Assembly (NCBI RefSeq): GCF_001194135.2
Contig: NC_068982.1
Location: 27,669,085 to 27,733,084 of the forward strand
DNA from: Octopus bimaculoides
Lineage: Eukaryota
Direction of reading: 5' to 3'
DNA length: 64,000 nt
The notes under the pieces were generated by a model. The model saw only the letters and a program-made list of their open reading frames with translations, was not told where the DNA came from and did no database searches. Position numbers and translations under genes: made by a program. Below are positions 1 to 64,000 of this stretch, piece after piece (the first letter of the stretch is position 1; each line of letters opens with the position of its first letter).

Positions 1-123
1 GGCATTCCTGTCCTTGCCTCTCTTCACCTCATTGCCTTGCTGATTCCGCCCCCACCTCCAAGTCCTGCACTAATCACTATGTCCAGTTCGTCCTAACCAG
101 AACATCAGCCCCCTTGAATTCCT

Positions 124-635
124 TCCTTACTCATGTCTTCCTCACAGGTGTTGTATTTCAGAGGTTCAAGAATACTGACATCAATCTTACAGGTCTAGGG
201 AGGCTTGTGAAGGCCATGAGCATTGCCCCTTCCTCCAGACCCAGAAAGTATAAAAGAAATTCAAATAGTTACATATATCAAGGTTTTAATCTGCCACTCA
301 TAAGAAATTCTCTATTCTTCATATAACAGTAGTTTAACATATTTTTGGAGCAATAATGTTAATAATATCTCTCTAGATCTTTAGTTTGCTTACAAATTCC
401 CACACAAATTATCTTACTCTGAATAAAACTTTTCTTGGAAGTACTGTGATAACCCCCAAATTTCCAAACTTTTTAATTTTAAATTGTCTTTTAATGCAGT
501 GAAGTCTGTTCTTTATACTTTCTGGGTCTGGAGGAAGGGGCAATGCTCATGGCCTCCACAAGCCTCCCTAGACCTGTGACACTGATGTCAGTATTCTTGA
601 ACCTCTGAAACCTGTGAGGAAGACATGAGCAAGGA
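124..635. repeat. ~130-bp inverted repeat (124-258 / 509-635) in a WDTC1 intron
   Basis: Left arm ...CTCATGTCTTCCTCACAGG...GGTTCAAGAATACTGACATC...AGGCCATGAGCATTGCCCCTTCCTCCAGACCCAGAAAGTATA is the near-exact reverse complement of 509-635. Confidence 0.9.
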
Positions 636-739
636 TAATAAATTTAATGACTGTATTTATCTTTGTGGGTAGATTTGGTAGACAAAGACCAAAAGGAGCT
701 CACTCTGTGTGTGTGTGCCCTTGTCTAGATACTAGATGA

Positions 740-945
740 TGGTTGGAAATGAACATCATCATAAAAGTGAGGTTCTATAAAAAAAAAAAAAACGTGTAGC
801 TATGGAAAGATATTACCATGCTTGGAAACAAGTGAGTGTTGGCAACAGGAAGGTCATCCATCTGTAGAAAATCTGCCTCAACACATTACGTTTGATTCAT
901 GCAAGCATAGGAAAGTGGACATTAAATTATGACGATGATGATATT
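740..945 (+). mobile_element. RTE-type LINE 3' tail / RTE-tailed SINE fragment
   Basis: GGAAGGTCATCCATCTGTAGAAAA...GGAAAGTGGACATTAAA followed by a (GAT)n tail; same family as 18570-18828. Confidence 0.6.
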
Positions 946-1082
946 CAATATCAACTGTGGCAGTGTTGATATTGAATTATAGCAATTATTCATATTTGTA
1001 TATTATCACATGTTTATGTATTCTCACTGTTCTGGTGATTTCTTTGGTATTAGAACTGAAAACAATTAATTTTCTTTTCCAG

Positions 1083-1275
1083 TAATGGTCAATACATTGT
1101 TGCTGGATCCGACGATGGTTCATTTTTTATTTGGGAGAAAAGTACAACCAACATCGTACGGGTGCTACATGGAGATGAGTCAATTGTTAACTGTTTACAG
1201 CCACACCCTACTTACTGCCTTTTGGCCACCAGTGGTATAGACCCTGTGGTACGTCTCTGGAGTCCAAGAGCTGAG
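1083..1275 (+). CDS. WDTC1: WD and tetratricopeptide repeats protein 1 (DCAF9/adipose), penultimate coding exon
   Basis: Acceptor ttttcttttccAG at 1081-1082 and donor GAG|gtaagt at 1276. Translates (S)NGQYIVAGSDDGSFFIWEKSTTNIVRVLHGDESIVNCLQPHPTYCLLATSGIDPVVRLWSPRAE, matching the C-terminal WD40 repeats of WDTC1. Confidence 0.95.
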
Positions 1276-1844
1276 GTAAGTAACACTCTTTATCATCAAA
1301 AATTAGCTATTATAACTGTGTGCGGACAGGATACTGAGTGCACTTTTGCCAAAGGACAAGAAGCTGAACAGACATAAAGACACAATGCCAAACAGACATG
1401 AATGGACAAAATAATAAAAAAATTAAAATATTCCTACCTATATAGTTTACTGACCATTTTAGTCTGTCAAATGGTCATATTATGGGAATAAAATGATTAT
1501 CATATATTTTAATTTTCATATGTCTTTTCAGCATCTTATCTGTTCAGCATCTTGTCCGTTTGGTATCACATCCATGTAGCGTTATAACTTATCCTCGCTT
1601 AAGATGAAAAGAACGAAATTTATTTGTTGGTTTTAGTCATTGGACTGTGACTGTGATGGGGCATCATCATGGCTGTAATCCATTAAACCTATAAAATTCT
1701 ACTTTAAATTGATCATACTGGCCTCAGTGCTTATTTAAGTGTGGTACTTAATTTCACTGAATATTTTATTAAGTAGCTAAGTTACTTTTTTGATAATAGC
1801 ACAGGTTTTCAACTGGTGGTATTATGTCAGACACATAAACAAAT

Positions 1845-1879
<35 letters not shown>

Positions 1880-2149
1880 TTTCTTTTGTAGAAAGAACCA
1901 TAAGAGCTAAGAGACAAGTTGGGAAAGACTTGAGCAAATGTGGGTAGCAGAGAAAATATGAACTGGCTAGAAAAGAAGTTAGATGTAATGTATATTTACC
2001 AGGGAGAGATGCAGAAAGAAAGCAGTTTGCTAATGTTCTATGATGTGAGGATCAGAGGCATAAGTGTTTTGGATTGCTAGGTAGTGTATTAGAGAGAATC
2101 AAGGTGTAGTTGGAAAGATGTTTGTATAGAATGATGACACACGTCTCTT

Positions 2150-2373
2150 ATTTATTTCTTTATTGCCCTCAGAGGGCTAAACAGAGAGGAGACAAACAAG
2201 GACAGACAAAGGGATTAAGTCGATTACACCAACCCCAGTGTGTAATTGGTCGACCCCAAAAGGATGAAAGGAAAAGTCGACCTCGGCAGAATTTGAACTC
2301 AGAACGTAATGGCAGACAAAATACTGCTAAGCATTTCACCCGGCATGCTAACGATTCTGCCAGCTAGCCGCCT
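2150..2373 (-). mobile_element. tRNA-derived SINE, family A
   Basis: Reverse strand reads GGCGGCTAGCTGGCAGAATCGTTAGC...GAGTTCAAATTCTGCCGAGGTCGACTTTTCCTTTCATCCTTTTGGGGTCG, with A/B-box-like head. Many copies in the window. Confidence 0.8.
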
Positions 2374-2389
2374 TCACGCACATCTTTTA

Positions 2390-3062
2390 TTGACACTGAA
2401 AAGAAATGACTTAGTTCTTGTAGAAAAATCTGTAGATTTGTATAAGAAATTTGAGACATGAGAGCAAAGTATGGAATTGAAAGACTTTAAAGTAAACTTA
2501 GGAAAGACAAAAATGTTTGTAAATGGAAACAAAAAAAGCCAGAACTCTGCTACCGTCAAGGAAATATTTGTGCTTAGTGTGCAGAAAAGATTTAGTAGGA
2601 ATTCTGTACAGTGTACTCAATGTAAAGAATGTTTGCACAAGAAGTGTAGTAGAAATATAGGCGAATGAATGGAGAACTTTGTATGCAGCAGATACACTGG
2701 GGAAATAAGCATGTTAAGTATGCAAATGCCCAGATCTCTTTGAAGTAGTTAAAAATTTCTGTTACCTAGGTGATTTAATTTGTAGGAGAGTTGAGCGTTT
2801 CAAAAGTACAGTAGCCAGAAAAAAAACAGGCTGGAAAACATTCAGGGAACTATTAGCTCTGCTGTTTACAGAGGGTTTCTAAAGACAGATTGTATGTTGC
2901 TTGGGTATGAAGTTTGATGTTGCATAAGAGTAGACATGGGTCCTGAATGCAGAGGATTTCCAAAGACGAGAAAAATAAAGTGAGCTTGTTCTGTTGGATG
3001 TGTAATGTTAGTGTGCATAAATGATGGAGTACAACTGAGCTGAGAGAAAAACTGAAAAAAAA
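2390..3062 (+). mobile_element. RTE-clade LINE ORF2 remnant (RT C-terminal region with Cys-rich insert), frameshifted
   Basis: Fragments FKVNLGKTK, RNSVQCTQCKECLHKKCS, LEVVKNFCYLGD, GWKTFRELL and WMCNVSV in shifting frames with stops. Confidence 0.75.
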
Positions 3063-3774
3063 AGAGGAGTTGCATTTTCCCTAGCTCTATACATTCTGAG
3101 CTCAAATCCTACAAAGATTGACTTTACCTTTCATCCTTTCAGGGTCAAGAAATAAGTACTAGTTGAGCACTGAGGTCAATGCAACTGACTTACCTCTTCC
3201 CCTAAAATTACTGGCCTTATACTTGGTGATATTGATAGAGTGCAATTGCATACTGCCCAAGAATCTGTTTTTAAAACATCAAAATTTGAAGAGATTTATT
3301 ATGGTTCAACTGAAAAAAAATGTACATAGAATTAAATTTTTTTTCTTATTCTTCCAATTTAGAAGAGATTCTTAAGATATTCACTCAGGCATGTAAATAT
3401 TTTACTGGAAGGCAAGTACGGGTTTGACTATGTAGTAAATATGTTTGCAACTGCATGGTTTTGATTCAATCACACTTTGTGGTACCTTGGGCAAGTGTTC
3501 TTTACCATAGCTTTGGACCATCGCCTTGTGAGTAAATTTGGTAGTTGGAAACTGTGTCTGTGTGGATATTTTCATTGTTCTACGCTGAGCTATGGTTGGT
3601 AATGTTTTTTGACATTTCCACCCACAAATTGTCGATAATAAATATTTGCCTTTATTTATTAAGGCAAATAAATATTGCCTTAATTTGGCTCATGCTAGCA
3701 TAAATAATAAATACTTCAATAATGTTTCTAATATTTGGAGAGGTAGTTAATTTTTCTCCTTTTCACCTTTCCAG

Positions 3775-3984
3775 GATGGGACAAAGAATGAGCGAGAAAT
3801 TGATAACTCAGATGATGCAGCATTAGCCAACCAAAGAAGAATGAATGCAGACCCACTGGAAGTGATGCTGATGAATATGGGATACCGGATCACTGGAGTA
3901 TTAGATATGGATGATGAAGATCAGGAGAGTGGACCGTCTACAGATAGCCGAAGTGAGCAACATTTGCAATGTCGGCCTAGTTAG
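3775..3984 (+). CDS. WDTC1: WDTC1 last coding exon
   Basis: Acceptor tttcacctttccAG, phase 0. Translates DGTKNEREIDNSDDAALANQRRMNADPLEVMLMNMGYRITGVLDMDDEDQESGPSTDSRSEQHLQCRPS*. ANQRRMNADPLEVML and the terminal QCRPS are WDTC1 hallmarks. Confidence 0.95.
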   Translation, partial: DGTKNEREIDNSDDAALANQRRMNADPLEVMLMNMGYRITGVLDMDDEDQESGPSTDSRSEQHLQCRPS

Positions 3985-4792
3985 GTTATATTGGACTTAT
4001 GGATTAGTTTTAATTGAAAGCAGTTATGCTTTCATTCACATGGCCAACTTAACTTTTTGCAATGAAAACACAAACAGTTATTAAAATGGTTGTAAAGGAG
4101 ATATAGCAGAGTTTTTCCCCTTGTTCATCCTAATGGGTTTTTTTTTAACCAACCAATGCCATTCCCTTTTTTTATTTTATTTTTTTTTATTTTACTGATG
4201 TTTTCTTTACCTTAAACCTACATTACTTTGTGTGTGATTTCTTTTTCGTTATTTTTTCTGATTTCACATAAAATTAATTTCCTTTGCATTTAATTTTATT
4301 TATTTTTTTCACCTGTTATTGTCAACATCACACTTATTTTTTTTATACTTTATTTTATTTTTTTAAAAATTAGTTTATGATCGTTTTGCACATGTTTACC
4401 ACCTGGAATCAACGTGCATTTAGCATATAACAGGTGTTTTAACTTAGGTGAATAAAAAGATTATGCTGGAGAAAGTATTAGGGTGTTTTTTGTTTTGTTT
4501 TTTTTTTCCAATCAAAATTGCAAAAGAAAAGAAGTCAACTATTTGAAACTCTGCATTGAACAGAGAGATGTTTTTCTATGCTGTTTGTAATAAGAATAAT
4601 TAATATTATTATGATATTAATAAACCCACTTGAAATAGGGCTCCATTATCACCATACAAATTAAGAACCTTTCTTGTCTATTTTTAAACACCATTTGGAA
4701 TTTAGTCTTGCATATCATACAGGACTTCCTTTTTATTAATTTGGCTTGGTTAACTTAAAAGATGCAAAGTACTGTTTTGTTAAAAAAAAAAT

Positions 4793-4817
4793 AATAAATT
4801 ATTGATGATATAATAAA
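4793..4817 (+). terminator. Candidate WDTC1 polyadenylation signals
   Basis: AATAAA at 4793-4798 and 4812-4817 after a U-rich 3'UTR. Confidence 0.4.
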
Positions 4818-5178
4818 AAGAATGGAGAATTGTAGCAATTTGTTAGAACATTTTTCTTTTATTTGTGGCAGGTGCCATGGTGAGGTGATAAATTTTCGGC
4901 AAATCGAAGCCACAGCCTGGTTTCAATTCCTACCCAGAACCATTTCATTTCTGACACTAATGCCTTTGGGGAGGGCATGAAGATCACAAATCCCATGTCA
5001 TTTTCTCAAGTCTGAGGCATGCATCATGTCTGCTGAAAGAAAGATTTACATCCTATGAAATATTAGTGGTGGAGCTGTTATGAAGTGGTATTCTTTCATC
5101 TCAGTGTTTCTACAAACATTTCTTTCATATTGGACTTGTGATATTTGAGCAAGAATTTTTTTTTTTATGTAGTTATTT

Positions 5179-5382
5179 TTAACCCTTTAGCATTCGGATT
5201 ACTGTCAAATGTAATGCTTATTTATTCACATTGTTTTGAATTAATCATGCATTATCTTGTAGTTTTGATAATGTGATTATTTTTATAATAACATTGTAGT
5301 AGTGTATGTGTGAGAGGCTGCATCTGGCCAGTTTGAACTTAAAACAGGTAGAATATGTAGGCCAGATATTACTGGTTTAAAT
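5179..5382 (+). mobile_element. TTAA|CCCTT-ended (piggyBac-like) MITE, truncated
   Basis: Begins TTAACCCTTTAGCATTC; same family as 47798-48017 and 49664-49892. Confidence 0.55.
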
Positions 5383-5599
5383 GAATCAAAGTTTATGTTT
5401 AAGATAGAAGAGGTGAAATAGTTGAGCTGATCTATTGTATTAGTGGCATTAAAAAATAAAACCATGATTTTTCTTTGAAAATATTAGTAAAAAAGAAAAG
5501 GGTTTTCTCTTTTTAAAAGAAGCCATTTATAAACAAGTTTCATTTTATTTTTTTAGAAGTTACTTAGTAACAGAAGGGCAGTACCTCTCATGAGCTTCA

Positions 5600-7020
5600 C
5601 ATATTCTGGCAAGATTGATGCTTAATTTGAACATGTCAGTTAACATCTGCCGGAAGAGAAAGATCAAGGGGGTGCCTTTTAGGAATGAAGGCTAGGTAAA
5701 ATGTAGTGGAAGAAGGAGAGAGAGAGCAAGGGATATCGAGTGATCCAGGGTAGATGTATTCAGTAAAGTAGAATCGTTTTTGATATTGGTTGAATAAGCA
5801 GAGAGAAAAAAATATCTGAGTGAATCTTTACAAATCACAATCAGCTTGATCTTTTGGCTGCAATCTACAATATGTTTGTTCTCCAGCAGCCATATTCCAA
5901 TGAGGGCCTTGAATTTCTTTGCATTTTCAAATGACAAGAGCAGGCCTGATCTTTCAGGTTGCAGTTTGGCAGGCCAGCTCCTATTCAAACCGTCCAACTC
6001 ATGCCAGCATAGAAAACAAACATTAAATGACAATGACATTGATTCTTAGAAGAGAATGCACGGCTTAGAATTTCTAGTGAGTTTGAGAGGTTTTAATTTT
6101 GTTGTTTATCAAGTGGGTATATGATACAAAAATGTTTTCTTGCCTTAAGTAGGGAATATTATTTGGAGTTTTACACTGACTTCCATTAAAGAATGTTTTC
6201 AAGGTTTCTGTTGAAGGCAGCAGCTCATATCTAGCATAAATTATCTAAATTGCAATGGAAAGAGGCCTTTGTATGTGTACTTGGAAGGTTAATGAGTTAA
6301 GTGTGGTTCCATCTGCATAGGAGATGAAGTAAGAAGTGACAGAGAAAGCATTAATGTATAGCAAGGAGTGTAAAAGATATAACTGACCCTGGGGTACATC
6401 AGAATTTTTAGTGTTAGTAATCTCTTGAGAACACACAATCTATCCAAGGTATGAGAGATGAAATTTTGAAGTTCCTACTTGTAAAGACTCCAGACCATTC
6501 ATTGACTGGAAAATCAGTGTTGTACCTGTAGTCTAAAAAGCCAGTAGCTTAAGTAGAAATTTCTCAACATTATAAATATAGTTGAATATTTCCTGTCAAA
6601 AGCAACAGCATTCTTCTCACTGAAGTTCTTTTGTTTAGTCTCGAGGTAAAAGCAAGATGGGTAGCAGATGTGGCTTTATCAACACAAATGTTATTTACTC
6701 CCATATTAGTCCTAGAGTGGTTTGACTGCTACATAATTAGTGGCCTTACAAATCTTTACAATTGTTTACTTTGATCAAAGGAGAGTTGCAATTTCGATGA
6801 AAGATTAGGTAAAGTGTCCAGATAGGTTGACAAAAGCCTTGTGCTGGTTTGGGTCAAGGTGGTATGAAGTGGCAACAGAAAGAAAAAAATGTTTCAGTAC
6901 CAATGAGCAACATATTGCTTAAGCAAAGTTCTTTTCTTTTTGGGTGTGGAGCACTTTTTGGTCTTGAAACAAAATATTCATTGTAAAAGAACTTAGAATA
7001 CTTCCAAAATGAGGAACTTC
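5600..7020 (-). mobile_element. CR1/L2-type LINE reverse transcriptase remnant
   Basis: Minus ORF 6245-6436 contains SDVPQG...LYINAF...SYADGTTL, a degenerate SGVPQG...FINDL...YADDTTL RT motif. Flanking sequence is similarly decayed. Confidence 0.75.
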
Positions 7021-8144
7021 CATAAGGTCATCAAAAATCATATTTAGTGTTTATACATGTTTCATTTTGTATTATATATAACTAGACTGTTTTAAAAATT
7101 AATTTTCAGGTCCTCATAACACACTATTTTGTTGTTAGTGAAAAACATATTGAGGTGGCAAGAGGATAAAAGTGATGTCAGAATATGAGAGTATAGAAGT
7201 ATTATTAATCTAAAAGTGGAGCTGAAAGTAATGCAGAAAAGATTAGCGAGATTATTCCTTTTTTCTTATGTTGGCTTTATTAGTGAAGTTTCATGTATCC
7301 ATAATTTTTCTATCTCTATCGGCTTAAAAAAGAAAACAAGCAGTAAAAAAAAGCAGATTGTTTCTCTCACTACTGAAGTTAAATCAAATGTAACGCAATT
7401 GTTTAAATGGTTTGTCTAAAACAACAGGATAAACTATCCCCTAAAAGATTGGTACAATAACTTCCTGTCAAAGGCAATCGTTATTTTTGAAAGTAGAGAG
7501 AGGTCATGGTCAGAGAAAAAAAAGCCATGAACATGCATTACTTGATTTTCAATGAACACTTTGTTGATTAATAAAAGTACATTGAAATTGCTTTAGAGAA
7601 ATTATTTTTTTCTATATAGAAAAACAATTTTGATTTATAACTAGCAGTAAAACAAGTTGATGGAACCTTGTGTAAATTTGATAGGAAAAGTAATTTCATT
7701 ATAATAACTTTTACATGTACTTTCAAAGCAAGTCTAAAACTTTTCCTGATATTATTTGAAATGGAAGAGTTATAAACAGAAAAATATAAATATTGTATAC
7801 ATCAATAGGGAGATTGGAAATAGGAAAATGTTTTGTATGGATAAAAAAATTGCATATAAGTTAGAAAAAGAAAAAAATCTTTTTAATGAGACAATGAGAA
7901 TAAAATTATGCAAAATGAATTTTATCATGAATGAATAGATAAGTACAGTCAAATGAAAATCATCCAAATGGTCTGTGAAGTGACTGGCTTTTAAACAAAA
8001 AATAACATGATACTAATAATTAGAACTATGTAGGAATATCCAGTGAGTTCTCATTAAATGGTTCCAATTTATTTGAAGTCCATAATCATTTCTCATTTTT
8101 TTTTTAAGAGGAAATGTTCAATATATATATATTTTTTGTAATTA

Positions 8145-8150
8145 TTTATT
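8145..8150 (-). terminator. Candidate RNPS1 polyadenylation signal
   Basis: AATAAA on the minus strand ~95 nt after the RNPS1 stop; alternatives cannot be excluded. Confidence 0.3.
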
Positions 8151-8245
8151 TATATTAATAAGAAAATTAGTGAAAGGACTTGACCAAACATCCATCCACC
8201 ATAACTCTTGTCTGTTGCAGTCTTAAGTTCTTAAAAGAACAGCTT

Positions 8246-8357
8246 TCATCTTGAAGAACTAGAGCTAGAGCGACTATACCGCCGTCGCCTAGCAGGAGAT
8301 CTGGACCGAGTGCGCCGTCTTGGAGGAGAACGTCGTCTTGGAGGCGGGGGAGGAGAC
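8246..8357 (-). CDS. RNPS1: RNA-binding protein with serine-rich domain 1, last coding exon
   Basis: Acceptor ctgatttCAG. Translates (R)SPPPPPRRRSPPRRRTRSRSPARRRRYSRSSSSSSR*, the RS/P-rich RNPS1 C-terminus; phase agrees with the upstream exon. Confidence 0.93.
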
Positions 8358-9908
8358 CTGAAATCAGACATTGAGTATATTCAAACAGATATATATATGC
8401 CTATTAATGCTAAGATGATAGTTTCGATATACATCCACTCAATTTGCTGGAGAGCAAAATCTACCTCTTGCAAGTGGCCATTTATAATTATAAAAATAGT
8501 GAACAAGTAAAAGACATTTACAGTTTCTAGTCTTATTCACTTTTGCATGTTTCCTTTTATTTTTTTAGTGCAAATATTGAAAAAACAATCAATTTACAAC
8601 AAAAGGCTTTGCCTTGGGTATCGTTGCAGCTCCACTTAGTTAACTTTAATCAGTGTACAAGTAAAACTGATCACTCTCAGAAACTGATGTGTATCACCGA
8701 ATTGAAACTAATTTGATTATCTGGTCTTTTAAAGTATTACATTTTATACTTGAACATCTAACCAGCATATAAAAGAGGCATTGTAAATTTGCCAATATAT
8801 TTCTGGCCAAACTAAAAAAGATACTGAAACAAGTTTCTGATTTTAAATTTCATATTAAAACAAAAGGCTCAAAATAATTTGCCCAATGACTAATCCTCAA
8901 GCTAACATACCAGAAATTAAAAAAACAGTGCAAAGAGCAATATCTTAATAATACCAGTTATTTCTTTCCCTGGTATCTTTTTCCCCACTTCAAGTCTTTC
9001 ACACAATTTTTTTTTTTATTATCAACTTGATATCCATTTTTCCATGCTTGCATGGGTGAAATGGCTCTTTTGTAGGAGCAATTGTCTTTACAGATGGATG
9101 CCTTTCCTACTATTAATCACTCAACTATGAAATAAAAGTGGAACACAAATTTGGGGCTTTATAATTCCTAGAGAGAACATGCAAGTCTAACGACCAAAGG
9201 ATTGCAATTATAACCTAGTTGAGTCGCATTTAGCTTCGGTGCTGTTAGATGTTGGTAAGTATTTCTATTATATTTCAATACTATATTAGAATTTTAATCA
9301 ATTGCTCTTTTGTTAGAGTACAGAAAGTTAGGACTGAACCTGGATAGCTGTGTCTGCTGTCTGATGTTGGCCATCTTCCAGCTTGGTTGAAATCGGCTTG
9401 ATTTGAAGTTGTTTGTTAAAACCTTAGCAAAGTCTTTTCTGGAAGTAGGAAGTATAGTAACAGAAAGTTAAGAGGTTAGCTAGATGATGCAGTCAACAGG
9501 ACACCAATGTGTTCAAGACAGTGATAACAGTAAGGCTTCCCTGCACTTTCTCAAGTACTTTTCGAGTGCATTGAATTTCAAGCATTTGCAGTATATCAGC
9601 CACCACTTTTAACACTGTACACAACACATCAATAATAATTTAACCACTACGGAATTCAACGGGTAGGTATTCCTCTAGACATGTTAAGCACCAACATGCC
9701 TAACTGGCTGCATAAGAGGCCAATACTGAGAAAGCATAGACATTTAAAAACAAGTTCTGTTGACATAATTTTAGTGATATTCAAGCATGATGACCAGTCA
9801 GTTGCAATGGAGCCAGCTAAACCCGACCTGACTAATGAAACCTAAGTGAAGATACCAAGGGGAGAAAGAAAAATATGGTCTATAGAATAAAGTGTAAAAA
9901 ATACAAAC

Positions 9909-10047
9909 CTGCGCCTATCTCTGAATCTCGGAGGAGATGGACGCCATCGTGGAGGTAGTCTACGTATAGGACTACGACGAGGGATCACTCTAGTAGGTCT
10001 AGGTGCAAGTACAGCAGCTGCTGTAATTTCTTGGCCATCAATTTGAG
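9909..10047 (-). CDS. RNPS1: RNPS1 coding exon (end of RRM and start of RS/P domain)
   Basis: AG/GT boundaries. Translates (A)QIDGQEITAAAVLAPRPTRVIPRRSPIRRLPPRWRPSPPRFRDRR(R); QIDGQEIT is the RNPS1 RRM end. Confidence 0.94.
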
Positions 10048-10826
10048 CTAAAAACAGAAATAGAAACAAAATCATTATTAAGAAAACACAATTTCAATCA
10101 AATAAATTAGTAGCTGACATTTCTTAGTTTATATAAGTTTAAAAATGCTTAACATCCACTTTTCCATGCTTTTATAGGCAAGACAGAATTCTTTGAGGCA
10201 GATTTCCTATGGCCACGCATGTTTTAGTATTATTCTTCATATTACTAATATCAATTCAACTCTAAACTTGTAGTAATATTGATAATATAATTAATCTGAA
10301 TTTGCACTTAATTTCGTTTAAAAATAGTTAAGATGGGACTACAGTTTGAAGTGTCAGATGTTTCTCAACAACTGATTGTAATGAAATCCTGTACTGGTGA
10401 CTGTGATTGGTTAAAATGCTTCTTTTAATAAGTGCTGTCAATGTGTTACTGCAGTCATCAAACCATCACACCTAAGCCCCATATTGATTGGTCAAAATAG
10501 TGTTCATAAGCTTCAACCAGGTGGAGCCTAGCAAAAAGTATTTAAAGGAAAAAATTCAATCATTTCACTTCGGTTATCAAATGTGAACATTAGTTGTTTG
10601 TTAATCTACTACATAAACATTTACCTGAAGATTGTTACGAAATATGTAAGCACCTGTAATATGCAATATTGAAAAAATTGTAAAAGTACGAAACATGTGA
10701 TAATCAAACTATGTTGGAATTTGATTGACAAATATATTTATAAGCAACTTCATAAACCCTGAATGACAAATAGACATATAATTCAGGGTTTGTAAAATTG
10801 TGTGTATATATATATATATATATATA

Positions 10827-12066
10827 TCAAGCTGAGTAAAAAGTAAGCAATGGTTTCAAACATGAAATTCATCACAATTTCAACAATGCAGAAATTTTAT
10901 TCCTCAAAGTAAGTTCCATTACACTCAACACATTTTTGCCAACGAGTTACAGGTTTGTTTATTCCGGTGACATAAAAATCTAGAATTCTGGAGTGGATGA
11001 ACTCTCTGAACGTACTTTCAGCATCGGTTTGATTTTTGAACTCCTTCTCTCGCAGGAAACCATCAAGGTGCTTGAAAAAGTGATAGTCAGCAGGAGAAAG
11101 GTCTTGGGAATAAGCTGGGTGGGGAAGAACTTCATAGCCAAGTTCCCTCAACTTCTGGAGCATCATTAGTGAAACATGTGGTTGAGCATTGTCATGAACA
11201 ATGATTGGCCCTCTTCTGTTGACCAGTCTGGGATGGAAGAGTAGCAGTTTTTCGTTCATTTTAGCAATTTCATGGCAATATGTTTCTGCAGTAATGGTTT
11301 TAAAAGGTTTTAAGAAGTTATAGTAGATGAGTCCAGCAGTACACCACCAAACAGTCACCATAACCTTTGAAGAGCTCTGGTTTAGGGAAGGTTTTCGGTG
11401 CTTCATTTTGGTCCAACCACTGCAAAGAACATTTTTTATTATTGTATAGAATCCACTTTTCATTGCAAGTTACAATACAGTTGGATTGATCTGGTTACAG
11501 AGAAGAAGCGACAAGCAAATTTCATATCTGTGCATTATCTAATTTTCATTGAAATCATGTAGTACCCATTTGTCGAGCTTTTTTGATTTTCCGATTGCAT
11601 GCAAATGGTTACAGGCAGTTTTTTTGCTAACCTGAAGTTCTTTTGCCAGTTCTCAAGTGGTTTTACGTGGATATTTCTCAATGATGGTCTTTAATTGACC
11701 GTCATTGATGACAGATGGGCATCCATTATGCTTTCCAAGGCTCAGGTTTCCACTGCGAAATCATTTAAACCATTTTTGAGCTGACCACTCACTGGTCATT
11801 TCCTCACCAAACGTTTTGTTAATATCGCAGTTACAGCTACTTTACGTCCTTTTTTGAAGGAATATTGCACTTTGACAGTTCCATTTCAGATGATTGTAAC
11901 AATGATGAAAAAATGTCAATGTTAATTTATTGATGTATTTGGGCAAGTCTATGTTTGTATTATCAGACAATTGCAAAAGAATGTTTAAAAAATATCCAAA
12001 ATTTTGCAAAATTCCAGTACAAATTCTTCATGGTTCCAAACGTTGTTTACTTTTTACTCAACCTGA
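10827..12066 (-). mobile_element. Full-length (1240 bp) inactive mariner (DD34D-type) transposon in an RNPS1 intron
   Basis: TA-flanked TIRs TCAAGCTGAGTAAAAAGTAAGCAA and TCAGGTTGAGTAAAAAGTAAACAA. Transposase remnants WFK*FRSGNLSL, KWVLHD, TCNEKW, HDNAQPH and YSQDLSPADY, with stops and frameshifts in the N-terminal half; open frame 10897-11463. Confidence 0.93.
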
Positions 12067-12309
12067 TATATAATGGGTTTCTTTCAGTTTCTGCTTATCC
12101 ATTCACAAGGCTTCGGTTGGCCAAGGTGATGCACAATGGGACTGAAACTAAAACCACATGTCATCAGAATTAAAAGAAATGACTACAGAAATTATTGAAA
12201 CTTTACTAACTCAAATAGTAATATAAGTGTCTTATAACAGTGAAATCCTGCACCTCTGGGTAAGCAAGAACAAGTGGAGTAGACCTATAAAAGAACACTC
12301 AATACATAC

Positions 12310-12548
12310 CACCATCCATGTACTTAATGGCTTTTTCTGCTTCAGCTGCATTTTCATATTCAACATATGCAAAACCACGAGAAAAATTTGGATGAATCCG
12401 ATCTGTAGGCATCTCTATATGTCTTATACTACCATATACAGAGAAAATTTCCATAATATGATCCTTGGAGACATTACGAGTTAATTTGCCAATATGTACT
12501 TTAGCAGTTTTGGGAGTGGGGCTACGTTGTTTTTTCCTTCTTGGAGAT
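12310..12548 (-). CDS. RNPS1: RNPS1 coding exon (RRM)
   Basis: Acceptor ttttatctttCAG and donor G|gtatgt. Translates SPRRKKQRSPTPKTAKVHIGKLTRNVSKDHIMEIFSVYGSIRHIEMPTDRIHPNFSRGFAYVEYENAAEAEKAIKYMDG with RNP2/RNP1. Confidence 0.97.
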
Positions 12549-13562
12549 CTGAAAGATAAAATTAAAAGCACAAATGGGTGTTATATGATAGTCAAAGAGG
12601 TATTGAGTTCAAAGAACTAGCAATGTATTTCTACGTAAAAGTTTGAAGGACAAATAAGTAAATAAATAAAGGATAAAGGAAAAATTATTTAAACAGCTCA
12701 AAATTTGGTAAGACTAATAAATTTTACAGTTACTTTTATTCTCTCATATATATATATATATATATAAGCAGATTCACATTTTTTTAACTTATATCTTGTA
12801 GGGTTTAACTACATTGTTTTTTTTATATCCTTGGCTTAAGTTTGTCTTTCATCTTTCTCCGATAACAGTACTATACTAATGTTGATTCATAACATACAAA
12901 TCCATAGCCTTTTACCAATTTGGAAAATTAATAGATCAAAGATTCTGAAAAATATATTTTCATATATTTCATATACTTTAGAAGTAATAGAAAAGTTAGT
13001 CATGGAAATCCGTTAAAAATATTAAATCAAATTTACTTCAGAAACTAGCTATGACATTTTAGTTTTAAATAAATAACAACATAGAAATGTATCTATATAA
13101 AAGAAAATTATTTTAACATGCAGGGAAGACTATTGTTATGTGTTTATTAATCCCTTCTTACATTAGGAAATGAATTCAAACAGATAAGTTTAGTGCAGTT
13201 AATGTTTAAATTTGAATAGTTACAGGATACAAATTGGCAATTACACAAACACACATACAGAAGTGTCTCAGAGAGATGTAGTGTTCATAGTGTTAGAAAT
13301 TTAGTACATGGTAGTTCAGTAATCATTTTATATCATGCTATTATTAGCATTCTCAGAAGTAAATACTATTTTTCAAAATTTATCACACACACAAAGTTAC
13401 CATATATATTATTCTAACTATAAACCAATATTATGAATAAGTTAAAGTGACATGAAGTGCTGAAATGCAATAAATATTATTTAAAAGTAATTATTTCCTA
13501 AGATATTAATTATTAACTACTGACAGATATAGTGTTGTAAACTAAATGAAAATCATTCTTAC

Positions 13563-13757
13563 AAAGATTTATGTCTGTTGCTGGCACCTCGTCCAACTGC
13601 TGAAGAACGACTATGTGAAGATCTGCTGGAACTTGAGCTAGAGGAACGAGAGGTGCTCACACTGCTGCTACTGCTGCTGCTGCTGCTGCCAGATGAACTC
13701 GATCCACTGGAAGATGATGATGAGCGTGACCTGCTACGAGATGAACTACTACTTCCA
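13563..13757 (-). CDS. RNPS1: RNPS1 coding exon (serine-rich domain)
   Basis: Acceptor gtctttttCAG and donor TT|gtaaga; 195 nt in consistent phase; poly-Ser GSSSSSRSRSRSSSSSSGSSSS...SNRHKS. Confidence 0.93.
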
Positions 13758-13829
13758 CTGAAAAAGACACAAGCAAATGTTGTTATGATTATTATTACTA
13801 TTAAATCATTGTTGTTGTTGTTACTATTA

Positions 13830-14200
13830 TCATTATTAAGTTGGCAAGCTGGCAGAATTGTTAGCACACCAGACAAAATGCTTAGCAGTAGTTTGTCTGT
13901 CTTTATGTTCCGAGTTCAAATGCTACCCGAGTTGACTTGCTTTTCATCCTTTCAGGGTTGATAAAATAATAAATTGAATACTAGAGTTGAAGTAATTGAT
14001 GTGTCCCATCCACCTAAATTGCTGGCCTTGTATCAAAATTTGAAATCACTATTATTTGGTTTCAAATGCAGCCAAGGTCAACTTTGCCTCTCATCATTTC
14101 AGGGTCAATAATGTAAGTACCAGTTGACCACTGGGTCAATATAATTGACTAGCCCCTGCTCTCCCAAAATTTCAGGCCTTGTGCCTATAGTAGAAAGGAT
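13830..14200 (+). mobile_element. Two tandem family-A SINE copies
   Basis: GCAAGCTGGCAGAATTGTTAGC...CTTTTCATCCTTTCAGGGTTGATAAAA...CAAAATTTGAAATC, followed by a second partial copy. Confidence 0.7.
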
Positions 14201-14231
14201 TATTACTATTATTATTACACCCATAGATGCA

Positions 14232-14387
14232 AGGGTGGCTGTGTGGCAAGAAGTTTGCTTCCCAACTACATAGTTCTGGGTTCAGTCCCACTGCATGGCA
14301 CTTGGAGCAAGTGTCTTCTACTATAGCCTAGGGCCAACCAAAGCCTTGTGAGTGGATTTAGTAGATGGAAACTGAGAGAAGCCCATC

Positions 14388-14423
<36 letters not shown>

Positions 14424-14600
14424 CTTTGTGTCTGCTCTCCACCATTGCCCGAGAACTGGCTTGTTTAGGCCCCCAGCAAAAGAGACTGATAGAATAAGTA
14501 TTAAGCTTTAAAAAAAGTATTGGGGTTGATTCATTCAACTAAATTTCAAAGTGGGGTCACAGCATGGCCACAGTCTATTGACTGAAACAAATAAAAGATA
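14232..14600 (+). mobile_element. tRNA-derived SINE, family B (MIR/CORE-like central motif) with internal (TG)n
   Basis: GGGTTCAGTCCCACTGCATGGCACTTGGAGCAAGTGTCTTCTACTATAGCC...GGAAACTGAGAGAAGCCC; other copies near 3410, 28680 and 57615. Confidence 0.75.
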
Positions 14601-14889
14601 CTCTCACTCTGTCTCTTGCATCTGAGAAGCTCAGCAAAAAAGGCTCAATACGTTTTAAACCACTTAAAATGATTATGCCAAATAAAAGTTTCAAAACTTT
14701 TGTCAGATATTGTCTACGGCATTCTACCCCCCACCCCCACCCCAAAAAAAAAAGAGTATTGAAAAGCTATCAGTGTCTCCTCTAATTAGGGGAAAAAAAT
14801 CAACTGCCCATTTTTCTGTAGTCTGCATCATTTTTACTGTAAATGCCACCTCATGTAAAAGCATATTTTATAAATATCAACACAGGTAA

Positions 14890-16718
14890 AACTCATGCTG
14901 AAGGAGGCAGGAGTGGTAGGAAACAGTCAAAACAGCCATAAAGGCACAAGGGTTATTATGCATGTCATCTGCTTAGAGAATGACAGTTTCAAAAGTGAAA
15001 ACAATGCAGGTACTTTCAGTAAGATTTCCTACCAGTGCAACCAACAATTCCTTCACTGGCATGATCTAGAAATAAAGGTGCTTTTGTAGCAATAAAGACA
15101 ATACCAAAAGCAGTAACAATGGGGGAAGGACTCAAACCAGCATTACCAACATGTCTAGCAAGTGATAATAGTAACAACATTATGACAAGATCTACAAGCA
15201 GAAACAACATTGCCATTAGCACCACAGCCAGCGACTATTCCAATGTGGCTATAGGACAGCTTTTTTTGCAGTTGCACCACGGCCAATAGAATATTCAAGA
15301 GTTATTAAGTGAAGCCAAGAAGCTGGAGATAATGAAGAATACTGTCTATGTCCTGATCAAAGAAGGATAAATGAATTTCCTCTGATGTCTATAAGCTTTC
15401 TTTAGAGCCAGTTAGTGACTAGAATATCTTAAATGCACACTGGGATTGTGTGGGGTTAGCTAATAGGAGACAGCAAAATAAATCTCAGGAAACCTACTCA
15501 GACAGTTCCAACTAACAAGCACCAACAGAATTTCTCAAATTAACCAGTGTAGACAAGGAGTATCTGCACCAAGTCATTTAGGTTAGCAGATAGAAATATG
15601 AAGGGTGTCCACAATTTCAAACAATCTGTTATATTCACCACAGTTAATGGAAGCTGTGTCGTTCACAGAGAATAACCTCTTCAGTGGTCAGATTAGTTAA
15701 GTGGAATTTGACAGGGGTGATCGTCAACAACATGTGGTGGGGTACTCTCAAGAGGATTAAAGTAGAATATATAACATTCAATAATGAACTAATTAATAGA
15801 GAGCAAGTGAGCAAATTAGAAAAGGGATTGTGACCAATGTGCTACCTACAAAAATGATTTCCAGTGTTAAACACAATTGTATGACTAGGGCAAAGCATGC
15901 ACACTAAAGAAACAAAAGCCTTTTGATGGGCCTGCAATGCAGCAACTAAACCACAATTTGGTCTTTGACAGAGCAGAATGGGTGTGTACTGCTTGATTCT
16001 AAAAATATGTGCAGCTTTTCAATGGCTGTTCAAAAGCTTTTCAAAGGCTGTTCAAGACAAATAGTAGATGTAAGATATTGCAAAAAGCTGATAAGAGCAG
16101 TTGAGGCTTGAATGGTGCAGACAGTTGAGCAAGAACTGGTTTGGATGACCTGCTCTACAAGTAACATCAAGGTAGAAGTCTATCTCATCTGGCAGTAGAA
16201 TGGGAGCATTCATTTTAGACACAGTGGGTGGTAGTGCTGCTCAAGAAGGAAATGAATAAGGGGATGTTCTAGTTCATAACTCTACTGAATCCAGGTTTTT
16301 AATATTTAGGCCACTGGTTAGTAGGTATAGATACTCTTTCTCAAGCAGCTAGTTTGGGCACTTGTCAATTGGAAATATTATCAGGAGCTCACGGCCCTCT
16401 ATATCAGCAATCTATAAAGAGAACTAGTGATGGCATTCTCAATTTAACTCTGGATATCAACAAAAATGAACTTGCTGATATCTTCAGAAATCCTTGACCT
16501 GGCAATAATACAATGGAATATTACCTGTTTGAGACAAAATCTAAATGCAAAATGACAAAACCACACTTCAGTGTCAAAGTATTACTAATTCATGGAGTTT
16601 TCTTTAACAGCTGCCATTGCAAGTACGATAGATCCAAGTATCAGCTAAGCATTCAAGAAGATTGCCACACTATCACTTTTTGGTTGGGAAGGGCAAGCAG
16701 TGTCCTTCTATCTGGTGG
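14890..16718 (-). mobile_element. Highly decayed LINE-like fragment
   Basis: Less AT-rich, coding-like composition with no open frame; clade not determinable by eye. Confidence 0.3.
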
Positions 16719-16726
16719 CTATAGAG

Positions 16727-17256
16727 CAGGGGTGGGGAAACCCCCGCCTGTGGGTGCAATTGCACCCACAAACCCATTTTATTATGCCCACAGGCTGATA
16801 TAGCCATATGTACAAAATATAGTAAACTTTTCAATCATAAAATTTATACAATATTCGTATGGCTATTTGTGACAGAGGTCGCATTTCCATTATGACTCAA
16901 AATGGTCAGACTCAAACAGAAATCATCCGATAATTGCCATTTGAATGGAAATTTTGTTTTCACTATGTAACACGTATTGCTAGGTTTGCACCACCTTCTT
17001 GAGACCCAACTACACTCTAGCTGAAAAATATAGAATACCTCATAGGTAACATAAACCTCCTAAATTCAGTAGTAGTGTTAATGAAGATGTTACGCATTAA
17101 TTTAATGTGTTAAACTTATCTACATTAATGTGTATCGAATTATATATAGATGTATACAAGAGTTACACAGATATAAGACTTAGAACTTGTGATCCACCCA
17201 CGGACCTTTTTCTTAGGAAATTTATGCCCATTGCACTAAAAAGTTTCCCCCACCTA
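16727..17256. mobile_element. Non-autonomous hAT (Charlie-like) element, 530 bp
   Basis: Identical 8-bp TSD CTATAGAG at 16719-16726 and 17257-17264; termini CAGGGGTGGGGAAAC ... GTTTCCCCCACCTA (right end decayed). Confidence 0.85.
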
Positions 17257-18090
17257 CTATAGAGTAATAAAACGTGGTGCCTCATCAACTTTTTTTGAGT
17301 TCCACAAATAGTTTTATATATTTTCAAAAAAATGTTATCAAAAGGAGAGAATATCGAGTATATATATATATAAATATACCTCATTCATTGAGATAAATAT
17401 ATACAGAATTGAGGATGGCTTGGTGTTATGTACCCTGCTTTTTTGCCAGCTGGTTTATATCTTAATGTCGTCACAAGCAGATATAGAAATCCTCTCAACC
17501 CTCCCATCTTTGATATGACAGCTGAAAGGAGAGTGAGTTACAACGGAACTCATTCAGTACTTGTTTTATCTAAGCAAACAAGAGCAATGTCAAATGAAGT
17601 ACTCACTAAAGGACACATGCTGCTCAATCCAGGAATCAAACATAAGACCTAATGATCAGGTGTTCAAATAATAATATATTCATAAGCTAAAAGGACTTTT
17701 GAATTACATACATATTTTAAAAGACACAACAAGTGAATTGAAGAATGATAAGTATCAAGTGATCTAATAAATATTATCTGGAAAAATAAATACCTGTAAA
17801 TTTAAATTACATAGAAGATCAGCAAACAGACAACCCTGAAGTTAGGATAATGACTAAAAAAGGATTAAATTTTAAACTAAAAATCCAACCCAGATTCTGA
17901 ACAGAACAACCACAAAGAAAATATATCTGAAATGATTGGAATTTTTAAAAAATATATAAAACCTATACATGAAACAGTTATTGAAAAAAACCTCCTGGGC
18001 CAAAAGAGGTGAATGTCTATAATTTGGCAAAATGTTTAGTGGAATAATTTCACAAAAAAAGGAAAAAAAAAAAAATTCAAGCTAACTCAC

Positions 18091-18306
18091 CTTGAACTTC
18101 CTGAGCTGCCACTACTACTCGTACTACTGGAAGAAACACTGCGTCTTTTTTTGTCACGACCCCGCTCAGTCGTTGCAGCTGCCGTAGTACTCCCAGACCC
18201 ACCACCACCTCCACCACCGCTGCCGCCACCACCACCTCCTCCTCCTCCTCCACTAGCATTACCACTGCTTGTCTTTTTCTTTTCTCTAGTTAATGTACTT
18301 CTTGTC
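18091..18306 (-). CDS. RNPS1: RNPS1 N-terminal coding exon with poly-Gly tract
   Basis: Acceptor tttgatacttgCAG and donor AG|gtgagt. Translates TRSTLTREKKKTSSGNASGGGGGGGGGGSGGGGGGGSGSTTAAATTERGRDKKRRSVSSSSTSSSGSSGSS; RGRDK..RRS.SS matches RNPS1; in phase with the next exon. Confidence 0.9.
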
Positions 18307-18569
18307 CTGCAAGTATCAAAGAAGTAATTTAGATGACTAAACAAATTAAGGCTGTAAAACATTCTCCAACCATAGCCAAAAATTTTAATATCAATATGTA
18401 AACTTACCAATAAGTAATTAACCTATCTAATAAGAAAAACAATTTCTATCCTCTAAGTTTGAAGAGCTTTTTTATCAGAGTGGCATGCATTTAAAACTAA
18501 ACCAATATAGAGTTAGTACTTATTTTAATTACTTCAGGCAAAACCAATTCTATTTATTATAGTTTTGTG

Positions 18570-18828
18570 CGGGTGGCACATAAAATACACCATTTTGAGC
18601 GTGGCCGTTGCCAGTACCGCCTGACTGGCCTTCGTGTGGGTGACACGTAAAAGCACCCACTACACTCTCTGAGTGGTTGGCGTTAGGAAGGGCATCCAGC
18701 TGTAGAAACTCTGCCAAATCAGATTGGAGCCTGGTGTTGCCATCCAGTTTCACCAGTCCTCAGTCAAATCGTCCAACCCATGATAGCATGGAAAGCGGAC
18801 GTTAAACGATGATGATGATAATGATGAT
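18570..18828 (+). mobile_element. RTE-tailed SINE / RTE 3' end, family C
   Basis: GAGTGGTTGGCGTTAGGAAGGGCATCCAGCTGTAGAAAC...GCATGGAAAGCGGACGTTAAAC followed by (GAT)n. Confidence 0.85.
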
Positions 18829-19655
18829 AGTTATGAGGTTAAGATGTTTGCTTTGCAGCTACAAGGTTCTGGGTTCAAAACCCATTAAGTGGCGCACCAA
18901 AGCTTTAGGTTGACTAAATGTCATGTAAATAAAATTTAGTTGGCTGAATGTGCAATTGTGTATCAGATGACAAAGAACAATGACAAGTGGCAAAAATTTA
19001 AAAAAGGCAGAGTTAGAACAGACTTGTCCAACCAATACCAGCTTAGAAATTGTTGAAAATCCTTTTGATTTAAAGAAGCAAATGCATATAGTTTTTACAT
19101 TGTGTGTATGTGTATGCCTGTGTTTGTATACATTGATGTGGTATTTGTGTATACCTTGTGGTTTTTATTTAAAGGGATACAAACTCAATACAGTGAATCT
19201 AGCTATTCATTAAATATAAGTTGATAAAATAAGTACTAGACTAAAATCACCCAAAAAAGTACCCCATTTTGCAGCAGTCCAATTAGTTAAACCAGTAAAA
19301 GTATTAAAAACCAAAAGTTTGAAAATATATGTAATTCCTGGCCCTATCAAATTTAATCAACCCAAATGTAGATCTGATCACAAGATGTCTCAAAATAAGT
19401 TATTGATCTTAAATAGTTGAAGACTCTTTTCTAAATCTCTTTGGGTTTCTCTCTCTTTTTCTTTACCATAATACTATCAATTTATAATAGTCAAACATGA
19501 TAACTAATTCATTCTGCTGGTGGTAACATTAACCTTTTTGATACCAAACAACTTGAGACTGACTCTGATTCCATGATAAAAGTCATCTAAATTAAAATCT
19601 CACATCAAAATTTCAAGTTAATTTATGTTCCAATCTTCAACTTAATAATAAAGTT

Positions 19656-20080
19656 CATCATCATTGTTTAACGTCTGCTTTCCATGCTAGCATGTGTTGG
19701 ACGATTTCACCGAGGACTGGCAAACCAGATGGCTGCACCAGGCTCCAATCTGATCTGGCAGAGTTTCTACAGCTGGATGCCCTTCCTAACGCCAACCACT
19801 CCAAGAGTGTAGTGGGTGCTTTTACGTGCCACCAGCATGAGCGCCAGTCAGGCAGTACTGGCAATGGCCACACTCAAAATGGTGTATTTTACGAGCCACC
19901 CGCACAGGAGCCACTCCAGCGGCACTGGCAACGACCTCACTCGAATGATTTTTCACGTGCCAGTAAGGTGACGCTGGTAATGATCACACTCAAATGGTGC
20001 TATTTACGTGCCACCAGCACGGAAGCCAGACAGCTGTTCTGGCAATGATCACGCTCGGACAGTACTGTTAGCGCCCCACT
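19656..20080 (-). mobile_element. RTE-tailed SINE / RTE 3' end, family C (inverted relative to 18570-18828)
   Basis: (CAT)n CGTTTAACGTC.GCTTTCCATGCTAGC...CAGCTGGATGCCCTTCCTAACGCCAACCACTC. Confidence 0.85.
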
Positions 20081-20189
20081 TATGTCACAAAATTCTGCAA
20101 TAATGTCAAAATTAATTGAAACAAAAGCAGTGTATTTTAATGAAAATAGGGTAAGAAAAGGGTTCTTCAACTTCATAAAATTTTGAAAC

Positions 20190-21170
20190 ATGTTAGAACA
20201 CTGCCAACTAAGATAACACTCTTCGTAACAATTGCCCTGAAAAAACGTTTTGGTACTTCTATGTAACTGGTTGGTACTCTACCAATTCTTCACTGACTAC
20301 TTTTGACAGTAAATGTGTTTCACCTCTGACGCATCAGAGATAGCTAAGTGGGTGACCAATACCATTCCTGTAGGGTATGTTCCTCCTCATCCTTCATAAT
20401 ACCCAGATGTACAAATACTATCCATGACACCTCCCATAACACACAAGATATTATGACCCCTTGTCAAAAGCACTATCAATTTTCCATTTTTTGTACTTGC
20501 CACACCTCAACTTAGATTAGTCTGTAATGAGAGCACTTAACAAACCCAATGAATTTGCAACTCACTCATACACAACAAAGCCTCTCAAATACTCTCTCTG
20601 CCTTACCAATTTCATCCCCTCATACGAATAGTTGCATAACATGAAAACTTTTCTGATCACTCCACCCTAACAAAGTGAGTGATCTAAGTATCTAGTCCAT
20701 TAAACTCAAACTGTATGCTGCAGTGCTAGTTCCTATCCTCACTAAACTCTTCTGTGACCGTTCCTCAAAAGAGTACCCAACGTTTCAAAGGTGAAAGAAA
20801 CAACAATAAACAAGGATCTTTAACTCTTTGAGGTTCTCTTCCATTTTTAGTGACTATCAACAATATCTTATAGAACTAGATTTAATAAGACTTACTCTTT
20901 TTACACAAGGAAATAATCATGCAATATAACTTTACTACACATGATCAACTCACAGCTATAGCTCTCAAAGTTGCTCTAAATACTATAGTTCTTGTTAAAC
21001 AATTTCTAATGACCTCTCATGGTGACCTCACAATATAACTGTTAAATCTTCGTTTCAAACACTAGCCATCTTCTTCAAAGTCATATATATAAGGCTACAC
21101 CATTGGTTCACAGACATTGTTTCTTCTCTACTATTTAAATCAGTGCTATAATGCCATCTGCTCCTTTGAA
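20190..21170 (-). mobile_element. CR1-type LINE RT/3' remnant
   Basis: Minus strand shows decayed similarity to the CR1 RT region; no open frame. Confidence 0.45.
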
Positions 21171-21178
21171 TAAGTTAC

Positions 21179-21466
21179 CTGCAAACCGCTTCCGCTACGG
21201 TTCACTCGATACACTTCCTTTTTCTACCTTGGAGCTGCAACGCTCAAGAATTTTCTCTCTCTCTCTCTCACGTTTTCCCTGAAGAATTTCTAGTTAAGCA
21301 TTAATTTCATCGCTCTCTCACGTCTAGGAGGCCTAGAAAAGATCAAAGGCGCTGCTCGACCTCTTCTAACTAATAAAACAAAAACATTTGTTGTAAATAG
21401 TCGCTTTACATTTGACCTGTGTAATACAACAGTATTATTCCACGAAATAGTTTAATATTCATTTCA
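21179..21466 (-). other. RNPS1: Candidate RNPS1 5' alternative/UTR exon region
   Basis: CpG-rich block with a strong acceptor (ttttcaccctttgatatttcatatttCAG, exon start 21466), further acceptors (exon starts 21332, 21278) and donors AT|gtaaag (21410) and CAG|gtaact (21179). Usage unverified. Confidence 0.4.
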
Positions 21467-22878
21467 CTGAAATATGAAATATCAAAGGGTGAAAAACACA
21501 AGGTATTACATCCCTTTGTATGTGCCCCCTTTCTCTGAATGTTTTTGTTTAGTCCCAGATCAGACATTGCATCGATCTCGGTCTCAGTCTTTATGGCTAA
21601 AATTTGGCTGCTACTTCGTGCAGGTCGAGAGACCACTACTCTATGTCAGTTAATATCAAGTGTAAGAATATTTGAACCGACGAAGGAAACTTCTACGCAG
21701 TTGTACAGCTTGCTAGAAATATCAAGCAAAATCTTCAAATTAAAAACCGCCGTTTAAGAATAGGAACACACTGGATAAATGTAGTTGGACAGACTGAAAA
21801 AAGTCGTGGCTGGTATAGATCTTTACGATAAGGGTTGACCAGGGGCTCAGTTACAATAATACACTGATTAAGTATAATTATAAAAGGTAAAAATCAGGAT
21901 ATATTTTGAAATTTGGCAGAATTCACTGATTGTGGGCCATAAAAAATACTGAGAACACAACGTAGTGTAATACAAGAGAAACACAGACATTAAAAAACCA
22001 CTCATACTTTAATCTTTATACTTAATAGAATAATAAATACTAACAACCAAACGCTAAGAGCAGTACATATCCATGGAACCAAACTGATTAAATTTCGTAT
22101 ACGCAACTATAGCAACCGCTGACCCACAGATTTCGACATAAGAACATGAATAGTGAAAAAGGAAGCAAATAAAAGGTCAATGGAGTTTTAAAAGAAGTAA
22201 GAGAAGTTGTAGGAAGTTTCCTGAGATGGATTGGCGTCTTCTCCAGGAGAGGGTTTATCTACCGTCTGCATAACGCTGGGAAAACCAAGACTGGACCTAC
22301 GAATTCTCGTGATTCGTGAAAGAGTTAAATAATATTAAGGTTTATAACATTTCCACATCAGTTCATCTGAATAAAGGGAAAAACTGACTGCATAGTTGGC
22401 GGTTGATAGGTAACAAAAATAAAATAAAAGCCGAGTAATTTCTAGATAGACAACGATGCAAATAGCAATAAAAAAAAAAAAGAAACATGAAATGTTTTGA
22501 CTTGATGGCCATTGTTATTACCGCTTTCTTTTTATTTTTTCAACTTGTCTAACTCCCTGGTCAAATAGCTACACGTACACAACGTCCATTGTTCGTTAAT
22601 TAAACATGACTTGTACATGCCTGTTTTAGTATTGGAATGTTAAAACGGTAAGCGACAATAAACAACATTTAGGACGAATTATGGCTAAAAAATAATGAAT
22701 ATTAGGAAGAAAAGATACAATTCAAAATCAAAAATGTGTTTACGAAGATGTACTAAGAATAGAAAGAAATAGAAACTAATGAAATTTATTAAATCAATGA
22801 GTGTTTCTCTCCTTTTTCTTTTCAGTTTCTTTATTCAAAAATGGCAAATAAAAGGAGATTTTGTGGCTAAAGCTTTAC

Positions 22879-22900
22879 CGGTTTCACGTGTTGTATCCAT
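22879..22900 (-). other. RNPS1: Candidate RNPS1 first exon 3' end (short ORF MDTTRET)
   Basis: ACAAGATGGATACAACACGTGAAACCG|gtaaag on the minus strand near the shared promoter; out of frame if spliced directly to 18306. Confidence 0.35.
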
Positions 22901-23260
22901 CTTGTCGGGACTATTAACAGCAAGTAGAAAAGATCACAGAAACAAAGTCAATAGATTTACAAAATTACACATTAAAGGACACATGCATACAACGAAATAA
23001 AATACTCGACTATGGAATGTTTTTAAAAGGTTTTGATTTTACGGTAAATAATGGAATTATTGAAAAAAAAGTCCCCAAAAAACTTACATTGTAACAAAAA
23101 TATTATAAATCCAACGCTTGTTTAATGGTCGTCGTAGAAGTGAGGGGGGGTATTAAAAAGTCAACTTTTGTATGGAGGATTCTGATTGGTGGAAATGCAA
23201 CGAGGTAACTAAACGAACTAATCAAATTGAATGAAGCATTTATCAAGATAAAGATGGCGG
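22900..23260. promoter_or_regulatory. Bidirectional promoter region RNPS1/EEF2KMT
   Basis: Divergent gene pair; reverse CCAAT (GATTGG 23184-23189); YY1-consensus AAGATGGCGGC overlapping the EEF2KMT ATG; locally raised CpG content. Confidence 0.6.
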
Positions 23261-23355
23261 CGTGTGTGAGTGGCAGTTCCTTGGAAGATAAACTTCTTTG
23301 GGAAACTGTAACTCAGTTCTTCGAAATGGTGCCTATAAGAAAAATGAAATGGGGT
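23254..23355 (+). CDS. EEF2KMT: Protein-lysine N-methyltransferase EEF2KMT (FAM86A), exon 1
   Basis: aagATGGCGGCG start; MAACVSGSSLEDKLLWETVTQFFEMVPIRKMKWG|gtaagt; F..M.P.R...W resembles the FAM86 N-terminal domain. Confidence 0.85.
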
Positions 23356-23911
23356 GTAAGTTACTCTTAGATGCAATGCCATCTGTTATTCTACTTCTTT
23401 CGCTGTTCATACTTAATAACTGTTCTTTTGTTTCTTCAGAATACATTTATCCTCTTCTTTGGGATATTAAATTATTTTATTGTTTTCTTTCTTCAAGCAG
23501 AATCTGTTTACTTAAAAACCATCTCTGCTGACATAATTTAATGTTTTGTTTTGTTGTATTTCATACGTAATTACTAAACAAAACAACGATATATAATTAC
23601 TTTCATCTCTATAGATGTTTTTGTTTTTAATTTATATTTCACACTTGCAATGAAAAGCTACATAATTATTGCAGTTTGATGTTTTTAAAAAGTGCTTCAT
23701 TAAAAAAAATAAAAATTATCAATTCGTTGATGCTTCATCTCAATGTTTAATTCTTTTTTTCTTCATTACCTTTCAAATAAATATAACCATTTTCATGTGT
23801 ACCGAAATTCATTACGATCAAATTATGTAAAAATTTGATTACAAAAATTATCTTTAAAACAAAAATAAATATGACGCCTCATTTCAAATTTATTTGTTAG
23901 CGGTCCATCTT

Positions 23912-23913
<2 letters not shown>

Positions 23914-23980
<67 letters not shown>
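23914..23980. repeat. (TA)n microsatellite
   Basis: Pure TA dinucleotide run. Confidence 0.95.
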
Positions 23981-23983
<3 letters not shown>

Positions 23984-24591
23984 TACACTAATACGGTGAC
24001 CTTTTTGAGAAACCGTGATGAAGTGAAATAATAATTACCAAGTGCTAATTAGACGATTCTTTGAATAAAAGAAGATTTATGAATTTGTTGTTGAATTATG
24101 ATTATTCCATGTATCTATCACAATCTTTAACAAAAATGCTGCATTTCACACTTTATCCATTCAATCTGAAATCGATTCTGTCTATACGGAAATTAACATT
24201 GAATGAGAAGAAAAAATGTTTTCGCGATTATAAATTTTACAGCTAGTATATAAAGCAAGTGCCGCTAATGTAAGACTTAGGCCGTTGACGATTATATTTA
24301 TCTGTTATCTAAAAAATTTGTATTTGGTATCTAAGAAATACATACCAGTAATGTATTGTGTGGTCAAACAATCTACTGCATCCTTTTAAAATCGGTTTTG
24401 TGTTTTAAGACGTTACTAAACTGACAAGATTAGTTTAGAAAAAAAAACCCAAAACTGTTTTACTGTATCTTGTATGTTCATTGAATGCTTGTGATCATTT
24501 TAAATATATTATGTGAGCTTATTTTATGAAACCAATTATTCCAAGTCAATTTCGCAAAACCCTACAAAAAAGTTTATTTTTTCTTTTTCAG

Positions 24592-24732
24592 AATTATACT
24601 TTTGAAGGATCAGAACTGGGACCAGAAACTCAAAAGAAGGTTTTAAGTGCCACTGTAACCAGTCCTCTTTGTGAAAAATATCCACCCTCTCTTACTTACC
24701 AACGTAATTTTGTGAAACATTTCCTTCATAAA
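24592..24732 (+). CDS. EEF2KMT: EEF2KMT exon 2
   Basis: Acceptor ttctttttCAG and donor AAA|gtaagt. Translates NYTFEGSELGPETQKKVLSATVTSPLCEKYPPSLTYQRNFVKHFLHK (FAM86 TV..P.C.K.PPS..Y..F motif). Confidence 0.92.
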
Positions 24733-25159
24733 GTAAGTAATTTGTTACTAGTAACAGTTTTCTTCTATCCTGCTTAATTATCATTTTTAATTGTCATGAT
24801 TAATGGCACTTATATCCTGATCATCATAAGTGTCTTTATGTGGTTTTTAATTTTATTTTAGAATCTTGAAATAGTTATATTTTCCATATAGTTTTATTTG
24901 ATACTGGCACCATAGAGAGGGTAAACACCCAGCATGCAAAGACTGCAACTTGGCTTTAATTCCTGATTATTGCTATATCAATTCACTTATGAACAGATGT
25001 CTTCTTGAAGTAATGAGCTTGTCTGAAGCAGGCAATGGAAAACTGTCTAAAGATGTCATCAGTTTACCTTTTGAATGCAATATAATATTCCATACTTGTA
25101 TACAATATACATAATCTATTTGCTTCAGTATACATATCTGGAAAATACCATACTCGATG

Positions 25160-25710
25160 ACTAGCACCTGCGCCAGTGGAGCCTTAACAGCACTGTCCGA
25201 GCGTTTTCATTGCCAGAGCAGCTGTCTGGCTTCCGTGCTAGTGGCCTGTAAATAGCACCATTTGAGCATAATCATTACCAGCGTTACGGAGATGCACTTG
25301 CATAGCAAGTGACCTGATGCAGCACAGAATTTTGTCAGTGAACAGGTCGCGGTCTCAAAGCGACGAAAATATTTTGACAAATTAAATTTAAATGTTGAAG
25401 TGAATCTAACGAATTTTGTGTGTTATTTTAAATGGCTTATAAACACCTTCCACACTGCAATTACCAGCGTTGCTTTCTAGAAAATCATTCGAGTGAGGTC
25501 GTTGCCAGTGCCACTAGACTGGCTCCCGTGCAGGTGGCACGTAAAAGCACCCACTACACTCTCGGAGTGGTTGGCGTTAGGAAGGGCATCCAGCTGTAGA
25601 AACTCTGCCAGATCAGATTGGAGCCTGGTGCAGCCTTCTGGCTTGCCAGTCCTCAGTCAAATCGTCCAACCCATGCTAGCATGGAAAGCGGACGTTAAAC
25701 AATGGTAGTG
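25160..25710 (+). mobile_element. Family C RTE-tailed SINE with an internal insertion
   Basis: 25490-25708 nearly identical to 18595-18810; 25160-25330 matches the body of 19656-20080. Confidence 0.8.
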
Positions 25711-25913
25711 ATGTTATCACTGTCAATTACTAGGTTAGTTTTATAAAAATTATTCAGCTATAAAACTTTTGTGCAAATTTAGGAAGTCTGAGTATGGAGT
25801 TCTATGAGGCTGATAGAAAAAGTTCCACCAAGAAGCCGTTAAACATAGTTGATTAACAGTTTCAGAATCCATATTATTTCTATTCTATCTTTTTTTTTTT
25901 TTTTTTTTTTTTT

Positions 25914-26286
25914 NNNNNNNNNNNNNNNNNNNNNNNNNNNNNNNNNNNNNNNNNNNNNNNNNNNNNNNNNNNNNNNNNNNNNNNNNNNNNNNNNNNNNNN
26001 NNNNNNNNNNNNNNNNNNNNNNNNNNNNNNNNNNNNNNNNNNNNNNNNNNNNNNNNNNNNNNNNNNNNNNNNNNNNNNNNNNNNNNNNNNNNNNNNNNNN
26101 NNNNNNNNNNNNNNNNNNNNNNNNNNNNNNNNNNNNNNNNNNNNNNNNNNNNNNNNNNNNNNNNNNNNNNNNNNNNNNNNNNNNNNNNNNNNNNNNNNNN
26201 NNNNNNNNNNNNNNNNNNNNNNNNNNNNNNNNNNNNNNNNNNNNNNNNNNNNNNNNNNNNNNNNNNNNNNNNNNNNNNNNNNNNNN
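25914..26286. other. Assembly gap (373 N) flanked by poly-T
   Basis: N run; smaller gaps at 37085-37094 and 63006-63015. Confidence 0.99.
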
Positions 26287-27328
26287 TTTTTTTTTTTTTT
26301 TTTTTTTTCAATAAGTACATTAATAAAATCTACAGTTCTAACTCCTGATACATATTCAGTACTTATAAATTCAAACTACAGTCTCTCACAGTTAAAAATG
26401 GTAAATATCTTGTATTAAGGTCATCATCATTGTTTGAATATCTGCAGCATGATAAATTGCTGTTCGTCCCATTCTATGAAGTCCAGCATCTTGAGATCTG
26501 GCTTATTCATTTCATTGGCCCCTCTTTCCTACAGGTATCTTACCTTGTCAGTGCTTAGCACTTTTTCACCTAGTACTCTTTGTCTATTCACATCACATGT
26601 CCATATCAGTCCAGTAACTTCATTTGGCTACATTGGCTGAGGCTTTTAAGACCTAGTCAGTCTCCCATCAGTTGTGCCAAGGAGAATCCTAGTGTTCACA
26701 ATAATTTGCAAATCTAATTTTCTCACAAGAATAGAGTTGATCCAGCTCCCCTGCCCTATATAGTAGTAGGTATCCTGTTGGTTAGATGGGTTTTTTAATC
26801 TTCAGTTTTTCATTGTGTACCATAGCCATATCTTATCAGAATAGTTATCCTGGCGTTTCCCAGTACAATCATTAAAATTGCCTGCTGTGATGTCTATATT
26901 TAACTGTTTCACAGCCACACTTATTTAACAATATTCAAAATTGGTGTTAAGAAAGGTATCCAGCAATAGAAATAATGCAAAAACTTGTACATACGAGCAA
27001 GATGTAGTCTTCTTTCTCTTCAAAAAGGGCAGTAACTCCAAATAATAACTGACTTGGACTGCCATCATGGAAAACATGCAAAACGATGATGATTGTTAAA
27101 TTTTTATTTTCTATCTCATTAGGTATAGGACACAGAAACATAACATTGAAGTGTGATTACGGTCTGTTTTCAAAAGGATTCTCTATACGCAATTGTTTTT
27201 ACAAAAACTCATTTTTAGACAAATGAACTGTTATGTAAATGTACAGAATACTTTAAATACAATGTAAATTAACTGTGTATGTATTCTTTTACGTATGTGA
27301 TTATATTTAACTTGTTTATTCTTTATAG

Positions 27329-27406
27329 CCTTCATCTAATACAGTGAGCCTTCAGGAATCTGTTCACCTGGTGACACAAGGTACAACTGGATTAAGCACA
27401 TGGCAG
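27329..27406 (+). CDS. EEF2KMT: EEF2KMT exon (GTTGL motif)
   Basis: Acceptor ttctttatAG and donor CAG|gtatgt. Translates PSSNTVSLQESVHLVTQGTTGLSTWQ; cf. human PSGGSVTLSESTAIISYGTTGLVTWD. Confidence 0.95.
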
Positions 27407-27450
27407 GTATGTCTAATTATAAGATCTGTCAAACTGTTTTTATCTATTTA

Positions 27451-27688
27451 TTTCTATATTTAAGAGATGAGGAATTATGTACATTATTTACATTTGACGG
27501 ATATGTCCTCATCTTGCTTGTTATTAACACAAAATTTCAGCTGATATACCCTCCGGTCATCATCAGGTGTCTTGGGGAAATTTCGAACCTGGGTTCTCAT
27601 GTTATTATTATTACTATTACTGATCAGGTCACTGCCTGGAATCGAACTTGGAATCTTGGGGTTAGTAGTCCGCACTCTTAACCAGTAC
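27451..27688 (-). mobile_element. tRNA-head element with Penelope-type (hammerhead-like) tail, left arm of palindrome
   Basis: Minus strand: TGGTTAAGAGTGCGGACTACTAACCCCAAGATTCCAAGTTCGATTCCAGG...GACACCTGATGA...GAAA...GTGTT. Confidence 0.8.
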
Positions 27689-27689
27689 A

Positions 27690-27897
27690 ATGGAGTGAAT
27701 TTTAGGGCTTATAAATCTAATATTTTCCTACCCTTTCTTAATACCGGTTCCCATATGCTACTCATATCTGCATTTGGTCTACTTAGGATACAACAACCTC
27801 CTAGCAGACCAAGTGCGGATATGAGTAGCATATGGGAACCGGTATTAAGAAAGGATAGGAAAATATTAAAATTTATAAGCCCTAAAATTCACTCCAT
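27690..27897. mobile_element. 208-bp MITE-like foldback with ~91-bp arms
   Basis: 27690-27780 is the reverse complement of 27806-27897 with about 4-5 differences; 25-nt loop. Confidence 0.85.
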
Positions 27898-27907
27898 AAT
27901 TGCCCAC

Positions 27908-28134
27908 GGGCATATGGTGTAGTGGTTAAGAGCACGGACTACTAACCCCAAGATTCCAAGTTCAATTCCAGGCAGTGACTTGAACAATAATAGTAGTAAT
28001 AATAATGATATCAGAAAATACCTTAGGAATGAGAACCCAGGTTCGAAATTTCCCCAAGTCACCTGAAGAAGGTTGGAGGGTATATCAGCTGAAACATTGT
28101 GTTAACAACAAACAAGATTAGGTCAAATGTAAAT
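27908..28134 (+). mobile_element. tRNA-head element with Penelope-type (hammerhead-like) tail, right arm of palindrome
   Basis: GGGCATATGGTGTAGTGGTTAAGAGC (A box) ... AGTTCAATTCC (B box) ... GTCAC CTGAAGA A GGTTG..CAGCT GAAA CATT GTGTT. Confidence 0.8.
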
Positions 28135-28829
28135 ATTGTTGTTATCTAGTGATTACATTTTATGTTGATGTCGGGGAATAAAAATGACTGTTGATCTTAC
28201 AAATAGACATTCTCATAAAATTTATTTCAATAGTTAAAATAATAATGGCTATTTCTATCTACAGTTTATTTATGCAGGATCTTAACGTTTTACAATGGTG
28301 ACGAAATAAGATGTGGACATAAGATGGAGTTAAGTCTCTTGGTTATTGATTTAGGATTTTTTTCGATTTGAGGATGTTGAAATATCCTTAGATTTAGTTT
28401 CATTGGCTTCTTAATTTATTGCTTTTAGCTATTTAACTTACCCTCTCACGACGATTAATCAATCCAGTATTAAACTCTTTCCATTTTATTTTTAAGTAAG
28501 ACTAATATATTCCTTTAACATATTGCTGCCTTCTTCTTTCTTGTCTAAATATAACAAAGTAAACTAATTTAAATAAAAATTGCTTATTTTAGTTAGAAAC
28601 AAAGTCAAGGCTACAGAGTTGACTTGATTTATTGATATTAATGGTGTTACATTTTACATTGGTGTGTGATAAAAGAGGTTTGCTTCCCAACTACATGGTT
28701 TTGATTTCAGTCTCACTGCATGGCACCTTGGGCAAGTGTCTTCTACTATATCCCTGAGGTGACCAAAACATTAACTGGAGTTTGTAGACAATTGAAAGAA
28801 GCTCATCGCGTGTGTGTGTGTGTATCAAG

Positions 28830-29330
28830 AGATGGCTTCCTATGGAAGGAACACATCACCAACAATGAAGTCCTCCAGCAGGTCACGTTTCATGCATGGA
28901 CAATGGGCAGGCCATGTTTCATGCATGGACAAATCCAGAATGCCAAAAGTCATATTCTACAGGGATCTCAGCCAGGGCGAAAGAGACAGAAGAGTAAACA
29001 CCACCACTCCCAAAGCATTTTAAAGACTGAAATACCAGCTTCCTCCAGATAGAGATAGACTCCACGTGATGGGAGAAAGTGGCAATACCTGGGAAAGTAT
29101 GGCATCCAGACCATTGCAAGCAACTTTGAGAAGGACAGAGCAACTGCAGCAGCTGAGAAATGCCAAATGGCTCCCATCTGAGCAAAACCTACATATTTGC
29201 CCAAAGTACCTCAAAGCCTATCAGTCAAGGGATCAGTTTACATAGCCACTTAAGGGCTTGCTGCTTTTCCTCATGATTTTTTCGACATGAACTGCCGTCA
29301 TTATTGTGTGTATGTATAAGCATTTAACAG
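28830..29330 (+). mobile_element. RTE-clade LINE ORF2 C-terminal remnant
   Basis: QWAGHVSCMDKSRMPKVIFYRDLSQGERDR matches the RTE RWAGHV.RM...R.PK..FYG.L..G.R motif; frameshifted. Confidence 0.8.
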
Positions 29331-29990
29331 CTATCTTCCATGCTGGCATGGGTTGGACAGTTTGACAGGACATGGCAAGCCTGAGGACTATGCCAAACTC
29401 CACTGTCAGAATGGACTGGCTTTTTTTATATGGCATCAGCACCAGCGAGGTCTGCTTTGGCATGGTTTTTACAGCTGGGTGCCCTTTCTAACACCAACCA
29501 CTTTACAACAGACTGGCTGCTTTTTACATGACACCAGCACCAGTGAAGTCTTTTGTGGCATGGTTTTTACAGCTGGATGCCCTTCCAAACACCAGCCACT
29601 TTACAGAGTGGACTGGGTGCTTTTTACATGGCACCAGCACTAACAAGGTCACCAAGTAACTTGCTAGACAAAGATCCTTTGAGAGGAGGGCTGGTGTTGA
29701 AGGAGGTGGCTTTGTAACAGGTGATGAGAGGTTAGAGGAAGGACAGAAGCAGGTATCTTGCTGTAGAGATAGATGATACCTGGTTGCCCCAGTTAGAAAG
29801 AGATGGTGGTGATGTACCATGGACATACTCTCGTAGTACTCTCATCATCATTTAACATTCGCTTTCCATGTTGGCAGGGTTGGATTGTTTGACAGGAGAT
29901 GGTTAAGCAGAAGACTGCACTGGGCTTCAGTGTCTGTTTTGGCATGGTTTTTTTTACAGCTGGATGCCCTTCCTGAATGGGATGGTTGAG
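29330..29990 (-). mobile_element. RTE-tailed SINE fragments with tandemly duplicated ~95-bp unit
   Basis: GGCATGGTTTTTACAGCTGG(G/A)TGCCCTT occurs near 29460, 29560 and 29945. Confidence 0.65.
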
Positions 29991-30351
29991 GATTGTCCAG
30001 GTTGTGTGATTAGGAAGTTCACACAATTCCAAAAAGGGATTGGGGAGGGCAGTGACTGGTGACAGGGGAAACAACAGGATAATGATACAGTTGGCAGGGC
30101 AAGGAGGATAGAATTGGGCTGCAGGAATGGGGAGGAGGAGATAGATATAGTGCATGAAGAAGAGATGTAATTTGGTTTATTGGAATAGGGTTGTGAAAAA
30201 CTAAATGTTAAATGTGGGTGGAAAACACACTGCTTCCAGAACTCAGTTTCACTGAGGTGGGCAGGTCTTCTCAAGAATCTCATATCCCCAGAAATCTCAG
30301 TCCATCATTATCTCTTCCATGAAGCCCAACATCTATATATATGTTTTTGTG

Positions 30352-30386
<35 letters not shown>

Positions 30387-30554
30387 TTGTGATCTTTCTT
30401 CTAATAGTTGTAAATAAGTATCACTTTTGAGTAAGTAGTATCATTGATTTTCAATATTCTGTGGAAACATATCTGGCCATAGAAAAATATTACCTTACTT
30501 GAAAATAGATGAGGGTTAGCAACAGGAATGGCATTATGTCATAGGAAATCAGTG

Positions 30555-30920
30555 AGCTGGCAGAAATGTTAGCAGGTCGGGCAAAATGCTTAGCGGTATT
30601 TCGTCTGCTGTTACATTCTGAGTTCAAATTCCTCCGAGGTCGACTTTGCCTTTCATCCTTTCGTAGTTGATAAATTAAGTAACAGTTACACATTGGGGTC
30701 AATGTAATCAACTTAATCGCTTTATCTGTCTTTGTTTGGCCCCTTGCGGGCAATAAAGGAATAGGAAATCAGCCTCATTAAACTCCATCCAGCCCATGGG
30801 AAAGTGGACATAACATCATCATCGTCGTTTAACGTCCGCTTTCCATGCTAGCATGGGTTGGACGATTTGACTGAGGACTGGTGAAACCAGATGGCTACAC
30901 CAGGCTCCAATCTGCCAGTA
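30555..30920. mobile_element. Family A SINE (+) followed by family C fragments
   Basis: GAGCTGGCAGAAATGTTAGC...GCCTTTCATCCTTTCG...GCAATAAAGG, then (CAT)n CGTTTAACGTCCGCTTTCC. Confidence 0.75.
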
Positions 30921-32158
30921 ATGATATTTCAAAATCAGGCCAAGTTCAAATTCAAAAGAGTAGAACATTGAATTCAGGTTAACTTTACTAGAATCTGATC
31001 TTCTCTACTTGTGAAAGCATTAAATAGAAACTTAGAAATGTCTGATTGTTATTAATTAATGTTGTATGCATATTGGGGTAATGTTTGTTTGAAATATCTT
31101 TTTGTGTAGTTAATGAAGAATATTGTTACTCCATTGCCTAAATAATTATATAACAAATCAATCTAAAAATATTTCATTAGGAATTCCTTAACTAATTATC
31201 ATCATTATTTATTATAAAAGATTTGCTTTAAGCAAAGATTATTAAACTAACAAATGTTATACATAATAATGTTTATAATGAAAACCAAGCACAAATCATT
31301 ATATATAACGAGCAAGAATAATATAAGTATACAATCAACGACAAGTATTTAATAAACATATCTATACTTGAAATAATATAATTATACATATCAATTAAGA
31401 TCATTGTTTTTTCTTTGATATTTAAATAAACTTTATATATTAAACAAACTCAAAAAAAATTATTTTAAGTAACCAGTGGTACATCTAATTCTTTCAAAAT
31501 CTAACAGTGAATCCTGCTTTTACAGTTGGTATTGTTTTTGAAGTTTATCTTTAGCAATGTCTATCTTGTTATGAGTGGCTATTAAAGGATATATAAAATT
31601 GTTAGAGTTTAGTTTTAGATTTTAATGTCTTATTTTAAATTTGCTAATTATTCTTACTGGAATAATATTAATCACTAGTACTTCCAATCCAAACTAATCT
31701 TTGTATAATCTTTTGATTAACATATCTGTAGCTACTTTGTAGTGTGAACACCCCAGGTTTATTGTCAGCAATGAGGGCAACATACCTTACAATCTTTGCA
31801 GGTTCCTTACCAAGGTGAACAAGTCATTTGATTTAAGTGACTAATCCCCCTACCTTAAAACTTCAGGCCTTGTGTCTGTATTAGAAATAATTATTCTCCA
31901 GCAGTTGATTATTTCTTTAAGAAAATCCCAGAAAGGTGTGAATTACAGGTATTGCATCAATTTTTTAGTATGGCAACTAATTAGTGAAGAACTGATTTAA
32001 TACAAAATGTTAATATTAATCTCGCTTATACTTCTTGAAAATTTTGGCTTCATCTTTCTTCTAAACACCTGTCTGAATACTCATCGCTTTTGGAAACTAA
32101 TTCCATTGGCATTCCTCTCTTGAAGAAAAATTTCAATTATCTTTTATATTTGTTGCAG

Positions 32159-32214
32159 GCTGCTCAACATTTAGCTGAATGGTCCATTGAAAATAGCGAG
32201 GTATTTCAGAATAA
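32159..32214 (+). CDS. EEF2KMT: EEF2KMT exon
   Basis: Acceptor ttttatatttgttgCAG and donor AA|gtaaga. Translates AAQHLAEWSIENSEVFQN(K); cf. human AALYLAEWAIENPAVFTNR. Confidence 0.95.
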
Positions 32215-33546
32215 GTAAGATATCATTTTCAAACATATTGGTCATAAAAGTAATTTTGCTACTAAAAGAAGTTCAGACTCTACATTGTCTTTTTTTATTT
32301 GAGCACATTTTTAATAGCATGTATTGAAGATCAATTATGCTCAAACTCTTTTAAGTAGTCTATCTGAATTGCATGTTTATAATATTTTGTATTTAACAAG
32401 TATAATAAATATGAGATAAATACTTTATTTGCTGGTGTATAAGACGCACCCCTATTTTACAAGTATATTTTGGGAAGTAAAATAAATTTAGTAAGTTTTG
32501 TCATACACTTCTTAAAAGTTATTTTAAAGAAGTTTTGTTGGGGAAAACTTAGGATTTTGTGCATGTAAATGCAGTGCTGCAACAGTGTATTGGAATAAAG
32601 TTTGAACTACAAATTCATCATAAACAAACATTATACAAGTACTGTATTTCAGTTTTGTCTTCTTTCAGATCATTTATATAATTGTGTATATTTTTATGGA
32701 GAGAATTGATATTCAAGATGTTAACACTTGTAGTTTTGGCTATGATGTTTGTGTTACTAAAATCAACCATCCGAGTTGTACACCACCTCTATGGTTTTTG
32801 CCATCCACTCATTGCAATTAGCTGACAGGCAAATGAAAATTTAACATTCCTTTCATTTTTCTAGCAGAGGTTTCATTTAGATAATTAAAAAATTATTTTT
32901 AAAGGTAACACAGCCATTACATAATGTTAGGCCGTATCTGGTGGGGGTTATGTAAGCTGGGAAAGAAAGTATAATGAAATGATCTGACCTCTCCACAAGA
33001 CTGCTGACATGCTGTAAGTAATGTCTTGTCAGTTTATACTAGGAGACTGACATTTTGGCTTGTTTTCAATATTTTATGAGTAACAATTATTATGCTTATT
33101 CAGCTCCCTAGCCCACAATACTTGGTCTCCCATCTGTAATTTGGCCGCATTAAACACAGGGCACTGTTTTGATTCATATAGAAATAAAAAAGCTTGTTTA
33201 ATATGCCAGCAAATATGGTAATAGTTGCTGTTAAAACAGTATTTGTATTATTCATTCCACAGAATGCATATTCATTTCATAGTAATTTAAATATTACTAT
33301 GCATGTGTTAGCATTCATCTTATGATATGTTTGCTTATGTAGAAAACTTTATATGGCTAGTTGCCTGTATTCAACTAAACTCTGGTTGTGCTAAAGATTT
33401 CATCTCACTCTTTTGCTATATAGAAGTTGCTTCTGCTTATCTTTTCATTAATTTTTTTCTTTATTTGAATTACATTTCAATGCTGTTTAAACAATGTATT
33501 TTTACTAACAGCTATTCAGAACTGAAGTAATTTAATTTCTGGATAT

Positions 33547-33755
33547 GGCAGCGAGCTGGCAGAAACATTAGCATGCTTAGCGGTATTTTGCCTGGCTTTA
33601 CGTTCTGAGTTCAAATTCCACTGAAGTCGACTTTTCCTTTCATCCTTTCAGGGTCAATAAATTAAGTACCAGTTACATACTGGGGTCAATCTAATCGGTT
33701 GCCCCTCCCCCATCCCTTCCCAAAAATTTCAGGCCTTATGCTTAGAGTAGAAAAG
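33547..33755 (+). mobile_element. Family A SINE
   Basis: GGCAGCGAGCTGGCAGAAAC...CCTTTCATCCTTTCAGGGTCAATAAATTAAGTACCAG...AAATTTCAGGCC. Confidence 0.8.
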
Positions 33756-34402
33756 AATTTGGTTTCTGGATCTGAAGAGTTTTGACTACATTGAAATACT
33801 GCAAATATTATTCTCTTAGCTTCAAGATAATTCTTGTCATTGCTTTGCTGTTTGTTATTCCTTTCAAAATCCCTTTGGGACTTGTAAAGTACCAGTCAAG
33901 TACTGGTGTAGGTGGGGGGAGTATTAATTAGCCCCATCCCCTCAAAATTGTTGGCCTAGTACCTAAATCAGAAACCATTATTTTCTGAAATTAGTTGTAA
34001 AACATTACTTATAGTAACTTATGGATTATCTGTCAGAATTGAGGAACTCTGTATGTTGTCCCTCAACCTGTTAGAAACAGTAGCTAATCAATCTCTCAAA
34101 CTTTTCACAGTTTTAAAAATGGAAGGACACATTAGATAATGTAGTCTTACTTACCCCTAAAAAGATTGGAGCTGATTAGGGTTGGAATTATTTTGAACAT
34201 GTCTCCTCTGCTTAGTCAGGTCTCACTTGGGGCTAAGTGGTAACAACTGGCAAGTAAAATAGGTAGCAGCTGTTAGTTTTTTGGGGTTTTTTTAAATAAC
34301 AAAATATATTTTATGTTGAACTAATATTTTTCTCCTAATTATTTTTGCTTATTTGTTTACTATCATGTTTAATTTTTTTGTGCGTGTGTTGTTTCTTTCC
34401 AG

Positions 34403-34938
34403 AAAAATTTTGGAACTAGGATGTGGTCTTGGTTTGACAGGCATAGTAATTTGCAAGAATTGCCAACCAACACATTTTTGCTTTACAGACTGTCACCCTC
34501 AAGTATTGTATCTCTTGTCTAAGAATATTGAACTCAACATGCTGCAAAACAATCAAAGTGAGACAGACAATACCCAGGAGGACATTCACTTATCACCTAT
34601 CAACATAAATAATAAAAACGATGAAAAAATAATGCGGAAGATTCGTCGACAGCTTAGTTTAAGTGCTGATAACAATACTTCAAATGACATGACTGATATC
34701 ATTGAGATCTGCCTGTCTCCATCTACACCTCCTAGTGATGAGAGTGAAATCATGCAGAAAGACCCTGTGGAAGATTTTGCAGATTTTGAGCTCTACTCTA
34801 AGTCATGGAAGAAGGACTCTGAAAGCAAAATTGCTACACTTAAAAAAAATGACAAAATTAGTGTTGCAAAACTGGACTGGGAGTGTTTCGATGATAGTTT
34901 TCTCAAATGGTATTGTCCAGAAGTTATCATTGCTGCAG
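34403..34938 (+). CDS. EEF2KMT: EEF2KMT exon (SAM-binding motif I plus long insertion)
   Basis: Acceptor tttctttccAG and donor G|gtatta. Contains KILELGCGLGLTG, FTDCH and VAKLDW...PEVIIAA (METTL21/family-16 motifs). Confidence 0.96.
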
Positions 34939-35575
34939 GTATTATCATCATCTATGTCATCAATAGTAATGCTGTGTTTCTTAATATTTCATATCATCAC
35001 TTGCTCTATTACTTCACTTGATCCAGTATTTTCTCTTTAGAATCATTATATTACCTTTATGTACAGTTCCTGCTAAATGAATTTCAAACCTTATGAGTCA
35101 TATTTCTGTACCTTTCAGTAAGTTACATCAGCCTTCAAGTTAGACAAAAATTCCCATTGTTGTTAACTAATCATAAAACTAGTTTCTCTTTTGAAAGTTT
35201 CATTTTTCAAATTGATAACCAGGAACTATTTCAGACTTTTATTCTATGAATTCTTTCAGTATGTTTTTTTTTGTTATTTAGTTTCTGTGTTAACTTGGGA
35301 GGTGGGTGTGATTTTTGCTAAAAACAATAATTGCCCTTCCTACCACAAAATTCTGAAGTGGTGGATTGCTTGTCAAGGCATATAATGTTATGTACCTTGA
35401 TTAAGAATAAAACACAACAGCTTTGAACTCTTGAAAATGTTGATAATCCTGTACTATAATTGTAGTAGCCCTGTAATTGCAATAGATTGAAATACATTTT
35501 GTTAAAAAAATTTTTTGTAATTTTCTTAGCGTTGTAAAACTGTGATTCATAACGATGAACTTCATTATCTTTCAG

Positions 35576-35728
35576 ATGTGGTTTATGATACAACAGTAAT
35601 TCCATCCTTGGTACTTGTGTTGAAAAAATTACTGTCTGTTACTCTTGAGAATGGTGAAAAGCCAGTGGCTTATGTAGCATCAACTGTGCGTTTAGAAGAC
35701 ACTCGAGATCAGTTCCTGTTTACATTAG
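35576..35728 (+). CDS. EEF2KMT: EEF2KMT exon (DVVYD motif)
   Basis: Acceptor ttatctttCAG; the junction restores IIAA-DVVYD; YVASTVR; donor G|gtaaat. Confidence 0.95.
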
Positions 35729-36156
35729 GTAAATGGTCAATATTTTCTTAATTTCTCTCTCTTTTGTTTGTTTGTTTTTTTAAGTAACCCTATTCCCACA
35801 ATTTTTATTACTGAGAGTGTAAACTTTCTCTTTCTTTTGTAATTTCCTGCTTCTTTTGATGTCCTGTGAACACCTGAGTGAAATAAATGAAAAACAGATA
35901 CAATCTAATGAATTATTTTAAATGTTTTTTTCTTATGTTGATTTTTGATGTAAGTCACATGTCTTTGGACCCATTAACAGTGTAAGCTGAGGTGTGCCTG
36001 TACTTGTCTTTCTATTACAGAAGATTTAAAGTTTTATTAATGGATGATTTAGTAAATTCCTGAAGTTGAAGTTATTTGGGTTGATAAACTATTGCACACT
36101 TTCTTTAGTATATCTGAGAACATGTTTCATTTATGCATTTATATTTTATTTTATAG

Positions 36157-36260
36157 GTGTTCAAGATCTTCATTTTGAATCCTTGATGGCACCTAATGAT
36201 GATATTTTGCATTATGACCGTGCTGTGCCAATTGAGTTGTTGAAGATAACTGCAATGTAA
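36157..36260 (+). CDS. EEF2KMT: EEF2KMT last coding exon
   Basis: Acceptor ttttattttatAG, phase 1. Translates (G)VQDLHFESLMAPNDDILHYDRAVPIELLKITAM*. Confidence 0.88.
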
Positions 36261-37040
36261 AGACAAGGACTGATACAAGCAGACTGCTGGCAACCAGATC
36301 TTACTTTTTATCTCTGATCAATATGATCAAATATTTGTTGTTCAGTATTTATGTTGATATACAAGTTGTAGTAATCATTACTATATTTTTGTTTATTATT
36401 ATTATTATTATATTTTTGTTTAATATATTAAGCTTGGTCGGCCGTCTTCTATTTTCAGATCCATTTACAAATTTTCTTTATAATCTGGACTAACAATCTC
36501 ATATAGCATTGTTATAGTGAATATTCTTTGATATCATTCAGTTTCAAAATACTGCTAGACATGACCTGCAATTATAAAAATATTTAGTAATCTTATATAA
36601 CCATTGAAGCATGATAATTAGGCTTAAAACCATTGGTTTATAAGATTACTTTTGCAGTAAGTGAACTACGTTTTTATGCTTACTTTAAAAAAATTTTTCT
36701 ATGAAAAGTTGTTTTTTTTTTTAAATTAAAAATTTAAAATCTAAAAAATTTTTATTTTAAAATACAAATATCTTTTCTTATTTGAAGAGAAGATGTCGTC
36801 AACTTAATAAGTTTCATTCCAAATTTCTGTTGAATTTATAGTTATATGATGTTATTAAAACTATAGTATTTTGTCTTCATTGAGAAGCCCATATTTCTAT
36901 TTAACTGACCTCCAGGCTACACACTAGGATCCAGTTGACTGACTCTTTTTATGGTAGCCCATAAAATGTGCCTCTTTATTTTTAACAGAATGTTTATAAG
37001 AGAGCTTAAATAGTGCAGACTGAACATGAGTATGTATAAT

Positions 37041-37042
<2 letters not shown>

Positions 37043-37084
<42 letters not shown>

Positions 37085-37094
37085 NNNNNNNNNN

Positions 37095-37130
<36 letters not shown>
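37043..37130. repeat. (TA)n microsatellite containing a 10-N gap
   Basis: Direct reading. Confidence 0.95.
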
Positions 37131-40100
37131 TCCTTATTGGACACATCTTCCAAAGAGAGTGTTGGAAGTTAAGGGTTGTAAGTCAGTTTGTCCCATGCAT
37201 AGGCTTTGTTGTACTTATGGAAACCCAAATGGTTTCATAATTCCTTAAGAATGAAAAAGATATTCCAGTCTGTATTAAAATTTTGTACGAACCATTTTAT
37301 CAGGATTGTAGCTGCCTTTTTATAGTGCAAATTTTTGTCCCAAAGTATTTCGTGTAAACACTAGGCAAAAGCTTCATACCAAAGTTCCATAGCAATAAGT
37401 ATGTCATCTCTGCAGGAAGTTTTGTAGTGTGTCAATGTTTTCAGTCAGTAACTCTTTTTTATTTATGTAATTGTATATTTCAACCACTATATTCAATATC
37501 TATTAACCAGAACATAAATATACAATATTTTGTGAAATTATATGTCTAGTGTTTGGGAAAGCATTTTGATCTGCTTAAACCAAACATGAAAATAAAAGCT
37601 TACTGCTGCTTACATTGACCAATACAACAATAGTTACCAATGTTCTACTGGTAGTTTCTTTTCAGGCTATTGATTTCGTTTGACTAGACACCAGGGAAAA
37701 TTTTGTAAGGAAGAGGATGTGCTCATTTAACTTTCGTTATATTAATTATACTTATTGGCCATAAAGTTATTAATACCAATGATAATGATGATGTACATTT
37801 TAAACTCAAAACCAAGAGGGAAGAATATGGGTAGTGTATTTGTGGAACAGTCCTGGTTGAATATAGCAATCTCTACAATTGGAAGCATGTCTAGTCATTT
37901 GACAGAATTCCCAGTTGGGGAATTTGTTGGTGCTTGTGATGTATGAAACGGTGTTCAGTTGACTGTTTCATGATTAGTTTATGTCTTGTTGAAAGCAAAA
38001 AGTTTCGTTATCTTTTGGTACTTAAAAGGATTTTTTATAAACTTTCATATTTATATTATGTAATTTTCAAAAATGTTAAACACTATTATATAAGGATGTA
38101 CATTAGTATCTTTGACTAATAGTGTCACTGAGAAAAATTGATTCATTTGAATATCCAAGAACACAAGATTAATTTAACAAGCAGTGAAATTTTTCATTAG
38201 TAAAATGTTGGAAAATCATTTCTCATAGCTTGTAACAACTTTCCAGCAGAATTCAGACATGATTATGTTGTAGCATTGGCAGTTAAACAGCATACCTACA
38301 GTTAAAAAAGTTTTCAGGTGGTTTAAGTCAAACATGGGCAACCTTGTTTTGAGAAGTGGGCCACATAACACAATCGGGCTGCACTACTAAAAAAAAATTC
38401 AAGGTAAATTTTCATTGTGTACCATTCAGAAAGTTCAGTTTGCCCATGATTGGTAAAAATGATGTGATTCAGGATTCTTTCAAATAACCTTTTATTGACA
38501 GCTTCCACAAAGCCCTTATTGTGTATTAAAGACTTTTAAAAGTTTTTATTTGTATGTGAGAGTTAATGTATACTTCCCAAAGTTGAATGAATCTAAAAGA
38601 TTTCGAGTGTTTTTTTTTTTTTTTTTTTTTTTTTTTGTAAATTAAGTATTCTACTACTTATTAATACTTGACCTAATGATGCAAGTTTTCCTTGCCAGAA
38701 ATATTTCATATTTATGTTATGAATTTTTTTTTTGTTTTATATATACAGATACAGGGTGAATTAAAAGTCACACCTCATCACAGCATTCACCTACTTTTCC
38801 ACTGCATTCATTAACACTCCCATCCAGTTTGACAACCAAGGATAAGGGATTATAGGATAGCTGGTCTACTGCCTTGCTCTTCATATTGCCAGCTGCTTGG
38901 ACAACTCTGGGCAGTTGCACTAAGTATGTCTGAACAATGAAACTGGATTACTGTTTTGTATTGGACTGTTTTTAGGATGAATGTACATTCATCTTTTGAT
39001 AATGACATCTTACTGAAATATATAACTATATATGTACATATATCAAGATTTTCACAAGGACTAAGGTAGTATTGAAAAAGAAATATTGTAAAATAAAAAA
39101 AAATTAATTTTATATATAATTTAAATGTTAGAGACTTCTAAATCTATATATAATGATATATTTATATTCCTGTTATTGAAGTTCATTTCAAATAATACTA
39201 GGCTAAATAATATTAAATCATCTACTACAGGTGATCTCAGCTTACTAGATTTGTTTAATTATAACAGAAGTTTCTTCATTTCTGTCTTTGAGACAAATTG
39301 AAAATGTTTTCATTAATGGAAATTTTATGGCATTACAAAAGGGAAAATGTTTGTTAAAGTTTAATTTTTTTTAACTATAATATGCATCCATATCTAGCTG
39401 AACAAATATAGCTTTTAAAAAATATCATTACTTTTGAAAGTAAAATATATGAAATATGAATTTTATATTCTCAACATAATTGTAAGAATTGATAAGACAA
39501 ATCTGAAGTTGAACCACAAAAAGAAATTGAAAGAAGAAAAAAAAAAACAAACAAATACTGCTGGTGATTACATTCATGTGAATGTATGAGTCTGGTGTGC
39601 TTGATAAAATAACTTACAAGAAAATCTGGCTGACATTGATTTTGGCTAATTACCAACTAGATTGCTAAGTTGGATGTTATTTGCAAGTTTGTGAGTGTAT
39701 GTACTGCTGGAAGATTAGTGCCTATCTGTGAGTTTGGAGTCATATATTTATTTTTTGTTTCGATGTACTCCTGAAGTTGAGAGTAATAATTTATTTGTTG
39801 AATCTTTGATGTTGTTTGTTGCATTTCCATATATAAAAATATTTGCTGCTATGTAAAGCAGAAAACAAATCAATGGTCTTATGATGTGAGCAAGAAATTG
39901 CAGATTTTGTAACCATGTACTCTTTCTAGGCTGCATGCAACAAAACAACTCATGGACTTGAAACTGTAATATCTTAAGTCAATGTAAAGAAGAAAAAAAA
40001 TCAGTGTTATACACTAACAGAGTAAATAAATTTTTTTTCTTTTTTGGACTTTTCCATTTATCTTTATTTCGTTTTTATACAATTTTTAGATCCAAAACTT

Positions 40101-41899
40101 TCTTAAGTATTTCTCTATATACTTCTAATGAAATTTATACTGGAAAAAAATTTTTGCATGAACCTTTTAAAAATGGTTGTCATGATTAAAAAGAAAAAAA
40201 CTTAATGGTAAGATACTTCTAATCTCAATCTCTAGTTGATTAACATTTCTTCTGCAATCATTAAGTATTTGGGGACTATAATACAGTTATATGTTGTAAT
40301 TACAACTGTAGTAGCATGAATTGTAAAACATCTTAACTGTTTAATATTGTTGCTCAGTCACTAGTCTTTTGATATATTTTAAATATTAGATGAAGTACAT
40401 ATCAAAACATTGTATGATCAAAAGCAATAAAGATAGATGTTAAAGTCCACACAAACAAAACAAAACAAAAAAATGTTATTTGTTATGCAAACATAATTTA
40501 TTTTTTTCTTATTCACTGATTATATAATCTCAGAAATTAAATCTAAAATTTTGGAGTTTTCCATTAAATGACTAGAGTTCATCTGCTATTTTAATAAAAA
40601 CTTCATTATATTTCAAATCATTACTATTCATTTTGTAATAAAAAAAAAATAAAGAAAATGTTTTGAATTCTATTTCTATCTTTTGTTACCTTTTAATTTT
40701 AGTGGCTTAGACAATCCTGATGTATCAATCATTGCAAATAAATTTCTGTATTCTCTTAGTTGTTCTATAGAAGCAGCTTCAACTGTTTTGGCATCAGTGT
40801 TTATGACTTTTTACTCATAATCTTGAATTTTTTTTCTTTCTTACAACTGTTCAATGCTATATGATATTAAATCCAGTTTATTTTTTTGCACGTTACAAAC
40901 ATCATTTTAATAGCCACAAATGTGGCTTTTAAAATGGTGATGTTTGCATGGGTTGAATGAAATTTGTGGAGGCAAATTTTCTATGACTGAATGTCCTTCC
41001 AGTCGCTGAAAGTAATCTTTCTCTTTGGCTGGACATGTTCCCACAGAAGTTTGGAAATGAAAGATACCACTTGTATGATGTTTATGTTACGCAATAAGAT
41101 AGCAACTTACACAGACAGGGGCTTCTTTCAGTTTCCATCCACAAATCCACTCTTAAGTCTATGGTTGACCCAAGGTTATAATAAAAGTCATGGTATCACA
41201 CAGTGAGACAACTGGAAAGCAAGCTTAACAGCACAGCCATGCCTATCCCTATGTTTCTAATAAAATTACTTCAAAAATAATGACTTTAATATAAGCACCT
41301 ATATACAAGTATTCATTTTTTCCCCATTAGAATGTCATAATTTATAGTTATGTCCACAATGATTTCCTGATATTGCACTCAAGAACAGAGTGGGTTTTTT
41401 TTTTTTTATCTAGGTTGAAGGCAGAAATGAGGGATGTCCCTGTATTTGACTGACATTTGAACAGAAAGCCAAAGTATTTCTCACAATTATTTTAAGTTGC
41501 CTAATTGGTAGATGTTATGTTCGTGTTTTTTTCCTGTCAGAACCCTTAATCTCAATCATACAGGATATATTGGATGCTGATTAGTTAGTTTCATAGTTGT
41601 CTTATTGCCAAAATTTTGATTCAATCTCCACTGCATTCCTCCCGTTTAACATGCAGTTGTCTCCCTTGACTACAATTAGCCGTGTGATTTTAATGTGAAC
41701 ATTTCCCCAACAATTCCCTTTAACTGTAAAGAATGGGGAACATTGGGAGGATATATTTGCTGATGTAAATGTGATTATAGAGTGGGGCATGTGCGTTTAA
41801 ATAATTGGATGTTCTCTTTGTGCAAAATCATGGATGATCTTGAATCCATAGTTGACAAGGAATATCTGCTATTAAATTGAACACTTGACATAGATTATG

Positions 41900-42600
41900 T
41901 TAACTAGTTGAAATTTATAGAAAAACAAAAGACGAAGACAGGTGTATGAACAACAAGCAAGTGTATTAGTTTGACGTTTGGTAAAATGAAAAAGTCCTTA
42001 TCTTTCGAGCCTACGCTCTTCAACAGAAAGAAATAAGAGAAAATATGTGGATGAAGAGAGGTGCTGAAAGTTCGGGAAGTGGTTCAGACATGCAAGTCCA
42101 AAGAGTAGAAAATTCAGTCAGGATTAAACTGGGGTAACCACGTGAGTGTATAATATGTAGTTGAAATTTATAGGATAGTGAGATAGTAAATATAATCATT
42201 GTCCTATAGGACAATTGGATAATGAAAGAAGCTTCAAACGTAACTTTTTCTCGTGGTAATATGTTTAAGGTTTACAGACTCCCATATCTTTGTTAGTTCA
42301 ACTGAAGAGGTTATCAAAGCTTAGCATATGTAATGATTCTTTAAACCTTGTCTTCTGATTTTGGACCTTATTTATCTTCACTTTCTTCCACAAAGGTTAG
42401 TGACTTATCATTACCTTTTACAAAGGGTCAGCCATATATATATTTTTTATGTCACCCTACAGATTATAGTGGTTAGATGTTCCATGCCTCACTTTCTATG
42501 GGTAACAGGTCTCGCTGATATAATTACATAGATGACACCTTTATACTCTGGACTTGTCAAGAAGATGCACAATTATTCAGTAAGACTTTAAATACAGTCC
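41900..42600 (-). mobile_element. Penelope-like element 3' remnant with hammerhead-like motif
   Basis: Minus strand shows decayed endonuclease-like sequence (LTKIWES). GTTGAAATTTATAG occurs twice (~41908, ~42158). Minus 41996-42030 reads CTTT CTGTTGA A GAGC GTAG GCTC GAAA. Confidence 0.55.
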
Positions 42601-43904
42601 CCAACTGAAAAGGCAATTGGCTTTCTTGAAGGTGCTAATTTCTTACAGAGTGCTTACATTTTTATATCACAAAACTACATTCACTGGAACTGAGCTATCT
42701 GTGTACCTACTGTCCTGTACAAGTCTGAGACCAGAACCCTTTATTGGCACCAAATCAAACAACTCAGATTCCATTTCAGATTGCTCCAAATCATCACAGA
42801 AGGTACCTCATACCAACATCCCCCTGGTAGGTTGGGATCAACAGCATTGAGGCCTGCATCCTTCACTGTCATCTCTGCTGGGTTTGCCCATATGATTCAA
42901 ATACCAGATTACTGGTTGCCATAGATGGTCCTCTTCAGTGAGATCAAGGCTAGAGTCAAGCCTCATGCACACCCAAAACTTTATTTTCATGATCATCTAA
43001 AGCAATGTCTCATTTTATGTTGTATCCCTCCCAATCAGTTGGAGGCCTTGGCTGTTGCTTGGAAGGCATGTGCTGAATCAGTGCTTTGAAACCAAATGCA
43101 GGAGACTGTCAGCCCCCTGTGGTTGTTGTTCAGGTCACTTGCTGTGCCCTTAGTGTCACGTAATTTGCTTATCTTATGGCTCTCTTGTCAGCCACATTTC
43201 CCATAGGGAACAATGTGCTGGAAGAGGAGGAGGATGATGAATGTCCTGGATAGACATTGTCATCACTTTTGATAGGTCATCATAAGTAGACAAGTAAGTA
43301 CATTCGCTGAGCCATATTTAATTCTTGCATCTGTACAACAGGAAGAAAAGGATTGTCTATGGCCTACAACATTGACTGTAAGTAGTAACCCAAACACATA
43401 CCAGTAAAAGATGATAAGGATTAGCTTCTAACAGCAAAGATGTCAGTCAAAAAGCAGCAACAACCTGTCTGCCTTGCATAAGAAGCATGTTTGCAAGACT
43501 TCAAATCTGCAGTGTGTACAACATCATGACAATATTTAAAAGCAGATCTACACTTCAGAGACATTTCTCTCAAACAAATTATGACCAAGAATTCTGTATA
43601 TCCCATCTCTTGTAGATGTGTCACTGAATATAAAAGTAAGACAAGCAAAACATTGTAAAGTCATAACTAATGACAAGATAGAAATGTTCAGCATCACACT
43701 GGATGCTTTATAGTCAACACTCTATTGTCTGCTGTTTTACTTTCTTTACTGAATAGTTTCATTTCGTGGGAAAATATTTTCACTTTTTGGTGAGGAAAAC
43801 AACTGCTTTCAATAACATAAATACTTTTATTTTCAAATTAGACCTGGAAATGAAGAAATATCCAGACTTCCACAAACTTGCAACTCAAATTTTGAGTAAT
43901 TCTT

Positions 43905-44620
43905 TAAAAGGCTTTTTACCAACGGTTCAGGCCTTGTGTCCATGGTAGAAAGGATTATTATTATCATTAAGGTGGTGAGCTGGCAAAACTGTTAGCTAAC
44001 TGGGCAAAATGTTTTGCAGCTTTTCTTCTTGCCAAACATTCTACCAAAGCTGACTCTGCCTTTCATCTTTGCAGGGTCAATGTAATCGACTAATCCACTT
44101 ACCCAAAATTTCAGGCTTTGCGCCTTTAGTAGAAAGGATCATCATCATCATTATCATCATCAAGGCAGCGAACTGGCAGAATGGTTAACATGCTGGACAA
44201 AATGCTTAGCGGTATTTCGCCAGTCTTTACATTCTGAGTTCAAATTCTATCAAGGTTGACTTTGCCTTCCATCCTTTTGGGGGTCAATAAATTAAGTACC
44301 TGTGTAACACTGGGGTAGATGTAATCAACTAGTCACCACCCCCAAAATTTTAGGTCATGTGCCTATAGTAGAAAGGATCATCATCATCATCAAGTGTGCT
44401 GGCAGAATGGTTAACATGCTGGACAAAATGCTTAGCGGTATTTCGCATCACTATGTTCTGAGTTCAAATTCTGCTGAGGTTGACTTTGCCTTTCATCCTT
44501 TCAGGGTCAATAAATTAAGTACCAGTGAAACACTGGGGTAGATGTAATCGACTCATCCCCTCCCGCAAAAGTGCTGTCCTTGTGACAAAATTTGAAACCA
44601 TTATTATTATTATTCATTCA
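43905..44620 (+). mobile_element. Head-to-tail array of ~4 family-A SINEs separated by (ATT)n/(ATC)n tails
   Basis: Repeated GCTGGCAGAA..GTTA.C and GCCTTTCATC..T...GGGTCAAT cores at ~43980, 44170 and 44400, plus a leading tail. Confidence 0.8.
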
Positions 44621-44960
44621 ATATCTGTTTTCCAAGCTGGCATGGGTTGGACGGTTTGATGGGGGCTGGCTAGGCAGAAAACTACGCCAGTCATAAAAAC
44701 CCTGCTAAAACAGTGAAGCCATCTTACAGAGTGGACTGAGGGTGCTTTTTACATAGCTCCATGGTTCCGAAATCAGAAACCATTATTTTGAGCAATTATT
44801 CCTTGTTTGAAATTTATTGTTTCTTTATTTCTGTTATTTTACTTTTTACGTGCTCCTTCATGTACTCCCACACTATATCATCCCATACTGGCCCCAATTT
44901 TTTTTATCAATCCTCTGTTGATAAAGAAAGAATGAAAAAACTCATTGCATCAAAAACTGA

Positions 44961-45437
44961 GTAAAATTCTGCTTCAAACACCCCATATAAACCCTCATAA
45001 CTTTTTTTTTGTTTGGGAATTTTCAAGAAATTCTCGCGAATTTGTATTCAACACATGAGAAGTCATACGGCTACGTAAAAAAAAAATTCTTATTCTTCTG
45101 AATTATTTTTTAAGCTTTTTTTTAATTTACCGATTTTTTTTTCTTTTGTAAAATACGGACAGTTCGAAGTTTTTGATTAAATCCCGGCAATAGATCATTG
45201 AATGAGTGTATAGAGAGAAAGATATTGAAAAACATCAATACGAGAAGGGTATCAAGTGGTCGTGAGATGTACCTAAAATAACAGCTAAATTGCACTTAAA
45301 TCATACACAATTTTTGTTGATTTTGCATAATTGTATGAATTCCCGAGTGTAGAACACAAATTCGCAAAATTTTTCTGAAAATTATAAAAGAATATGATTA
45401 TGAAGGATTATATGGGGTGCTTAAAAGAGAATTTTGC
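44961..45437. mobile_element. MITE-like foldback with ~120-bp imperfect arms
   Basis: AAAATTCT...CACCCCATATAA.CC.TCATAA...GCGAATTTGT.TTC.ACAC is mirrored at 45315-45437. Confidence 0.7.
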
Positions 45438-47797
45438 CAAAGACTATTAATTTCACTTATTTGCAGTTTTAGTATGTTTTTAAATAACTAATATTTCTTC
45501 CACGCTGCAATTGTTTTAGTTTCAACACACGGTGTCAGATAAAATTATTTGCCAGGCCAGTAACCTCTAAAAATAAAATAAAAATATAATTAATTTCATT
45601 CATTTGTGTAAATTAAAAAGAAAACTAAAGTTAACGAAAGTTAAAACGCTAGCTAATATCATCGAATTATTAATACTCGATATTGAGATGGGAAGTTCCT
45701 TCATGAATGGACAACCTTTTTCGAGAAGCAGACCGCATAAGACATGGCTCATAAGGCGGGCCGCAATATTAAAAAAAATTTCAAGGTAAGTTTTCGTTGG
45801 GCGTGCCGTGCAGAAAGTCCTGCGGGCCGCAGATTGCCCCTGACTGACTCTTTCTTATAGACACACTCCTCCCTCTCTCTCTAAGATTACGAGAGTTAGT
45901 TCCCCTAAAAAAAAATTTTGTCTAATTTCCTTTCAAACACTTGTCTTTTATGCAATTATGTGTTCATTAGAAGCTGATTTTCTCTGTTGCTGCTCAGATT
46001 TTCTCGCTACGTCTAACTCATCGTGCACCATATCTTCTATCTATCTAGTGCAATTAGATGTTAGACTGATGTAAAGGTCTAAGACAAAGAAACATTACAT
46101 TAATTGTCTTTGTGATTTTTGTCTGGAGAAATAATTTCATGAGTTAGAAGTTGGTGGTAAGACTAATTGTCCCTTCTAAACCTTAATACGACATCTGTTA
46201 AATTTCACGATCCGCTTACGTTGGTAAGTTTTACAAACATCGTATTCGATATTTTATTTTTTACGAAAATACAACTGCATTAATAACCTGAAGTCTTTTA
46301 TTGACATAACTACAATTTGGTATACCTACTCACGTAACTTTTTCAATAATACATATCTTTTAATGAAATTTTGCTGAGATATGTTTTCGAAGGCGGTGAT
46401 GATTATGTGGCTAAAATTTGTTCAAGTTTATTTTTCTCAAAAATTTCATACGTTTTTAAGCATTCAATAACTTGCTTGTAATCATTACACAACAAAACAG
46501 TACATTACAATGATTGATATTTTTCAATAATAATACTATCGATTTGTATTGTAAGTAAACTGGGATTTTTTTCTTTGTTTTAGTTTTAATGTTATGCATT
46601 TTTTTTTAATCTGAAAAAGAAAATATAAAACAAAAACAGCCCTGCATGGTCACAGCTGGAGTATATTTTATCATAAATTTGTCTGATCGCTCAAGGCTGA
46701 CCTAGGTCTACATAGCCAAGAAAACACAGACTCACATATAGTATTAATAAAATGCAGAAAATATTTATAGTATTTTATGCTTTAGAAAACGCATGTCAAA
46801 AGAACAGAAACCGCGGACTATTGTTGCTCATCGACTATGTATTGAATCAGTGCAATAAATGTTTATGCTATGAGAAAAAGAGATCTTAAGATATGTATAA
46901 AAAATAGATCATAGAGAGTGAACTACTGTATTCAGTAGTCCCCATTCTGATATGTACTTTAAAAACTGAAGTTTACAGAAACAATGCTACATTATAATGT
47001 TATCAACATTTTTGTTTCGTTGCCACATATATTAATTACATGGCCGTTAAAAGAAATTGCATAATTTCTTTTATTTTTCTTGTTATCTGTTATTTAACCT
47101 GTGACCAAAATAAAATATTAAATTATTTACTTCGATGATGCAGCAATCGAAGGTGATCCAAATGCTTTACTTAGAAGATGCCTGTATAATTATTAATTGA
47201 TTCTATAGTTTGGGCCTTCCAGAAGATGTTTGAAATGTGAGGTGGTTGCCAATTGCGATATGAAACGTCTAGTTCATTTTAATAACTGCTACTGACTTTG
47301 TCATTTCATAGCATATCGAACTGGACAATTCTCAGATTGCATGTTACACCAGAAAGCTCAGAACGTATCTTTAAAGGCAAATTTGATGAGTTATCATTAA
47401 TGTGATTCAAGGAAATTGAACTGCATTGCCACTATGTTAAAAGAAAAATCGTGATTGATGCATACATTGCAAGCTTCACCATCTTATTCATCGGCTAGAT
47501 AAATAAAGTAAATAAATAAAATAGAATAAGCCTCAGAAGTCTATGGATATTATTAATGTCGATTTCATTACTGGTTAAATATATATGCACTAAGCATAAT
47601 TTCAGACTGGGAAAGCCATATTTACACTTATGGCTCAATCTGTCAGTTTCATGAAAACAAGGGCTAGAGTCAGTACTCTTGACAATTATGTAACCAACGC
47701 TGCTGGCATTGGTGCAATTTGAACTTATTGAATTCCGGAGGGTAATGGAGTGGTGAAAGCTATCAAAACTCCAAGCTAACTAGGATGAAATGATAGT

Positions 47798-48017
47798 TTA
47801 TCCTTTAGCATTTCAACTGACCATATCAGACCTGACTATTCTCCCTGTTTTATGTTCAAGCTGGTCAGATCATGCATCTCATACCTACTATGTCATTCTA
47901 AAAATAACAACCACATTATCGAAGTCTCGACACTATGAGATATGCAAGATTAATTCAAAGCAATATGAATAAATAAGCATCCCATTTAACAGAGTAATTT
48001 GAATGCTAAAGGTTTAA
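47798..48017 (-). mobile_element. TTAA-flanked (piggyBac-like) MITE
   Basis: Termini TCCTTTAGCATT ... AATGCTAAAGG-TTTAA; same family as 5179-5382. Confidence 0.65.
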
Positions 48018-49663
48018 GCATACAGTTACTTGCTAGAGTTTCTTTCACAGGATTTCTTTCATCACTTCTCTACTCTACCAGTCTCATCAGCAACAGATTC
48101 TTATCCTTTTCTTCAGTCAATATTCCCTTGTCATTGGATTTGGAGATTGCATTGGTCACCCCAAGATGATGAGCATAACATCTGACCTCCACATATGGAG
48201 GTAATGAAAATGGGATGACATACCTTGCAAGAAGTTATTTGACACTAGCAGGTGTCCAGTATGCATGAAGTTGCTAACTCAGTTGCCTGTTTCCAATCTG
48301 GGAATTCTGATATCTCTGCAGAAATGCTTTGTTATAGCATTGGTGCTAAGACTGTAAGCTGGCAGAATGTTAAAAGTGACAAACAAAATGCTTTATAGTG
48401 TTTTTCTTTCAACTCTTTACATTCTGAGTTTAAATCCCACTGTGGTCAGCTTTGTTTTTTTTATCCCTCTGAGGTCAATAAAATAAAATGCCAGTCAAGG
48501 ACAGTACTCAATGTAATTGAATAATCTCTTCTCAGAATTGCTGGTCTTGTGCGTAAATCATATTAACTGACAAAGCAGTCTATCATTGTAGCAACCAACA
48601 AAACCTTCAAGAAAGTGTTTTTTCTGACATTCAGCCATAGATTAAATATGCAAAAATTTAAATTCCATGGTTCCAAATACGATAATAGTGGAAAAGGTGA
48701 CACTTTCATGGCCATGTTACCAAACTAAGATTTTCCTTTTCATTATTCCTCAAAACCTTGCATCTTTATTTCTTCAGTCTGTGGTTAGACTATTTTTATA
48801 TTAATTTTGGAACTACTGTACATCACATTCTTTAAATTGTATAATGTGAAGACCTGTCTTAATTGGATTCCTTTTGATGAATGTCAGAGTTTGTGTTAGC
48901 AAAAGTACTCTTGACTAAAAATTCAATACAAAGTAGGGTTTAACTTGCTAGAAATAGTAACCAAATCTCCCTGAAATTACATTCCACTATTTTTAAATGG
49001 AAAGGGCACACAAGATAAGGAAATCCTACAGGTTTAAAAAACATTTACAAAAATAATAGGGGGCATAAATTATTGAAATGATTTTGTATCATTTAAAAGA
49101 AAAATTGAAGTTAAGTTAAAATGAATGTATAAAAAGTGGAACAGTTTAGATGAAAGACAATATATTCCAAAAGTAAAACTTAAATGGAGCATGAATCAGG
49201 TCTAATTCCAATTTGTTGCACCTCTATACCTAAAAGCAATCATTCCAAGGTAGGCTCTAAGTGATTATTCAATGTGTTGGAAGTAGCAACCAAATGTCCT
49301 TCAAACTACACCCCAATGTTTTAGAAAAAGAAGGCTACATTGATTAATGATGTAGTCCTACTTACTTTGTATGAAAGACAAGATAATCATAGAATGCTTT
49401 TGATTATAGGTCTGACTGATGACTAAATGACATGGCATCATCATAATTTAACCTCTTTTCATGCTGGCATGGATAGGAAGGTTTGACAGGGAACCAGCAA
49501 ACTGTAGGGTTGTGTCAAGCTCAGTGCACAATTTTGTAGTTTAACATATACTATGGCACACAATCTGAAGGTGTGACTGTAGTTTACAAATATTAAGGAC
49601 TTAGCACAAGGTTGTAGGATATAATTTTAGTAATAGATTAAAAAGTAAAATTCAGGTAAAGGT

Positions 49664-49892
49664 TTAACTCTCTAGTGTTTAAACCAGCCATATCTGGCTC
49701 AAATTCTCTATCTATTTTATGTTTAAACCAGCCAGATCTACCTTCTCACACTTATTTTACAATATCATTCTAAAAAAAAATTAATCACATTGAATTCTTG
49801 AGCATCCAAGATAATGCAGGATTAGTCTAAAACAATGTAAATAAATAAGCATAATCTGAATATTCAGAGTAATCTAAATATTAAAGATTTAA
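49664..49892 (-). mobile_element. Older copy of the TTAA-flanked MITE
   Basis: TTTAAACCAGCCATATCTGGC...AAATAAATAAGCAT...CAGAGTAATCTAAAT. Confidence 0.55.
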
Positions 49893-49996
49893 ATCTACAG
49901 TTTATTAGTATAAATGTATTAAAATTCCATTGTACAATCTCTATCTCTTCTTTCTAAGTATCTTCTCTGTCTTAAACTGTTTCTTTATTATTTCAG

Positions 49997-50539
49997 GTTA
50001 TCAGATGACATTGGCATAACATAATTATTTTCTTCAAATCCATCAACAATATCATCTTTTAAAGACTAAAGAAGTTTTTATTCTGAACACATAAAACCCT
50101 ATTAACACCAAATCTTGAATTACAGTGGAAAAGTTTCTCTCAACTGAAATTAAGAGCAGCAACATTTCTACAGTAATTGTCTGGAATATAAAATAATCAT
50201 ACATTCATATTAAACTTCAACAACTTGCAGTGAAGTCAGATATAACTGACCTTACTGCAAGAATTTCCACATGAACAGTCTTGATAAATGGATCTATTTT
50301 GATGTTATTTTACTTGCTTGTTTCCCATGACAAGGCAGGGTTCTAGCATAAGCAGTATTGGAATAATTATGTCTCAAATGGTTGAATACTAATAAATTAT
50401 CTTGTGACTGTTTGCAAGATCTTCAGATATTGTCATAAAACCACAGGTAGTAGAAATATACCAGGAAAAATAAACGTTAGGAATGTTATAGAGAAACAAA
50501 GTCAAGAAAAATATTTGTATATTGTGCTGAAGGAAAATT
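49997..50539 (+). other. Probable 5'UTR part of the ZNF coding exon
   Basis: Strong acceptor ttctttattatttCAG at 49995-49996, ~540 nt upstream of the ATG. A candidate upstream non-coding exon donor is TTG|gtaagt at 46224. Confidence 0.45.
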
Positions 50540-52882
50540 ATGGAAAATAAGCTATGTGAAAACCAGATTAAATATAAAATGCAGTCTCAAAGGATTGATG
50601 TTCCTGATGAGATGTATAAAGAGATTGGAAAAACATCATACCGCTGTGATATTTGTAAAAAGGTATTCTCTCAAAAAAGGGACTTAACAAGACACATACG
50701 TGTTCATACAGGAGTTAAACCATACCATTGTGATGTCTGTGGTGAATCGTTCTCTCACAATAGTAACTTGACTACTCACAAACGGATTCATACAGGAGAA
50801 AGGCCTTATCAGTGTGATATCTGTGGTAAATCGTTTTCTATAACAAGTAATTTAACTAAACACAAGCGTATTCATACAGGAGAGAAACCATATCACTGTG
50901 ATATCTGTGATAAATCATTCTCTATAACTAGTAGCTTAACTGCTCACAAGCAAACTCATACAGGAAAGAAACCATCTCAGTGTCATATATATGGCAAATC
51001 ATTCTCCTTGACAAATCACAAGTATATTCATACAGAAAATAAGCCATATCCCTGTGATACGTGTGGAAAATCATTCTCTCGAAGTGGTGAATTAACTAAG
51101 CACAAACGTATCCATACAGGAGAGAAGCCATATCACTGTGATATCTGTAGTAAATCATTCTCTATAACAAGTAACTTGACTAAGCATAGACGCATTCATA
51201 CAGGAGATAAGCCATATCACTGTGATATCTGTGGTGAATCATTTTCTCACAGTAGTAACTTAACCAGACATAAACGTAGTCATACAGGATATAAGCCATA
51301 TCATTGTGATATCTGTGGTAAGACTTGCTCTCAGAGTAGTGACTTGACTATTCACAAACGTATTCATACAGGTGAGACACCATATCGCTGTGACATCTGT
51401 GGTAAATCCTTTTCTCAAACAATTAACTTATCGAGACACAAACACATTCATACAAGAGAGAATTCATATCAGTGTCGTATCTCTGGTAAATCAGTTTCTG
51501 AAGCAAACCACTCAAGTAGATGTAATGATCCAGGCGTTAAGCCACCTCACTTGGAGGAATCAATCTCTCAAAGTGCTAACCTAACTACTCAGAAACTTAT
51601 TGATACAGGAGGGAGACCATATTGCTGTGATATCTGTGGTAAATCATTCTCCAAAAGTAGTGACTTGACTACTCACAAATATGTACATGCAGAAGGAAAA
51701 CCATCTTCTGATATCTATAGTAAATCATTCTCACAAAGTACTGAATTAACTGCTCACAAAGATATTGATAAAAGAGAGAAACCTTACCCTTGTGATGTTT
51801 GTGGTAAATCATTCTCTGAAAGTAGTGAATTAACTATTCACAGACGTATTCATACGAGTGAGAAGCCATATCACTGTGATATTTGTGGTGATTCATTCTC
51901 TCAAAATAGTCACTTATCCACTCATAAACATATTCACACAGGAGAAAAATCTTATCACTGTGATATCTGTGGTAAATCATTCCCTCAGATTAGTGAATTA
52001 ACTACACACAAAGGTATTCATTCAGAAGAGAAACCATATCACTGTGATACCTGTGGTAAATCATTCTCTCGAAGTATTGAATTAACTGGTCACAAACATA
52101 TTCATACTGGAGAGAAGCCACTTCACTGTGATATCTGTGGCAAGTCGTTCTCTATAACAAGAAACTTAAATAAACACAAACATATTCATACAGGAGAGAA
52201 ACCATATCACTGTGATATCTGTGATAAATCATTCTCTACAAAAGGACTTTTAACTAGACATAAACGCATTCACACGGGAGATAAGCGATTTCAATGTACA
52301 ATCTGTGGCAAATCGTTCTGTCAGAGTAGTGAGTTGATTACACACAAACGCATTCATACAGGAGAGAAACCATATCACTGTAATATTTGTGGTAAATCAT
52401 TCTCTATAACTAGTAGCTTAACTATTCACATACGTATTCATACAGGTGAGAAACCATATCATTGTGATATCTGTGGTAAATCATTTTCTCGAAGTGGTGA
52501 ATTAACTGGTCACAAACGTATTCATACAGGAGAGAAGCCATATTACTGTGATATGTGTGGTAAATCATTCTCTCAAAGGAGTGAGTTAACCACTCACAAA
52601 CGTATTCATACAGGTGAAAAACCATATCATTGTGATATCTGTGGTAAATCATTTCATACAAGTAGTAACTTACGTACCCACATACGTGTTCATACAGGAG
52701 AAAAACCATATCACTGTGAAATTTGTGGTGAATCGTTTTCTCAAAATGGTAGTTTATCTACTCATAAGCGTATTCATATAGGTGAGAAACTATATCTCTG
52801 TGATATTTGTGGCAAATCATTCTCTCAAAATGGTCACTTAACTACTCACAAACGAATTCATTCAGGAGAAAGTCCACATTAA
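50540..52882 (+). CDS. Multi-finger C2H2 zinc-finger protein (780 aa; 23 intact and 4 degenerate fingers; no recognisable effector domain)
   Basis: Uninterrupted ORF of Y.C..CGKSF.....[10 protein letters not shown] repeats after a 33-aa N-terminus, typical of the cephalopod C2H2-ZNF expansion. Confidence 0.97.
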
Positions 52883-54049
52883 TTTTATATCTATAGTAAA
52901 TAGTTCTCTCTAAAATATTTAATTACACAAAGTCACGCAGAAGAAAAGTTTTGTCACTCGTGCAAATGCTAAATCATTTTCACAAAATACCACAAGTATA
53001 TTTTTGAGGCAGAAGAGTAATCCTTTTGAGATATATTTAAACAAGCAGAAATACTTCAACCACAGATGTATTCACTCAAGAGAAGATATAATGGTGTGAC
53101 AGTTAAACAATGAACACAATCTTGTAAAATCTGTATTATCTTTTTAATAAAGGCATCTTTTCAGAAGACATATATTCCATTTTTAGAAATGAGGAAAGAT
53201 ACTTTTAATTTATTTGATATTATGGGCAAATTGTTGAGACATGTATTTGTCTTAAATCAGGGTTTAATTTACTGTAAGGTTATAATTATATATAAAATAT
53301 TCAAACCATAACCGAATTATTTCATCATACCATATTATAACATGTATGAGATTTTGTATGTGCATTCTTTCCTGTACCTTATATATATTGTATTTTCCAG
53401 CATAAATGTTGAATTTTTTCAGACCAAAATTTACAGCCAGAAAAGCTAGGCCAGTTTATACTCCAAGATGACTTTTGTGGATTCAAAATTCCATGTGAAA
53501 TGCAGCAGGATATGGAAAGATAATGATGTAATGTTTACACTGTATACCACATGGATTTGTATGCAGAAAATACTGTATTCTGGTGAAAAATATAAAATAT
53601 TCCATTTAGGGAATTGTTTGGAAGATTTATATGGTTTATAGTTTCTCTTATTTACAGCATATGTCTACCATCATCATTTATTGGTTAAGCTAAATGCTAT
53701 ATATCAATATAATCTTCAACTTTTAATATATGTTTTCTGATCATTAATACTATAAAAATGTTATTGTTTTCATGTTTTTCATAACTTCAGAAATCACTCT
53801 TATTCAAAGCTCTTAGCACTTGCTAATATTAGGAGACAGACCTAATGCATATATTAGTCATGTTCATCTTGTCTTCAATATCATCCTGTACATGTGCTGA
53901 TTGTATACATCATATCCTACACAAATATCAGTACATCTGCTCCTTACATTATAGCATCATGTCTTCCACTCGTATCAGTGTATGTGTCGACTATGCATTA
54001 AGTTTTCTGTTCATTTTACTGAAAAGTTAGCATCATTTCTCACAACAGT

Positions 54050-55200
54050 GTACAAACTTAAACTTTACACATTAGGGATAAACACAATTTTTGCTGATAC
54101 AGACCACCACTTGTCTCTTTGGATTTATTAAAACCTGTTAACTATTGCTTCTGCTCTACCTAGCCTCGTTGTTAATTCAGGACTTGTACACTATAAAACT
54201 GTATTTACTCTCATCTATCTGTTGTGGACTCACACTGTGATCACAAACTTCCTTGAACATTGTTTCTACTTTAAAATCACTCTTATGTAATTTCCAACTG
54301 AAATTTCATTCCTCAATATGGTCTCAGCTAACTCTACAAGCTTTCATCCTAATGCAATACATCATTGCATCCCCTTCCATATGACTTATGCACTGCATTT
54401 TCTGTTCCATGTGTGCAAAATACACCCACTTACTACACAAGCTAGTTCACAGCTGTCCTTTTCTCTCCGTCATCTGCCTCATGCTACTTCAGTTTATAAT
54501 GCTGCAATTATATCACTAACAGTGCTTTCCATGATTTTATGAACACTCAAAAATTAACCAATTTTTACTTACCCCTCACCTTATCTGCTGTGGTCTGCCT
54601 CTTGTGTACGCTAAACGAGCCTAAGCATTATTTTCTCAAGAGAAAATAATTGAGTTCAATAAACATGCCAATACCAAGTGTTTTTCTATCATAGCCTACT
54701 AAAGGTCTTTCATAACAGTAGACTAAAATTTCCAATGGAGGAGTCTTTTACCAATCTCAAAAGATGGCACTCCAGCTGAACTCTACACTGAGTCTACACC
54801 ACTTAATACATTCCTGTTTAGAATTTGATGCTCCTTGGAAACTCTGCTACTAGAATGATATTATTATCAGACTGGCTGACAGCAGCAGGGTATGTTAGTT
54901 GAGTGAACTGACCCATATGGGCATGAAGCATGTTGCCAACTCTACAACCTCTCTTCCATAGCAAATTACCTGGAGACTTTACTTATCACAACCAGAAAAA
55001 AATCTCCACAGTGGTACATAAACTCATCTCTTCTAACTCACTGCCCCCAATTCTACCACACATCATTCTAACCATAACCTACACTTCCATCATTTACTTT
55101 CTTCCCACACAAATCCTGCTGTTGTATCTTCCCTACTTGTAACTGTCACACCAAATTCATCTCCTGACATCTCATCAAACTGCTATTATCCCTCATGTCA
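54050..55200 (+). mobile_element. Penelope-like element ORF remnant
   Basis: Decayed FQLKFHSS and HNQKKISTVVHKLISSNSLP fragments resembling Penelope-type RT N-terminal regions. Confidence 0.45.
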
Positions 55201-56289
55201 ACACACATTAAGGACTTATGTGAATTAGGGAGCCTCTCTATGGTCACCCAACTTGTTAGAACTAACAGCCAAATTCCTCAGGCATTCCCTAATAATGTGA
55301 TCATAAATATGTCGAATTTAGGAAAAAAATCTGTTGGCCATAGTTAGAATTTCTTTTGATCATAGATATGCTTAATTAAGACTAAATTAGGGATAAACAA
55401 CAACAACAACATTGAGGTTTCCTCAACTACACCCTAAACCTCTTCAACTTGTTCCCTTTTCTCACAATACATTTCATACTTCTATTTAAATCACTCTACA
55501 TGATCATCCCCAAGTGATGGCCTATCACTCCTTATGCTGTTCCTACTTACATTTACCACCATTACTCTCTTCTCTTTAACTGAACCCATCCTCACTCTCA
55601 ATTCTTCCCTGTTTTGCTGTAAGTTTTACAATTAAGTCAGTGTAGCTGCTTTAGAGTGCTAAAATGGGTCTGAATTGGCAAATCGATTGTCAGCCATGTT
55701 AAAGTATCATAAAAATGTTGTTGAACCAGAGCTGTATATGCTCAGTGTTTTGATGACTGCATGAACATCAATACACTCACCAGGCATCAACTCAAAAGCT
55801 TAATCCGATTTGTTCCATTCTGCTTTAGAATTCACTTCTGCCATCCCCAAACTTTTATCAACTTCCTAGATATCTTCATCATGATAACTTCCACCTGCCA
55901 ACCTCTGCTCATTTTAAGCATCCCCCCAGTTCTCCACTATGCTCCTTCTCATCCAGACACATCAAATCTACAATCCTGTTCTCTCTATTCTTCTCACTTT
56001 GCTGGCCATGCAGCTTTGGTTCAGACTTCAAATCCAAATCTTAAGAAAGTAATCTTGGTTAGTTGTGAATCCCACACTCCAGTTGAGGGTGGGATCAACT
56101 TTACCACTGTTCTATATTCTGTATGCACAGTAACAGATTAGATATAACTTCCCACTCGGCCATCCTTCCACTGAAGTGCACACTTTACTACAATTACTAA
56201 TTTCTCCTCACAGACCCAATAACAAGCCCCCTTTTTAGTACACCACCATTCCTTTGTTAAAAACGGGTAAGAATCTCTGACCACTCAAC

Positions 56290-56900
56290 CATACCCAATG
56301 ATTTTCAAGTGCACTCAACATCTATGCTATGCCTCTACTTACATTAGTATAACCATAGCAATCACCAATCACATTATGTTCAGTGATCCTGGCCATCACA
56401 TACATGGATCAACTGGAGCACACAGTGCTAAAGCTGCCATCTTTTTCTCTAGATATGTTGACGAAATCCTAACGTTTACTTCCTCCTGGGAGAAGGCCAT
56501 CATCATGTAGCAGATATTCAACAACACCAATGAACACATAAAATTTGAAATTGCACATGCAGACAAGTCTGAAGCCCTCTCTCTCTGATCGATTTCCAAC
56601 TCAGGATTGCAGAGGAGGGCTCCATTAACATTATCTTTTACAAGAAAGCAACCAGCAGGAACCTGTTTGTGTACTATGAGTCAGCCCTGCTAACTAGAGT
56701 CAAAGCCATTCATGTGTGAAATGAAGCTTGAAGATGCAAATATAAGCAACAGGTGCAATGACGCAACTGACAAAGCTCCCATGTCTATGGCTTTCAAGTG
56801 TTTTAACCTCCGACGCTTTGAGAGAGTCATCTCCACTGTCAAATCGCAGCCAATTGGTGAACAAGAAAAGCACATACATGGGGTATGTATGTTCGATAAT
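56290..56900 (+). mobile_element. Penelope-like RT C-terminal remnant
   Basis: FSRYVDEIL (cf. RYVDD) ... NEHIKFEI ... LSL ... FTRK fragments in shifting frames. Confidence 0.65.
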
Positions 56901-57614
56901 ACATATATATGTGTGTGTGTGTATATACATTTTTTTACTCTTGTTACAGCCGTTAACTATGGGCGTGCTGAGACCTTAAAGTATTTTAGTCAAATGAATT
57001 GACCTCAGTACTTACGATTTTTAAGCCTGGTACTTATTCTATCAGTCTCTTTTGCCAAACCCCTGAGTTACAGGGATCTGAACACATAGTTATCTATCTA
57101 TGGGACTGAACCCAGAACTGTATGGTTGGGGAGCAAACTTCCTACAACACAGCTACAAATACATATATATATGTATAGTGACACCCATGCCAGCATAGAA
57201 CACAGACATTAAACGATGATGATGATGATATATATTAAACAGAAAAGTAGGTGCTTTTCGGTCGAAATCCTTTGATGTATTTGATCCGCAACAAATTGCA
57301 GACACCACCTTGTTACAGGTCAAAGAAACAAGGTGATCCGATGATTAAGTCTGTTGAAAATCTGTAGCTGACAAAGTAATTGTTCAAGAATTGCCCACTA
57401 AAATAAATAAAGTGAACTGGACCAGCTGTTATTTACACCACTGGGACAAAATATGAACAAATAACATTTTAGTTTAGTACTTTAGCGTAAGAGAGCAGTT
57501 AATTTCATACAATTGTTTTTGAAAAATGTATCTTTGTATGATACCTTTTACAAGTGATCGAAGCATTGTGGTTGTTATGTTATGTTAAAATAAAAAGAGA
57601 TGGTGAAGTTTCTT

Positions 57615-58000
57615 TTCTCAGTATGGTAAGAAACTTGCTTCCTAACCCCATGGTTCCGGGTTCAGTCCCCCTGTGTGGCACCTAAGGCAAGTGTCTTCTA
57701 CTATAACCTCAGGCTGACCAAGGCCTTGAGAGTCGATTTAGTAGACGAAAACTAGAAGAAGCCCGTCATAAATGTGTGTGCCTTTGTCTCTGTCCCCCAC
57801 CACCGCTTGACAATCGGTGTTGGTGTGTTTACGTTCTGAAACATAGCGGTTCAGCAAAAGAGATTGATAGAATAAGTACCAGGCTTAGCCAAAAAAAAAA
57901 AAATTAAGTACTGGAGTCGATTCATTCGACTAAAAATTCTACGAGGTGGTGCCCCAGCATGACCGCAGTCTACTGACTGAAACAAGTAAAAGATAAAAGA
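57615..58000 (+). mobile_element. Family B (CORE-like) SINE, near full length
   Basis: GGTTCCGGGTTCAGTCCC..TGGCACCTAAGGCAAGTGTCTTCTACTATA...GAAACAAGTAAAAGATAAAAGA. Confidence 0.8.
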
Positions 58001-58689
58001 TTTACTCTTTCTCATTCATACTGTCTCCGTCAATTTTCTGTCATAACGAGAGTTATTTCCCCTGATAACTTATTTTGTCTTGGATTAACTGTTTATGTAA
58101 GGCCTCTGAGTGTAAGAATTTTCCCCTTTGTTACATGTCAACCTCAAGCCAACAAAATGTTATATATACATATTTATAGATATTTACTTTCCTGTTAGAT
58201 GTAAATTGGATCTTAAACAAAAACCTTTACATCATCTTGTGACCAGAACTACAAGTTGTGAGACTCATTGTCCTCGTAAACTTCCAAGTTTGATTATAAT
58301 TCAGGCCTATGCCATATTTCACATTCTGACTACATTGATAGGTAAGTTTTAAATATGTTGAGTCATGAATTCGATATTTTGTTTTAGGGAAATACAGGCT
58401 GTATTAAGATGTTTTTCTTATTTTAGTCCTCACTTGTTTAGTTTCAGATTAATATCGATCGAGCAGATCTATGATAGTTCCAACTATAACCTGTAACCAT
58501 CCAGAAAACTCCCAGCAGGGTTAATATCAGACTTGATTATCAAATGTATCTTTTCCTTTTCTTGGTGGTGTGATTTAATTGCTATTTGCTGAAATTATAG
58601 GCATTCTTTCGCTTTGAGGTCACATTTTGGTAATGGAAATATTCAATATTGACACAATTCGACGAAGTCCAGGTTGACGTGTCGAACAT

Positions 58690-58900
58690 GCAACTCCGCT
58701 TTTTCTTTTGATTTATTTATTTTTGGCTAATCTACACGAGTGTGCTCCCCGCCCCCATCGACTTTATTTCCTCATAACTTTCAGAAAAATGGATATTTTT
58801 AAATGAAATTTTTAACAAATACTCTTCAGATGGTGTAGACTCCGATTATATCGAAATCTGTTGTGAATGTTAATAGGAATGACCAGTTAACAGCAAATAA
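58690..58900. repeat. Dispersed DNA-transposon-like repeat; inverted copy at ~62990-63180
   Basis: CATAACTTTCAGAAAAATGGATATTTTTAAATGAAATTTT is matched in reverse complement at ~63095-63135. Confidence 0.55.
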
Positions 58901-61081
58901 ATTAGACATAATTCTTTCCTGAAAAATAATGGCCTTCATCACAATTCAACTTTAACCTGGGTCTAGTGAAGCTACTAAGCTTACTGAACATGTAGATGGA
59001 TGTCTATAGAAGTGTACAAAAAGAATTTGTCACTAGAAATATTCATTGTAAAGACATTTATGATGCTCATTAACCTAATTTTATTATTAGGTGTATGGTG
59101 TGGCAAATATGAAATAACATATAGTCTTGGAGAACGGACCTTTTTACTGTGTTCTATGTGCAAAGCATTTTATTCAAAATTCAATTCAAATTGGTGATGT
59201 CTCCACTGAAATGGATGTGAGTACCTTTGAACAATATGAGGAAATATGGCAGCAAATGTTTGTTGGCTGCTAGCTTATTTGGTAATGACCTTCGTGTCCT
59301 CAGATATTGCATGTTTGGTCAATTGGCTTGGAAGCAAAAATTAGACAGCACTTTGAATTTCTTGACTACTAATGATTGAATGTTTGCTATAGTCAGCTAA
59401 ATGACTGACTTTGGCAGCGATTCTCTTGAACAAGTCATTTGTAAAGCTCTTCACGACAGTCATAGTTTTTGATTTAAAGGGAATTTAGTTGTGATATATT
59501 AGCTCTTATCTATACTATTTGAAACCATTTTACCTTGATAGACTTCTTGATATCTTTGCTATCCAACATCATTTATGATCACTGCAAACTCTACAAGCGC
59601 TTTGTTGGTCTCTGACAACTGATTATTTAGGCTCCACAGGCAAGTGACCATTTGGAACACTTGAATTTAATTGATTAACATTGTTTCTTGCATTGTCAGC
59701 ATATATGAAACTACCTGAAGTTTAATTTGCTTCAACTAAAGATTACTTGACATATGTGATAGTTTAAATGAACCATCATGTATATTTCTTGATATATCTA
59801 TCATATCTGACAGTAGAAAAAGAGAACAAGCAAAAGGAAAGAAGCAGGCTTATCTGGAGGTGTTTAATTTTCAGTGAATGAAACTACAATGAATATGTTG
59901 GTGCTGCTACATCAGCTTATATGGGGTCTGGCATGTAATATTCATGATCTGCACCTTTTGGTATTTGCAGGAAATACTATTGGAGATAACGATAGATATT
60001 GATACTCCGCTATTGTAGTCAGTCATTCATAAAGGTTAAGGATTAATAACCTACTGTCCAGTGTTTGAAGTACAACATCCAAGTTGAACTTCCTAAAATA
60101 ACCAGTCAATTGCAACTGACCATTGTAAATTTTATTATTACAACCATTTCACTTTGAGGGGTTGATTTACCTAAAGAACTAGTAATTTCCAATGTTTTTG
60201 ATGGTCAGATTCATTCAAAATACATCAAAAATCAGAGAAAAAGCAAATTTCACTTTCAAAGTGAAACAGGGTAATAGTAAAACTTTACCCTGATATCATT
60301 TAAAAGAATATTTATTACATCCAGAGTAGTTTTCAAAAATGTTTAACTTGAGTTTGCCCACACATATTTATTAGCTTGAATTCAAATAAATTCATTATAA
60401 TCAGTAGATGTAGTTTGGGTGCATGTAGGTTCTTAGTTTGCATATGCTTGCATATCTACATCAAACAGAAAGTAGGTTGAGATTTGAAGGAGAGTTGCTA
60501 GCTATACTCACCATGCCTAGCTACTACATTGATGCTTGCTCATTGACTTATGTACACACATATTATGTGTATATAAGAATTATGCATGTGAGGACACAGA
60601 AAGGATTCCAATAAATATTCACCACGTACATACAGACCCAGACGCACATGTAACCAAAGACATGTAGACGTGTTTTCTCAGAAAATGAAGAAACCATTTT
60701 ACTTCACTACAGAAGTAGGAAGAAAATATTCTCAAATATATTAAGAGCAACAAACGTAGATTACCTTGTGTCTAACCATTTTTTTTTATAAGTACGATAT
60801 TTTGAGTAACCATTATTTCGTGTTCACCATGCTTCTTGCTACCTAGTGTCACATTCTCTTCATACGTACACAAGTGTATATAATAAAATATTCTGTATGA
60901 ATATATCGACAGTAGAGTATGTTTTTGGTTGGAACCACATGCACCATCCACAAGTGGATGAGCGACTTTAAGACGCATATGGTTGTATAACAATACTGTA
61001 CAACATGAAACTATGTAATGGTACCGACCAGCATGACACAGCTGTTCAAGAACTCAAAGGTGTTGTTTTCAACACCATGCA

Positions 61082-61828
61082 GGGATCTTTCTGATTTGAC
61101 GGGCACCACTTTTCATTCATGTTTTATGTAGTTTTTTTTGGTACCGAAACACTTTCAAACTTCGAATACTTGTATATTTTGTGTTATAGAACAGATAAAA
61201 ATTTTTGTATTCGAAGTTATTTCATGTAAAAATTGTCGTATTTCGGTAATTTCAACCAATCACTGACGTCTATTGAGGTGAAAACAATTACTGCCGTGGA
61301 ATGTAAACAACATGTTCTAACGGTGTTATGGGATCTTTTCCCTTGAATAAAATTAGTGCCGTAGTTTGTCAACAACAACTATCCGTGATACTGTTATTTA
61401 TGACATCGTTCGTGCGTTTGTACTGGTTTTAGCTTTAGGGTTAGGGTTCGGGTTTTAGAGTTAGGGTTATGATTATTTTTGCCATAACCTCACTCATAAC
61501 CCTAACCCTAAAACTCATAACCATAACCCCAACCCTAAACCCTTACTAGGAAATAATGATATAATTAAACAAGGAATAACACTCTTGACACCGGCAAAAA
61601 TTATTGTTTACAAAACAGCAGTAACTGTATTCAGCTGAACAGACGTCAGTGATTGGTTGAAATTACAGAAATACGACAACTTTAACATGAAATAACTTGC
61701 GATGTACAAATTTTTGTTAAGAAGGCTAAGAGAAAAAGTTGTTTTATACGACACATTCTACCTATATCCCATGTGTGAAAGTGTTTCGTTAAGAAAACAA
61801 GTGGTGCCCGTCAAATCAGAAAGATCCC
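61082..61828. mobile_element. 747-bp non-autonomous foldback DNA transposon with 30-bp perfect TIRs, 6-bp TSD and central inverted telomere-like repeats
   Basis: TIR GGGATCTTTCTGATTTGACGGGCACCACTT at both ends; TSD CATGCA at 61076-61081 and 61829-61834; subterminal arms pair for >200 bp; TTAGGG-like block 61434-61469 faces a CCCTAA-like block 61484-61544. Confidence 0.9.
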
Positions 61829-61982
61829 CATGCAGTCATAAAAAAAAACAAAAAAACTAGATGATGATGTTGACTTCACACGTGTCTTTAGATATTTGGA
61901 TAAGGTCCACGGCTTACATATCTCGAAGTTTCTAGGCACCGAAGATGAGATGAGACTGAAAGTATTTTGAAATGATAAACAT

Positions 61983-62001
61983 TATCGATATTGTGACGTC
62001 A
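61983..62001. promoter_or_regulatory. Adjacent DRE (TATCGATA) and CRE (TGACGTCA) palindromes
   Basis: Exact motifs at 61983-61990 and 61994-62001 in a CpG-enriched patch. Confidence 0.4.
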
Positions 62002-63350
62002 TAATGACATGAGCGAAATTATTGAAGTCTTTCGACGGGACGAATGTTACGTAAATTTATTTCCCACATACATTCACGCATTTATATATGTCCATGTATC
62101 TCTCAACACCCTATCCTCTCTTTCTTTCCATACACACACATAACTCTGTCTCTCACTATCTCTCCCTTTCCCTCAAATAAATCGGCAAAGCTTATGCATA
62201 CGCATAAAATGCCTAAGAGCCAACGAGTGAGTATCTACGTGGTTGCTAGACATGGTAAGCATAACAAGCAAATCCCCCCCCTCCAATCTCAACATATTCT
62301 TTTATGAAAGTACATAGTCGTGAAGCAAGTAAGGAACTACATCCAAACAAATTCTTTACTTTGTAATGTTTCTATGTATGGTTGGAGATCTGTTTTCGGA
62401 ATATCATCACCTAACCCAACACCAATCCTCCATAAATTTCTAATCTCTTCCATTCATTTGCCCATCCGTAGATGTTTGCTCAACAAGCCTAGAATGTGTT
62501 ATATTTAGCAAGTAGTCCGATAAAACTTAAAGGGTTGTTTGGCAAGTGGTTGTGGTAGCTAGGTATGTAGAACAGAAGGTGATGTCTAGTTAAGAGTTCT
62601 AGTTGTTTTGGAGAGGCAACTGTGTATTTAGATGTAAAGAGGATTTAGTTGTGAGGGTATGTTACCTTTTGTTTGTACTATTTGAAACCCAAGTGTGTTG
62701 AGTGCATGGAAATCTCCCTCCAATTATGTTCTTTCTGAGCGTTGTGTTTTGCATTAGTTCTTTTGCAAATATATTTCGTAAACTACACCAACCAGAAATC
62801 GCAAGTTAAGAGCATTTTTGAAAATTGTCATAAACAAACCTACTATTCAACGCGCAAGTTTGTTTACATTCACTTTCGCTATTTTGAGTTTCTTTTATTT
62901 ATTTATTTTGCTTACATCGTTTACCGTGAATTTAGTAGTTAATAAAATTATTATAATGTATCATTGTTTCTTATTTACTGTACCCTCAAAGAACATCGTG
63001 CCATANNNNNNNNNNCCCCCACCCCCATTCCAAAACACTTTCACCGAAATGTTTTGTATATTCAGAATCTACATAATAAATAATATGTGCATAGAAAATT
63101 TCATTAAAAAATATTCATTTTTCTGAAAGTTATGACCTTCCAAAGTCGTGGGGGGGGGGTACAACTCTGTAGTTATGCCAATTATTTTACAAAACTGATA
63201 CAGTACACTGGAAACTAAAGGCCATTACTAAATGATCGAAATTAGTTTTCCTTTCTGGCTACCAGACATGACAAAACTATCATTTAAGAATCACATGGAA
63301 AATAGTTTAATGGAAGTAAACTAAAATTCATGTAGCTTCAAGTATACTGA

Positions 63351-63467
63351 TCACGTGAGAAACACTTTTAACCAATGACATTCAAGCGCGCCAAACTGTA
63401 ACTTGCTTGTGGAGCCTACTGACTAACTATAAAAAGAGTCAGCTGTTGGAGATTGGCAAAACATTCG
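63351..63467 (+). promoter_or_regulatory. Replication-dependent histone promoter
   Basis: CCAAT 63372-63376, E2F-like GCGCGCCAAA 63386-63395, TATAAAAA 63428-63435 and cap-box-like CATTCG 63462-63467, upstream of the H2B ATG. Confidence 0.75.
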
Positions 63468-63491
63468 TAGAGCTTGCAGTTAATGTAAATA

Positions 63492-63731
63492 ATGTCAGAC
63501 AGCGAAGATATCAAGAAACCCGTCAAGCCAAATTTAGCCGCATCGAAAAGCAAGAAAGTAAAGCGAAAGAGGAAGGAGAGCTATTCCAACTACATCTATA
63601 AAGTTATGAAACAGGTCCATCCTGATACTGGAATATCCAACAAAGCCATGATCATCATGAATAGCTTCGTTAACGATTTGTTCTAGAGAATCGCTGCAGA
63701 AGCCAGTCGTTTGGCTCACAACAGACGTTCA
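63492..63731 (+). pseudogene. H2B: Histone H2B pseudogene, 5' two-thirds
   Basis: MSDSEDIKK...[58 protein letters not shown] at 63684-63686 replaces Glu, the Tyr of AHYN is deleted, and homology breaks at ~63732. Confidence 0.92.
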
Positions 63732-63807
63732 TAATTAGGAACTCGTACCGAAAGATCGCCATATCATTGCTATTCATGATAAAGATAACTTTCATGAAAA
63801 TATATTT

Positions 63808-63823
63808 GGCCCTGAAAAGGGCC
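63808..63823 (-). terminator. Histone mRNA 3' stem-loop (inverted copy)
   Basis: Minus strand GGCCCTTTTCAGGGCC is the canonical histone stem-loop, 27 nt after the stop; CATGAAAG (possible U7-binding element) lies ~12 nt further on. Confidence 0.93.
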
Positions 63824-63850
63824 GATGATTTCTGGAAATACACCAAGTGT

Positions 63851-63955
63851 TTATTCGCTGCTAGTGTATCTTGTAACTGACTTCGTACCCTCAGATATTG
63901 CGTGTTTGGCTAATTGGCCAGGAATCAAAAGCCGAATAGCATTTTGAATTTCTCG
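63851..63955 (-). pseudogene. H2B: Histone H2B C-terminal third, inverted
   Basis: Minus strand translates [34 protein letters not shown]. Confidence 0.93.
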
Positions 63956-63973
63956 ACAGCAGTCGAGAACTGT

Positions 63974-64000
63974 CGAGAAATTCAAAATCCTATTCGGCTT
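63974..64000 (+). pseudogene. H2B: Histone H2B C-terminal third resuming in forward orientation (runs off window)
   Basis: CGAGAAATTCAAAATCCTATTCGGCTT = REIQNPIRL, a mirror of the inverted copy with one mismatch. Confidence 0.8.

What the first reader, a model, noticed from the sequence alone, without database searches (positions are those of the whole stretch)
63731..64000. Fold-back inverted duplication splits the H2B gene
Seen: the forward gene breaks after CGT TCA. Then come the 3' flank, stem-loop and C-terminal third in reverse (to 63959), a 10-nt spacer CAGTCGAGAA, and the C-terminal third again in forward orientation. The arms 63929-63959 and 63970-64000 match at 30/31 up to the window edge. 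The junction holds a micro-hairpin (TTCTCGAC-AGCA-GTCGAGAA) and a short direct repeat (GTCGAGAA-CT-GTCGAGAA). Known: such junctions typify replication template-switch rearrangements, but also chimeric-read artefacts. Inference: a real template-switch event; the single arm mismatch argues weakly for age. A transcript through the locus would form a ~230-bp hairpin, a possible source of histone-targeting endo-siRNA.
Basis: partly seen in the sequence, partly recalled or inferred. Interest (0 to 1): 0.7.

Follow-up and report, generated by a model that had tools for sequence, protein, structure and literature searches.

The report
Inverted duplication in octopus H2B pseudogene
A dead copy of an octopus-specific histone H2B variant gene carries its own tail end flipped and inserted into its middle; this is an ordinary kind of rearrangement, it lies in a fragmented short-read assembly at the window edge, and it cannot yet be told apart from an assembly error.

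Summary
The forward H2B reading frame stops matching after 63730/63731. Then come 228 nt of its own 3' flank, histone stem-loop and C-terminal third in reverse (63732-63959), a 10-nt spacer, and the C-terminal third forward again (63970-64000, 30/31 match, none expected by chance).

New facts change the reading:
- The window is Octopus bimaculoides GCA_001194135.2, chromosome CM046602.1, an assembly of 713,915 contigs.
- The gene is the orthologue of copy D of a four-copy, Octopus-specific H2B-variant cluster. All O. sinensis and O. vulgaris copies seen are collinear.
- The copy is a pseudogene apart from the split, with an in-frame TAG (63684-63686) and a 3-nt deletion.
- A 10-N gap lies 165 bp upstream of the promoter homology. 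On its far side the promoter and N-terminal block run opposite to synteny, so a flipped small contig or a second rearrangement is needed.
- Only 31 nt of the second arm are visible, so the "~230-bp hairpin" is extrapolated.

Best reading (about 0.55): a real, lineage-specific template-switch or fold-back inverted duplication in a decaying paralogue, with no function. Misassembly is about 0.35. A hairpin-RNA/siRNA locus is about 0.05, with no evidence. Interest is low.

The parts
63006..63015 (.). 10-N assembly gap (contig boundary) just upstream of the rearranged gene copy
   Evidence: Homology to O. sinensis downstream block D' runs up to 63003 on its left. The sequence on its right (63016-63179) has no counterpart near the O. 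sinensis gene.
63180..63491 (+). Upstream/promoter region of H2B-variant copy D orthologue (CCAAT at 63372, TATAAAA at 63428)
   Evidence: 89.3% identical to O. sinensis L002 20104-20413. The orientation is opposite to that expected from synteny.
63492..63731 (+). N-terminal two-thirds of the H2B-variant coding sequence, disabled by an in-frame TAG (63684-63686, ancestral GAG) and a 3-nt deletion (between 63717 and 63718, Tyr codon lost). Homology ends at 63730/63731 (junction 1).
   Evidence: 94.1% to the O. sinensis D CDS; 10 synonymous and 3 non-synonymous differences. Pfam PF00125 Histone, E=3.3e-13. The 64-aa ORF is identical to UniRef member P0220.
63732..63850 (-). Inverted 3' flank and 3' UTR, including the histone 3' stem-loop (63783-63828; core GGCCCTTTTCAGGGCC at 63808-63823 read on the minus strand)
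   Evidence: Rfam RF00032, 37.9 bits. 95.5% identical to the O. sinensis D 3' UTR/flank. The outermost 14-28 nt (63732-63759) align only partly (GATCTTTCGGTA) to the O. sinensis flank.
63851..63959 (-). Inverted stop codon and C-terminal 36 codons ([36 protein letters not shown]); left arm of the palindrome
   Evidence: 88.7% identical to the O. sinensis D CDS, with 7 synonymous and 5 non-synonymous differences.
63960..63969 (.). 10-nt spacer CAGTCGAGAA. It is a 9/10 tandem copy of the first 10 nt of the forward arm, and it pairs over 8 bp with the end of the left arm (junction 2).
63970..64000 (+). Forward copy of the start of the C-terminal third ([10 protein letters not shown]...), right arm, cut by the window end. 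It carries CCT (Pro) where the left arm has the ancestral-like GCT (Ala).

Best explanation
This is the O. bimaculoides orthologue of copy D of an Octopus-specific cluster of replication-type H2B variant genes. These genes have the N-terminus [16 protein letters not shown]... and a 3' stem-loop, and are annotated 'late histone H2B.L4-like'. In this lineage the copy has died.

It carries three lesions:
- A GAG-to-TAG nonsense change.
- A one-codon deletion.
- A fold-back rearrangement. After codon ~80 the sequence jumps to about 120 nt past the stop codon on the opposite strand, runs backwards through the stem-loop and the last 36 codons, and turns forward again almost exactly where it left. 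About 12 nt are lost. A 10-nt near-duplicate is left at the centre.

The most likely origin (inferred, not shown) is one replication template switch, or fold-back priming at a broken end, using the TCGA-containing micro-palindrome GTCGAGAA/TTCTCGAC. A small revision of the centre then made the palindrome asymmetric. The product is a non-coding relic with no function.

The unit as assembled runs against synteny on the far side of a 10-N gap. Either the small contig that holds it is flipped in the scaffold, or a second ~1.3-kb inversion occurred.
For: - Identity of the locus: an exact 22,343-nt match to GCA_001194135.2 CM046602.1.
- Family and orthology: 88% amino-acid identity to O. sinensis XP_029632951.1. 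The best DNA match of both the forward part (90.3%) and the inverted part (90.4%) is copy D of O. sinensis.
- Ancestral collinear state: O. sinensis copies A, B and D are intact collinear genes with forward stem-loops, as are O. vulgaris A and B. Copy C is a collinear pseudogene in both species.
- Breakpoints: the forward part ends at CDS nt 242 and both arms begin at nt 255.
- The arms are not identical (63940 G versus C). The left arm keeps the ancestral-like base. This is not expected if one stretch of reads had simply been used twice.
- Both junctions are continuous sequence without Ns.
- The cluster shows other decay products. There is a second pseudogene at 59240-59740. An orphan inverted 3' fragment is conserved in O. 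sinensis and O. vulgaris.
- The excess of synonymous changes (10:3 and 7:5) shows the copy was constrained for much of the ~34 My since the split from O. sinensis (date from PMC10700109). The lesions are therefore fairly recent.
Against: - No independent read, assembly or individual could be consulted. The protein collection holds no ORF with the junction peptide. The 64-aa ORF is on record only from UniRef.
- The assembly is highly fragmented, with 713,915 contigs in 2.34 Gb (PMC10700109).
- A contig boundary (N10) lies next to the unit, and the promoter/N-terminal block is oriented against synteny. So at least one more anomaly, biological or technical, is present.
- Only 31 nt of the second arm are visible.
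- Microhomology at junction 1 cannot be checked, because the native forward flank lies beyond the window.
Confidence: 0.55

Rival explanations
1. Assembly artefact. The true locus is a collinear, possibly still pseudogenised, copy D on the minus strand of the window, as synteny predicts. Short k-mer contigs broke inside a gene family with near-identical paralogues in both orientations. They were then mis-joined, mis-oriented or mis-closed, giving a false inverted block and a false palindromic centre.
For: - A 10-N contig boundary lies 165 bp upstream of the promoter homology.
- The block 63180-63730 runs against synteny, while 61820-63003 and 63762-63956 run with it.
- The assembly has 713,915 contigs, about 3.3 kb on average (PMC10700109).
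- In sister species the cluster holds at least four paralogues in alternating orientation that share long exact words. This is the classic setting for graph mis-traversal.
- v2 of the assembly re-scaffolds the v1 contigs (from memory). The presence of the 64-aa ORF in the older annotation is therefore not independent support.
Against: - Neither orientation of the contig restores collinearity. The C-terminal/3' block is inverted relative to the N-terminal block inside continuous sequence without Ns.
- False joins without supporting reads normally stay as gaps.
- The arms differ at 63940, and the exact inner arms are only 19 nt. A k-mer assembler could therefore thread a real centre (plus inference).
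- No other gene-type short-spacer palindromes occur in the window. The other two gaps sit in an (AT)n repeat or homopolymer runs.
Confidence: 0.35
2. Functional hairpin-RNA (hpRNA) locus. The retained histone promoter drives a transcript that reads through the inverted block and the forward arm and folds into a long dsRNA. Dicer processes it into endo-siRNAs that act on the intact H2B-variant paralogues.
For: - CCAAT and TATA elements are conserved with O. sinensis.
- The visible centre folds strongly.
- The inverted block keeps 26-38-nt exact matches to the 3' ends of O. sinensis paralogues A, B and D. 80-121 of its 208 21-mers have 2 or fewer mismatches to them.
- In Drosophila, hpRNAs arise from inverted copies of target-gene fragments close to the progenitor, with arms of about 200 bp. 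They often target young testis chromatin-protein genes (PMC10317233, PMC10292708).
Against: - There is no transcript or small-RNA evidence.
- The second arm is seen for only 31 nt.
- Nothing shows conservation of the hairpin. It is absent from O. sinensis and O. vulgaris.
- Young inverted duplications are expected by chance in decaying gene clusters.
- This reading requires the rearrangement to be real in the first place.
Confidence: 0.05
3. A different real architecture. The syntenic minus-strand gene is the original. Its N-terminal part and promoter lie beyond 64000. The forward block 63180-63731 is an inverted partial duplicate of promoter plus N-terminus inserted into the 3' flank. The 31-nt forward arm is only a short fold-back scar at the C/N boundary.
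For: - The inverted block 63732-63959 and the downstream block 61820-63003 both have the orientation predicted by synteny. Only 63180-63731 does not.
- It is the forward block that carries the disabling TAG and the deletion.
Against: - It needs two separate inverted events.
- The ~570 bp that separate gene and downstream block in O. sinensis (L002 20866-21436) are missing.
- The palindromic centre is unexplained if the forward arm is short.
Confidence: 0.05

Closest known systems
Octopus 'late histone H2B.L4-like' variant cluster (O. sinensis XP_029632951.1 / XP_029632952.2; O. vulgaris CAI9718799.1 / CAI9718800.1; O. bimaculoides A0A0L8H5A0, A0A0L8H502)
   Same: - Same distinctive N-terminus and histone fold, with 88% amino-acid identity.
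- Same promoter and 3' stem-loop.
- Syntenic position, orthologous to copy D.
   Different: - The reading frame is broken by a TAG and a codon deletion.
- The last third plus 3' end is inverted and partly duplicated.
Replication template-switch / fold-back inverted duplications (FoSTeS/MMBIR-type events and the four-point 'template switch mutation' model; named from general knowledge)
   Same: - An inverted copy of adjacent sequence is inserted at the point of departure.
- The return point nearly coincides with the departure point, with a small loss of ~12 nt.
- There are short palindromic or direct repeats at the centre.
- The ancestral state in outgroups is collinear.
   Different: - At 228 nt the copied stretch is longer than typical short template-switch mutations and far shorter than disease-type inverted duplications.
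- Microhomology at the first junction cannot be checked.
- The event itself is inferred, not observed.
Drosophila hairpin-RNA loci born from inverted fragments of their target genes (for example Dsim-hp58, hp-tHMG cluster; PMC10317233) and, from general knowledge, mouse oocyte pseudogene inverted-repeat siRNA sources
   Same: An inverted repeat made of a fragment of a nearby multi-copy chromatin-protein gene, lying behind a usable promoter. The expected arm length (~200 bp) is similar.
   Different: - No small RNAs, no Dicer dependence and no transcript have been shown.
- The second arm is seen for only 31 nt.
- The organism is a cephalopod, for which I know of no described hpRNA pathway.
False inverted or duplicated segments in draft short-read assemblies
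   Same: - Fragmented assembly.
- A neighbouring gap.
- An orientation conflict with synteny.
- A multi-copy family in both orientations (PMC10700109).
   Different: - The junctions are continuous sequence.
- The arms are not identical.
- Flipping the contig does not remove the inversion.

Membership tests
Histone H2B (Octopus H2B.L4-like variant cluster) | Histone-fold sequence similarity to H2B | tested here: met
   PF00125, E=3.3e-13. 88% identity over the full length to P0011.
Histone H2B (Octopus H2B.L4-like variant cluster) | Intact open reading frame of ~117-119 codons | tested here: not met
   TAG at 63684-63686, a 3-nt deletion, and the frame broken at 63731. It is a pseudogene, not a functional member.
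Histone H2B (Octopus H2B.L4-like variant cluster) | Histone 3' stem-loop downstream of the stop codon on the coding strand | tested here: inconclusive
   A stem-loop is present (RF00032), but only on the inverted block. A forward one would lie beyond the window.
Histone H2B (Octopus H2B.L4-like variant cluster) | Orthologous, syntenic position in related species | tested here: met
   Window 58334-63003 is collinear (reversed) with O. sinensis L002 30259-21437. The gene parts match copy D best.
Template-switch / fold-back inverted duplication | Inverted copy of immediately adjacent sequence, with a collinear ancestral state | tested here: met
Template-switch / fold-back inverted duplication | Microhomology or micro-inverted repeats at the switch points | tested here: inconclusive
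   The centre has the 8-bp micro-hairpin, three TCGA cores and a 9/10 direct repeat. Junction 1 cannot be assessed without the native forward flank.
Template-switch / fold-back inverted duplication | Both copies of the duplicated segment present in full | not testable with these tools
   The forward arm is cut at 64000 after 31 nt. No called gene lies within reach to fetch the next stretch.
Template-switch / fold-back inverted duplication | Junctions supported by independent reads or an independent assembly | not testable with these tools
   No octopus reads or alternative O. bimaculoides assembly are in the collections. There is no junction ORF in the protein database.
hpRNA / endo-siRNA source locus | Long inverted repeat within one transcription unit | tested here: inconclusive
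   A promoter-like region and a 228-nt first arm are present, but the second arm is visible for only 31 nt.
hpRNA / endo-siRNA source locus | Dicer-dependent ~21-nt small RNAs from both arms, with a primary transcript | not testable with these tools
   No expression data are available.
hpRNA / endo-siRNA source locus | Extended complementarity to target genes | tested here: inconclusive
   There are 26-38-nt exact matches to O. sinensis paralogue 3' ends.
Assembly artefact | Proximity to a contig boundary and conflict with synteny | tested here: met
   N10 at 63006-63015. 63180-63730 is oriented against synteny.
Assembly artefact | Anomaly disappears when the contig is re-oriented | tested here: not met
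   In either orientation the C-terminal/3' block is inverted relative to the N-terminal block within gap-free sequence.
Assembly artefact | Identical arms, as if the same reads were used twice | tested here: not met
   One difference in 31 nt, at 63940. This is weak, because only 31 nt can be compared.

The most novel reading that the evidence does not exclude
The rearrangement is real, and the dead H2B-variant copy has become a newborn hairpin-RNA gene. Its intact histone promoter would drive a transcript with a stem of about 230 bp, ending at a normal histone 3' stem-loop. Its siRNAs would dampen the intact paralogues of this Octopus-specific, possibly germline, H2B variant cluster. That would be a cephalopod counterpart of the Drosophila hpRNA system, caught at birth.
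Probability: 0.05. Interest if true: 0.6.

Novelty: new member of a known kind. Interest (0 to 1): 0.2.

Why it matters
If real, it is a clean, datable example of a small template-switch inverted duplication in a cephalopod genome, with a collinear outgroup and both breakpoints within ~12 nt. It also marks birth-and-death turnover in an undescribed Octopus-specific H2B variant cluster.

Its practical value is mostly as a caution. The 64-aa 'protein' in UniRef is a pseudogene fragment. The local scaffold orientation in the O. bimaculoides reference is doubtful.

Only the unlikely hairpin-RNA reading would be of wider interest.

Tried and rejected
Attempts to see beyond position 64000:
- I looked up the window's 64-aa ORF, and the O. 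bimaculoides proteins P0015 and P0221, for their encoding contigs. None is on record.
- The only called gene nearby, the 780-aa zinc-finger gene, gives a locus that ends at window 62882.

Search for independent assemblies of the junction:
- I queried the protein collection with the junction-spanning minus-strand peptide joined to the variant-specific N-terminus. Only the three known Octopus clusters came back, with no junction ORF and no Logan-derived octopus contig.

Test of contig orientation:
- I looked for homology of 63016-63179 to the O. sinensis region between the gene and the downstream block, on either strand, to decide whether the contig after the gap is correctly oriented. Nothing exceeded the shuffled scores.

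Explanations considered and rejected:
- Two convergent genes fused by a deletion. Rejected because the inverted C-terminal block is followed by a forward C-terminal block, not by inverted N-terminal sequence.
- A transposon or foldback element. Rejected because both arms are gene sequence orthologous to O. sinensis copy D.
- A systematic gap-associated palindrome artefact. No other such palindromes occur in the window.
- An alternative genetic code or stop read-through for the TAG. The ancestral codon is GAG, and the frame is broken further downstream anyway.

Literature:
- A search for described octopus H2B variants found nothing relevant.
- The original O. bimaculoides genome papers are not held in the library.

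Full report
**1. What is in the sequence**

- An H2B-like frame starts at ATG 63492. It reads [79 protein letters not shown] and ends with CGT TCA at 63726-63731.
- From 63732 to 63959 the minus strand carries, in order, the last 36 codons of H2B ([36 protein letters not shown]), the stop codon, a 3' UTR, a histone stem-loop and about 50-75 nt of 3' flank.
- The stem-loop passes Rfam's curated threshold: RF00032, 63783-63828 minus, 37.9 bits against 34.
- After a 10-nt spacer (CAGTCGAGAA, 63960-63969), the start of the C-terminal third reappears forward (63970-64000).
- The two 31-nt arms match at 30/31, with the mismatch at 63940. No such match occurs in 100 shuffles.
The visible centre folds at -50.3 kcal/mol, z = -8.7.

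**2. Where the window comes from**

- A 780-aa single-exon zinc-finger ORF (50540-52882) is an exact called gene of Octopus bimaculoides GCA_001194135.2, chromosome CM046602.1.
- The fetched locus is identical to window 40540-62882 over all 22,343 nt.
- Window position p therefore equals record position p + 27669084.
- According to PMC10700109 this assembly has 713,915 contigs in 2.34 Gb.

**3. What the gene is**

- The closest proteins are not canonical H2B. They form a small Octopus-only group annotated 'late histone H2B.L4-like' or 'gonadal H2B'. The members found are O. sinensis P0011 (88% identity, full length), O. bimaculoides P0015 and P0221, and O. vulgaris P0218 and P0219.
- The O. 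sinensis locus (L002) holds four copies in alternating orientation within 20 kb: A(-) intact, B(+) intact, C(-) pseudogene, D(+) intact. An orphan inverted 3' fragment with a stem-loop lies between B and C. O. vulgaris shows A, B, the orphan fragment and C; its D lies beyond the fetched locus.
- Both the forward part (63180-63730, 90.3%) and the inverted part (63762-63956, 90.4%) of the window's copy match copy D best.
- The flanking 4.7 kb (58334-63003) are collinear, in reverse, with the sequence downstream of copy D in O. sinensis. The window therefore holds the orthologue of copy D.

**4. It is a pseudogene apart from the split**

- Against O. sinensis D, the forward part has GAG changed to TAG at 63684-63686 and a 3-nt deletion that removes the Tyr of ..LAQYNRRS...
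- The 64-aa ORF ending at that TAG is present as an unnamed UniRef member (P0220) in the P0011 cluster. So the stop is not a quirk of this window.
- Most other differences are synonymous: 10 against 3 in the N-terminal part and 7 against 5 in the C-terminal part.
- The coding part is more conserved (94.1%) than the promoter region (89.3%). The copy was therefore under constraint for much of the time since the species split, and it died fairly recently.

**5. Breakpoints**

- The forward part aligns to CDS nucleotides 1-242 of O. sinensis D. Both arms begin at nucleotide 255.
- About 12 nt (..ACCATCAGTAT..) are therefore missing. The point of departure and the point of return nearly coincide.
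- The inverted block runs out to about 120 nt past the stop codon. Its outermost 14-28 nt align only partly (GATCTTTCGGTA) to the O. sinensis flank.
- Without the spacer, the centre TTCTCGACAG|CTGTCGAGAA would be a perfect palindrome. The spacer is a 9/10 tandem copy of the first 10 nt of the forward arm, and three TCGA cores lie 10 nt apart.
- This is what a strand switch primed on a short palindromic word looks like, followed by a small revision of the centre. That is an inference from the known behaviour of such events, not a demonstration.

**6. New complications**

- A 10-N gap (63006-63015) lies 165 bp upstream of the promoter homology.
- To its left the window runs opposite to O. sinensis. 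So copy D should lie on the minus strand, as 3' flank, then C-terminus, then N-terminus, then promoter.
- The inverted block 63732-63959 has exactly that expected orientation. The promoter and N-terminal block 63180-63731 does not.
- The ~570 bp that separate gene and downstream block in O. sinensis are missing. 63016-63179 matches nothing there.
- Flipping the contig to the right of the gap would restore the order downstream block, 3' flank, gene. Even then the 228-nt block stays inverted relative to the N-terminal part, within gap-free sequence.
- So there is either a real fold-back plus a flipped small contig or a second inversion, or a contig-level misassembly. A third, less economical architecture is listed among the rivals: the original gene on the minus strand, with an inverted promoter/N-terminal duplicate in its 3' flank.

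**7. Real or artefact**

For a real event:
- Both junctions are continuous sequence.
- The arms differ at one base, and the left arm keeps the ancestral-like base.
- The exact inner arms are only 19 nt, so a k-mer assembler could thread a true centre. Simple re-use of the same reads would give identical arms that such an assembler cannot traverse (inference).
- No other gene-type short-spacer palindromes occur in the window.
- The cluster shows other truncated and decayed copies in three species.

For an artefact:
- The assembly is fragmented.
- A gap lies next to the unit.
- The orientation conflicts with synteny.
- The family has paralogues in both orientations that share 26-38-nt exact words.

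No independent reads or assemblies could be reached. I put the real event at about 0.55-0.6 and misassembly at about 0.35.

**8. Age and the hairpin**

- One mismatch in 31 nt gives 3.2%, with a binomial interval of roughly 0.1-17%. Neutral divergence to O. sinensis is about 7-11% over ~34 My (PMC10700109). The estimate therefore spans from well under 1 My to tens of My and says nothing useful.
- The '~230-bp hairpin' presumes a complete forward arm that nobody has seen.
- If it exists, and if the conserved CCAAT/TATA promoter is active, the transcript would carry a long stem. The inverted block still has enough exact identity to paralogue 3' ends for siRNA-type matching (with O. sinensis as proxy).
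- This resembles young Drosophila hpRNA loci, which are born from inverted fragments of nearby chromatin-protein genes (PMC10317233, PMC10292708).
- There is no expression evidence. The structure is absent from the sister species. I give this reading about 0.05.

**9. Verdict**

The feature is most likely a small, lineage-specific fold-back inverted duplication in an already decaying H2B-variant paralogue. That is an ordinary kind of event, it lies at the edge of the window in a fragmented assembly, and the chance that it is an assembly error is substantial. Interest is low (0.2). The next 2 kb of the chromosome record and read mapping across the two junctions would settle it.

Noticed in passing
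window 59240-59740 (minus strand): A second, older pseudogene of the same H2B-variant family. It has two in-frame stops, is about 60% identical to P0011, has a remnant of the promoter region, and has no recognisable stem-loop. No orthologous copy was found at the corresponding place in O. sinensis L002.
   Followed up: partly
window 50540-52882 (+): An intact 780-aa single-exon C2H2 zinc-finger gene. It is an exact match to a called gene of O. bimaculoides GCA_001194135.2 and was used to identify the source of the window.
   Followed up: yes
L002 10001-20773 (O. sinensis CM016860.1): The annotated protein XP_029632952.2 (P0005, 150 aa) is a chimeric gene model. It fuses most of H2B-variant copy B to part of copy D across a 10.7-kb 'intron'. 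It is probably an annotation artefact.
   Followed up: partly
L002 12497-12661 and L004 12610-12749: An orphan, inverted 3' end of an H2B-variant gene (last ~13 codons plus a perfect stem-loop) lies between copies B and C. It is conserved in O. sinensis and O. vulgaris, which shows that truncated inverted fragments persist in this cluster.
   Followed up: partly
window 63492-63686: The 64-aa truncated ORF is carried in UniRef as a protein (P0220, in the cluster of P0011). It is a pseudogene fragment ending at a nonsense mutation.
   Followed up: yes
window 10897-11463 (minus): A mariner/Tc1-type transposase remnant (Pfam PF01359, E=3.6e-16).
   Followed up: partly
window 34353-35021 (+): An exon-like ORF with a lysine methyltransferase domain (Methyltransf_16, PF10294, E=2e-9). 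It is probably part of a multi-exon gene.
   Followed up: no
window 61420-61546: Degenerate TTAGGG-like telomeric-type repeats arranged as a 53-nt inverted pair. They lie inside a region with larger inverted repeats (61197-61715), probably a transposable element.
   Followed up: no
window 25914-26286 and 37085-37094: The other two assembly gaps sit in homopolymer runs (poly-T/poly-A) and in an (AT)n microsatellite. These are typical short-read contig breaks.
   Followed up: partly
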